Assembly (NCBI GenBank): GCA_020137815.1
Contig: CM035352.1
Span: 8,804,001 to 8,868,000, forward strand
Source of the DNA: Hormiphora californensis
Taxonomy: Eukaryota > Animalia > Ctenophora
Length of the DNA stretch: 64,000 bases
Direction: 5' to 3'
Part shown: one piece after another, positions 1 to 64,000 of the stretch
Numbering within the stretch: the first letter of the stretch is position 1
Layout of the letters: each line of letters begins with the position of its first letter
Made by a program: the position numbers and the translations under genes
Notes under the pieces: model-generated
The model's input: the letters and a program-made list of their open reading frames with translations, nothing else
What the model was told of the DNA's origin: nothing
Databases searched by the model: none

Positions 1-163
1 CTCTCTCTGAAGAAATGGAGCTGTATAATAGTGGGAATAACACGGGGCACAATCTTGTCCAATTCTATTTCTATCCACTCTCACTTTAATTAAATTGGAA
101 CCTAGAATATAAGCGCAGCGACGACCTCTTGTTATAACAAGGGAACTGCAGTAGTTGTTGCTG

Positions 164-3100
164 TGTTATGTGTAATGGCATAACGGATGGCTTGCAATCG
201 GCGGTGCTTCGGTTCTCTCTCTCTCTCTAGATTGGAATATGTTAGAATATAATAGCAGCGACGACCTCTTTTCATGTATAACACGAGGTGGTCGAGTTGC
301 TGTATGGAAGCCCAAACTGAACAATTAGAAATGTCCCTCTGCAGTCTCTAGTATAGGATTTACATGCACTCATTACATAATTTAGGTTCATATTATGTAT
401 AATCTACTCAGGGTTAATTGTTAGCCAGACAGTGGCTTGGGATTATCTATGTAATGTATACTAATACCCAAGGCAAACTGCGTAAGACAAACTATGATGA
501 ACTCTAGATCTTTAGTTGTACTCAGCGTCTCTGTAAAAAAGGGTACTAGAGGAAGTGAGAGCTACATGTCGGTAAGTGATCGTTAGCATCTAGTAAACAC
601 ATGTGCACTTAAATACAGACGAAAAATGCATGTTACGCTTTGGAAGTTCTAGTATATGGCAATAGGGCATGGTTCGGAGAGAGAGGGTCGGGCAAGGCAA
701 GGTAATATTTCGACTACTTTACCACACAACAGATAATAGGAAACAAGTGCCAAGCTCAAAATTAAACAGCCTGAAAACTTCCTTGGAAGCTTCTAGAAAA
801 CAAGAGAGTACAGATAACTTTCTTGTACGTGTGTTACCAATATCACGTTCACAGGTTAGTGGTTACCATGGTAACTAGAGCTGAATCAGGGTTACTACAG
901 GTTACTACAGGTAACTAGATCGCTAGATCAAAAAGACAGGAGAGTATTACATGAGGTATAAACTCTGGCCACTGGCGCGTTATTTCAGATAACTTTCTCC
1001 CAGCGCGCCGCTGGGAGAAGTTAGCTGAAGTTTATCCGCCGCTGGCGGATAAACTGGTTTAAATGACGACGACGATCCCGAGGCGGAGCCGAGGGAGAGG
1101 CGGAGGGGTTTAAACCTATAACGTGCCAGTGGTCAGAGTTTATAGGTTATATACCCTGCTTTAGTTGTTTATTTCAAGTATTACACACCAACAAGAGAGA
1201 GAACACTAATCAAAACACTCAAAGAGGACTGAGAAATAGTTAAAACACCTCACAATTGAGTGTACACTGTTTGGTAACAGTTACTAAGCAGTTGCTAAGG
1301 AAAGAGAGTGAAAGAAATAGCCTGATAAGGGGCATGTCACACATAACACAGAGGAAGAGATAGTGAGACAAAAGGGGAGATAAAGAGAGAGTAATTGACG
1401 GAATGTGTCCTTTCTTTCTCTCCAATGTAGTGTGTAAGTGTTGCACATAGTGTTCCCTCTGTATTTTAGTAAGAACTGATCATTTACACACACTTTGAAT
1501 GTTCAAAATAAATAACCTGCCAGTGGGAAATAATCTGCCGCTGGACTGGCTGTTTATTGAGAGCGCGCTAGTGGGACTGGCGGGTTATTTAAGTTAGCAG
1601 GGTATATAGATTAATAACTTTCTGGTACGTGTGTTACCAATATCACGTGCACTTCCAACCTCATTGAACTCGAAGTACTAAGTGGTAGTGGCGAAGAAGA
1701 AGTGGTGATTGTATTACGCTTCTATAACTGAAACTGCAGTCATTAACCCATATAAGTGGGAAACACAAGTTTTAGTACTATTCAAGTCATAACCAAATGT
1801 AAACTGGAGATGCGGTGATGAATTCATTGGACTCAAGCACAGAGAGCAGGAGAGCTAAATTATTTAGTAAATACTATGCGGGATGTCTCGCCAGCAGTTG
1901 TGTAGGCTGGGTGCAGTAGGTTCCTTGATACTTAAGAACAATACAATCTAGATCCCCAGCCTCTCTAACGTAAAGAAGGTGAATAGATAAGATGTACACT
2001 TTAGGTATATCGCGCTTATTGGCACCAAATGCGCTTTGCCAAAATTTGGCGCCAATTGGTGTGATATACCTGAGTTATGTGTAATGGCATAACGGATGGC
2101 TTGCAATCGGCGGTGCTTCGGTTCTCTCTCTCTCTCTAGATTGGAATATGTTAGAATATAATAGCAGCGACGACCTCTTTTCATGTATAACACGAGGTGG
2201 TCGAGTTGCTGTATGGAAGCCCAAACTGAACAATTAGAAATGTCCCTCTGCAGTCTCTAGTATAGGATTTACATGCACTCATTACATAATTTAGGTTCAT
2301 ATTATGTATAATCTACTCAGGGTTAATTGTTAGCCAGACAGTGGCTTGGGATTATCTATGTAATGTATACTAATACCCAAGGCAAACTGCGTAAGACAAA
2401 CTATGATGAACTCTAGATCTTTAGTTGTACTCAGCGTCTCTGTAAAAAAGGGTACTAGAGGAAGTGAGAGCTACATGTCGGTAAGTGATCGTTAGCATCT
2501 AGTAAACACATGTGCACTTAAATACAGACGAAAAATGCATGTTACGCTTTGGAAGTTCTAGTATATGGCAATAGGGCATGGTTCGGAGAGAGAGGGTCGG
2601 GCAAGGCAAGGTAATATTTCGACTACTTTACCACACAACAGATAATAGGAAACAAGTGCCAAGCTCAAAATTAAACAGCCTGAAAACTTCCTTGGAAGCT
2701 TCTAGAAAACAAGAGAGTACAGATAACTTTCTTGTACGTGTGTTACCAATATCACGTTCACAGGTTAGTGGTTACCATGGTAACTAGAGCTGAATCAGGG
2801 TTACTACAGGTTACTACAGGTAACTAGATCGCTAGATCAAAAAGACAGGAGAGTATAACAGATTAATAACTTTCTGGTACGTGTGTTACCAATATCACGT
2901 GCACTTCCAACCTCATTGAACTCGAAGTACTAAGTGGTAGTGGCGAAGAAGAAGTGGTGATTGTATTACGCTTCTGGAACTGCAGTCATTAACCCATATA
3001 AGTGGGAAACACAAGTTCTACTACTATCCGAAACATAACCAAATGTAAACTGGAGATGCGGTGATGAATTCATTGGACTCAAGCACAGAGAGCAGGAGAG

Positions 3101-3420
3101 CTAAATACTATGCGGGATGTCTCGCCAGCAGTTGTGTAGGCTCCTACTTGAAAACAATACAATCTAGATCCCCAGCCTCTAACGTAAAGAAGGTGAATAG
3201 ATGTACATGCTTTAGGTATATGGCGCTTATTGGCGCCAATTGGTGCGATATACCTGAAGAGAGAAAGAGAGAGAGAGAGAGAAAATACTGTGCAAAGGGT
3301 TAAAGACTATGCGGGATGTCTCGCCAACAGCTGTTGTACGTAGGCTCCTAGATATTAATACTAATAATAATATCAAGAACAATACAATCTAGATCCTGCA
3401 GACTCTGACGTAAAGAAGGT
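164..3420. repeat. Tandem segmental duplication inside an androglobin intron (copy A ~164-1990, copy B ~2073-3200, partial copy ~3306-3420)
   Basis: 164-947 matches 2073-2856 at offset 1909 (identical 69-aa ORFs at 669 and 2578). 1609-1990 matches ~2861-3200 with several indels. Copy A has a ~660-bp insertion absent from copy B. Confidence 0.9.
945..1608 (+). mobile_element. Non-autonomous structured element, copy 1 (multi-hairpin head plus asymmetric inverted repeat, no TSD); superfamily uncertain (Crypton-like or HUH-type)
   Basis: Absent from the paralogous site at ~2853-2861. Outer stem 957-983/1118-1144 encloses three hairpins. Inverted repeat TATATACCCTGCT 1148-1160 / AGCAGGGTATATA 1596-1608. 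Homologous to 28448-29145. Confidence 0.85.
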
Positions 3421-3465
3421 GCAGCACAAGATAGTAACACACAGTAAAGAAACAACTTCTCTTAC

Positions 3466-6400
3466 CAATTAATCGTAGCCTATATTTCCCAGCAGCAAGT
3501 GGCCCATCAGGAGTTCTCCCTTCAACCATAACCGTGTAACCGTACTGTGGGAAATAAATCAAGTTACTTCAAGTTACTTCCTAGAATAGTTATTAAGGTG
3601 GTTAAATAAGTGGTTAAATGGAAAAGTGTAGTTAAGTTGAAACTTCTCAATCAACGCCTTGTACTGTGGGAAGCAAATCATGATTTCAAGTGGTTAAATG
3701 GGGAAGTTGAAACTTCTCAGTACCTTGTTAGGAGTGTAAAGATGTGGTTTGGGTTTCCTGCAGATGGTTGGAACCTCATTCCCATTATCGTTATCAATAA
3801 CCCGGAGCCTCAGACAGGACGCACCGGTACTACCCGGAGTGAGGGATAGGGATACGAGGGTAGGCTCCGGTGCCGTGAATACCTCTCTGACGGGGTAGTA
3901 TTCCGTATTAGTATTCCGTATTCCGATAGTACTCATTATTACGTCACAGTATGACATCATATTCTCTGGTATTTGTGGATCTGGATGGTAACTCACTTTG
4001 CCATTATGAACCAGTTTCGGGCAGGTACTTCACTGTGTGAACCATGGTGGTCAGCAAAGTAAACTATCTTCTCCCTGTCGTCCTTGAATGAGAATGTATC
4101 CAGGAGTTTAGGTCTTGCCTCTAGAACCCTAGGAGAGGACACGTTAGACTTTTAATTTGGTATTGGGAAAGTTTGGGGTAAAGAACATGTTTGAACTTAA
4201 ACTGCTTTTTTGAAACAGCAGACAGAAACTTACTTTTTGAGAATAGTAATCCCATGATTTAGTACATCTCCCTCCAATCTGCCCCACGAATCCTGCAGTA
4301 GACCCTTGACAGAGAGATTCTGTTTGTGCCCCTTTTTCACCGCTTGAGTCCTCTTTCTCACATGGTGACCCCTGAAGTGCCTCTGTATAGTATTCGCTGC
4401 AGCATGTTCCTTCCCATTTGACTCCCTCTTACCCTCACCATCTTTAGTTGACTCAAATACCTCATCATCCAGAGATAACTTCTTAAAATGAACTGGATCA
4501 AACTCAAATATTCCAGTGACACTGTCGCCTCGTCCCTTTTTGTAGGCCCTGATGATAGTTGTCGAGAATGTGGTCCAGGCGTCCCTGTGTTGTGTCGTTA
4601 GATGTTCCCCTACCGCCCCCTCCAGAGTGGAAAATAGAGACTCAAAGAACACCTTTATATCTGGAAACACAAGATCCCTGTCACGATCCTTGTCTGCACA
4701 CGATATCTCCTCGATGGTTTTAGACACTTCATCAGGATCTGAGAAGTTCTCCACTGCTTCAGATATTATTTTAACCAATCGGAGGGCTGCTGCTTGGAAT
4801 CTCAGGCTCTCCTTATTCACATGGTTAACGTATGATTCCGTATCAGCAATAACAAAAGGTGTACTGCTCAGGAGGTCAGCATGCCACGCGTAGGGTGCAG
4901 CAACGTTTAGACGCAGGGTATGGAGCCCCGCAGGGAGGGATAGTCGGCATGTTTTGGTGGTTGTAGTCTCCAGATCAAGTAGGGAGGTTGAGTGGGATGT
5001 TGTCTCACTCCATCTGTAGTTTACTATCTCCAGTTTACCGGGGACCTTCAACTGGGAAAAAGAAGTTGTGGTTAGGCAGCAGCTAGTACAGTATGCTCTC
5101 TTCTCGCTCAATGTTGTGCATAGCAAGGTCAAAAAATAAAATGTGACATTATAAGAAGCACACCACTACAACTTCGAACAAGACAAAGGTGAAGTACACG
5201 TACCAGATCGACATGTTCAGGGTTGGAGTTGTAGTTTGCAGCTTCCAGTGCAGTGTAACCCAGTGGGTTATCACTAATAGCCACTGGTCCCAGGGTAGGA
5301 TTTAGTATGACAGGGGAATCATGCCAATGAGACATGGCCGTGAAACTTACTAACATCTCAATTGGATTTGTACTGTCGATACCTGATTTGTAACTTGTTA
5401 AGGAATTCAACTGGTAGGATTTGATTTTCGCGTGTACATGATTTTGTACATTTATTGTACACCTTGCGCGTGTACATTTTCCCACACTTGGTTGCCTGGA
5501 GTTACAGTAGATTTCGCGCGCACAGGTCTGTACATCGCGCACCGCGCCCCACGTTTATGAGGGCTTGGGAAAGCAACGGAGTTTTCGATGGTCGGATACA
5601 AATTTTGCCAGATTGCAAAATAAATCTGGCAGATCTGAAAGTTAAAACACGACGATAGGCCCCTTACTAGAGGAGTTTTATAGCAAGTGAAAGGATACAG
5701 ATAATGATGGGAGGTTGTTGGTCGCCAGCCTGTCCCTGGACAAGAGAGTGGTTGTGTTGGGAGACAGTGCCAGAGGTAGGTAGGGGCGAGGGTGCGGGAA
5801 TTCCCCTAAGATGGGTTGCACTAGTAGTGTTGTGGCCACCAGCCGTTCGCCTTCCACCAGCAGGTCCAGTCACAGAGGTCGGGGAAATGTTCTGAAAACA
5901 TGGAATATTAGATTGATGATAGGTATGAATCAGAGGGGGGATGAATCAGGGGGGGGATGAATCAGAGGGGGATTCGTGGTATTTTCCTTGCTTCCGGGGC
6001 ACGGGGAAAGAGGGTTGAACAAGTATTTTTCTTACCCTCATATCTGCGACACTTCTATGACACACATAACTCGTCGTCTTATGGAACACCAGTAGACTCG
6101 AGAATGACCCCAGGAATTGTTTCATCTCGATCCAGAAGGATAGAAGAGGGGAAACCTGCTGGATATCCTCTTCTTCCTCTGCCTCCTCAACAACTTCTTC
6201 ATCTGCTGGAGCGGGTGGAACCTCAGGAAGATTATCTGGTGTCTTCTTCTTATCTTTCTTCTTCTCTGCTTTCTCAGACTTCTCATCTGCTGTCTTCTTT
6301 TTGTCTTCTTTCTTCTTCTCTCCCTTATCCTTCTCATCTTTCTTAGGTTTTCCACCCTCCTTCTTCTTCTCCTTCTTTTCATCTGTTGCTATCTTTTTGG

Positions 6401-9400
6401 AGATGGATTTCGTGATACATTGACTTGTGTCTGCAACATAGTCACCTAGCATGTCCTCAAAACTGAAAAACCTTGGTATTGAGGGTTACTTTCTTGGATT
6501 AGCTTAATCCTAACCAACATTATAGTTTATATCACCAAAATTACACTTAACATTAACAAAATTGGGAGAACATTATACTTGATACGTTTTCGTGGTACAT
6601 ATTATGCAGTTACACCTGATCTGCCACATCGTAACTTATTGTGCAAATCCTAATGTGGCAGAGCGAGCGTGGTTTAATTCTCTATGACAACAGGCTCTTC
6701 TCTCTCGATTTCTCTCTTTCTATCTCTGTTCTTACTTTGGGAATGCACTTGTGACATGTAATAATTTTGGTGTTGTTGCAGCCAGTTCCTTCAGCAGTAG
6801 CTCGTGTTTAATTCTCTGTTGTCGCTGCTGTCGCAGTTGAAACAGCGCTTCAGTCGGCTTTAACTGTTGGCACAAAGGGTGTTACATAAAATATGCTTAC
6901 GAAATTATCTAAACAGATTTGAATAATCTTCTTCTTTTTTTTCTTCTTTCTTCGAGAACCCTGATTTACCGGGATACTCGGGAGAAAGGATTTTGCCCAG
7001 TAAATCGGGGTGCCCGGTATATCGGGGTCCGACTGTAGCTCAATCAGCTACTTAAATAATTGCGGCTGATAAAATATTCTCACCTGAACACCCGGTTCTC
7101 CGACAGTGAATGGAACTGGTTTTGGGGGTGGTATGGCTGTTCTCCTTGTCTCTGTTAACCACACCATGGGTGGAGGTGGACCACTAAAACTAGTTCCACC
7201 AACCTCTGCCTTTATCTCAGGAACACCTGGTATGGGGGGTGGGGGGGCTTCTCTCTCTCTGAGTTTTATATGAACAACTATTTTAGTTTTATGAACAACA
7301 AGCGAGAGGAAGGAGTTTTAGGAAAATTTAATGAGAAGTATCATCAAAAGGGGATTTTTTAGGAAGTTCTTCGGAGAACCGAGAAGTATATCATATCATC
7401 AATTACCAACGGGCTGATCATCATCAAAACCGATATTGTACGTTCCAAAGATGAGGGAAGGTTCCTTTGTTGCGGGGTTAACTGTAGCGGTGTTGCTAGA
7501 TACAGATTGGGTAGAGCTACTCTCCGTCTTACTTTCCTCAGTCCACTTGGGAAGGACACTGCTGATAAGGTTCCACATATCGTCATCACCACGCGATCTG
7601 TGAAGTTACCATGGTAATGCAATGTTACCCATATATGGCAATATTATGGAAGGGTTACTATGGCAACACGGTGGTTTTTATAGGTAGCTATACTTACTTG
7701 ATATCGATAACCTCTGGCATCCAGCCAGTTAGCATTTGGATAACAGAAATACCAGCCACCTCACTACCCCTCCTCTCACTACCATAACTGAAAGGAGGTA
7801 GTATTCATGATATTGTCAATATCTAAGTGTTTATTTGCAATTAAAAACAACGGAGTAGGCGTTTGGGTCTATCATGAGGAGACTCCAATCACCAGTAGAT
7901 GTTTATTGGTGTTTATTTGTGTAACTAACAAAACCAACTCACTTGAGGGATGCAACTTTGATGATTGCTTTGGATAGAACAGGAAGCCACAACTCCGTCT
8001 CATTCTCACACACGGGCAGTAGGGGTTTCCCCTCTGCATCAAAAGGTATCTGATCATCAACAATTATCTTTCTCCAGGATCCCATCCAAAATAGTTTCAC
8101 AGCATACTTTCCAGAGGCAGAGTGAATGGGAAAGGAGTTGGGAGGTTTTGATCGGGGATAAATGTGGTGCCAGGGCTTCCAGGCGTCACTTCCTCCTGAG
8201 ATAAAACAGCTTTAGGAGATCTCAAACAAGCATTAATTCGTCTGAATGAAATCAACCAGCCTCGTGCTTTAGTCATGGAATTTGGAAAAAGAGCTAATTC
8301 CTCTCTTTCCCTTTGATGATAAATCGAAAAGCAAAGTTTAGGATAAAACAAAATGCTTTACCTACCATTCAAGTCGTTTCGTAGCCCAGGGGGACTGGGG
8401 ATTTCAGTTTGACACAAGAGGGCAATTTCAGTGATAATAGACCGAATGAGTTCACTTTGTTTGAAGATTCCCTGGTTGTTTGTCAGGATTTTCAGTCGAC
8501 CCGTCTGTTCTGGATCTTCTACAACAGTCTGCACCTAATCGGGGTTGACACAAATCGAAACAGAATACAGTGAACAGGAGCAAAGAAACAATATTTTGGA
8601 CAAATAATTTGGACAATTATATTTGTTTATGGTGAGACAGTTTTGGCTACTGCACGTGGTGAGATGTGAAATATTAATATTTGAACTACTGCACAATGAA
8701 ATGAATTACCACTTTGTGTCCTGCAGGTGTTTTTGGTATTGCTGATGATGGTGGGTGTGCTGAACCGACTGTAGCCTGACTCATCCCAATCAAACTCCTT
8801 CTCAGGCCTCCAGGAAGCGCTGACTTCTAATGGCGTGGTGAGTGAATGTAATGTGACAACTGATATGTGCAACTTTCAATTATTGTTCATAGTCCACTTA
8901 TTTTTAGTTTTGAGCTATACAATTTAAAAAAGCTCCTGTCACTAACCTTGTCACCCAAGTAATCCCCAGGCCGTCTCCAGGACTCAACTTTCAGGCTTGC
9001 CGGCATTTGGATCAAACCATCTGGATCTTCGAACAGCTGTAAATGCTAGTTTGTGAGGGTGAGATTGGGTCACAAGTTTCTGACTTTTTAGATTTTCAGA
9101 GGTTAGTATTAGTGATGACAGAATGTTATTGAAAGCTAAGAGATAAACTCCTTAGGTGTTTACACGAGGCGATGACCCTGTTGCAGCAGATCCGATCTTT
9201 TACAGCTTCAAAGAACCTAAAGTTACTACTATCTTACCGTTCCGGGTGTCCGGGCAGCCCTGTCACCCTTTCCCTTTTGTTGAACGTCCCATTTCTCATT
9301 AGCTAGAGAGGCGTCATCCCATTCAGGCCAGATGTTTAGCCGACTGTTTCCGGGTAGAAACTTTACAATGGGGCGACTCTCCATCTGATCTCCACTTCCC

Positions 9401-9564
9401 CTGTAGATACATGGATCAAAACTCAAGACTAACAACCCAGTATAATATAAATTGTATTTGAGATATACGTGATAAAACATTTCACAAGTAACACAACATG
9501 TTACTTACTCTTTCTGGAGAGTGGGTGTTGACGAGGCGACTCTTTCTCGGGAGTTTTTACCCAT
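3466..9564 (-). CDS. ADGB: Androglobin (calpain-like domain, circularly permuted globin split by IQ motif); multi-exon, 3' end continues beyond the window
   Basis: ATG at 9564. Exons encode IWPEWDDASLANEKWD (9237-9401) and LFEDPDGLIQMPASLKVESWRRP (~8948-9037), calpain-like exons, IQ motif AAANTIQRHFRGHHVRK flanked by globin G/H-like (VGEHLTTQHRDAW) and A/B-like (LLQDSWGRLEGD) helices, and GYTVMVEGRTPDGPLAAGKYRLRLI (3466-3545). GT-AG boundaries. Confidence 0.9.
6957..7038. mobile_element. Tc1/mariner (pogo-like) MITE family, partial copy; other copies or fragments at ~11760-11848, 21346-21363, 34851-35021 (most complete), 46889-47052, 48580-48646, 62262-62350
   Basis: Recurrent TACAGTCGGACCCCGATTTACCGGG...CCGGTAAATCGGGGTCCGACTGTA termini with flanking TA. 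Confidence 0.75.
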
Positions 9565-9696
9565 ATCCAAGTCCCTAGTTCATCTTCCTATATCAGGTTC
9601 ATTTGTCGAGTTAAAGTTTACGACAGACACAAATTTATGACTGACTGCACATATATAAAAACAATGTTGTAGTACAACTTGTACCGATTATTCTTC

Positions 9697-12675
9697 TCAA
9701 GAAGTTAAATTCTGTGTCAAAACCACAAACTGATCATCTGCCCCAAATATTCTCATCGCAAGAGCCCCACTAGTCTTCCCATGAACCACCTTGGGTGCTT
9801 CCTCTCCCCTTCCATATTGTAAAACAGTCTGCGAGGGGCTCAACAGTAGCAGGGTAGACTGGAGAGTCACCGCTACATCAACAACCATTTCAGGACATGG
9901 AATTCGAGCGAGTTTGTTGCCCTGGTGACCAAGTTGTTTGTGATCGTTACTACCAGCACTCCATGCAGCCCCCTCACAAAGAATCACTGTGTGAGTATAT
10001 GAGAGAGCTATCCTCTCTACTCTTCTACCTGATACAGTACTTCTCATAAATGAGAGAGTCTCAGGAGGTGTGACGTCATGGAAAGTGGGGAGGAGAAGTT
10101 TATTTGAGTAGTTGTGGCCGGTGCACCACATTTCATTGGATGTTGTGAAGAAGATAGTACAATCTGGACCTGCGATGATTTCCCTGATTTTAATGTCTTC
10201 AGTGAGATCAGCCACTTTCAGGGGTGATGTGAGGTTGTCCCGGGTGCCGTGCCCCAGTCTCCCATCGTAACCTGGGAAGGGGGTTGTTAGCTTCCCAATA
10301 TCAAAGTACACTATCAAATACCTCACCGTGTTGTGGTCTATCGGTTAGAACATAACAAGAGGAAGGAGAATCTAGCCCTTCTTTTACAACACTGGGGATG
10401 CAGTAAGAGAAATCAAAACTCACCTAGTCCCCACGTCAAAAGTTCTCCCTCGGCAGTAAGGACTGCAACGTGCTGATTTCCACAGGTCACCTTCACAACA
10501 TCCCACCCGAAGAGGCTTTGTACCACACTAGGTCGAGGTGAGTCCAGAGGGTTAGTATGGCCTAGCCCGCAACACCCCAATATGTTACTACCCAAACTGT
10601 ACAGGACCTGGGGGATTGGGTGGGTGGTTATAAGAGAGTTGGGTGGGGTAGTTATTAGGGAGTTGTGTGGGTGCATATTAGGGAGTTGGGTGAGTGGTTA
10701 TTAAGGGTTCTAAGGGACTCAGTGAATTGTCAACTAATTGATCAACTAAATGCTTACACTTTTATCAGTGGTAAACAATGTAAAATCATCTCCACAGGAG
10801 CAGGTAGCAGCTGGTGATTCCGTTTCCACGTTACCCAAACTGTAACCTCCCTCTCCATCTTCTGTAATTGATAATGGGTGATAATTTCGGGAATCGGGAT
10901 GGGAGTAGGTCAGTAGGGTTATTTTGGTAGTTTAAATATTATCTTTAGGCTCACCCAATCTCACTAATAGGGTTGGTGCTAGCAAGGCGATAACTATTCT
11001 CTCTTATCGGCCTTATCTCCAACCCTCACCTGTCTCCTCCTACCTCCAACCCTCAAATACCAAAACCCTCACCTGTCTCGGATGTCCAGGAGCACTCCAC
11101 CAGTCGATTATCCTCAGTAACAGCAGCCATTGTATACAAACCCACAGACATGGTCCGAACACCCCCTGGTACAGCCAACTCTGACTTCTTATCCGATACC
11201 AGACAGTAATGGTGAAGGGTGTCCGTTCTCCGCCTCTCGTCCTGGTCAAGTTGCAGTTGTCCTACAGTTGTGTGCAGGGCTACCACGTGACGGACTATCA
11301 CAGGTGTTTTGAGGATCTCACTGGGTCTTGGACGTAGCGCAGGGTCTGGGGAATGGTACGTGTTACGTTTCTATAAAGTAACAAAGCAATAACATGAATA
11401 AGACAACTGCACAGTTACCCCCCTCCCCCTTGCCGGTAGCGGCCTGAGTGTGCAGCTATCTCACCTAGGTTTAAAAGATGGTGAACTAGTGAGGATTGGG
11501 GGTATTCAGCAAGAGGGGCGACATCAAAGCTCCCTGACATGATCAGTTGAACCAACTGGGGTAGGTTGGCTGCATCAAATGCCCGCTTTCGTGCAATCAT
11601 CTCGTATAAAACACACCCCAACGCCCAGATATCACTGGCTTGGTCGTAAGGTTTGGCGGAGCAGAGTTGGGGTGAGAGGTAGCAGGGGGATCCGACTACC
11701 GAATCGGCTTTACTGCGAGATACCAACACCTGGGAACAGGGTTGGGGGTTATTCGCATTGTTATCGGGGTCAAGTACTGTTAATTTCCTATATTGGGGGA
11801 TTTATCCTCCCGGTAAGTCGGGGTTCTGGTAAATTGAGGTCCGACGCGACTATACCTTGGAAATTCCAAAATCTCCCAATTTGGCGATGACCCTTCGTTT
11901 GCACAGTAGAATGTTCTGTGTTTTCAGGTCTCTGTGTAGTATGTTCTTGCTGTGTATGTATTCCAGAGCAAGACAGACCTGGGTAAACTTGTGCAAAACC
12001 TGCAATAAAAAGAATTTACCAACTGCCTGGTACAAAACGTCAAAACAGTGGTGGCCCCAGCTGGAGGTCGATGGTGGGGGTGGCCCCGGGCCAGTGGCCA
12101 AAAATCAGTGCTGGGGCCAGTGGGGCCATCCCTGGTACAACATGACAATAAATTCTGGTTTCAAAGTATGTTTCCAAACCTCTTTCTCCGGCAGGCTTTC
12201 CTTCAGTGCCCCCAAGTAATCAGCTAGAGTCCCCCCGGCAGCGTATTCCATTGATATGGTCAGGGTGTGAGAGGTAACGGTTGAGGAATAGTAACCAATA
12301 ACGTGGGGGTGGTGGAGAACAGAAATAACTTTAACCTGCAGAGCTAAACACCATTAGGGGGATACTTAGTATGAGTATTAGAGAGGAGCTAAACACCATT
12401 AGCTGCGGCAAGTTGAGAGCTGTAACCATTTCTCGCTGTTTTTATAAATCGAGCGAAAGAACTCAGTTTGTTCACAACCAAGTTGCAGTATCTAACACAT
12501 CACTTATAATACCAACCTCGTTTACAGCAGACTGCCTCTCTGAAAGACTCATCTCGTTTACAGGGATCTCCTTCTTGATAAAGTGTCTCCCATCCTCGGT
12601 ACTACACAAATGTACCACTCCATAGGCACCCCTACCAACCACTCTGATAGGCGTTCCTCTTTCGTAGTGGGACAT
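9697..12675 (-). CDS. NEK8: NIMA-related kinase with C-terminal RCC1 repeats (NEK8-like), about 9 exons
   Basis: [47 protein letters not shown] and [13 protein letters not shown], followed by RCC1 repeats ([25 protein letters not shown]). ATG at 12675, stop at 9697. NEK9 not excluded. Confidence 0.8.
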
Positions 12676-12863
12676 TGACACAGCAATGTGGGAGCTACAT
12701 CATGGGAGATTGGAGATATGTGAAACCTATACTCCACCCATATTTTAGGTGCCAATCCACAATGAAACAAACACAATTCAGATATCTAAAAAGTTTCAAA
12801 ATTAAATATATTTTAACGTTCAAACGGTAAATAACTTAGTTTTTCTTTCCCATCCATTTAATT

Positions 12864-14476
12864 TCAAAGCCCCAACAACCTTTCCCGATGCCCCTTTTTA
12901 ATTGTCTCAGCCCTTTTTAACAACGAGTTTTTCCTTTTCTGGTACTCCTCAGTCGCTGTGATATCAACAAACAAGGGTTCTGCATCCTCCTCTTTGTTCT
13001 CTCCCTCCTCATCTCCCTCACTCCCCGCCCCGATCACACCCAGGCTCTGTGAGGTAGTGGGGAAGGAGAGATCATCATCGAATATGCTATACGCATCAAA
13101 GGGGTCATTTGCAGTGGATCCCCGCGGTCCAATGTACACATCTGCAGTTGTTCGCCTTGCCGCACTGGCTGAGAATATGGTCCGAGTCTCACGGTAGGCC
13201 TTCTTCGCTTTAAGTTCATCCAATATTTTATCTAGCGAGTGAGCGTGTCGTTCGGAGCTGTTTAACATTTCCCAGTGAAGGTCCTCGATTAGTGCGTTTT
13301 GCTTTTCCAGATCTTTCTTAGAGATAAGAGGAGGGACCACCATGTTTGACGGTTCACTAGCAGCCGTCCCAGGTCGAGAGGGAATACTAGGGGATATCTG
13401 GGAGACTTCAGTTCTCGCCTCGGGCTCTGGTGATGCTTTGTGTTTAGACATTTGACCACTTCGTGATAGTGCGATGATGTTGTTAGAGTGACGCAATACC
13501 TGACGGATGTCTCTAAAGGAGGACCTACTTTCCACCTCGACCGCTTTCTGCACTGTTGATTCTATTATTTTACCCCGCTCTTTGGTTTTTGGGGGTTGGC
13601 CCGCTCTGATTGCCCGTGATATGAGAGCTTTATAGTCTTTGTCAAGCTGGGTCTTGATTTTTTCGTCGTGTGTAAAGAGAAAATTGTAAAAGTTATCGAT
13701 TTTGTACAACATTTGGCTATCTTTTGCGGTCCCTGAGTTTAGTTCCCCGTGTATAGAGATGTTTGAGATGTATGTGGATAGGGGGATGATATCAAAGAAT
13801 TCGTACAGTTGCAGTCGGCCAGCGATATCAACCTCATCTCGCATCTTTTTCAGTTGATGTTGCAGCTTCAGTGGGGCTATCGATCGGCCACAATGCTTCA
13901 GGATCCTAAAATAATCCAATTTTAGAAATTATTATAACCTGGCTGACTCAAACAAGGCACAACCACGGGCACAGCTCCTTACCTAAATATGGTGTGATCA
14001 TCAGCTGGCATTCCTTCCATGTCCTCACTCTCGTAGGCTTCAAACAGTGACCTAATCTCCCCCAGTTCTGAGAACCCAACCTTCCTGGTAACCAGGAGTT
14101 GGAGGGCCTTCCGGATTACTTGAGTGTTATACTCTGCACTGTAGACGTTGTGGGTCCTGTGGAGAGCCTGCATGGAGGATAAGATATTAGCTCCGTATCT
14201 TGCAGCTCAGTCATATTGAATGAAATGAATTGCCGACTTGGCCATTTAAGATCATATATGTTGACCTAAAGTGTTATATAATTATAATTAAGGACCTACC
14301 TGATTCGCAAGCTTGCTCAGTAACATGTTATCAATAGCATCGACAGCATAAAACTTCGTCTTGGGATCACACGGTTTGAGGTAGCGTAATAAGACATCTC
14401 GCTGCATCCCTAGAGCCATCGAGAGGCGCCTCACCTCCTGTAGATGGAGCCTATCTCTGAACTTGGGATATGTCAT
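12864..14476 (-). CDS. Uncharacterised three-exon protein with a degenerate EF-hand-like region and acidic/coiled-coil C-terminus
   Basis: Three ORF segments (~14300-14476, ~13983-14169, 12864-~13904) joined by GT-AG introns. IRSLFEAYESEDMEGM and DIAGRLQLYEFFDII resemble EF-hand helix-loop-helix pairs. Confidence 0.65.
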
Positions 14477-14941
14477 GTTCTGACAGCTAGGGGCAATATA
14501 ATGACGTTATTCTCTTTGGAAATGAAATTAACTCTTGGCATCAGCGCCCTAGTGGGCTTTACTTGTCTTGCTCGACTCTGTTTCACCACGCTCTACAACG
14601 TAAATGGGTGATTAGTGATTACTGATTTCGTAACCAATAATTCTCTTTGATCTGTCTCGGCAGTGCTGGCCATGTGTTTACTTTGGCTGGTTAGGTGTGA
14701 AGTACCGCACCACGGCCCTGTGTCAATCGGATATGATCATCAATAAGTTTACCGATACCTACGTTCAACGTTGTTAACACGTGTGTCATTTACTTCCGTT
14801 CCATCTCTCACTCTATATATCTGTATTAATTCTCTCTATCTCTCTCTCACTCTCCTTCTACCTCTCTCACTCTCCCTTTCAGCCTCTCTTATAACCCACT
14901 GCCTCTCTCAATAAACAATCACTTATCACTATCTAGATAGT

Positions 14942-17900
14942 ATGTTGGTTTTGTTACTACTGTCTGTCTTGATTTGCCCCTCCTTTGGTACTGAAATCCC
15001 CTGGAGTACTTCAGTCAATGGAAGTGAGGTTCTACTGTACTACCCTCAAGTTGAGGATGGGACTCCACCTAAATTTGCCTTTGTGGACAGCGATGGAACG
15101 CAGCATCTGTGCATTCAGTACAGTGTAGTCACGAATAAGATCAAAGTGGACGCAGAGGTTGATCTAGACGTCTGTAAGTTGAATATTTGCTTTACAGAAT
15201 AACGCCATGCACCAGGCACCTATTTCAAACAATAATTGAGTGGATCAAAAGTTCATTATAAAAGATTAATTGTTAAATTGACCATGATTAATTAATTATT
15301 AATCCCTCCCAGATTCGCACGAGGAAGTGTTCGAATTTACAATGACTGCTACAACATACTGGAGATTTGTTTTTGACGATACCCGCCTAGTAGTGAGGGT
15401 TAGCAGTTTTGCGAACGGCTCCCCCTCAACTGACAAGGCATTACCATACAGTGAATTCAGTTACTCATATGACTTACTGGAAACCACCACTAGACTTTAC
15501 TTTTATACGGATGGATGGTACATCTGGATTCCATGTATGTCTCACCTATGTCTCAAATGTTTGAAAATGTATCGCGACAAAATTAAAATCTTATCAATCA
15601 TCAAACTTAGGCTGCTATACTGTATTTCAACTAGTCAACTACTGTTATGTTTCAGCTAATGACTGTGCCGAGCTATCACCACCATTGAACGGTTATATCA
15701 GCACGACAGAAGTTACTGAGGGGACTGTGGTCACTGTAGCCTGTGATGAAGGACATACCTTGATAGGGAGCTCGAGTTTGACCTGTAATTCATGTGTTTG
15801 GAGCCATGAGGTGCCAAGCTGCGTTGGTAAGGGCATCGATTTAATTAAGGAAAATGGCATTGTAAGTTGTGGAGCACTTCATGCACTCAAAATTCACAAT
15901 AAACGGTTTAACTTTAACAGGGTGTGAACTGCATGTCGTGTTTGCTAGTCGCGAGCGCGCTTGCGAGACAAGCAAACACGTCAAGGTTCATTAACAAGCA
16001 TGCTGCTCAGTCATTTTAGATTTAATACACAATGTAAGGATACCATGTAATAGGTGAGACTCTTGCCGTCACCCTCGTTCAAGTCCCGTGAAAAACGGAG
16101 CAGTACACGCAAACTGATGCCCATTTTCCTCGCGTGACCCCGATTCAGCAGTTTGAGACACCAACTCTTTAGGGGGCCATATCTCAGGAACCAGACAAGA
16201 TAGGAAAAATCGCCGTCTAATGAGGCGTACAGTTTTTAATCTAGTTTACCACTGTACCGGCCGTTTCACTCTCCGACCTAAAACAAAAATCGCAACCCCA
16301 CAAAACTTCAAAATAATGAAATTCGCATCTCGCATGTCGTGTTGCATGTCGTGTTGCATGTCGTGTCATGTTATTGACGCGCTCGCGTTCAACTCTCACA
16401 CAGCAGCTGCAGAACATGGCGGGAAACATCGAGGAGTAGAGAGAGGGTCGGTGCCGAATCAAATATTTCTTGATCTTGATCTACTCCATCTCTCAGCTAT
16501 CCTACCCCTCATCAACTCGATCTCTCAGCTACCCTACCCCTCATCTACTCCATCTTTCAGCTACCCTACCCCTCATCTACTCCATCTTTCAGCTACCCTA
16601 CCCCTTATCTAGTCCATCTATCAGCTACCCTACTCCTCATCTACTCCATCTCTCAGCTTCCCTAGCCCTCATCAACTCCTTCTTTCAGCTACCCTACCCC
16701 TAATCTAGTCCATCTCTCCGCTACCCTACTCCTCATCTACTCCATCTCTCAGCTACCCTACCTCCCATTTACTCCATCTCTCAGCTACCCTACCTCCCAT
16801 TTACTCCATCTCTCAGCTTCCCTACCTCCCATTTACTCCATCTCTCAGCTTACCTACCTCCCATTTACTCCATATCTCAGCTTCCCTACCTGCCATTTAC
16901 TCCATCTCTCAGATACCCTACCTCCCATTTACTCCATCTCTCAGCTTACCTATCTTCCATTTACTCCATCTCTCAGCTTCCCTACCTCCCATTTACTCCA
17001 TCCCTCAGCTTCCCTACCTCCCATTTACTCCATCTCTCAGCTACCCTACCTCCCATTTACTCCATCTCTCAGCTTCCCTACCTCCCATTTACTCCATCCC
17101 TCAGCTACCCTACCTCCCATTTGATCCATCTCTCAGCTTCCCTACCTCCCATTTACTCCATTTCTCAGCTTCCCTACCTCTCATTTAGTACTCCATCTCT
17201 CAGCTACCCTACCTCCCATTTACTCCATCTCTAAGCTTCCCTACCTCCCATTTACTCCATCTCTCAGCTACCCTACCTCCCATTTACTCCATCTCTCAGC
17301 TTCCCTACCTCCCATTTACTCCATTTCTCAGCTTCCCTACCTCTCATTTAGTACTCCATCTCTCAGCTACCCTACCTCCCATTTACTCCATCTCTAAGCT
17401 TCCCTACCTCCCATTTACTCCATCTCTCAGCTACCCTACCTCCCATTTACTCCATCTCTCAGCTTCCCTACCTCCCATTTACTCCATCTCTCAGCTACCC
17501 TACCTCCCATTTACTCCATCTCTCAGCTACCCTACCTCCCATTTACTCCATCTCTCAGCTTACCTACCTCCCATTTACTCCATCTCTCAGCTTCCCTACC
17601 TCCCATTTACTCCATCCCTCAGCTTCCCTACCTCCCATTTACTCCATCTCTCAGCTTTCCTACCTCCCATTTACTCCATATCTCAGCTTCCCTACCTGCC
17701 ATTTACTCCATCTCTCAGATACCCTACCTCCCATTTACTCCATCTCTCAGCTTCCCTACCTCCCATTTACTCCATCTCTCAGATACCCTACCTCCCATTT
17801 ACTCCATTTCTCAGCTTCCCTACCTCTCATTTACTCCATCTCTCAGCTACCCTACCTCCCATTTACTCCATCTCTCAGCTTCCCTACCTCCCATTTACTC

Positions 17901-19745
17901 CATCTCTCAGCTTACCTACCTCCCATTTACTCCATCTCTCAGCTTCCCTACCTCCCATTTACTCCATCCCTCAGCTTCCCTACCTCCCATTTACTCTATC
18001 TCTCAGCTACCCTACCACCCATTTACTCCATCTCTCAGCTTTCCTACCTCCCATAAATACTCCATCTCTCAGCTTCCCTACCTCCCATTTACTCCATCTC
18101 TCAGGGGTAGGAATGTTAGGATAAATGAGAGATGGAGTAAATGGGAGGTAGGGAAGCTGAAAGATGGAGTAAATGGGAGGTAGGGAAGCTGAGAGATGGA
18201 GTAAATGGGAGGTAGGGTAGCTGAGAGATGGAGTAAATGGGAGGTAGGGAAGTTGAGAGATGGAGTAAATGGGAGGTAGGGAAGCTGAGGGATGGAGTAA
18301 ATGGGAGGTAGGGAAGCTGAGAGATGGAGTAAATGGGAGGTAGGTAAGCTGAGAGATGGAGTAAATGGGAGGTAGGGTATCTGAAAAATGGAGTAAATGG
18401 CAGGTAGGGAAGCTGAGATATGGAGTAAATGGGAGGTAGGTAAGCTGAGAGATGGAGTAAATGGGAGGTAGGGAAGCTGAGAGATGGAGTAAATGGGAGG
18501 TAGGGAAGCTGAGAGATGGAGTAAATGGGAGGTAGGGTAGCTGATAGATGGAGTGAATGGGAGGTTGGGTAGCTGAGAGATGGAGTAAATGTGAGGTAGG
18601 GAAGCTGAGAGATAGAGTAAATTGGAGGTAGGGAAGCTGAGAGATGGAGTAAATGGGAGGTAGGTAAGCTGAGAGATGGAGTAAATGAGAGGTAGGATAT
18701 CTGAAAGATTGAGTAAATGGCAGGTAGGGAAGCTGAGATATGGAGTAAATGGGAGGTAGGGTAGCTGAGAGATGGAGTAAATGGGAGGTAGGGTAGCTGA
18801 GAGATGGAGTAAATGGGAGGTAGGGTAGCTGAGAGATGGAGTAGATTAGGGGTAGGGTAGCTGAAAGATGGAGTTGATGAGGGCTAGGGAAGCATAGAGA
18901 TGGAAACGATTATGGATAGGGATTCCCTACCCCTAATCGTTTCCATCTCTATGCTTCCCTAATAGGGAAGCTGAGAGATGGAGTAGATGAGGAGTAGGGT
19001 AGCTGATAGATGGACTAGATAAGGGGTAGGGTAGCTGAAAGATGGAGTAGATGAGGGGTAGGGTAGCTGAAAGATGGAGTAGATGAGGGGTAGGGTAGCT
19101 GAGAGATCGAGTTGATGAGGGGTAGGATAGCTGAGAGATGGAGTACAAGATCAAGAAATATTTGATTCGGCACCGACCCTCTCTCTACTCCTCGATGTTT
19201 CCCGCCATGTTCTGCAGCTGCTGTGTGAGAGTTGAACGCGAGCGCGTCAATAACATGACACGACATGCAACACGACATGCAACACGACATGCGAGATGCG
19301 AATTTCATTATTTTGAAGTTTTGTGGGGTTGCGATTTTTGTTTTAGGTTGGAGAGTGAAACGGCCGGTACAGTGGTAAACTAGATTAAAAACTGTACGCC
19401 TCATTAGACGGCGATTTTTCCTATCTTGTCTGGTTCCTGAGATATGGCCCCCTAAAGAGTTGGTGTCTCAAACTGCTGAATCGGGGTCACGCGAGGAAAA
19501 TGTGCATCAGTTTGCGTGTACTGCTCCGTTTTTCACGGGACTTGAACGAGGGTGACGGCAAGAGTCTCACCTATTACATGGTATCCTTACATTGTGTATT
19601 AAATCTAAAATGACTGAGCATCATGCTTGTTAATGAACCTTGACGTGTTTGCTTGTCTCGCAAGCGCGCTCGCGACTAGCAAACACGACATGCAGTTCAC
19701 ACCCTGTTTAACTCAGATATCTTTATATTTGGAAGCGATCTGTAA
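14942..19745 (+). CDS. Small secreted protein with one Sushi/CCP domain; last exon (19717-19745) tentative
   Basis: Signal peptide MLVLLLLSVLICPSFG. Exons ~14942-15174, 15313-15534, 15656-15826. CCP motif C..L..PLNGYI..VTVACDEGHTLIGSSSLTC..WSHEVPSC. An in-frame acceptor after the foldback gives DIFIFGSDL*. Confidence 0.7.
15918..19706. mobile_element. Foldback-type element, ~3.8-kb near-perfect palindrome
   Basis: ~560-bp near-identical unique inverted arms starting CAGGGTGTGAAC. Inner arms are opposed arrays of a 32-bp unit (ACTCCATCTCTCAGCTACCCTACCTCCCATTT). Centre ~18104-18125. Flanked by TTTAA (15913-15917, 19707-19711). No transposase. Confidence 0.92.
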
Positions 19746-21013
19746 AAAAAGGAGTCTCGCAAGAGACAAATAGGAGATACACACGTGAGACTCACCCCAG
19801 TATGAGAGGACAGCAGGAGCCACCCTGATGTTATGCGTGAGACACCCAGAGCAGGGGACACTCCAGTAACACGTATGAAGACCATCCATAACATCGGGGT
19901 GTTTCCTGCTGTGAGTGCTGTCATCTCATGCTGTGGTGAGCCTCCTATCATGAATCTCCTAGAGGCCTTTGAAGAGTGAACTTTTTACGGATCGAAATTT
20001 TTCGGGACAAACTGAAATGACTCATCTAAAAAAACACGATTTTGTGTTTTATCTTCGCGCGGCGTCAATGTATTGAAAATTGCGCGCAGCAATGCGCAAC
20101 ACAGGTACAATTATTTCGCGCCGTACGTCTTTAATTAACAGAAAGTTGACAGAAAGAGTTCGAAAAGAAGACAATCAAAGACAGCAGTCAGCAGATTAAC
20201 CAAGATTAAAGAAAATGGATCCCTTCATAAGGAATACTGCGGTCTTGCAGTACATCAACATGCATCTTGATCCCGATTCAGATTAGATTGATGATGGAAT
20301 TGGGAATAAAAAGACATTTTCTATTTTAGTTTTATAAAATTTATTTAACAAGTTTGACCTTTGAACTATCGGCGAACCATTATCACAATACTTTGTTTTG
20401 TCATTAAAATGAAACGATTTGTATAACGGTTGAAATTGACTCAGTAGAAATAACAGACTTTTACTTCGTTGTAGATTCATATTCAGAAAAAAGACTAGCT
20501 CTCATATACTAGCTCTCATACGTTACTATTACTCTTCATAGCATAATTTGACATGTTCCTTGTCTGTCAGCTCTCACACCGGGCCGAAGGCCCGGTGCGA
20601 GCTTACGCGAGTGCCGATAGACAGACTGCGTAGCATGGCAAAGCATAATAATATTAATGGGAGGATTTCTGAGAAAACGGGGGAAGAATTCCCAGAATAT
20701 AGAATCAAACAATCAGGCCTTTCAAAAACTACAACTCCATCCAAGGAGATATACATAAAATAATGAGTGTCTCACAAAGTGAACAAAACAAACCGAGTCA
20801 CACACGCTCATAACTCACAGAAAACACAAAAAACGTTACAGTTCAAAATATTTACAATGTCCCTTCCTGTCACTGACAGATCATGCCTGACCGCTCTTCT
20901 CACTCATCAGATGAGCCATCACTCATCTCCACTAGAACACACTAGAAGTAAAAGTAGAACACAGGACCACTGTTCTTCCCGGATTACATGGATCAAAGTG
21001 GTGGTGGTGTCCG

Positions 21014-24000
21014 CTAGCCGCATGATGAGGTATTCCTGAAACATGTGAAACTGGTTATTAATCCAGCTGATACATTTCAAACTAAATTGTATCTCAAAAT
21101 GCATTGCATTTTGAGATACAGTTAAGTTAATGCAACATCTGAGTTCTGTAGAATTTATCTCAAAAACTAAAACTAAAACATACATGGTCTGGGATGTAGA
21201 GGGAGATGCATCGACATCAAATTCCTCCTCACTCCGGGTAATTCTAGCGTAGTCATCAGTATCTATAGACTTGCAGAAGTTGATGGCGTACCTTAGTTTC
21301 TCTAACAACACCTGGAACGAGAGATGAGATAATATCAATATTAATTACAGTCGGACCCCGATTAATATTAATTATTAACGTAAGCACTCATGCACTTATT
21401 TAATAAGTGCACGCACGTGAGTGCTTACGTCTTAATAATTACGTCTTAATAATTAATATTCATATAAGTTATATTTGACATGATAGTGAGTCTGTCGGGT
21501 ATAAAGTATCTCTGTATCTCTGTATCTTTATACTTTATATTTTACAAATCAAATGTACATGGGTCTAGACTGGTCTTGAAAATAACATTTCATCAATCAT
21601 TATTGACAGATGGCTGTCTGAGCTGCCACATACCTCTTTACTGGTGTATCGGGGCATCTTTAGAAGGAAGAAACAGGTGTAGCTTTCAGGCAGGAATTGG
21701 TTGGGCGGGTTGTACTTATCTAACACCTATAGAAAAATATATGGTTAGGGGGTTGTACTTATCTAACACCTATAGAAAGATATATGTATTTCAGGGGGGG
21801 GGGGGTTATATTTCTCATCCTAAGAATGAATGAGTTTGGATCGTGCTGCTATTGTAAAAGGCTATCATTCCCCTGGTCATCGCGCGAGAGGGAGTGCTAG
21901 AAGAAATCTAGGTTATTTTTAGAAATCATAGCAGTATTGAGCAAAGCCTTTCAATAAGGAACCATAATAAAGTTCAAGAGCGCACCCCATCCAAGAGCGC
22001 ACCACCTCCAAAAGACACCACTCCGAGAGCGCACCACATCAAAGAGAGCTCCCCATCCAGAAGATACCGCGCGCAGGGGACACCACGCGCAGAAGAGACC
22101 GCACGCGCAAATACAACGCCGCGCTGGTCTCTTCTGCGCGTGGTGTCCCCTGCGCGTGGTATCTTCTGGATGGGGAGCTCTCTTTGATGTGGTGCGCTCT
22201 TGAAGTGGTGTCTTCTGGAGGTGGTGCGCTCTTGGATGTGGTCTCTTTTGGGTGTGGTGCGCTCTCAGGTGTGGTCTCTCTTCGATCGGGGGCGCTCTTG
22301 GGTGCTCTTGGAGGCTCTTGAACTTTATTATGGTTCCTTATAATTCAATAGGTTATTTTTAGAACTCAAAGCAATGTTCTATATTGAGCAAGGTCTTTCA
22401 ATAAGTTACTTTAGAACTCATCTCATATATCAGTGTCTTTCAATAAGTTATTATAGAATTCAATAAGGTATTTTAAGAATTCATTGCATTGTTCTATTGA
22501 GAATTATTCTATCGAAGCAGTATATATATTTTGCATCTCTAACTAATAAAAAGAGGTATTTCTGTTTTTTGACGCCAGGGGAGAGGCACACATATGTTTC
22601 TTCCATAGAAGACTACCACACGAGTGAGTATTTTCATATTATTCTTAGATGTTAGAGCGCTCCAATTACTATCCTTCCATTCACTCCCCCTCCCCCCTGA
22701 GAAAGGGTGGGGTGAATGGACCGGATTTGTTGTAGCAGCAGAGCATAAAAACATACTACGTGACTTGTAGCGTCACATTCGAAGCTATGATTGGAGAGGG
22801 CCGTCCCACTCGTTAGTAAAGAAATGAATATATTCTAGAGTACTTTTATTACAGCTAATGATTGAAGAAAGGATGATTTACCTGGAGAACAAAGTCTCGT
22901 CCCCTAAAATCGGCTATATTTCTTGGTAGCCTTGTCCTGCCCCAAACGAATCGGAGGAAAAGTGACCTTTCAACGGGCGAGAATACTTCTAATACCTCCC
23001 AGAACCTGAAATATATCCCTGTTAGTTTCACAAAAGTCCATGTGTTGCTTTTTGAGTAACAAGTATTGTCACGTTAGATGTGAGTCCCATATTGGTTGAT
23101 TAGAATTTAGAAATCAGAATTGATGTCCCACATTGATATCATTACATCAACAGATAGTGAGAAATGTGGGTGAATACAATCTCTCTTACCAAGTCACGAG
23201 TGGAGCAGGTAGCTTCAATTCCCTTGTACACAGCAACCGATTTCAGCATCTCAAGAGGTATATCGGGGTGCCCACAGACGAGAACTTGGAATTCAGTGCT
23301 GGAGAAGAGGGAGAGGAGAGGTACGGGGATCACCTTGGCTAGGCCCTCCAGAACTGCATCCACCTGTTGTCATGGGGAGGCAGGTGTTAGAGCTAGGGGT
23401 GACATCAGTCATGGTGGTGGGGAAGAGGGTGTTAGAGAGGGAGTCATGGGGGTGTTAGAGAGGGTGTCATGGGGGGGGGGGTTGTTAGAGAGGGTGTCAT
23501 GGGGGTGTTAGAGAGGGTGTCATGTGGGGTGTTAACCCTTTGAGGCCCATAGTGATTGGCTGAACGAAATTTTCTAATTTTTCCCAGATATACCCAGCAT
23601 GATACTCTAAGATTAGGGGAAAAATAGTTTTTCAAATCGGTTCATTACTTTTTCAGATACAGCATGGGTCATATATGACCCTCTGGGTCGTTTGGGAAGT
23701 TAAGAATTTCAAGCGGCCTAGGGGTCCTCCATATGCCTTCCAAGCCATAAAATCTGGTTAGTCAGTGCCCTAGAGATGAAACGAGTTGACAGGAACCGTT
23801 ACATGATCTGAATTGACTAATTTCTCTAATTAGGGGTAGGTTTCAGGTCATATGACACTCTGGGTTGTTCATTGCACATCACCTCACATGTGTTATTCAG
23901 GCTTTGGACGCTGTTTATGATCAAATAAGATGCCAAACCCGCAGTAAATCATCACATTAGTGGGGGTAGAGCATTAAGTTAAGTCCCTATCTCGACCCCT

Positions 24001-27000
24001 TATCGAGATAATTAGGTAATTATGTCATTATCATCATGTGCATACCTCCAGATTTGGGAAACGTTTTGGGGCAAATGAGGGCACTAAAACGTGTAGAATC
24101 ATCGCATTAGTGGGGGTAGAGCACAAAATTAAGTCCCTATTCCTACTTCTAATTGATATAATTGGATAATTGGATAATTGAAGGTTGTGCAACTACCATG
24201 CTTCACTGAAGCGCAAGGTAGGATCATCCCTACAGCCTAATAACCCTCATACTTGACCCAAACCTATTTTTAGCGACCTTTGACCTGTTTTATTTCACCT
24301 CTTTTCACTTTAAAGTAATCTGAACTTCACCGTTAGGATACAACCTGATGCAGAAGTGATGTATGATCAGGACCAGCCTGAACCGTGCGCTTCGGTGAAG
24401 CATGGTAGTTGCACAACCTTCAATTACCTAATTATCCAATTATATCAGTTAGAAGTAGGAATAGGGACTTAATTTTGTGCTCTACCCCCACTAATGCGAT
24501 GATTCTACACGTTTTAGTGCCCTCATTTGCCCCAAAACTTCTCCCAAAACTGGAGGTATGCACATGATGATAATGACATAATTACCTAATTATCTCGATA
24601 AGTGGTCGAGATAGGGACTTAATTTGATGCTCTACCCCCACTAATGTGATGAATTACTGCGGGTTTAGCATCTTGTTTGATCATAAACGGCGTTTAAAGA
24701 CTGAATTTAACATGATAGGTAGTTTTCCGTGAACGACCCAGAGGGTCATATATGACCCTAAACCTAGACTAAATCGTAGAAATCGGTCAATACGGTTCAT
24801 GAAACGGTTCCTGTGGACTTGTATAATCATTAGGGCACTGACTAACCAGTTTTTGAGACTCTGAGAGCATTCGGAGGACTCCCAGGCCGTTTGAAATTCT
24901 TAACTTCCCAAACGACCCAGAGGGTCATATATGACCCGAAACCAAAAATTGAGTTTTCTCAGTCAAAAATGAATATTTTTTGATGCCGTTTGTTCTAGCA
25001 GCTCCATTTAATCTACTAGTATATTATTCTAGAAGGAAATTAGTTTAGGACAATTCATCAGGAAATGAGACCTAATTAGAAAAAATGACCGAAGTGGGGT
25101 TCATTTAGTCCTAATTAGGAACTTCCTCATACAACGTGGCCGATTTATAGATAGAGAATCGTTCAAGCTACCACCTGGCATTTTATTTTAGGCCAAAACT
25201 TTATCAGGCTTGTCGCTAGGAAGCCTCAAACTTTTGGAATTTGGACATATATGACCCTCTGGGCCTCAAAGGGTTAAAGAGGGTGTTATTGAATATTGGT
25301 GTGGAGAGGGTGTTCCATGGAGGTGTTACAGAGTGTTCCATGGGGGTGATGGAGAGGTCAGGATGCTATCTTAGATCGTGATATATCACAGGGGCGTGGC
25401 GAGAGGTTGGATCAATTATACCGACACGGTAAAGATTGGCATAAAAGTTTTCTGACGTCACAGAACAACCCTTTGTTCTATAATATACCAGGGGCGCCAT
25501 TCTGATATTCATATTGGCACAGTCCACGGGTGCTTACTTTAGGAAGAAAATCTGAGGATTTGTCTCTCAGAGAAGGAACAGAGGAAATGTAAATGTACCT
25601 GGACATCAAATTCGTGAAGTCTATATTCAAGTGCACTCCTCACGTACAAGTCCCTGTTTGATAGAGTGATCCTGCTGTATGTAGAGGAGAGGGGTACTTC
25701 CTGTCCCGCTGCCCCGGGGCTACTAAATGGCATGTCTAGAGCATCAAACTCAGCGTCACTTTGGGGCGTGTCCCGGAGGTATAGCAACCCTGTAAAGACG
25801 TGATTAGAGGTGGTATAGCAACCCTGTAATAAAGGTGATTAGAGGTGGTATAGCTATAGCAGCCCTGTAAAGAAGGTGATTAGTGGTGGACGGTGGTATA
25901 GCAACCCTGTAATAAGGGTGATTAGTGGTGGTAATACTGCTGCCAACTCAATCATTATTCATTAACCAACGTGGTTACTAAACACCACCACTAACAGAAA
26001 CATCACCACCACACATACCGGTAACGTAGTCCTTGTCCACCTCAGTGAGATCCTCCAAGGAGAGAGGGAGGCCCACTAGTAGTTTCCACATTGGCGGTGC
26101 TATGTCCAGGGCTAGGGGAGATCCAGTCCTGATGGCAATACCCATCAGAATACCTAGTAGAGAGTGCCATATTAGCAAGTACATTTATTAACATGCGAGA
26201 ATCAACGCAAAGTATTAGCAACATGTCTTGGGAAGGGTTACTAGAGTGGAACCTACCTAGGAATCATTTGTCACCATGGCAACCCCCCACCTACCTAGGA
26301 ATCATTTGTCACCATGGCAACCCCGGCCCCTCACCTACCTAGGAATCGGAACATATTCAGCTCCTCGGTAGAATTAGCAGCAGGGTTAAACAGATGACAG
26401 TCCCTGTTGACACCATTATCAACCCTCCCATTGGGGGTCAGGATAAAGAGGGGTAGGTGCCCTGCTTGTAACTCCTCGCACATCTCAGCAATACTCTCGG
26501 AGTACCCACCACCCACATCATCCACACTCTCTCCCACAAACCGAACCTGGAAATAGTTTGGGAGTGTGTGATCTGCACAGAGCACGCTCGGTCTTTCATT
26601 TTATGAAATAAAATGCAGCGTGAGCTATACACAAGTAAAGAATGTGGATTTCGGGCTGAACAAAAATAATCAACAATAATCAACTTGAGATTAATATCTT
26701 GAGAAAGCGGGGAACGTTTGTAATAATACCTTCCATGCTCGATGGGGTAGAAGGAATGACTCGGAGCTAACATTTATTAGCATCGAGCAGGCCTGAGCAA
26801 AGATCGTTCTCGCCCAATCCTTCTCTGATCTTTGTTGCATCTGCAATGGGAGAGAGTTTGTTACTTTAACTAGGGAGAGAGGGAGAGTTTGTTACTTAAA
26901 CTAGGGAGAGAGAGGGAGAGTTTGTTACTTTAACTAGGGAGAGAGAGAGAGAGGGAGAGTTTGTTACTTAAACTAGGGAGAGAGAGGGAGAGTTTGTTAC

Positions 27001-30000
27001 TTTAACTAGGGAGAGAGAGGGGGATCAACATGAGTCTGTTACAAGTCTCACCCTTAATATTATACTTCGAGAACATTTATTTCGGTTCGAATAAATATAT
27101 CACTCACTCACTCTTTCTCGATCAACCATTTTATCATTCTATCTCCTTCCCGCGTCAACAATATATTATTATTTCGAACAATGCAATGACGTCACCATAT
27201 AATGTACAGAGCTGCAGTGCGCCGGTGCGAAATGTGAAAATATTCGAGAAAAAATTAAAAAAGGAAGCATTTGAGCTATATATTATTGGGGGGGGGGGGG
27301 GGGGTTCTGTGGAAATTAAGAACATACCGCTCCATAGAACATTCTGTTCAGTTCCAAAATTGGGCCATGCTGTCTATCTCGAATCATGGTTGCCTGGACG
27401 ACCTTCTTAAAGGCCATCTCCTTGTGAGACATGACGAGGGTGTTCCGGAGTGTTCGAGATACTTTCCCATCGGGCCGTGATCCCCCACTGAGATCCAACA
27501 TGGGCAGACACTTGGAGAATATCTGGGTGGGGGGTTGGTGTGGATTTGAGAAATCTCAGGGAAATAACTTGTTGAGTAGGAGTACCACCTTCTTATCTAC
27601 TCGACCAAGCATAAACATTGGAAAATGGAACAACTGCTCCTAATATTCAGCACAACTACCTTTGTGACCAGCTTAATTCATTACCTCACTAAAATTATGC
27701 ATCAGTATCAGCCTATTCCGGAGGGTTGTCAGCGGGACCTCTTGCAGTAGAGGGAACTCGTTCGGAACAGCCTGGTCTCCATTCCTGCCGTCAGGTCCAA
27801 TGAGCTGTCCGAGTGTGGTCCAAGCAATGGCATGGGCACTACCACACGCTACGCGTGTTATTTGCTTTCCCTGAAAATACGGCCGGGTTTTTAAACCTCT
27901 AATATTCTTGTTCAAACCCTTTTTTATTTTTCAATACACCGGGTCGAGCAAAAAAATACCGAGTTTAGATTACTTTGTCGAACCCTCGCGGGGGGGTACC
28001 AACCTATTTTTTTGTATTTTTTTGTATTTTTTTGTACGGTCCGTACAAAAAAATAACCAAAATTCCCTGCTTTTTCCGTACAAAAATACAAAAAAATACA
28101 AAAAAATATACTGCTGAAGGGAACTTCTTTAGGGCCCCCTATAAGTCTCTAGAGGTTTGCGGGGTCCTTATACTGGCCTGTATAGCCCTCTAGTTTCGTA
28201 GTACTCATAATCCCGGTGTCCCAGCATATTTTTTGGCCAAGAATGGCCAAAATTTATCCCCATTTTGGCCGATTTTTTCCCGTGGTCTAAGTTAGTTTGA
28301 TAATAGTTCAAGATAGTGGAACTTTAATTAAATAGTCTAAAAACGGTTGAGGTTTTGAATCTAATTTTTTTTATAGTATTTTAAAAGTTTTGAAAAAAAA
28401 TGGTCCGGGCGAGTTTCGAACCCGGGACCTTCCGCGTGTCAAGCAGATATGAAACCCGATAGCTGATTTGACAGTCGTTTGAAGAATTTGCGCGCACATG
28501 ATAACCGCCAGCTGGGAGATTTAACACCCTCCTCGCAGTTTGACAGACCAGTTCCCTCTTTCACGCGTTTCTCTTCATTTGAATAACATGCGTGTAAAAT
28601 TCTAAGTATTGAAAATGTGTGTAAACACACAGTTCTGTCAACAAAAGAAAGGGGAAACATGTCTGCAACACGTTTCAATGTTATCTCTCTCATAAGGAGT
28701 GAAAAGAATCACATTCCATTCATTTCTCTCTCTCTCATTGTCTCTTTTACTGTTCATTACCTCTGACAGTGTGTATTGCCCCTAATCTTTCTCTCTCTTT
28801 CTCAAACATGTTAGGAACAGTAGACACTAAGTCTACACACATTTTCAGGGTATCTGTTGACTATTTACCAGCAGTTCTAGTGTGTTTCACCTTGTGTTGT
28901 GTCTCTTATTTGTGTGTAATTACTATCGGGTTTCATAAAATATGAACGTTTGTTAGCCTATCGCGTTATAGGTTTAAATCACCTCCCCCTCACCCTCGGC
29001 TGGCGCCTCGGGATCGGCGTCGGGATTTAAACCAGTTTAATCGCCCTGCCGGGCGATTAAACTCCAGTTGGCTGTCCCCAGCTCGCGCTGGGAACAGCCA
29101 ACTTCATAACGCGCCAGTCTACAAACGTTCATACTTCATGTAATAACCACTACACCATGGAGGAGCTGACATAACTGCGATTTGAGAGTATATATTCTAG
29201 CGCGCACACAATTGGCCGGGGGAGAGAGGCCGATTCGGCTTTTTCAGTTTTTCGGCCTTCTTATGCCTCCTTTTTCCAGGCATGAGGGGGAATAAGTAGG
29301 CATATTCGGCCGAAAAATGAAATTTCATCAGAAAATAAAGCTTGGGCACTATCCCGACATATTTTTGCACGCTGAATCACGTGAGCTACTTTTTAAAGTG
29401 CTCATAGGTGAGGAAAGTGCCCTAATTGGCCATAATTGAACCTAATTGGTCAAAAATTGAAATTTCATAGAAGACATTGAATAGTCAAGTTTGAGCACTA
29501 ACCCCACTAATTTTGGTACGCTGAGTTACGTGAGCTACTTTTTGAAATCCTCTGATGCCAATTAAGGGTGCTAATTGACATAATTGGATGTTAATTGGTA
29601 ATGCTGAAGAATGTATTATGTAATGTCATTACCCACTATCCCCACACATGTGAGGCTTGTTCCCTTGTTCGTAAATCGGCACTTTTTGCATTTCCATTGC
29701 TTGCATGTCGTGTATTTAGGCATCGCTAATGCTATGAATTTCTGCACATTAGTAAGACTTGTTCTAGTTAGGAGTCGTGGGGACGGGGAATGGTAAAATA
29801 AACTAAACAAACACTCTAGAGGCCTTTAAAGGCCAATAGAAGGACCTCGAGCGCCTCTAGAGACCTGTAGAAGGCACCAAAGAAGTTCCCGACAGCAGTA
29901 AACTTTTTTGTATTTTTTTGTATTTTTTTGTATTTTTTTGTACGGACCGTACAAAAAAATATTGCCTGCTTTTTCCGTACATCCGTACACAAAAATGGTT

Positions 30001-33000
30001 GATACCCCCCCACCCTCGCAGAGCGGTTGGTTACGAAGTTACCCCTCCCTTTCCAGCGCGCGAGGCGACCTGAGCTAGCTTTAGAGGGGTTATTTCGTAA
30101 CCAAACAAAGCGGGCAGTGTGAGCTACACTAACCACCCACAATATCGCATTATGTATATTAAATTCATTGTTACAGATTTAACAAATGGATGTTTGCGAG
30201 CTTCAAAATACATATAACATTTATGAGTGAGGGTCGAGGAGGGGGAGGGGTGTTCGCATCATAGATACAGAGCTAGTAATTTGACCATTTTTAAAAAAAG
30301 GGGTAAATTAACTCTGGTAAACAAGCCCATGAAACGCATGTCTACATCTATTAAGTAATATTAAGTAATATTAATTAACAACAATACCTGTAGCGACTCG
30401 ATTAGAAGTGGAGTAGGGACGGCAGTAGTTCGTCCCGTACCACACTGCCCCTCATCATTATCTCCCCACGCGTACACACTATGATCTTCCGTGACACAAA
30501 CACAAAACAAACTTCCACAGCTGATGTCTGTGACTTTCTGACCGTTGAGGCCCATAACTCGCTGGGGCCATCGGACGTGCTCCTCGCTACTGTGACCTAT
30601 AGTACAGGGGGAAGAAGTAAGTCAGTAAGTCAGAAATGGTGCAGCAGTGTTAGTTGTTACATTTCAGTGTTACAGCTGCTATGTGCTATACCTTATGTTA
30701 TCTGTTACCAATGAACATTGAACACACATGTTATCTGTTATGTTATCTGTAACAGCTGCAGCTGTTAACATTGAACACACATACCTAATCGATGGTAGTC
30801 GCCCTTTCCCCACGTGTAGAGATCTCCATTTTTACCGAGGGCCATTGAAAACTGACTACCACACACAATCTTAACAATCTGACACTTCAACAACGGGTCT
30901 ATTTTCTTTGGCACCTGAAATTAGGTCATCATTAGGGAATGAATCAATAATCTATCATTAGGGAATGAAATTAGGTCATCATTAGGGAATGAAATTAGGT
31001 CATCATTAGGGAATTAGCTGTAATTGTCCCCGTACAGTTTGGTTATTTTATTCTTTGATTTAGAAGCAATAAACCGTTTTCCATTTAATGAACATATTTC
31101 AATTAATTATTCAATTAGTTACCTTGCACCCATCACTACCGCCTCGGCCCAGTTTTCCATAATCCCCATCACCCCAACTCCATACACAGTGACCGGGCAT
31201 GGTAATACACAGAGTCTGGGCATCCCCACTCCCACACGCAATCTAGATAGAGAGAGAGAGAGAGAGAGATGTGAGAGATACATAGAATGAGAGTCATGGT
31301 AATACACAGAGTCTGGGCATCCCCACTGCCACACGCGATCTAGACAGAGATAACATTTGAATTTGGAATGAGTGTTATTTGTATTGCCCCCATTTATCGA
31401 GATAGAGCACACTGTTTCATGAATGACCCACTCTACAGCACTTACAATACTGGGGGGGGGGTCCCCCCAACATTGGATATGAGAGAGTTAGATGAATATA
31501 TTACATAGCTTATAAATACATATTTAGCGAAAATACTAGCATTACGTAGTACACATACTACTAGCTAAAGAGATCGTAAGATAAGGACTAATTGAGAACG
31601 CATTAAAATACGTTGAATTTACATGTTATACAGTAAGAAATACAGTAAGAAATACATATCCATATTATACAGCTCAGTAAGGGTATAGAATGACCCTTAT
31701 TTACCTTGCCGGACAAATAAAAAGCAACATATAATATTTCTCACCTGCGTTACCCGGTGCGGTTTGATCGAATCAACAAGTTTTGGTTTCAGCTGATCCT
31801 CATAATCACCATGACCCAGCCGCCCATACCTGCCCTTACCCCACGTGTATAGAAAGCCCAGTGTGGTGATAGCAGCACTGTGGGCCCCGCCCGCACAGAT
31901 CTCAACAACCTTGGAATAAATTGTGGTTAAATATACCATGGTTACCATGGTTATCATTTGTATTCTTCACTTCTCACATATCGCTTATCACTTCTCACAT
32001 ATCGCTTATCAGTTTCGTGTTGATCTAGCTCGCTGCTGATCACACACTTTGTGAAATCGTTGTTGCTGCAGTACTCAGTACATTTCTGAACAAGTTGTCT
32101 CTTACTAATGGATCGCACGTTCTCTTCTTGGGAGCATGGGGCACCAGATGATGAGATTGATGTTGCAGACTACAGAAAGCTTGAGACCTCTATCATGGGC
32201 ACGTTGAGACTGGTAGGTGGTTACCCTGATCCTAACAAGGAAGGTGGTATATTTGAAGATAAGAGGATGGTTCACAGCTACCTGGCCAAAGTTGACACCA
32301 TCAAGAAGACCAAGTTCATCGCTGAAATGGCAGGACTGCTTTGGTACAGAGCACTTCCCCTGATCAAACATGCCCGTAGTTTCATTGAGAAACAGTCTAG
32401 TTCAGAGCAGTTGTTTGAGCAGCTAGAAGAAGATCTGAGTTCAGCTAAAGTGCAGTTAGACAATGCACGAGAGGAGCTACTACAGGGACATCGCAAGATC
32501 AGTGCCCTGCAAGACGAGGTGAGCTCTCTGAAGGACACTGTTATCTCTCTGAAAGATGGCATGTTGGAGAAAAGTGTGAATGCTGTCCAAGCAGTTGTTA
32601 AGAATGAGATCCAGAGTTACTCAACAGTACTTGAATCAGCCGCTACAGCTGTGAATCAGGCATGTACATCTGCCCTCGCTCCCAGTAAAATCCGTTCAGC
32701 GATTGCCAGTGCATCAACAGACCGTAGTAGTAACCTGATCGTGTATGGCTTGTGTGAAGACGGTAGGAGCAGTGACAGTGATAAGGTGAAGGAGCTGTTC
32801 GAGCATCTTGTGGAAGCACCAGTTCTTTCAAAGACTGAGCGGCTTGGGAGGTGCATGGAGGAGCGGGTACGGCCGGTGAAAGTGGTACTGAGGAGCAGTG
32901 AGAGTGTCAGGGCTATCCTGGGTAAGGCAGCACGGCTGAAAGAGTCAGAGACTTTCCATTCAGTGTATCTGGCTCCTGATAGAACATTAGAGGAGAGAGT

Positions 33001-33885
33001 AGAGAGGAGATCATTAGTTGCTAACTTGAGAGAGAGGAGAGAATCAGAGCCAGAGAAAGTGTGGGTTATTAGACAGGGGTCGGTTGTGGGAACTGAAAAA
33101 ACTGAGAGTGGTTGAGTTTCTGATGTGTGAGAGGTCCGAGTCGAGTTGAGAGAGTGAGATATCAGAGAATAGAGATTTAAATATTCTTCATTGTACTGCC
33201 TATTTATATTTCTTCACAATCCATTTTTCACAATTCATATCCTATTGATTTTGAAACCGTTTCTTGTAAGGACACGGTGGGGGCCAGGGTGGGGTAACGG
33301 GGTCAACGCACACAAAAGTCCTTACACGACTTCGTGCAATTGGTCTCGTTACTCCACTCTGAACCCCAGCTTTCATGATATTATATGTATAATTTCGGCT
33401 CAGTGCCACTACCCACCGTGGTAGTTTTGATTGATTGATTGATTCCATTTGTTTCCATGGTTACCAATTCTATATCATCACATGATCTATGATCATACCT
33501 GTTTTCCTCGGAGAGTCTCTATAACTCGGGGTCTATCCTGGTTGTTCCTGGAGCCATGACCGAGCTTACCATCGTCACCCTCTCCCCAACTAAACACCTA
33601 AAAATAGCATCTTTTTAGAGAGATAAAAAGAGGGGCGCAATAAGAGGTGCTAAAATCTTTAGAAGGAACTTTAGAATTCTTCTTGCATGCACTTGCAATA
33701 AAAATACAATGTTTTTTTTTAAAAAAGCGTTGAACTAAGATAACTGAGAAATAGAAAAAAAAAGAGAGATTGAGAGAGAAAGATAGTGAGTGAGAGAGAA
33801 ATGGAACAAAAGAGTGAGATAAAAACGAAGCGTTCTCTTCTTGGAATATCACTATCACGCGTGATAGAGTGAAACGTAAAGTGAG

Positions 33886-33984
<99 letters not shown>

Positions 33985-36900
33985 GAGAGAGAGACATAGA
34001 GAGAGTAGAATATAGAGATTGTGAGCGTGAGAGAAGGCAGTGCAGCAAGGCTCAGTCGGTCACTCAGTTGTACCTCCTTTCTCCTACCCTCTCTAACCAT
34101 GGACCAATATACAAAGGTAATTTAATAATTTAACAATTAATGGATTAAATTAGATAATTAGTGCGTGTTAATTATTCATACCTCGGCTTCCTGAGACAGT
34201 GCTAGACAATGCTTTCCCGAAGAGTGAACTGCCACTTTTGTTATCACGATGTGTTTAATAGAGCGCAATAGTGTCGGCATGGTAACAGACTCAGTACTTC
34301 CCACACCGAGTCGACCATATGCCCCGTTACCTACAAGAATTGGTTACTCTTGAAGTTGTTTAATTAATTAAATAATTAATAGTTAATAATTATTCCCAAA
34401 CATCTAGGGACAAACGGAGATGGAATCCACTCTTCCGTTTGCAGTTTTTACCACTATCCTGACGTTATTGGCCATCGGAGTCCTACTAGTTCTCATTTCA
34501 ATAGTTAACGTGTAAGTTAATGAAATTTGTAATTAAGTTATTTAACTTAATTAATTAATCAAATTATTAAAATATAGGAACATTCTAATTTTAACTCAAA
34601 TTTTCCAGGATGATTAGGCAGTGTTTGGACATTGGAAAAAGTCCAGAAGATTTGGATTGTGAGACTGAGATTCTTAAAAAGGATATCAAAAACTAAACCC
34701 TCAAAAGTTTGATACGGCAAACAAACTTTTACTTTTTTTTCGTAGAATAACTTTTAATTTAAAGAGATATATTTTGTTATACAAAGAATTAGATCTTATA
34801 ATTGTAGACAATTAAGTAATGTAAATACATTATCAAGGAGTACCTATCTATACATTCGAACCCCGATTTACCGGGATGTTCGGGGGAAAGGGAAAGGTAA
34901 ATCGGGGTGCCCAGTATATCGGGGTCAAATACCGTTAATTTCCTATATCGGGGGAAGTTTATCCTCCCGATAAATTGAGGTTCCGATAAGTCTGGGCCCG
35001 GTAAATCGGGGTCCGACTGTAGTTATGTTGTTGTTTTGTTGCGCTAGCTGAATGCTGAGAGTTGTTTGTGATTATTTTATTTTATTTTAGCTGAATTTAT
35101 ATTTTAATTTTATCTTAATCTTTATCTTTATTTTACTCTTGTTTATATCAGTTATAGTAACTTTTCATGAGACTAGTTTACTCGTCATCGGTTATTTACT
35201 GTCATATAATAGGTTTTTTTTAAATTAAAAATAGTAGTTTTATGTCATTTACAAAGTAATTAATTAAATAATGTGTTATAAAATTGTTTTTCTTTGTTCT
35301 GTAACAATTATGGGTTGTTGATGAATTGATTCTTTTTCTCAAATTTTGTCTGATTTAAATTCTAAATATGTAACTAAATTCAACGATTTACTGGAACCTC
35401 GTTTTACCGTGCACAAGTCCTTCTCTAGATCAGCCCGGTAAATCGATGTTTGAAGATATAGCACTTGTCAATACGACCCCCTAATTCCCCAAAAACAGCC
35501 CAGACAGTACCCCACATATAGCCCCAAAACAGCCCAAAACAGCCCAGACAGTACCCCAGATATAGCCCTATTATAGCCCCATTATAGCCCTATTATTGCC
35601 CTACTATTATAGACCCATTATTGCCCCATTATAGCCCCATTATTATAGCCCTATTATTGCCCTATTATAGCCCCATTATTATTGCCCCATTATAGCCCTA
35701 TTATTATAGTACCTGCGGCATAGACCTTCCCGTCAGACACTACGAAGACAGTCTGCTCCCCGGCCGCCACTTCAGTGGGCTTCAATGTGGCTATACCCTC
35801 ACACAGGGTCGGCTTCGTGACCTGGAGAGTATTTGGGGTAGTAGTTGGGCTTTCAAACCTGGAGATCCGTGTGAGATAGGAGAGTATTTGGGGTTGTAAC
35901 CCCTCACTAATCAAAAATGACATATATGTACTTGTTTTAGAAGTCATAGCCCCAATATCACATTTGGTGTATACCCATTTCCCCTACCTTGTGTCCCTCT
36001 ATCCCTGCGAGCTGACCCCGATGGTTATGGCCCCACAGGTACACCGCTCCACTTCCCGTGGGACTCAGGTTCCACAGGTGAGGTGACCCCTGGTAACATG
36101 CCAACAATTGCTGGTCCATCTCCTCGGTAAACACGCTGTTGTCAAGGTAACCCTCCTCCGCGTGGTAACCATGGCAACCATCCTCATCAGATGATGCTCC
36201 TATTGAGGTGGGTTGTCCAGCTGATACCTCAGCTACCTGACTACGGACCTCCCGGAGGAAGCACTCTGGGAAGGTGGTCCGTTTGTCTAGAGCATCCGCT
36301 ACACGTGTTGCACAACAATAACTGAGAGGAGAATAGTTTGTGTTATGGGGGGGGGGGGGGGGGGTGTGTTATAGTTGAGAGTAGATTTTGTGAATACAGC
36401 CTGACCAGCTCTTTACGCTTAGAGCGAGAAGAGTGGTCACTAGTTAACCAAAAATTATGCCTCACAGCATAGTTGACCATGTTCGCTCACTACTTACTCA
36501 ATAAACCAAGTCCACTTATCGCTCACTACTTACTCAATAAACCAAGTCCACTTATCGCTCACTACTTACTCAATAAACCAAGTCCACTTATCGCTCACTA
36601 CTTACTCAATAAACCAATTCCACTTATCACTATGTACTTACTCAATAAACCAAGTCCACTTATCGCTCACTACTTACTCAATAAACCAAGTCCACTTATC
36701 GCTCGCTACTTACTCAATAAACCAAGTCCACTTATCAGACTTTGTACTTACTCAATAAACCAAGTCCACTTGTCGCTCGCTACTTACTCAATAAACCAAG
36801 TCCACTTTATATCGCTCTACTTACTCAATAAACCAAGTCCACTTATCGCTCACTACTTACTCAATAAACCAAGTCCACTTATCGCTCACTACTTACTCAA

Positions 36901-39818
36901 TAAACCAAGTCCACTTATCGCTCACTACTTACTCAATAAACCAAGTCCACTTATCGCTCACTACTTACTCAATAAACCAAGTCCACTTATCGCTCACTAC
37001 TTACTCAATAAACCAAGTCCACTTATCGCTCACTACTTACTCAATAAACCAAGTCCACTTATCAGACTTCTGCCTCATCTGAACGAAGCGATCCAGACCC
37101 AGATCACAACAGAACGCTATCAGTGTCTTGTAGAAGTCAGTGTGCATCAGCTGTTTACCACCCACCACTAGTGGTTCCTCGTACTCTCTCTGTCTCTGTA
37201 GTGTATCCAGTAGTCCCTTTACAAACACTCCTATAATATGTTGAATTGTCATACTTTCTTGCGGAGCACGGACAGTGTCAGGGGAGCCAATAATAGGGGA
37301 GAATAGAGGAGAAGTTGGTATTAAATGGAGGGCACTCCTAATGGGGGATAAAATCAAATGGAGGGGGCATTTAGTAACAATCATTCTAAAAGAATCAGGA
37401 GCACGAGGAGGGGGTGTTTGACAACATGTAGCTGTATAAACAGAGTGTCCAACTACTGACCTAAGGTAGATGAAGGAGATGAAGATTTATCAGTAGACCC
37501 AGCAGACAGTAGCTCACTAACATTCACCCCCGCACAGCTCTTTAGTGACAGAGTTGATCTAAGATGCTGTAGGGCCCATGTTCTCTTCTCGGGAGACAGT
37601 TGGGATAACTGAGCACACGAGGCGAGGGCGGTAACTAATCGCTGCATCATGGAGCGCTCACCCGTTCTCTCCAGGGAGCTATCTAGCAGACACATCACCT
37701 GGATTGTGGGGGGGGGGGGTTCATGTTAACTTAAATCAGACATGGGCGTTGATAAAAAAATTGTCCAATACATTTGAATACATTTGAATACATTTCAATA
37801 TATTCCAGTACAATTCAGTACATTTCTGTACATTTTAGTTCTGCATGGAGCACCTACCATTTCTATGCTTGGTTTCGCTTGTACCAGTCTGTCTGGCATT
37901 GTATCAGCTGATGCGGGTGTAGACATTACTGGGTATGCTTTAAACCTGAGGGAGAGGATGACGTTTTCGGTTTTATAGAGCGAGTTTGTAAATCTAGATT
38001 CCCTATTGGATTACTCAATGTTTGATTACCCAGTGAACCCGCCCACCCTACATCGGATAAAGTGTTACGGTCAGCTGTAGCTCTCTGCGCCATATTGTAA
38101 ATCACAGATCACTCTTCTCGCTCTCATAATATGAGACTCATATATTGATCAGACTCATATATAATATAGTATATTATCAAGAGGAGAGCGAGTGGTCAGT
38201 GCGATGTACTTGGCTAACGTCACAGAGAAGAGTTCAAACCTTCCTTTTTGGGAATAAATTCACCAAATATATTCTACCATAGTAGTGGAATAAATATTAT
38301 ATTCATATTTCATTATAACTTGGTTGAAGTGTACTAACACTGTAGACACAGCCAACAGGAAGGTAGTACCTTCAAGTAGTACAGTAGTAGTACAGTAGTT
38401 GTACAGTAGTAGTACCTTCAAGTAGTACAGAAAGCTACAGAAAGGTATACTGTACCCAAATAAATGTTTGAGATATGTGGGCGCGGGTCATATTGCAGCA
38501 AAACTAGCGTACTGACTGTTCTCGCACTGACTGCTCTCACACTGTCTATCAAATTGTAAAACCTACTTGAACCCCCAGCCAGGGGCAGAAGAATCACTTT
38601 GAAACTTCCAGTTTAGCTCACTACCAGTGTACAATCACTTCCTTCCCCCACTTATCCCGTCCACTCAGCCGACCTATCGTTTTTCCCTGGAGTATTTGAT
38701 GAATGTCATGTCTTTGTTACTGTAGCATATCAATGGGTTGATCAGGGTTATGTGAGGGGGGTTGATTAAGGGAGGGAGGGGGGCCAAAAAGGCCAGATAA
38801 ATCTTTTTTTAACTAAAACACCAACCTTGTGATCTGACAGTGTGAGGGCGTGTTGTAGTTTCTCAGTGCTGCATCGAGGATCAAACTCTACCCGGATGCT
38901 GATGGCCCTGGGAAATCGAACTGTTCCTCCCAGACACGCGTTCATTGGGTGAGGGTGGGGTGATTCCCGCGTGACTGGTTCCGCACACCTCTGGTTATCG
39001 ACCTGTAGAGGGAGGAGGCGAGAGGAGAGAGAGAAGGAGAGATGAGAGAGAGAAAGAGAAGAGGGAGAGACGAGAGCGAGAAAGAGAGAGAGAGAGAGAA
39101 GGGAGAGAGAGAGAGGAGAGAGAGAGGAGAGGCGCGAGCGCGGAGCGGAGAGAGAGAGGCGAGAAAGACGCACCTTTGGAAGCCCAGTGAAGATGAGGGA
39201 GGAAGACACACGCACGGCCTGAACCGAGAGAGAGCCACCGAAGGCAACCGAAGAGAGACACAGAACCGAGGACGAGGCACGACGCGACAGATCCCAACCC
39301 CGACCGAACAGGTTCCACGCGAGTGAAGAGCAGAGATGAGAGAGAGCACACGAGAGAGAGAGGAACCTCCCCACACCGACGGGCCCCAGGGAAGAAACAC
39401 GACGCCCCAGACATACAGAGACCACAGCAGGACGAACAGAAGGAAAGCGAGCCCTCGGAGTACCCGACCGACCCCCCACGAAGCAGGCCAGAGAGGAAGA
39501 CGAGAGCGAAGGCGAAGACCAGACACCCGACCTCAGAGTGATCGCGAGGAGAGGAGGAGAAAGACGAAAAGCACCAAACACACTCTGAGCAGCGTCCCCC
39601 CGACACGACTCCCGAGCCCAGAGCGAGTCACAGACGAACCTGAGGACCGAGAGGGAGGAGTGAAAGTCGCAAGAAGACGAAAGACCGAATGGAGCAGAGA
39701 CGCTCCACTAGGGAGCAGAGGAGGGAGACCGAGGAGACCGAGACGGGAGAGAGAGGAGGACATGGAGAGAGGAGAGCCGCAAGAGACAGAGCACGAAGGA
39801 GCAGGAATGAGACGAGAC

Positions 39819-39876
<58 letters not shown>

Positions 39877-40010
39877 GAGAGAGAGAGGGAGAGAGAGAGG
39901 AGAGAAGAGAGAGAGGAGAGAGGAGAGCGAGGAGAGGAGAGAGAAGAGAGAAGAGAGAGAGAGAGAGAGAGGAGAGGAGGGAGAGAGAGAGAGGGGAGAG
40001 AGAGAGAAGG

Positions 40011-40048
<38 letters not shown>

Positions 40049-40054
40049 AGAGAG

Positions 40055-40088
<34 letters not shown>

Positions 40089-43000
40089 GACAGAGAGAAA
40101 GAGAGAGAGATATCTCACCTCAGTCACAACATCCTCAAGCTCACTTATACAGAATTCCAACAACATCTCTGCAATTTCAGGACTCGCACTACCAGAGACT
40201 TGAGAACCCTTGAGAGAGCCTCTCTTCCATGCTCCCCTGCCCTTCCTACCACGGCCAGTTTCAACAGCTCCACCAAGAAGCAGGCATCACCGGGTCCCAT
40301 CAGAGAGAAGAGGTCGTGTTGGAGGGGCTGGAAGTTCTCTGGGATCTTGGTGACGTGGGTATCTAGTGCTGTTATCACACCATCACGGGCAAACATCACC
40401 TGAGAATGAAGTTATGATAACACTCATGTTGGGGAATACACCGTTATGACGTCACATGCTGGGAACAAGAATATCGTGTGACGTCACATGGTACTGGGAA
40501 CTTGGGAGAGTACAGCTCTTACAATTGGAGCAATGTCCAAGGGGAGGGACGGGGGTCGGGGAGCCATGATTCATGAAAACCAAAAATCCTAGTTATGGTA
40601 CGAACCTCCATGGCCTTGATAATAAATGACAGTGCATCTTGTCTCTCCTCTGTATTTTGCAGGCTCAACATGACCTTGGTTAGAGAGGGGCTGGTAGGTC
40701 CTTTAACTGCCAACTTGGCAGGCTGTTTTGCAGCCGGCTTTATACTTGTTACCACGAACCCCTTCTTGTTCTGAAGAAAGTTGAAAGATAACAGTATTTT
40801 TTCGATTTTCTTCTCTATTTAATTCTTGCCCTGAACTCATTATTCAGATAACAGAGAGTTTTAAAGTTATTATGAAAATGAGAAACAATTCGCTTGAGAA
40901 TTGAGTCTACTATAGATTATCGATCACGATCTTTGTTTGTATGAGACTGAAAGACAAAAGAAATCAAAGCTTATCAGACCGCGGTAGTATGAAAGATTAG
41001 GTCGTGCGCGCCAAATGGCGCCAAATGGCGCCATCATATTCGCCAAATGGCGCCACGTGGCGAACAAATGGCGCCATTTGGCGCCAAAATATGGCGAGTG
41101 CGCACTATCGCCAAATGGCGCCATTTCTGGCGCCAAATGGCGCCATTTGGCGGTAGTCCCGCCATGGCGGTAGTCAATCGCCACATGGCAAAATTTTGCG
41201 CCAAACACGCCATATGGCGTCGGGAGTGGCGCCACACCACGGGAGTGGCGCCATACATGCTCTGGCGGTACTTGGATGGCGGTGGGCGTGTGGCGCCATT
41301 TGTTGATATGGCGCCAACTTATGGCGCAACAAAAAAACCGATTTCTGGGTGGGCCACACCACTGGAGTGGCGCCACATTTTAAAAACTCTGGCGGTATGC
41401 AAGTGGTATGTGTGTGGCGCCAACCGTTGTCGTGGCGGTAGTCAAACGGCGCCACATATTAGCGCCACATTAATGGCGCCACATGATAATGGCGCCACAT
41501 GATAATGTGGCGCCATATGGACATTGCCGAGAATGAGCTTCCGTGAGCGATTTTTTGAAGTTGTCTGTGTCACCTACATAAGCCTGTCAAAACCGTGTTT
41601 CGACATAGAACTCACTAGCGGCAAGCCAATTCCGGTTGTAAATTCTAGGTATAGGCCCCCTGAACATAAAAAACCAAAATGCCAGTCTCAATTATTTGGG
41701 GGAAGGTATGTAATTAGCCCCTAATTGATTGGTAATTGAGCATATAAGGAGAAAAACGCTGTATCTATACCCTTAGGAAAGGAGTAGAGATAAAATTAAG
41801 GGCACCAAAGTGTTCAGTGTCCTCGCCTTAGTGGGGGTAGGTGCCAGAATAAGTCTTTATCATCTGGTTAATTGGATAATTGGATATTAGACCTGCACAT
41901 AGCCGTTTGCTGGCCATATGGCTATATAACCATGTTAGGAAAGGAGTAGAGACACAACCGGGGGCACTGAAATGTTCACGTTCTCGAATTAGTGGGGTAG
42001 GTGCTGAAATTAAGTCTCTATCTCACCGATTAATTAGATAATGGATAATTGGTTTAAACATAACCGTTTAAGGGTACGCTAACCAAAAATTTTTTCGAGT
42101 GCAGGGAAATCTCTCACCGTAGGGTTGTAGGCCATGCCAAGGAGACCTAAATATGCAATTTGAGCTCTCAAGTCGAATTCATATTTTTGCTACAGCGGTT
42201 TGAAAAATGAAACTGAAAATAAGTTTTTGGCATCTTAAAAATACATTTGTAAAGATGGGATCATAAAAATTTGTGGATTTGAAGAGGACAAAGAGGTGAG
42301 TAGCCACAAAAATTTTTTTTGAAATCCGAGCTGATTTTCGGTCTGAGATGGATTTCTTTTTTTTGACTTAACGCCATATTTGGCCAGTTCCGAAAATATG
42401 TGAAAGCTGTAAATTGGTCAAAAGTTGCGTAACAATTATCTAAGTGGCCATAAATTTGGGCGTGTCCTTATTTAAGATAAGCTGTACAGAGTTTTTTTTC
42501 TGAAAGCCGTCATTTCAGAAATAAATAAATTCCCTGTATTCAAAAACGGCTGATCGTAGAGACCTGAGACTATGCTAAACGATTAGAAGGTCCGATTTTG
42601 GGGGGGTCTTTGAGAGACATTTGCTCTTACTTCAACCGTTTTTGCTGTAATTGCGAAAAACAAATTCTATGAAAAGGGCAAAAGCTAAACTCCAATATCC
42701 TGTAATTAGGGAATTTTAGCTAAGGAAGGACCGAAACTATGGAAAAATATGTAACAAGCTAATTCCTTCACTATTTGGTCCATATGGGTCCCTATAATCA
42801 CCAAAAACAAAATCACAAAAAATCCACGATGGCGAAGATGGGTTTTTGTTTTTCGCCATTACAGCAAAAACGGTTGAAGTAGGAGCAAAATGTCTCTCAG
42901 AAGACCCCCCTAAAATCGGACCTTCTGAATCGTTTAAGATAGTCTCAGGTCTCTACGATCAGCCGTTTTTGAGATACAGGGAATTTATTATTTCTGAAAT

Positions 43001-46000
43001 GACGGCTTTCAGAAAAAAAACTCTGTCAGCTTATCTTAAATAGGACACGCCCAAAATTTATGGCACCTTAGATAATCGTTAGACGCAACTTTTGACCAAT
43101 TTACAGCTTTCACATATTTTCGGAACTTGGCCAAATATGGCGTTAAAGTCAAAAAAAGAATCCATCTCAGGACCGGAAATCAGCTCGGATTTCAAAAAAA
43201 TTTTTTGTGGCTACTCACCTCTAGCTTGTCCTCTTCAAATCCACAAATTTTTATGATCCTATCTTTACAAATGATTTTAAGATGCCAAAAACTTATTTTC
43301 AGTTAGCGTACCCTTAAGGCTATTATATGGCTATGGAGGTGAGACACTATGTGTTGAGACGCGCACAATGCGACAATGCGCCTCCATAGCCACGTAGGAA
43401 TTGTTTAGAGACTTTTCATTGGTGCAATTTTGTAGGCAATGGCCAAGTTATGGGGGGTCGACGTCGTACTTTAAGCTCCATCTTCAACCGTTTAGCCGTT
43501 ATTTGGCTTAAAGGTGCTCTAAATTAGCAAAAAACGGTAAAAAGCCCACATTTATGGGCCATACAAGAGTGGCGCCACATAAATGTTGGCGCCATCCAGT
43601 ATACGTTAGCGCCAATAAGGATGGCGGTGGCGGTAGTCAAACAATGCCATATGTTGGCGTTACAAAATATTTGAGTGGCGCCATTTTTATGTGGCGCCAC
43701 TCCAGTGGTGTGGCGCCACTCAGAAAATCGGTTTTTTTTGTTGGGCCACAGTAGCGCCAAATTCAACAACTGGCGCCAAACTCCAACGCCATCTAAGTAC
43801 CGCCAGAGCATGTATGGCGCCACTTCCGTGGTATGGCGCCACTCCCGACCGCCACATGGCGATTGCAACCGCCATGTGGCGATTGACTACCGCCATGGCG
43901 GGACTACCCATTGGCGCCAAATCTGGCGCCACGTGGCGCCGCGTGGCGCCAGTGGCGATCGCCATTCGCCAAATGTTGGCGACTCTTGGCGGTATCGCCA
44001 CGTGGCGATGGTATGAAGTCTGAAAAAAACATGCGCAACATATTTATCGCAAATGGGCCATTTGGCGATAAGAATAGCAAATTTTCAATGCTTTCCAAAA
44101 TATGACACTCGCCACTCGGGCCGCGTGCGCCATTTGGCGAAAAAATCGCCAATTGGCGCCGAACGGCGCCAAATGTCGCCAGTTGGCGCTAAAAGTCGCC
44201 ATTTGGCGCCAAATTTCGCCATCTGGCGCCAAACGTCGCCATTTGGCGCAAATGTCGCCCTATGGCGCCAAATTTTTGTCAAACGTTTGTCGCCAAACGT
44301 CGCCATAGCGGCCGCTTGGCGCCGAACATCGCCATTGGCGCAAATGTCGCCATATGGCGCCAAGTGGCGACATATGGCGCAAACTGTTTGTCAAATGTTA
44401 GTCGCCATTTGTCGCCAAACGTCGCATCTGGCGCAAACGTCGAACATTGGCGCCAAATGTCGCCATATGGCGCCAAATTTTTTTCAAATGTTTGTCGCAT
44501 CTGGCGCCATATGGCGCCACTTGGCGCCGAACGTCGCCATTTTGGCCCAAATGTCGCCATATGGCGCCAATTGGCGACATATGGCGAAATGTTTGTCAAA
44601 TGTTAGTCGCCATTGTCGCCAAACGTCGCCATCTGGCGCCAAACGTCGCCATCTGGCGCCAAACGTCGCCATTTGGCGCCAAATGTCGCCATATGGCGCC
44701 AAATTTTTGTCAAATGTTTGTCGCCATCTGGCGCCACTTGGCGCCGAACGTCGCCATTTGGCGTCAAATGTCGCCATATGGTGCCAATTGGCGAAATATG
44801 GCGCAAACTGTTTGTCAAATGTTAGTCGCCATTTGTCGCCAAACGTCGCCATTTGGCGCCAAATGTCGCCATATGGCGCCAAATTTTTGTCAAATGTTTG
44901 TCGCCATATGGCGCCACTTGGCGCCGAACGTGCCCATTTGGCGCCAAAGTCGCCATATGGTGCCAATTGGCGACATATGGCGCAAACTGTTTGTCAAATG
45001 TTAGTCGCCATTTGTCGCCAAACGTCGCCATTTGGCGCCAAATGTCGCCATATGGCGCCAAATGTCGCCAAATTTTTGTCAAATGTTTGTCGCCATATGG
45101 CGCCACTTGGCGCCGAAAGTCGCCATTTGGCGCCAAATGTCGCCATATGGCGCCAATTGGCGACATATAGCGCAAACTGTTTGTCAAATGTTAGTCGCCA
45201 TTTGTCGCCAACGTCGCCATTTGGCGCCATATGGCGACATTTGGCGCCAAATGGCGACGTTTGGCGCCAAATGGCGACTAAATTTGGCAACATTTTGCGC
45301 CATATGGTGCCATTTGGCGTATATGGCGACATTTGGCGCCAAATGGCGACGTTCGGCGCCAAGTGGCGACAAATGGCGCCCTATGGCGACGTTTGGCGCC
45401 AAATGGCGACAAACATTTGACAAAAATTTGGCGCCATATGGCGACGTTTGGCGCCAAATGGCGACGTTTATCGCCAAATGGCGACAATTGGCGACAAATG
45501 GCGCCATATGGCGACGTTTGGCGCCAAATGGCGACAAAAATTTGACAAAAATTTGGCGCTATATGGCGACATTTGGCGCCAATTGGCGACGTTAGGCGCC
45601 AAATGGCGACAAATGGCGCCATATGGCGACAATCGTTTGACAAACATTTGTCGCCATATGGCGCCAAATGGCGACATATAGCGCAAACTGTTTGTCAAAT
45701 GTTGTCGCCATTTGTCGCCAACGTCGCCATTTGGCGCCATATGGCGACATTTGGCGCCAAATGGCGACGTTTGGCGCCAAATGGCGACTAAAATTTGGCA
45801 AACATTTTGCGCCATATGGTGCCATTTGGCGCTATTGGCGACATTGTGCGCACATGGCGACGTTCGGCGCCAAGTGGCGACAAATGGCGCCATATGGCGA
45901 CGTTTGGCGCCAAATGGCGACAAACATTTGACAAAAAATTTGGCGCCATATGGCGGACCGTTTGGCGCCAAATGGCGACGTTATCGCCAAATGGCGACAA

Positions 46001-49000
46001 TTGGCGACAAATGGCGCCATATGGCGACGTTTGGCGCCAAATGGCGACAAAAAATTGACAAAAAAATTGGCGCTATATGGCGACATTTGGCGCCAATTGG
46101 CGACTTAGGCGCCAAATGGCGACAAATGGCGCCATATGGCGACAATCGTTTGACAAACATTTGTCGCCATATGGCGCCAAATGGCGACAAACGGCGCCAT
46201 TTGGCGAATTAATCGCCGTTGGCGCCACGTGGCGCAGCAGAACGGCGAGTGTCCTACTTTGAAAACCAATAAAATATTATTGATACATCGACAATTTGCG
46301 CCAAATGGCGATGTTTAGCGATGAGTATCGCAAGTGGCGCCAAACGGCGCCATATGGCGAAAAATTCGCCGAATGGCGCCATTTGGCGCCACTTTGTGAC
46401 GATTGGCGCCAAACGGCGCCATTTGGCGACGAATGGCGCCAGATGTCGCCAAACGGCGCCATTTGGCGACTTGATCTCCTGATCACTTAATGGCGCCAAA
46501 TGGCGCCATTTGGCGATAAAAATTTTGCGCATGTTTTTTTCAGACTTCATACCATCGCCACGTGGCGATACCGCCAAGAGTCGCCAACATTTGGCGAATG
46601 GCGATCGCCACTGGCGCCACGTGGCGCCAGATTTGGCGCCAAATGGCGCCATTTGGCGATAGTGCGCACTCGCCACATTTTGGCGCCAAATGGCGCCATT
46701 TGTTCGCCACGTGGCGCCATTTGGCGAATATGATGGCGCCATCTGGCGCCATATGGCGCCATTTGGCGCGCACGACCTAATCTTTCATACTACCCAGACC
46801 GCAGCATATAGATTATTGGATTGTGCTACAAAATATTACTACTAAATAGTATTACAAATCCTGCACAGCGATGAATCTTATATTACTATTAGAATCGGAC
46901 CCCGATTTACCGGGAATGACCCCCCTTCTCACCCGATCAACATCCCGGTAAATCGGGGTTACGAAGTCACCCTTTTTATTGCATACATGAGCAATAATAA
47001 CAGAGGTAAGGGGTAATTTCATTACCAACGGTAAATCGGGGTCCGACTCTAGAATAATGTACCTTGATTCCAGAGCTGCCAAGCGGATCTGATGCCAGGT
47101 TGAACTTGATGGGGTTGTGATGTTGGTGCATGGCCACACCAGGCTGCTCCCACCCCACACAGTGGGAGCTTCCACAGGCAATATGGGTTATCTTCCTAGT
47201 TTCAAGACCCCCAACTGGTTGAGGTGTTCTGTTAACCAGGGTCCCTCCGTTACCTTGTTGACCGTGGTCGTTATCTCCCCACGCAAATACCTGGGGTGGT
47301 TCTTAGTTATTGTGGCAAACATCTGAAGGGGGGGGGGAGTGGTTTTCATTGTTGTAAAATGTAAATGTATCTAGAAAAGGGGGTATGTGGTTCTGGGGGG
47401 GGGGTCCAGCCCTACAAAAGCTAAGCCATCGGCCAAAATCAGGGTACCATTAGCCTTTTTAGGGTTAAATTCTGCGGAGGGTGGGGGAGGTATAATGTGC
47501 TAGCTTTCCGTAGAAAAGGATAAGGCTAGAAAATAAATTGTTTGAAGCAAACGCGTTCGGTTCGCTAGCGGGATATTAGCATAACTATAACAAAGCTCTT
47601 CTAATATATGCAGTGCATATTAAGTACCTTGACGTATAGGTGCAAGAAATACTAATATTAATACGGGGCCACGTCCCCATAATAATAATATGCAACCAGC
47701 GGTAACTTAATAATACAAATAATAATAATACGGGGCCCCCGCCTCCATAATAATAATAATATGCAACCAGCGGTAACTTAGAAAGAAATTTATCAAGGTA
47801 CAGTCGGACTATGATTTATAGGATCACGATCACCGTGCTCATGATTCTCTATGGTTCACCAAGTACTAAAAACTCTGGAGTCGCCTGACACTATGTCCAT
47901 ACTCCGGAAAGTATGAACAATTCAAATAAATTCTCCCTACCTCTCCAGTACTAGTCAGAGCCAGACCATGAAGTGATCCGACAGCCACCTTGACAATCTT
48001 CTTCCCTGCTAAGGCCTTCACCACTTGGGGTGTCCGGACATGCCCGTCTGTACCGTGACCCAGTCTGTAGAACTCTCCCTTGCCCCATGTGTAGACCTTG
48101 CCATCAGAGCTGAGGGCTGCTGAGAACTGGGCTCCACAATGGACCTATAAATGGGGAAATGGGATGTTATGGGTTTATGATACTAAAATATGAGTAGATG
48201 AGTAGATTCATGTCATATAAATGCTGAGATCGAAGGAAAAAAGTTTCCTTTTCAACCATACACTTCCTAACTCTAAACCAATTTGAGTTGTGAGCTGTAG
48301 GGGGTGTTACCTAAACAGACACCTCCTAGCTTTCAGAGATGTAGGGTGATCAATGGGGCTAGTACCTGTATAATCTGCATTCCAGTTAGAGCATCAACTA
48401 CTTTGGGTACGAAACAGCCCTCGTGGCCACCCCTGCCCAACTTGCCAAAGTCCCCATCACCCCAACTCCACACCATATCTCCATCAGTTATGGCAAGAGT
48501 TTGGGCATCCTTGCTGCCACATGCAACAGAGATCACCTTATGGCCCTTGAATGCAGTCACCTGGAAAGAGTTTTATCAGTACAGTCGGACTTTACCAGGA
48601 TGCTCGGGGGAAAGGGTTGTGTTCGGAAAATCGGGGTCCGACTGTATTTCGTATCACAACGATTTCACTTTACTTGTTCAAGAGAGTTCAAGACAATCTA
48701 AACATTCAAAAACACACTAACCAGTTTAGGTTTGTGATAAGTCTTCATATCACCATGTCCCAACCTCCCATAGCCTGCCCAGACCCCAGGTGTACAGCTC
48801 CCCGGAGGACGTTACAGCAGCACTATGGCTATCACCACATGTCACATCAATCACCCTCTTGCCCTTTAGGGTTTCTATCATACGAGGCTCCTCTAGGGTT
48901 AGACAACTACCGTGTCCTAATTTCCCATCCTCCCCGTCTCCCCAGGAGAACACTCGACCTGATATAAAGTGGGGATTTAGAGAAATACGATGAAGGGTGT

Positions 49001-52000
49001 TCAATTAGAGAAAGCTAGCGGCAATTAGAAAGCTGATAGAGGGGGTAGAGAAAGCATGCGGTAATTGAAACTGAATCAAGGTACAGAAATATACAGTCCC
49101 CTGACAACCCGTCTGAACCATTACCTGCGGTGTTGATGGCGAGGCAGTGCTTGCCCACGGAGTGTATAGCAACCTTCTTGATGACGTATTGGCTCAGGGC
49201 GGTGATGGGTTGCGGTGCTGCCACATTGTTACTGTGACCCAGACCCAACCTACCTCTACTACCATATCCACACGCATACACCTGGGATGGAATAGTAGTG
49301 AGATGGTACCGGACCCAGTTTCACCCACACATACACCTGTACAGTGTACACACGTGATGAAGGGGTTTAGGGTTTAGGGTAGTGTCTGCTGTATTGTCTA
49401 CTGTAGTTTGAACACCGTGGCAAGTTCAAAAACAGTTTCAGCTTCCTTCCACTAAAAGTGGAACAAACCCGACACTATACCAGTGTTATAGAGGCTACAA
49501 CAAAACGAAGAGCTGTAGCCCCGCACCATTGTTTCCATGGTGACGAGACTATAAACACAGAGCTGCACTCACCTTCCCATCAGCAGTACACGCAAATAGA
49601 GTCTTACTACCACCAGCAACATAGGTTACACTCAACTCTGTGAGGACCTTGGACATGGCAGGTAGTTTCACCTTACTGCCCCGCAAACCTCCCAGTTGCT
49701 CCTTGTCGTTCAGACCCCACAGCCATACCTGAAGGGGGGGGGGGGAAGAGTGTGGTAGAGAGTGGGGTAGAGAGAGTGTGGTAGAGATCTTCAGCTAGAA
49801 GTAAAGTACTTTTGTCGCATCTACGATTCAAGACAACATATAATCCGTACCAATGACCCATAACGGGGGGCTAAATTTCTACTCTCCCAATGACTCACAT
49901 TTATCCCACTATCTGGATCGGGTGGGCCAGTATGGGGTGTGGTAGTGAGAACATCACTCTCTGCTAGAAGATGTTGTAGGCCCTTATCAGTATCATCCCC
50001 AGCTGTCCGTGGCCGGCAGACTATCCCAATGTTCCGTACCTTGACATCTGATCCGGGTCTCTTGCTCCTCACCACCAGCTCAATGTACCTACATTATAGG
50101 TTAAATTCATACTGTTGTTTGTAGTAGATCATTCGAAAACAACGGTAGTTATTTCCAAATGATATACTACCGATCATCACGACATCACTTCTTAACAATC
50201 GAGTCAGACCTTGATCTGACTTACCTGTGTTCCTCGGGTGTGTTTCTCAGCAGTGTCACACTGTACTCTGATCCTGACACCTGGACTACTGCCAGCTCTT
50301 TACTGATATCCCAAGAGGTAATACCACCAAACACTGCCACCGATCCCACGTGACAACTTGGGTCCTCTGGTACTAGCGCCTGGGGGTAGAATTAAATTTA
50401 ATAACTTTTAGCAAGAGACTGCCTCTCTCCAGAGTAACTGTATGTGGTAGTTGGGGTAGTTGAGACTGGGAGTATCACGCCACCGGTTGCGTGAGACTTG
50501 GAGTATCACGCCACCAGTTGCGTGAGACTGGGAGTATCACGCCACCGGTTGCGTGAGACTGGGAGTATCACGCCACCGGTTGTGTGAGACTGGGAGTATC
50601 ACGCCACCGGTTGTGTGAGACTGGGAGTATCACGCCACCCAACACCATTTCGTAACGGTACTTACCATGGTAAGCTTGGTGATTAGTAGTCCGGGTTGCA
50701 GTTCTATTTTAATCCAGTGTCTACTACCACTGCCAGTCCAGTATTGCTCACTCCCATCACTGAGGTGCTGGGCATGGGACTCTCTACTACTGACAGTCAT
50801 TCCCTGAACACACTTGGACCATTCGTACAGGAGACAGGAGGCTCGTCGTGTCTTCCCTCGGCCAGGCTTGCCTGATAGAAATTAGTTATGGAGAGAGGGA
50901 GGGAGGGAGAACCAAAGCAAAGTCCAAACCAAACGAGAGGGAGAGATATAGAAACCTGGGAGAGAGATACCTAGCTATCTCTTACCGACTGGCATGGGAA
51001 CAGATCCAGGTTCCTCCACCTTATTGAAGATGTGTGAATGGTTCCGGGTGGACCGGAAACAGGAACCACACAGATCAATTCCTGGACAGAGGGAGCAGGA
51101 GAAGAGATTCCCCTCTATGGGACACGCTGCACACTCCAGGCACACTCTACCAACGTGAACAGCGGGTACCTGTAAAGATGTGTTCAGTGCAGTGGTGTGA
51201 ACTATAATAGTTGTGAACATATTACGTCACTAGTTTGAGCCATTATGGGGGATGGTGTGAGAGAGCGTGTGTGAACTAGTGGTAAGTGGTGAACATATTA
51301 CGTGTCACTTTTGAGCAATAGAGGATGGTGGGACAAGAGCGAGTCAAATATGGTAATTGGGGGAGATGGCTGCCTATAATTGTGGGAGGGGGGGGGGAGG
51401 GAAGGGGGCTGGTATGCAGTAGCTGTACCTTTTCCATCTCGGATATGTGTCCAGTCCACTTTTTCTGCTCCGGAAAATCAACATACACATCCTGTTTGGT
51501 GGTGATGACTTCCAGCACTACCCCAATACTCTGGTGGGATACGGAGCCCCATTTGTACTTGGGGGTAGCCACTGAACTTCGGACACGAACTCTGCGGGAG
51601 AGAGAAGATATATGAGGGGGAATGTAGGAAGATACGGGGGCAAGGGGACGGGTAAGTGATTTGTATTTTGTGCCACAGACCCCCATTTTGAATCTCAGAT
51701 CGGGTCCGAAAAAGTATTTTAGACATACCTGTCCCCTTTTTTGATTGGTGTCTGTTCGTCGTGTCGTGATGTAGACCCCATCAGTTGAACATTCACATAT
51801 TTCACCCAATAGCTCCCCGATTTTCTGGTCCAATTCACCTGTGTGATTGTGCTTTAGATAATAGGAACCGACCGAAACAAGTAAACAACCAATCAGAACT
51901 CGTTATTTAGGTCACGTGACTGATTATCAGCCAATCAGGGACCAGTATTTCCTGATTCGCTCGGTTCCTGGTTTTGATAGTGTTAGATATCATAGATATA

Positions 52001-55000
52001 ATGTGGGGCAGCCCCAGTTGTGAATTTTAGGGCATATTATCTAACTACTCTGCATATTATCTAACTACTCTGTAGCATATTTACAGAGCTAAGTAGCTTG
52101 TATATTATCATATTACATATTGCAGTACAATAGCAAACAAACCGAGCACTCGTAATTTATGCATTTAAAATTGTACCCACGTACATATAATATCATATCA
52201 TTAAATTATACTCTCTGTCTTAGAACACTGATTCCGAATTGCTGTGAAACAAAACACACCTTACTATTATCTGACATAACCTAACAAAACTAAAACTATA
52301 CCTAACTCAAATTATAAAATATAAAGCCAACAGCGAACTAAACCCAATTAAACCTAACTAAACCCAAACTAAACTAATTTACCCTCATATTGAGATCGTG
52401 TAGCCCTTCATTTTCCACTTTCATGACTATCCCTGTGTCACCAAACGTAACATCCTCATATGCTGTAACACACTTCACCTAGTGTTTTAGTTGGCAGTTG
52501 TTATAGCAACCAACTCAGTTGTTATAGCAACCAACTCAGTTGTTATAGCAGCTAACTCAATTGTTATAGCAACCAACTCAGTTGTTATAGCAACCAACTC
52601 AGTTGTTATAGCAACCAAATCAGTTGTCATATCAACCGACTCAGTTGTTATAGCAACCATCTGTCTGGTGGGAGAGACAAGTAAAACCTACCTGCATTCC
52701 AACATCCACATGTTTCCTAACGTATTCAGCGTACATATCGGCAGTAGGGAAGGAACCTGGTCCTCTATAACTGTCATCTTCCAATTCTTCTGAAGATTAG
52801 AGTAAGATGTAAGATGCTTGATTTGTAGTAGTGATATTGGATTTGTAGCCCATTTGTAGTAGTGATATTGGATTTGTAGTAGGGATTGTGGGATGTAAGA
52901 AGGTGGGTGAATATGTTCTCAAAAAGCCAAATATGATAGACGTTTATTCGAGTTGAAAGGTTAAAATAACACTTTTACGTATTTTCTACTAAAGCTAATA
53001 TCATTGAGTCCACATAACATGAGTCTGCTGCAGAAATACCGTCGTAAATTATCCGAATCATTTGAAATCGGTGTCATGAACATTCATAGTTTTTGACCTA
53101 CAATTAATATGATCTCTTTCGAAGTGTTGGTAATTGAGATCCTGTAAAGTACTCGATCCGGGGTAGAGAGCCAAACTAGTTTTTCAAGTAAAACAAGGTT
53201 TTACTCAAAATGTCAGATATCAGAGGTTTTCATGAGGGTAATATCAGTAACACCACTCGACTTCTTCTCACGGATGCTTCTAACCATCTTCCTCAGCTCT
53301 CCTCTAATCTCCCCACCGAAGTAGATCCTCACCAGCGGGTTATATGCTGACGTCAGCACCGCGATGATGAAAGATCCCGTCATGTTGAGAGCGGGAAAGA
53401 TACCCGGATAGTAGATATATATCGTAACGAACACAATCCCCAGAGCGGATCCAGCAGACATGGCGAGTATTGCATGGGATGCCTTGTCGGAGTAGGTGTT
53501 GGTCGTAGATGAGAGGTTGGGTGTCACTCTTTTGAGGGTTACAACGGTGGCGACCGAGGCGACCAACGCCAGGAAGCTAGTTATGATGTTCAGATATAAC
53601 AGGAATTTAACAACTCCACTTTCGAAGATGGAACCACTGATCTGTGATGCTAATCCCTCGAAGACAGTAGTAGCCCGTTGGCACCAGGCATACCAAAAAC
53701 TGCGTGTCAGGTGGCCGGTACCCACCCACACAAAGACAAAGAACAAGCCAACAAATCCTGTATAGATGATGGCGATGATACCGGTAATCACGGAGAGGGA
53801 GGGCGGGGTCCGGAAAGGGGCGACGACACTGTAGAACCTCAGAGCTGCAAGTACCACTGTCAAGAAGTAAGATGTGTTAGATGACACCACGTAGATAAAC
53901 GTGGATATCTCCTCAATAAATGTGCTATTCCGGGCGAACTCAGGGGGGTTCAAATCAAAGGCGTGGTAAGCAATAACCAGGGGGTGGGAGATATTTGTGA
54001 GGAGATCTGAAACTGCAAGAGCCAGAAATACTGCCGTGCTAGCCTTGAGAGGACTTCGTCTGTAGAACCATATCAGGTAGGAATTCAGGGGGGTTGAGAT
54101 GGCCCAGCTGGCCAACATTATGAGTCCTAGGGTATAACTAGCGATATACTCCCAGGGCTGGGACTCCTGTTCCCTCAGGTAGTCCCCGGTAAAGACAGTT
54201 TTAGAGAGGAATTCTGTTTTTATACTGCAACCAGGGTATGCACCCTCTTGGAGGCATGACGCCCTGTACTGACCGAATAACATATACTAGCTCCTCAGTT
54301 ACAAAAGATTCTAGGAATCGACCGTGAGATTAATAACAGACAGGTGCAAATATGAATGATATACTAACTTCAGTAGCATGTAGCTGAACTACAGGTGTGT
54401 TTGGAGTGGGTAAGTTCCTCAGACGAAAAATGATCGAGGGCACGTGTACTCGTTGGTTGCTATGGTTACTAAGTGTGGTGTTGTCTATGACCGGTGTGTA
54501 TGATAATAGGGCGCCGATAAACAAACAGGACTGAGGACTGTGGCGTGAGAGAAAAAGAGAGAGAGAGAGATTAAGTGGGTACAGTCAAAACCCCTAATCA
54601 TCGAACAGATAAAATCCCCCCGAAATAGGATATTTCACCTCTAAATCGAATAGTACTGTATCGATCCCAATTCACACCACCTGGCCCAATTCACACCACC
54701 TGCACCCCTTGCCCTTGCCCCTTACCATCTGTATCCCATGCCCAATTCAGACCACCACTTACCATCTGTGAATTCTTCCTCTTCATCCGAACTACTATCA
54801 GTGAGAACCAGTGGTCCTGGCAAGGGTGGCGGGGGGTTCTCCAGTAACCAAGCCACCACCTGCTCAACACGAGGCTCAGCTATCCCAAGGGCTGGGGAGA
54901 AAATTAGTTACAGCTGTGGTAATACGCATAATGCATACAATATCGTTGGTTTTATCATAAGTGGGGGCAATGAACTGAAACACGATCATAAGAATTTAGC

Positions 55001-58000
55001 AAAATGTCTCTATGGCTCACGACCATAAAAGTTTAAGATTTAGTAAGCTTTTCTCTCTGGCTTACCAGTAATAGCGTACTGGATGTGATGCAAAACAAAT
55101 CCCATATCCAGAACCTGAGACACAATGGCAGTTGATGCCTTCATTGGGGGTGGTGTAACTGTCTTCGGTTTTTTGTTCTTCTTCCTTGACGGTGGTGGGT
55201 CAGGGTGCAGGAGATCCGAAATGAGGAGTTGGGAGAGTGACAAAGCGGCAATCTCCAACTCCTCCCCAGAAAACATGGCCTTTACAGGACTGGGCCTAGT
55301 TGCTGAGAAGATCAGTTGTCGAAGGAGCTGTGAGGCACCCGGTTTGTGCTCGTAGGATAGTGGTGACTGGAAGTTTTTGGGTAGAATTGTTGTGTCCGGG
55401 GGTGCGTTCACCATGATGGCACGGAGCCTGCTTTGGGAGCGGAATAGGACACGTGCGGCCCGTAGAACACCAAATGAAAGGACTTGTTTCCAGAGGAGGC
55501 CAGCCTCTACTCGGGGAGATGTGGGAGATTGTGGAGGGGGAACTGGAGAGAGGGCGGTGTTCTCACTGTGGGCTGAAAATAGGAGAAACAGATATTAGAA
55601 GTTAGAAATTGGTAGGATCGATAGTCGATAGTCGATTCACGGAAAGTAATAAAGTGAAAATAAAACGGTATAATGATTAATTTACTGAATATTCGGCAGA
55701 TCTAAACTACCTTCAACCCACCTTCAATATCCTCCCGTTCTGGTAGGGGTGTGTCCCCCAGACTGCGCCGTCTGGCATGCCTCTTGGTATGAGGGGAGGT
55801 AATAGCAGAACAACTAGACGTCCTCACATGACCTCCCGGACTTATCGGTGTTTCTGGATCTGCCTCTATGAGGGATGTTGGATTTTCAAGGTCTAAATAG
55901 CGCCAGTTAAATTGTTTGCGCTATTACACACGAAAAAAGTAGAACAAGGAAACCCCAAGTAAAGGTGAGGCAGGTGCATGAAGTACGTGAGATATCAGGC
56001 TAAATGCAGTACTAATTTGCAATACCTAATCTGCGGGATCCGCTCGCCAGGAGAATAATGGAAGCCCACACGGCCATGTCCCGCTCAGTCATTGGTAGTT
56101 TATCCACGTGCAATGTCTCCTCGTTCACCGCAGTGACGTCATTCAGTAAACATGCCTGGAGAAGAGGGGTTCAGTGGGGGGATGGGTCAGAGAATAGGGG
56201 GTCAGAGTCGAGAAGAGGGGGTCAGAGGGGGCATACAATACACATAGAGAAAAGGGGTCCAGCAGATATGCCTGGAGGGTTCAGACTTCAGTGGGGACAG
56301 GAACCAATTAGAATTGGAAATAAATAGAGGGATACATATTTTATTTACGATATGAGATATCTAATTTTCAAGATGAATGGTACCTTTTTGCTGCGATCAT
56401 GTAACTGTAGGCTGACCTTCCCAGACGGCTCAATCTTGGTAATGGTAGCTAGTCCCCACTTCTGGGTTTCAACTAGACATCCTAACCGGAGTCGCCCATC
56501 CACACCACCGATCATTGCTAGAACAGCGAGAAGAGGGCCCATAATACTGGGGCTACCAATCACGAACTCTCCCTCCTCCGCAAGAGGGATGAGGTTGGTA
56601 ATGGTTGACAGCCAGTTAGAGATGAACCTGAAATGATATTGGTGAATGGTGATGTAATCATTGCAAAGTTATTGGCAGTGATGTAATGATTGCAAGGTTA
56701 TTATCAGGGGGAACAACACTAATTATAACAGCCTAATTACTAACAACGGGGGGTGCGACATGTTAATTTTGTTAATTTTGTTAATATTAACATCGAGAAA
56801 ATAGGTGATTTATTAATAATAATAATAATAATAAAGGGTTTTTAGTATACCGCTCAGTCCAGACAGGGCTGGATCATTGACATGAGTCCAACACTGCCCA
56901 GATTCAGAGCGGTACACCAAGATTGTTAATATCCTGACTCACTTAGAACAAAATAGACACATCTACTGATTATATACTCCAAAAAATTGAAAAAAGCCTA
57001 AGGAAAAACGGGACACATAAACTTCTGGAAAACAACAAGATTAACAAAAAGTTAACAAACGTTAACAAATGCCATTTATGCCATCTAAATCACCTTTAGC
57101 GCGTGTTTTTGGTATTAAACAATTGTTCTGCGAGCAAAGTTGTTCCTTCTGCACGATTTGCACACCCCTACTACCTCTACTACGGCCTTTCTACAGCGAT
57201 TTGGTTCATTATGTAAATTTTAATAAAAACTAGTAAAACTAAACCGCAATTGAAGTCAATTGACCCTAATCCACATTTTTCAACCCTAAAAACTAAATAA
57301 GACTCATGAATTTACCTTGAAACAAAAAATATCCCAAAAATCAATTTTTCTAAAAAAACGCAAGGATTTGTAGCGAAGCAAATTTTCAATCTTTGACCAA
57401 AATATTGATTTTGGAAATATTTTGTTTCTTTTTCCAACAGAAACGTTGTACATCATCTTCTTTCGTCCAAAGAATCGATTATCAATGAAAAAAATTACGT
57501 TAAAGTGAGATTTTATACGCTAAATTGAAATATTTGTAACTTTTGGATTTTTATCGATTTTGAGCCAAAAAACCTGTATGTCGGACTTTGGTTATCGGAA
57601 GAGGCCTTGTTTGGGTATATTTGTGTTAGATAAGTCATTAAACTATAAAATTAAACCAGTTAAAGTAGTACTATCAACCAATAAGAACAGTCTTTTAGCA
57701 TTTGTTAACTTTGTTAATTTTGTTAATTAACGTTAATTAACAAAATCAAAAAAAGAGGTGATTTATTAACAATTAACATGTCGTCCCCCCCCTAACAACA
57801 CTAATTGTAACAGCCCAATATCACTAACCCATTGATGCTATGATTCCAGTCAGGTAGAGCATGTAGTTTCCTCAGTAAGGTGACCACTTCCTCTGCAACA
57901 GTGTTGACTGGTGGTGCTGTCAGGGAGGCAATGGCACGCCTCTTCCTCTGTCCCTGTCTGGTGGGGATACAATATTGTGAACTACTTCTCAGATAATATA

Positions 58001-61000
58001 GTTTTAGTGGTGCAACTCTTTGTGTTTATGGACAAACTGAGACAACCAACTGTGATTAAATTCATCTAAGTTTGTCCATAAACCAAGGAGTATTTCCCAG
58101 ATCTTACTTTGGTATATAGGTTTGTGTAATGAGAACGTTCCCCAGAATAGAGAATAACTTGTCAATAAGAGAGGGGATACAGCTCAGATCATATCCCTTG
58201 CCCCAAGTTGGTAGGAGGACACCCAGGAGACGAAGGGCCATCAGTTTGTGGAACACGTCACTTGGAGACCAACTGAAACAGTGTTAAATTATCGGAAAGT
58301 TAGACGAGTGAGATGTTTACAAGAAGTTAGGATCAAATAATAATTACAATCGCTAACTAATTAATTAATTAACGAATTAATTACTCTGTGGGATGGCTAC
58401 CAATCACAGTCAGAAGGAGATCGATCCATGTCTGCTGTGAGAACGCCTGACATATTCCGTTATTCACTGACAGTCCTGGGAACAGAGAGATGTTAAAAAG
58501 GTGGGCCTACATAAACATAAAGCTGAAACTTGCCTTGCTCTACCCTTTCTCAAAAGAAGGGATTAGAAAAAAACAGGAGTAGGGGAACCATCACGCAAAA
58601 GGGAAAGGACCCCTCATACCCCTCAAAGGACAGTGGGAAGGAATTACCAACCTCGTATAAATGGCAGACTGGCCAGACTTGCTTCCCTGGATCTCATCTG
58701 TCCCGACCAAATGGACAACTTGTGCCTCAGCAACGCTGATATGGGACCCACTCCAACATTATTCAGTGACCCAGATATTATAGTTATCATGGCGAGGTAG
58801 TGAGCTGATCTGGTTGTAACGGCGACCATGTTTAGAGCATCAATATCCCCCACCCAGGTGTCCCAGGTTTCTAGGTCGTGCTCTGGAACCTCCAGATACC
58901 CATCACTTTTGTCAACCGTTGGGACATCCGCTAACTTCAAATCGTACCTTAGCAGGAGGGGGGTCAGTTATAATATTACTTCTGTTATGGGTAGGGGGGC
59001 TATCACTTCTTTGTTATACATGGGCATGAGTTTTTGCCGATTGATAATAATAAAATCTAGTTTTCCCGATTAGTTCACCCAAAGATTACCTGTTTTCTTT
59101 TCCCATTCGGTAGCTGTTAGTTTGTCCAGAATCCCAGTGGACCCGTACCCATCCATCACTAGCCACCTCACTGATCACGCATCCCTCTCCCGGGGGTGTG
59201 CCATCTTGCTCTCCCCACTTCCAATCCGGACCACGGACTACCCTAACTCCGGGTTTTAGTAGCTTAGCAACCTCTGAACCTATATAGGTGAAGGAATTGT
59301 TAGAGCAACCTCTGAACCTGATACAGGTGAAGGAATTGTTAGGGCAACCTCTAAACCTATAGAGTTCAGAATTGTTAGAGCCAGAGCAAGTTTCCATTGT
59401 ATTGTGTTTCATGTGGTTTATTGTCGATTTATACTTTTTTTTCTATACTAACCAGTAAGAGGTGGAGGAGGGGAAGGTCTGGGTGGTGGTTTCACTTCCT
59501 CAACCTGAGCCAGTAGTACATTCTCTGAACTCTTGATACTGTAACCACCAAGTAGCCGGGATGCGGTTTGGGTGAGTGCCAAGACTCCGTTGTTAAGGAG
59601 GGTTGTTATGGAAACGGGACACTGACTTGAGGAGAGCATGAGGAGGGCGAGGTGTAGGAAATACCGATTGTAGGGACCCTCCTTGCCGCTCTGGGAATAA
59701 AGAGAAAATATAATCGTGTTACATTTTTTTAGCCAAAAATGCGTCTGAATTTCACAGTCAATATCAGACGGTGGCATTTCAAAATAATACTGTAGTAAAT
59801 TATGTGAGATACAAAGACAGCAAACAGAGTGGCTCCATACCTCTACTTCAAGTAGACAGTCCCGTAGTTTATTGATCGCCCAGCAATCCAACTTTTGGAC
59901 AGTGAGATCTAGTAGCAGCCTCTCATTAGCCGGAATCAACTGGACACTGTTCATATAGTTCAGAAGGGGCCCCGGGTAACTACCGCCCATCAGACCCAAC
60001 CATCCTTTGAGGACAAAGTATAGCACAGAGGGCTGGAGGTATTTCTGGTGGAGTAGAGAGAGAAGGAACTCGACTCCCTCCAATCGCTTCTGTGCCCTGA
60101 CCACCTGAAGTTGTGGGCATTTGAGAAAACAGAACGGTCCATACAATAATAGGGTCTAGTAACATATAATGGCAATGGAATGATATACATTTTACTACCA
60201 TGGTAACCCGGGTTACTATAGTTACCATAGTTACCATAGTTACCTGTCTTTGGAGAGCATATCGCAATCTCGATATTTCGATCTTGTAGTCAGACAACAA
60301 GAAGTCCATAATCCGCATTATCACATGCATCTCACTGGACATACTTCCCATCCTATCTCGTAGCCATCGGACGGATTGTGCAGATCGGAGTTTCCCTTTC
60401 ACTGGGGTACTCAGTTGAGGTGGCTCCGGAGATATTGTGGGACTTGTTCGATTGGGAAGTTGGGACACCCTGGGATGTGTGAGGTTTTCTGTGAGGTTTT
60501 CTGTAAGGTTTGTTTGTTTGTTTGTCTGTTTGTTTGTTTGTTTGTTTGTCTGTGCTTTCTGTTCTAAAAAATAGTTATCACCATCCCCAAAATCATGTTT
60601 CCCTACCCCATTCAATCTGCTGCAGTATACTGTCTCACATTAGAAGAGAGGCAAGGAAGTCAGTACTATTTGGAGTTGTTATGTTCTAACTCTCCTTTAT
60701 CTTCGCGGGGCACGGTTTAACTTACATTTCGCTTTGACGGTGCCTTTCTCTTAATCTGAGAGACGACCCTTTCGACTGCGCCTCGGAAACGACTCTTGTT
60801 GGTCAGAACGGAATCAGCACTCTCCTGACGACCCAGCGCTGGTCTAATCTCTCGGAGAAGGAAATTACATCTCTCAATCACCGGTTCACACACCTGAAGG
60901 GGATAGGAATATACATCATCACACAATTCTGATTCTGACTCACGACAATGTGACGACATAAATAAATTTTGAACGAACCTCTTCGTAAGTCAGCAGGAGT

Positions 61001-62927
61001 TCCTGTCTGTTGTGCATCAGCGTCTTCTTGGCCTGCTGTACTACCTTACATATCTCAGCCAGTGTCTCACTGGCCTGTGGAGGGCAGTTCGTGTGCTTCA
61101 TTAGCGTCGCTGTTAGGAGTGTTCCGAGCCTAGGAAATATTGGTTAATTAGTTAATTGGTTAATTGAAACGCCCTATTGAGACAGTGTTCACTGAACACT
61201 GTTCAGGCTGTCCCGTGTGTGATCCTCCAAAAGAAACAGAGGATAGCCGATTATCATTAGAAACGGTGCACGTTTGCAGCTCGCTTCACGCGGCTGGTAG
61301 TATAGGGGTGTGAAATACACGAAAATATAACCTGGAACAGACTCACTTTTCCAAGGGATGGTCAGGGGATGCCTTGGGTAGTATGAACCGTTTCTGTTGC
61401 TGTTCAAGTGTTCGGAGGAACGCCTGGACTTCCTCCGTGTCAGTTCCATCCACCAGATTCCGCAGAAACTCAGTCTGGGTGTCCGTCAGTGCTTCTTCCA
61501 GTTCTGTGACAAGAAAAGGATGTTACCAGATCAAAATATATACTAGATGGACTTTACAATCTGAGAGCAAGACGGGGTATTTGCTCAGTACCCTAACAAA
61601 CGCATGCAGTACGGCAAATAATATGTTTGTATCAGAATTCTCAGAATGAATAGCTGGGGTATAGCAGTTAATTGTAAATCACGACATATTAATTACCTAC
61701 CCATGCCCTGAGAGAAAATGTCCTGTTGAAGGTAGGACTGTACAGCGACCTCGTCTGCAGTAACTGTCTCTGAATGCATCAACTCCTTCGCAATCAAACC
61801 CTATATTGTAGGGAAATGTGGTATCAGACCCCACTCACATGAAGATACTTCGTGTATCAGCACCAGAAGGAGATATCAAAATTACTATTTACTTCCTCAA
61901 TTAAGATACTGACATACTGATTGTAAAATATTATAAAGAAATGATTATTCGGCAACAAGATCAACTCACCAGTAGGCTGCCGAGGTACCGTTGAATGTCA
62001 ATACAATGATACAGTACCTCCCTCTCCTCCGACTCCTCCTCCTTCTCCTCCATCACCCCCACTAGGTAGGACTGTAGGACCTCAGGGGGCTCAGGACAAC
62101 TCGCTGCCCCTTTCCAACGAGTGAGATAATCTAGGGGGTTTTAGACTTTGATTTTCTACGTTGGTCGGTCGAAATATTGTGTAATAGCTACCTAGTTCAT
62201 AGCACAGTTTTACTGCTCAGTTAAACCAAGCTGACCAGGTGGCTGGTAGACACATAAATCAAACAGTCAAACCTCGATATACCGGACCTCGATAACAGAT
62301 TTACGACGAGTCCGGTAAATCGAGGTTTTATACCCCAGTTTAACCTGGAACTACCATGCCATTTTAAGGGTAACAGTTTACCTTCAACTAGCTTGATGTC
62401 CTGAGGAAAGTCTTTAGAAACTGAGAAGAAGTTTGCCACATTGAAGACCCTATTTCCCACCACAGCCCAACTACCATCCTCCTTATGCTCGTGTATCTGT
62501 TGTATTGTTAGGGCGGGAGGACAGCCCGGGCCGGAGGTGTCCACCGCCTGGACGAGGTCGCACAAATCAGCCATTCCAGGGAGTGAGGCTGAGAAGTTGT
62601 TGAGCGCCAGGAGGAGAGTTCGTAGTAGCTCTGTGTTACCTGTGGGAGAGAGGGAGGGAGGGAGAGAGGGAGAGAGGGAGGGAGAAAGTGAGAGAGAGAA
62701 AGTGAGAGAGACAGAGACAGAGAGAGACAGACAGACAGACAGAGAGTGAGAGACCTACATGTCAGTGTGTTCACGGCGGTCCTCTTCAGGTGCAACAGGA
62801 CAAGGTTATTGAGGAAATCAGGTAGAAGGACACCCACCGCGGAGGAGTGGAGAACAGGCATGAGGACGGGAAACAGATCAGGTTTACTTTGAATGATGTC
62901 CGTGAATACTGTCAACACTCGCATGCT
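21014..62927 (-). CDS. HERC2: HERC2 giant E3 ubiquitin ligase; >55 exons in the window, 5' part beyond the window
   Basis: Domain order matches HERC2: cytochrome b5-like (~62400-62570), MIB/HERC2 ([17 protein letters not shown], 59090-59280), CPH (~51730-52480), ZZ (50986-51168), DOC, RLD2 (47940-49730), RLD3 (27690-36060), HECT with catalytic Cys in [27 protein letters not shown] (21633-21728) and [18 protein letters not shown]. Stop inferred at 21014-21016. Confidence 0.95.
21957..22338. mobile_element. Palindromic MITE (~380 bp) with internal AGAGCGCACC repeats
   Basis: AGGAACCATAATAAAGTTCAAGAG ... CTCTTGAACTTTATTATGGTTCCT flanked by TA. Arms pair almost to the centre (~22115). Confidence 0.8.
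23536..25273. mobile_element. Non-autonomous piggyBac-like element with a long internal inverted repeat
   Basis: TTAA at 23532-23535 and 25274-25277. 14-bp TIR CCCTTTGAGGCCCA. Internal IR ~23665-24216 / ~24386-24937. Repeated GGGTCATATATGACCC. Confidence 0.88.
26848..27022. repeat. Intronic minisatellite, ~5 copies of GGGAGAGTTTGTTACTT(T/A)AACTAGGGAGAGAGA
   Basis: Direct tandem copies next to a HERC2 acceptor. Confidence 0.85.
28401..29163 (-). pseudogene. tRNA-Val-like sequence split by an insertion
   Basis: Joining 29163-29139 with 28447-28401 gives CCTCCATGGTGTAGTGGTTATTACA|TCTGCTTGACACGCGGAAGGTCCCGGGTTCGAAACTCGCCCGGACCA followed by T8. A-box and B-box present, anticodon GAC, acceptor stem does not pair. 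Confidence 0.8.
28448..29145 (-). mobile_element. Non-autonomous structured element, copy 2 (diverged subfamily)
   Basis: IR TATGAAACCCGATAG 28448-28462 / CTATCGGGTTTCATA 28923-28937. Four-stem head at 28941-29133. Terminus TATTACATGAAG on the minus strand. Body aligns with 1160-1510. Confidence 0.85.
31962..33445 (+). mobile_element. ORF1-only non-LTR retroelement (CR1/L2-group-like), antisense within a HERC2 intron
   Basis: Short 5' UTR, single ORF1, ~320-bp 3' region ending in a small stem-loop and (GATT)4 tail. Candidate TSD CATTTGT at 31955-31961 and 33446-33452. Confidence 0.75.
32108..33115 (+). CDS. LINE ORF1-like protein (coiled coil plus RRM/CTD-type region), 335 aa
   Basis: Intact ORF with a heptad region followed by [21 protein letters not shown] and [16 protein letters not shown], typical of ORF1p in CR1/L2-group LINEs. 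Confidence 0.8.
   Translation: MDRTFSSWEHGAPDDEIDVADYRKLETSIMGTLRLVGGYPDPNKEGGIFEDKRMVHSYLAKVDTIKKTKFIAEMAGLLWYRALPLIKHARSFIEKQSSSEQLFEQLEEDLSSAKVQLDNAREELLQGHRKISALQDEVSSLKDTVISLKDGMLEKSVNAVQAVVKNEIQSYSTVLESAATAVNQACTSALAPSKIRSAIASASTDRSSNLIVYGLCEDGRSSDSDKVKELFEHLVEAPVLSKTERLGRCMEERVRPVKVVLRSSESVRAILGKAARLKESETFHSVYLAPDRTLEERVERRSLVANLRERRESEPEKVWVIRQGSVVGTEKTESG
33890..33995. repeat. (GA)n microsatellite
   Basis: Direct inspection. Confidence 0.95.
34420..34696 (+). CDS. Putative nested two-exon 59-aa microprotein with N-terminal TM/signal segment (exons 34420-34511, 34609-34696)
   Basis: ATG at 34420, donor GTAAGT at 34512, acceptor TTTTCCAG ending 34608, phases match. Product [59 protein letters not shown]. 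Confidence 0.65.
35490..35710. repeat. Degenerate TATTATAGCCC minisatellite
   Basis: Direct tandem copies adjacent to a HERC2 donor. Confidence 0.8.
36485..37062 (-). repeat. 36-bp tandem array (16 copies) of a HERC2 exon end plus 5' splice site
   Basis: Minus-strand unit GATAAGTGGACTTGGTTTATTGA|GTAAGTAGTGAGC. The true donor is at 37040-37039. Confidence 0.92.
39004..40112. repeat. GA-rich low-complexity intron with a T-depleted non-repetitive core
   Basis: (GA)n tracts at ~39010-39155 and ~39815-40110. The core has very few T on the plus strand. Confidence 0.8.
40983..46794. mobile_element. 5.8-kb non-autonomous Merlin-like element built from TGGCGCCA/TGGCGAC repeats
   Basis: TSD CAGACCGC at 40975-40982 and 46795-46802. 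TIR starts GGTAGTATGAAAGATTAGGTCGTGCGCGCC. Internal nested inverted blocks. No transposase. Confidence 0.9.
42072..43313. mobile_element. Non-autonomous Kolobok-like TTAA element nested in the Merlin-like element
   Basis: TTAA at 42068-42071 and 43314-43317. 12-bp TIR GGGTACGCTAAC. Internal ~450-bp IR ~42212-42665 / ~42845-43303. Confidence 0.75.
50461..50640. repeat. 31-bp minisatellite, ~6 copies (GTGAGACTGGGAGTATCACGCCACCGGTTGC)
   Basis: Head-to-tail copies with no spacers. Confidence 0.92.
51862..51970. mobile_element. 109-bp MITE with AGGAACCGA termini carrying two CCAAT boxes and a GTCACGTGAC E-box
   Basis: AGGAACCGACCGAA...TTCGCTCGGTTCCTG terminal inverted repeat. TSD not resolvable. 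Confidence 0.75.
52495..52659. repeat. 21-bp minisatellite, ~8 copies (CAGTTGTTATAGCAACCAACT)
   Basis: Direct tandem copies filling a small HERC2 intron. Confidence 0.9.
53213..54283 (-). CDS. Intronless rhodopsin-class 7TM GPCR nested in a HERC2 intron
   Basis: 356-aa ORF with seven hydrophobic segments. TM1 PLN, TM2 LAVSDLL, TM3 [13 protein letters not shown] (DRY equivalent), TM7 SAYNPLVR. Confidence 0.88.
   Translation of the reverse strand: MLFGQYRASCLQEGAYPGCSIKTEFLSKTVFTGDYLREQESQPWEYIASYTLGLIMLASWAISTPLNSYLIWFYRRSPLKASTAVFLALAVSDLLTNISHPLVIAYHAFDLNPPEFARNSTFIEEISTFIYVVSSNTSYFLTVVLAALRFYSVVAPFRTPPSLSVITGIIAIIYTGFVGLFFVFVWVGTGHLTRSFWYAWCQRATTVFEGLASQISGSIFESGVVKFLLYLNIITSFLALVASVATVVTLKRVTPNLSSTTNTYSDKASHAILAMSAGSALGIVFVTIYIYYPGIFPALNMTGSFIIAVLTSAYNPLVRIYFGGEIRGELRKMVRSIREKKSSGVTDITLMKTSDI
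56748..57791. mobile_element. 1.04-kb non-autonomous element with GG termini and 8-bp TSD (Merlin-like)
   Basis: TSD CTAACAAC at 56740-56747 and 57792-57799. Termini GGGGGGTGCGACATGTTAATT / AATTAACATGTCGTCCCCCCC. Subterminal TTGTTAAT repeats. Confidence 0.85.
60507..60552. repeat. (TTTG)n microsatellite
   Basis: Direct inspection. Confidence 0.9.
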
Positions 62928-63174
62928 CTGAAACGGGGAGGGGGTTTTGGAGCCAAATTGTAGGGGCTTAGAGGGGTTTGAGAGGGGTTTTGGAGAGGAG
63001 TTGAAAGCCGAGAGGGGTTTTGGAGGGGGATGAAAGGGTGTTGTGGAGAGGGTGTTTGATAGAATCAGGCCCTGATTATCAGGGTAAGCTGCTTTTATAG
63101 AAGGCTATGGAGCTCTCGGTTTATAGTGTCTAGTGGGGGGTTCGGTGTACACATTTCCGGGAGAACAACCCCAT

Positions 63175-64000
63175 AGTAGTATAGTGTGGACCGCTCGCAC
63201 CTGATTCTGTGACGTGGCGGGGCACCAAGTCACGTGACCAACACGTGACGTCACATGGTATCACGTACCTAATACTCTGCTGCTATTGGACGGTTGGTTG
63301 TCACGTGAACACATCACATGACCAAATCATGTGCATCACGTGATTTATCATGTGCCAAGTCACGTGACCAACACGTGATGTGACATGGTATCACGTGACT
63401 GTAGGCACTGATGATCATGTGACCCATGTTATAACCATGTATGGTGAGTCAAGTTATGACCATATATGGTCAATTTGTCTGTACCATGTATGACCATATA
63501 TGTCAATTTGGGATGGATGATCATTTGAAAATATCCAATATATCATTCGTGATTATCAATGATCATTCATGATTATGAGTGATCATTCGATAGTCATTTT
63601 TATAAGACGCAAAAGGGAGACTATTGTTACAAAGTAGGGGAAGTGAAATATTACAAAACATGGCATTACACATCGGCCTCACTTCTTGTTCATCACACCA
63701 CCTCATCCTCAGATGTCTCACTATCGAATTCCTGATCAGTCACATTTTCAACCCTATTTTGATTTTCTCGGATGTTAAAAACCAAACTTGGAAATCTCTT
63801 TTTCGTAAACTTAACAATTAGTTTTTGCTGATTCCAAGGTTTTGTCGTAATCGGTGAGCTTCGCTTCATTGTAGACTATCTCTCTTATACTATCTCTTGC
63901 TGGAAGAAGTTTCTTCTTTTCTTCTAGAGTTAAAATTATCTCTCCATCAAGAACTGCCTTCATCATCAACTTTATTAACCCTTCGTTGTTAGCAAAATCT
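63175..64000. mobile_element. Probable terminus of a Polinton/Maverick-like element running off the window
   Basis: Begins AGTAGT. About 400 bp of short tandem motifs follow (GTCACGTGAC, ATGACCATAT, GATCATTC). Then an intronless minus-strand ORF fragment resembling a small Polinton protein. Confidence 0.4.

What the first reader, a model, noticed from the sequence alone, without database searches (positions are those of the whole stretch)
945..1608. Mobile element family whose four-stem structure is conserved by compensatory changes (copies at 945-1608 + and 28448-29145 -)
Seen: both copies start TATTACATGA(G/A)GTAT and fold the same way although stem sequences differ. P1: TATAAACTCTGGCCACTGGCGCGTTAT/ATAACGTGCCAGTGGTCAGAGTTTATA vs TATGAACGTTTGTAGACTGGCGCGTTAT/ATAACGCGATAGGCTAACAAACGTTCATA. 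P2: AACTTTCTCCCAGC/GCTGGGAGAAGTT vs AGTTGGCTGTTCCCAGC/GCTGGGACAGCCAACT. P3: GTTTATCCGCC/GGCGGATAAAC vs GTTTAATCGCCC/GGGCGATTAAAC. P4: GGTTTAAA/TTTAAACC enclosing CCCGAGGC(GGA or GCCA)GCCGAGGG. A second IR brackets the ~460-490-bp body and also co-varies (TATATACCCTGCT vs TATGAAACCCGATAG). Established: GNA-type loops and tandem sheared GA pairs are very stable in single-stranded DNA and form on one strand only. Inference: selection acts on a folded single-stranded (DNA or RNA) intermediate recognised by a trans-acting enzyme, such as a Crypton tyrosine recombinase or an HUH endonuclease, rather than on duplex TIR sequence.
Basis: partly seen in the sequence, partly recalled or inferred. Interest (0 to 1): 0.85.

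Follow-up and report, generated by a model that had tools for sequence, protein, structure and literature searches.

The report
Active hairpin-headed rolling-circle-like transposon family
This is a small, currently active, non-coding jumping element of a comb-jelly genome with hundreds of copies. One end carries a 190-base four-armed DNA fold kept intact by matched mutations. Its layout fits the Helitron2/Helentron kind of rolling-circle transposon, but the enzyme that moves it was not found.

Summary
The stems, their compensatory changes and the second inverted repeat are real. The boundaries are not: TATTAC is target DNA. An empty-site allele in the assembly's own sample shows the element is window 951-1607 (657 bp), inserted at TAN^A with no target-site duplication and still heterozygous. 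The second copy is 29139-28449 on the minus strand.

The family has at least 424 copies in three subfamilies, one 99-100% identical. It forms exact head-to-tail multimers, and young copies often land directly behind an older copy's 3' end.

The layout is: terminus, 190-nt four-way junction, 12-14-nt inverted repeat, body, matching repeat at the other terminus. This matches group-2 Helitron-like elements (Helitron2/Helentron/HINE, especially the 'reverse' form). The usual short hairpin is expanded here into a branched domain.

The genome holds at least 10 intact group-2 Rep-helicase frames. No Y1, tyrosine-recombinase or IS110 domains were found.

None of the listed structured ends (non-standard sf1/sf2 copies and 95 sf3-type ends genome-wide; every exact core on contigs C1-C2) lies within 100 kb of an intact Rep-helicase frame. 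The partner therefore remains unidentified.

Target preference follows each subfamily's own 3' end, which hints at element-encoded target choice.

Verdict: new variant of a known kind, moderate interest.

The parts
951..1607 (+). Copy 1 (subfamily 1), whole element, 657 bp. It could equally be 952-1608, because one A is ambiguous. Target: TAC(948-950)^A(1608).
   Evidence: An empty-site contig in run X1 joins 950 to 1608, skipping 657 bases, at a depth equal to the flanks. Flank comparison of 30 copies that are 99-100% identical.
951..1165 (+). Structured 5' domain plus the inner inverted repeat. The covariance model matches at 231 bits here and at 73 bits on the opposite strand.
957..1144 (+). 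P1, a 27-bp stem (957-983 with 1118-1144) that closes the four-way junction. It holds two G.T pairs on the plus strand.
   Evidence: Pairs 10/205, 14/201, 15/200, 17/198 and 19/196 changed on both sides.
985..1029 (+). P2 hairpin (core 991-1004 with 1011-1023).
   Evidence: One pair occurs as A-T, C-G and G-C among close relatives.
1029..1055 (+). P3 hairpin (GTTTATCCGCC / GGCGGATAAAC).
   Evidence: Pairs 87/104 and 88/103 changed on both sides.
1056..1116 (+). P4: GGTTTAAA/TTTAAACC stem around a purine-rich interior.
   Evidence: Pair 117/170 is A-T in most copies and G-C in metagenome copy L152.
1074..1095 (+). Invariant core GATCCCGAGGC-loop-GCCGAGGG. It reads either as a mini-hairpin with tandem G.A pairs or as two direct CCGAGG repeats. 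It is the likely protein-binding site.
   Evidence: 424 exact matches in the genome against 0 in the reversed control. It never varies.
1148..1160 (+). Inner inverted repeat (T)ATATACCCTGCT. The preceding TTAT (1147-1150) can pair with the 5' terminal ATGA (helix P0).
1509..1591 (+). 16-bp hairpin near the 3' end. It is present in subfamilies 1 and 3 only.
   Evidence: z -3.9 on the plus strand; no counterpart in subfamily 2
1596..1607 (+). [quoted passage not shown] The following A (1608) is target DNA or the ambiguous base.
28449..29139 (-). Copy 2 (subfamily 2), whole element, 691 bp. Target: TAC(29142-29140)^A(28448). It lies inside a degenerate tRNA-Val-like sequence.
28920..29139 (-). 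Structured 5' domain of copy 2 (covariance model 227 bits). Inner repeat ATGAAACCCGATAG at 28936-28923.
28449..28462 (-). Terminal inverted repeat CTATCGGGTTTCAT of copy 2.

Best explanation
The element is a non-autonomous rolling-circle (single-strand DNA) transposon of the Helitron-like group 2 kind (Helitron2/Helentron; non-autonomous forms are called HINE or DINE-1). It is closest to the 'reverse' layout, in which the hairpin lies outside the left inverted repeat.

Proposed working (inferred, not shown):
1. A Rep-helicase supplied in trans binds the conserved P4 core of the folded 5' domain.
2. It nicks the plus strand at TAN^A and peels that strand off.
3. When the 3' terminal 12-14 nt emerge, they pair with the inner repeat next to the domain. 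This brings the second cleavage site (YAT^A) to the enzyme.
4. The ends are joined and the strand is pasted into another TAN^A site, leaving no duplication.
5. Failure to stop gives head-to-tail multimers.
6. 3' ends of resident copies look like termination sites, so they act as preferred targets.

Shown: the boundaries, the absence of a duplication, current activity, the fold with its covariation, the layout, the tandem forms, and intact group-2 Rep-helicase genes in the genome.

Inferred: the enzyme, the strand and the order of steps.
For: - Precise insertion without duplication. It is heterozygous in the sequenced animal. Three nested insertions at TTAA^AC confirm it.
- At least 424 copies. 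Thirty copies are 99.2-100% identical.
- The layout is terminus, hairpin domain, 12-14-nt inverted repeat, body, inverted repeat at the other terminus. Published group-2 elements have 12-16-nt repeats plus a stem-loop beyond one repeat. [quoted passage not shown]
- FoHeli1/2 insert between TNAT and A (PMC5148889). Here the target is TAT^A or TAN^A. Read on the other strand, the element starts with T and sits upstream of a T, as the curation guide describes for the second Helitron type (PMC8969392).
- Exact head-to-tail arrays have 100% identical units (L065). Mixed dimers have an old copy upstream and a young copy downstream (L016, L018, L076, L066).
- Pairing is maintained by compensatory change, and the plus strand is the more stable strand.
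- The genome has 22 Helitron Rep matches, 10 of them with the group-2 marker DUF6570 in open frames of 1135-3496 aa, nine of these over 2000 aa.
- No Y1 transposase, phage-type integrase or IS110 DEDD domains were found.
Against: - No autonomous copy was found.
- The lists covered subfamily-1 and subfamily-2 5' domains lacking a standard 3' end, 95 subfamily-3 domains, all exact cores and 3' ends on contigs C1 and C2, and stray copies of the terminal repeat. None places such an end within 100 kb of an intact Rep frame. The closest is 24-29 kb, from a Rep fragment on C8.
- The two Rep loci that could be read show no related end (L081, an element without DUF6570, and L203, 3.5 kb of the C20 contig on the C-terminal side of a group-2 frame that itself starts beyond the fetched stretch).
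- Those tests need exact motifs of 13-35 nt, so a diverged partner would be missed.
- A 190-nt four-way junction is far larger than the 5-20-bp palindromes described for these elements.
- The insertion is not a strict T^T.
- If the peeled strand carries its hairpin at the 3' end, as in canonical Helitrons, the better-folding strand here is the wrong one.
Confidence: 0.55

Rival explanations
1. A single-strand DNA transposon moved by an HUH enzyme that is not a Helitron-type Rep-helicase. Candidates are a Y1 or Replitron-like Rep, or the Rep of an exogenous single-stranded DNA virus. Element-encoded base pairing would choose the cleavage and target sites, as in IS200/IS605. This would be a new eukaryotic group.
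For: - No structured end lies near any Rep-helicase gene.
- Insertion is 3' of a short conserved flank, with a similar sequence at the element's own 3' end and no duplication.
- Target preference follows each subfamily's own 3' end. C at -3 is seen in 0 of 49 subfamily-1/3 insertions and 7 of 34 subfamily-2 insertions (p = 0.0013). This fits a G instead of an A in the inner repeat. Position -4 shows A versus T (p about 0.03-0.04).
- The conserved flank lies next to the structured end, as at the origin end of IS91.
Against: - No Y1_Tnp match was found, although the control genomes rang.
- No Viral_Rep or Parvo_NS1 match was found, but those searches had no working control.
- Replitrons have not been reported in animals, and they have short direct terminal repeats that are absent here (PMC10288648).
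- Position -1 of subfamily-2 targets does not fit the pairing rule.
- The subfamilies may simply have different enzymes.
Confidence: 0.2
2. A non-autonomous Crypton-like element. A tyrosine recombinase would excise it as a double-stranded circle and re-insert it by recombination at a short shared core (TA-N-A).
For: - There is no duplication and there are no true terminal inverted repeats.
- A short, similar sequence stands at both junctions in all copies (TANA at the 5' flank, YATA at the 3' end). This is the only published hallmark of Crypton ends (PMC8969392).
- The tandem junction equals the expected circle junction.
Against: - No Phage_integrase match was found, with all 14 controls positive. 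Crypton recombinases may escape that profile.
- Cryptons are low in copy number, whereas this family has hundreds.
- The strand asymmetry of the fold and selection on intrastrand pairing are not expected for duplex recombination sites.
- The repeat-plus-hairpin layout is that of Helitron-like elements.
Confidence: 0.1
3. The structured domain works as RNA. It could be a guide or bridge-like RNA transcribed from the element's end, or a retro-element RNA, and the covariation would reflect RNA folding.
For: - G.U-compatible pairs occur only on the plus strand, which is 19-20 kcal/mol more stable as RNA.
- The inner repeat is complementary to the element's own 3' end, as a donor guide would be.
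- Copies occur in contigs of RNA libraries.
Against: - No Rfam family matches and no IS110-type recombinase was found.
- There is no poly(A) tail or duplication as a retro-element would leave.
- The RNA contig is a read-through with foreign flanks and does not show an own transcript.
- No long target-complementary guide is present.
Confidence: 0.05

Closest known systems
Group-2 Helitron-like elements in the 'reverse' layout (FoHeli3-5 of Fusarium oxysporum, proto-Helentron; PMC5148889, PMC11417382)
   Same: - The hairpin lies at one terminus, outside a 13-16-nt inverted repeat.
- The partner repeat sits at the other terminus.
- There is no target-site duplication.
- Rolling-circle biology is expected.
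   Different: - The hairpin here is a 190-nt four-way junction with an invariant core, not a short degenerate hairpin.
- There is no sequence similarity of the ends (TGCCT... / ...CTCCTGT there).
- The host is an animal (a ctenophore).
- No autonomous copy was found.
HINE / DINE-1, the non-autonomous Helentrons of mites, insects and oysters (PMC4067079, PMC7492417)
   Same: - Short, non-coding and high in copy number.
- 12-15-bp subterminal inverted repeats.
- A palindrome between one repeat and the terminus.
- No target-site change.
- Tandem arrangements.
   Different: - The HINE palindrome is 5-10 bp and the repeat lies 38-60 bp from the end. Here the distance is about 195 nt and is filled by a branched fold.
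- HINEs insert in T-rich TT sites. Here the site is TAN^A.
- HINEs are 95-98% identical to a partner Helentron at their ends. No such partner was seen here.
FoHeli1/2 (Helitron2 of Fusarium; PMC5148889)
   Same: - Insertion between TNAT and A resembles TAT^A.
- 12-bp asymmetric terminal inverted repeats.
- Evidence for joined ends or circles.
- Hairpins.
   Different: In FoHeli1/2 the subterminal repeat and hairpin lie at the end away from the conserved flank. Here they lie next to it.
IS200/IS605 and IS91 (bacterial HUH transposons)
   Same: - No duplication and no terminal inverted repeats.
- Insertion next to a short specific sequence that resembles the other end's cleavage site.
- Folded single-strand ends.
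- IS91 forms multimers by missed termination.
   Different: - These are bacterial.
- Their Y1 or Y2 transposases are not detected here.
- Their hairpins are simple.
Parvovirus/AAV terminal hairpins
   Same: - A long palindrome encloses smaller palindromic arms.
- The stem carries short repeats that an HUH Rep could bind.
- The integrated forms are head-to-tail.
   Different: - The structure occurs at one end only.
- The element is 657 bp and has no genes.
- No parvoviral NS1 was detected (no control).
- This is a resemblance of shape only.

Membership tests
Helitron-like group 2 (Helitron2/Helentron/HINE) | Insertion without target-site duplication | tested here: met
   An empty-site allele joins 950 to 1608. 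Nested insertions at TTAA^AC show no duplication.
Helitron-like group 2 (Helitron2/Helentron/HINE) | Short (12-16 nt) terminal or subterminal inverted repeats | tested here: met
   The repeats are 12 nt in subfamilies 1 and 3 and 14 nt in subfamily 2. One is at the 3' terminus and the other about 195 nt from the 5' terminus. They differ between subfamilies on both arms.
Helitron-like group 2 (Helitron2/Helentron/HINE) | Stem-loop between one inverted repeat and the adjacent terminus | tested here: met
   A 190-nt P1-P4 domain is present (z -12 and -16) with covariation. It is much larger and more branched than those described.
Helitron-like group 2 (Helitron2/Helentron/HINE) | Orientation-specific insertion at T^T, or a 5' T and insertion upstream of a T | tested here: inconclusive
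   The target is TAN^A on the plus strand in 81 of 83 insertions. On the minus strand, with the ambiguous base given to the element, that is a 5' T upstream of a T. A strict T^T applies to only part of the insertions.
Helitron-like group 2 (Helitron2/Helentron/HINE) | An autonomous partner with the same ends that encodes Rep-helicase | tested here: inconclusive
   Ten DUF6570+Rep frames exist. No exact structured end or terminal repeat lies within 100 kb of an intact one.
Helitron-like group 2 (Helitron2/Helentron/HINE) | Head-to-tail tandem copies | tested here: met
   L065 has units that are 100% identical. L016, L018, L066 and L076 carry mixed dimers with the junction ...GGGTATAT|ATGA....
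Crypton (tyrosine-recombinase transposons) | Autonomous copies that encode a tyrosine recombinase | tested here: inconclusive
   PF00589 gave no match in the genome while all 14 controls were positive. Crypton enzymes are divergent and may be missed.
Crypton (tyrosine-recombinase transposons) | A short direct repeat at both ends that is alike in all copies | tested here: met
   TANA stands at the 5' flank and YATA at the 3' end.
IS200/IS605-like | A Y1 HUH transposase in the genome | tested here: not met
   PF01797 gave no match, while 6 control genomes were positive.
IS110-like (bridge RNA) | A DEDD recombinase in the genome | tested here: not met
   PF01548 gave no match, while 6 control genomes were positive.
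Replitron | Short direct terminal repeats and a Replitron-type Y1 Rep | not testable with these tools
   The repeats are not seen consistently (GGTAT at both ends in subfamily 1 only). No profile for the Replitron Rep is available. The family is not reported in animals (PMC10288648).

The most novel reading that the evidence does not exclude
The family may not be mobilised by any Helitron-type enzyme. It would then represent a new group of eukaryotic single-strand DNA transposons. A large folded origin-like domain would recruit an unidentified HUH (or other) enzyme, and the element's own inner repeat would choose both the 3' cleavage site and the target by base pairing, as in bacterial IS200/IS605. 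This would explain why target preference follows each subfamily's own 3' end and why no Rep-helicase gene carries these ends.
Probability: 0.2. Interest if true: 0.8.

Novelty: new variant of a known kind. Interest (0 to 1): 0.5.

Why it matters
Little is known experimentally about how group-2 Helitron-like elements are recognised and cut. All of the biochemistry I know of comes from one canonical Helitron.

This family is active now: one insertion is heterozygous and dozens of copies are identical. Its recognition structure is large, well defined and annotated by natural compensatory mutations. It also has an invariant core that probably binds the enzyme. Together these make it a good substrate for testing four questions:
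- which strand folds;
- where the Rep cuts;
- how termination is signalled;
- whether the element's own sequence steers target choice.

If the partner turns out not to be a Rep-helicase, it would be a new transposon group in an early-branching animal.

Tried and rejected
**Autonomous partner.**
- I searched the genome for Helitron Rep and DUF6570.
- I then compared coordinates with all exact P4 cores and 3' ends on C1 and C2.
- I also compared them with genome-wide lists of subfamily-1 and subfamily-2 5' domains without a standard 3' end. These lists came from a pattern that demands a non-G where the 3' repeat's GGG should be.
- Further lists covered 95 subfamily-3 domains and stray terminal repeats.
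- Nothing lay within 100 kb of an intact Rep frame. The closest was 24-29 kb, from a Rep fragment on C8.

**Reading the Rep loci.** Only L081 (10 kb) and L203 (3.5 kb) could be fetched. Neither locus resembles the element by BLAST or by the covariance model.

**Other enzymes.** Y1_Tnp, Phage_integrase and IS110 DEDD gave no matches with working controls. Viral_Rep and Parvo_NS1 gave no matches but had no controls.

**Other collections.**
- The core motif gave one chance hit in viral contigs.

**Truncated copies.** L072, L078 and L080 break at unrelated places. They are not premature terminations.

**A 5.1-kb candidate on C2.** Its interior (L074) has no coding frame and no subfamily-2 body.

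**Other rejected readings.**
- Serine-recombinase or 2-bp-core models: base -1 is target-derived and variable.
- DIRS-like internal complementary region: only one base beyond the 3' end is complementary.
- Omega-RNA-like reading: the geometry is wrong.

**Strand-specific mutation among private substitutions.** There is no overall asymmetry (C>T 16 versus G>A 22). Subfamily 1 shows G>A 10 versus C>T 2, which is too few to use.

**tRNA gene as a specific target.** ARAGORN finds no tRNA even after removing the element in silico.
Full report
**What is there.**
- The two stretches are homologous over about 650 bp at 76% identity.
- The window is part of a 110.69-Mb assembly in 45 contigs. Earlier agents of this scan call the organism a comb jelly.
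- Size and contig number fit the published Hormiphora californensis assembly, 110 Mb in 44 scaffolds (PMC8527503). That identification is my inference.
- Each window copy stands for a subfamily. At least 40 copies are 97-100% identical to copy 1 (subfamily 1) and at least 40 are 97-99% identical to copy 2 (subfamily 2).
- The invariant motif GATCCCGAGGC-loop-GCCGAGGG occurs 424 times, against 0 for the reversed control.
- That search revealed a third, older group close to subfamily 1, with loop GTA (subfamily 3).
- A pattern for the 3' end occurs 688 times, against 6 for the control. Subfamily-2 copies count twice in that figure.

**True boundaries.**
- Flanks of 83 full copies diverge immediately upstream of ATGA(G/A)G and immediately after ...TAT, which is followed by A. 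TATTAC is therefore target DNA that the two window copies share by chance.
- In the contigs of a run from the same sample as the assembly, one contig joins window 950 directly to 1608. It skips 657 bases, with one base of ambiguity, at the depth of the unique flanks.
- The insertion is thus heterozygous and left no duplication. The element is 951-1607, or 952-1608.
- Three insertions of subfamily 2 into older family members at TTAA^AC confirm this.
- There are no terminal inverted repeats in the usual sense.

**Target.**
- Subfamily 1: T at -3 in 30 of 30, A at -2 in 30 of 30. Position -1 is T 17, A 8, C 4, G 1. A at +1 in 29 of 30.
- Subfamily 3: TATAT^A in 16-19 of 19.
- Subfamily 2: T 26 or C 7 at -3, A at -2 in 32 of 34. 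Position -1 is A 17, T 11, C 6. A at +1 in 34 of 34.
- The target resembles each subfamily's own 3' end (...TATAT versus ...TTCAT). C at -3 occurs in 0 of 49 versus 7 of 34 insertions (p = 0.0013). A versus T at -4 follows the same direction (p about 0.03-0.04).

**The fold.**
- The first 200 nt fold into P1 (27 bp) closing a four-way junction with P2, P3 and P4 (z -12.2 and -16.4).
- I aligned 36 distinct copies, including one from a marine metagenome (L152).
- On that alignment 98.0% of pair cells are standard pairs. Fourteen pairs changed on both sides, against 2-5 for slid controls. The covariation score is 0.195 against 0.02-0.05, and 0 of 500 shuffles reach it.
- About nine of the double changes separate the two deep lineages. 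The others arose within lineages. One P2 pair is A-T, C-G and G-C among close relatives, and one P4 pair is G-C only in L152.
- The P4 tip never varies, so its hairpin reading is unsupported by covariation. It can equally be two direct CCGAGG repeats one helical turn apart.
- A 4-bp helix (ATGA with TTAT) places the 5' end beside the inner repeat. The 3' terminal 12-14 nt pair with that same repeat, so both ends meet on one complementary stretch. This geometry is the same in both subfamilies.

**Which strand.**
- The plus strand folds better than the minus strand by 9-10 kcal/mol as DNA and by 19-20 kcal/mol as RNA, in both subfamilies.
- The six mismatches carried by seven or more sequences are all G.T on the plus strand. 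None is A.C. A seventh such pair lies in the subfamily-1 hairpin near the 3' end.
- Counting all sites gives 13 against 7, which is not significant.
- Private substitutions show no overall asymmetry.
- The plus strand is therefore favoured but not proven.

**Arrangements.**
- Exact head-to-tail arrays occur with the junction ...GGGTATAT|ATGA.... In L065 the units are 100% identical.
- Mixed dimers have an older copy upstream and a younger copy, or one of another subfamily, downstream (L016, L018, L066, L076).
- About six such adjacencies occur among the first 100 cores listed.
- Resident 3' ends are therefore strongly preferred targets.

**Comparison with known kinds.**
- Group-2 Helitron-like elements have 12-16-nt terminal inverted repeats and a stem-loop beyond one of them. 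They make no duplication. [quoted passage not shown]
- Their non-autonomous forms (HINE/DINE-1) have 12-15-bp subterminal repeats and a 5-10-bp palindrome (PMC4067079).
- FoHeli1/2 insert between TNAT and A and show joined ends (PMC5148889).
- The second Helitron type starts with T and inserts upstream of a T (PMC8969392). That holds here on the minus strand under one of the two boundary readings.
- The layout therefore fits. The size and branching of the hairpin domain do not.

**The enzyme.**
- The genome has 22 matches to the Helitron Rep domain. Ten are joined to the group-2 marker DUF6570 in open frames of 1135-3496 aa, nine of them over 2000 aa.
- The one frame I could read is Rep plus PIF1 helicase without DUF6570.
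- No Y1 transposase, phage-type integrase or IS110 recombinase was found, with working controls.
- No CRESS-type Rep or parvoviral NS1 was found, but those searches had no controls.
- Every coordinate test for a structured end or terminal repeat near a Rep gene was negative.
I did not seek that DNA by other routes.
- The partner is therefore unidentified, and membership rests on architecture alone.

**Other checks.**
- No Rfam family and no tRNA were found in the window.
- The covariance model built from the alignment finds only the two window copies and L152.
- Near-identical element sequence occurs in marine metagenomes and metatranscriptomes of several studies and in a run labelled as another organism.
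- The one RNA contig laid is a read-through with foreign flanks. It does not show an own transcript.

**Verdict.** This is a real, currently active family. It is best read as a non-autonomous Helitron2/Helentron-like rolling-circle element with an unusually elaborate, covariation-supported terminal fold (confidence 0.55). A non-Helitron single-strand DNA transposon with element-encoded target choice is the main rival (0.2).

Noticed in passing
window 28395-28448 and 29140-29185 (minus strand): Copy 2 splits a tRNA-Val-like sequence (...GGTGTAGTGGTTATTAC^ATCTGCTTGACACGCGGAAGGTCCCGGGTTCGAAACTCGCCCGGACCA followed by T8). ARAGORN calls no tRNA even after the element is removed in silico. It is probably a pseudogene or a tRNA-derived repeat.
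   Followed up: partly
window 814-852 and 1614-1652: A 39-nt direct repeat (95% identical) flanks copy 1. In the empty allele the two copies would start 143 bp apart. It is host or other-repeat sequence, not a target-site duplication.
   Followed up: partly
G000: C7:4376181, C10:3950310, C5:5498673, C20:12010, C10:7239835, C14:16700, C11:4312599, C12:6575003, C1:7168904, C2:3517931: Ten group-2 Helitron-like frames (DUF6570 plus Rep, 1135-3496 aa, no stops). All have different scores, so there seem to be many distinct single-copy, intact-looking lineages.
   Followed up: partly
L203:2550-2765 (G000:C20): A cluster of palindromes built on a 36-nt arm (DNA-fold z -10), with (TC)n at about 1420-1690 and (AC)n at 3410-3490. 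It lies on the C-terminal side of the 3496-aa group-2 frame, which starts beyond the fetched stretch. It is unrelated in sequence to the element.
   Followed up: partly
L034, L053, L047 (G000 C1:8832xxx, C3:2655xxx, C1:3339xxx): Three independent subfamily-2 insertions hit the family's own AT-rich stems at TTAA^AC. Two of them are at the same position of P4 (ATTTAA^ACCAG).
   Followed up: partly
runs X7-X23 and X14: Marine metagenomes and metatranscriptomes from about ten studies hold 6-23% of the sampled words of the 2-kb query. So does one run labelled as a different organism. That is roughly the element without its flanks. The family, or its host, is widespread in sea water.
   Followed up: no
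G000:C10:3716100-3731873: At least five 5' domains of subfamilies 1 and 3 lie within 16 kb, some 668-758 bp apart. This is a local cluster or array.
   Followed up: no
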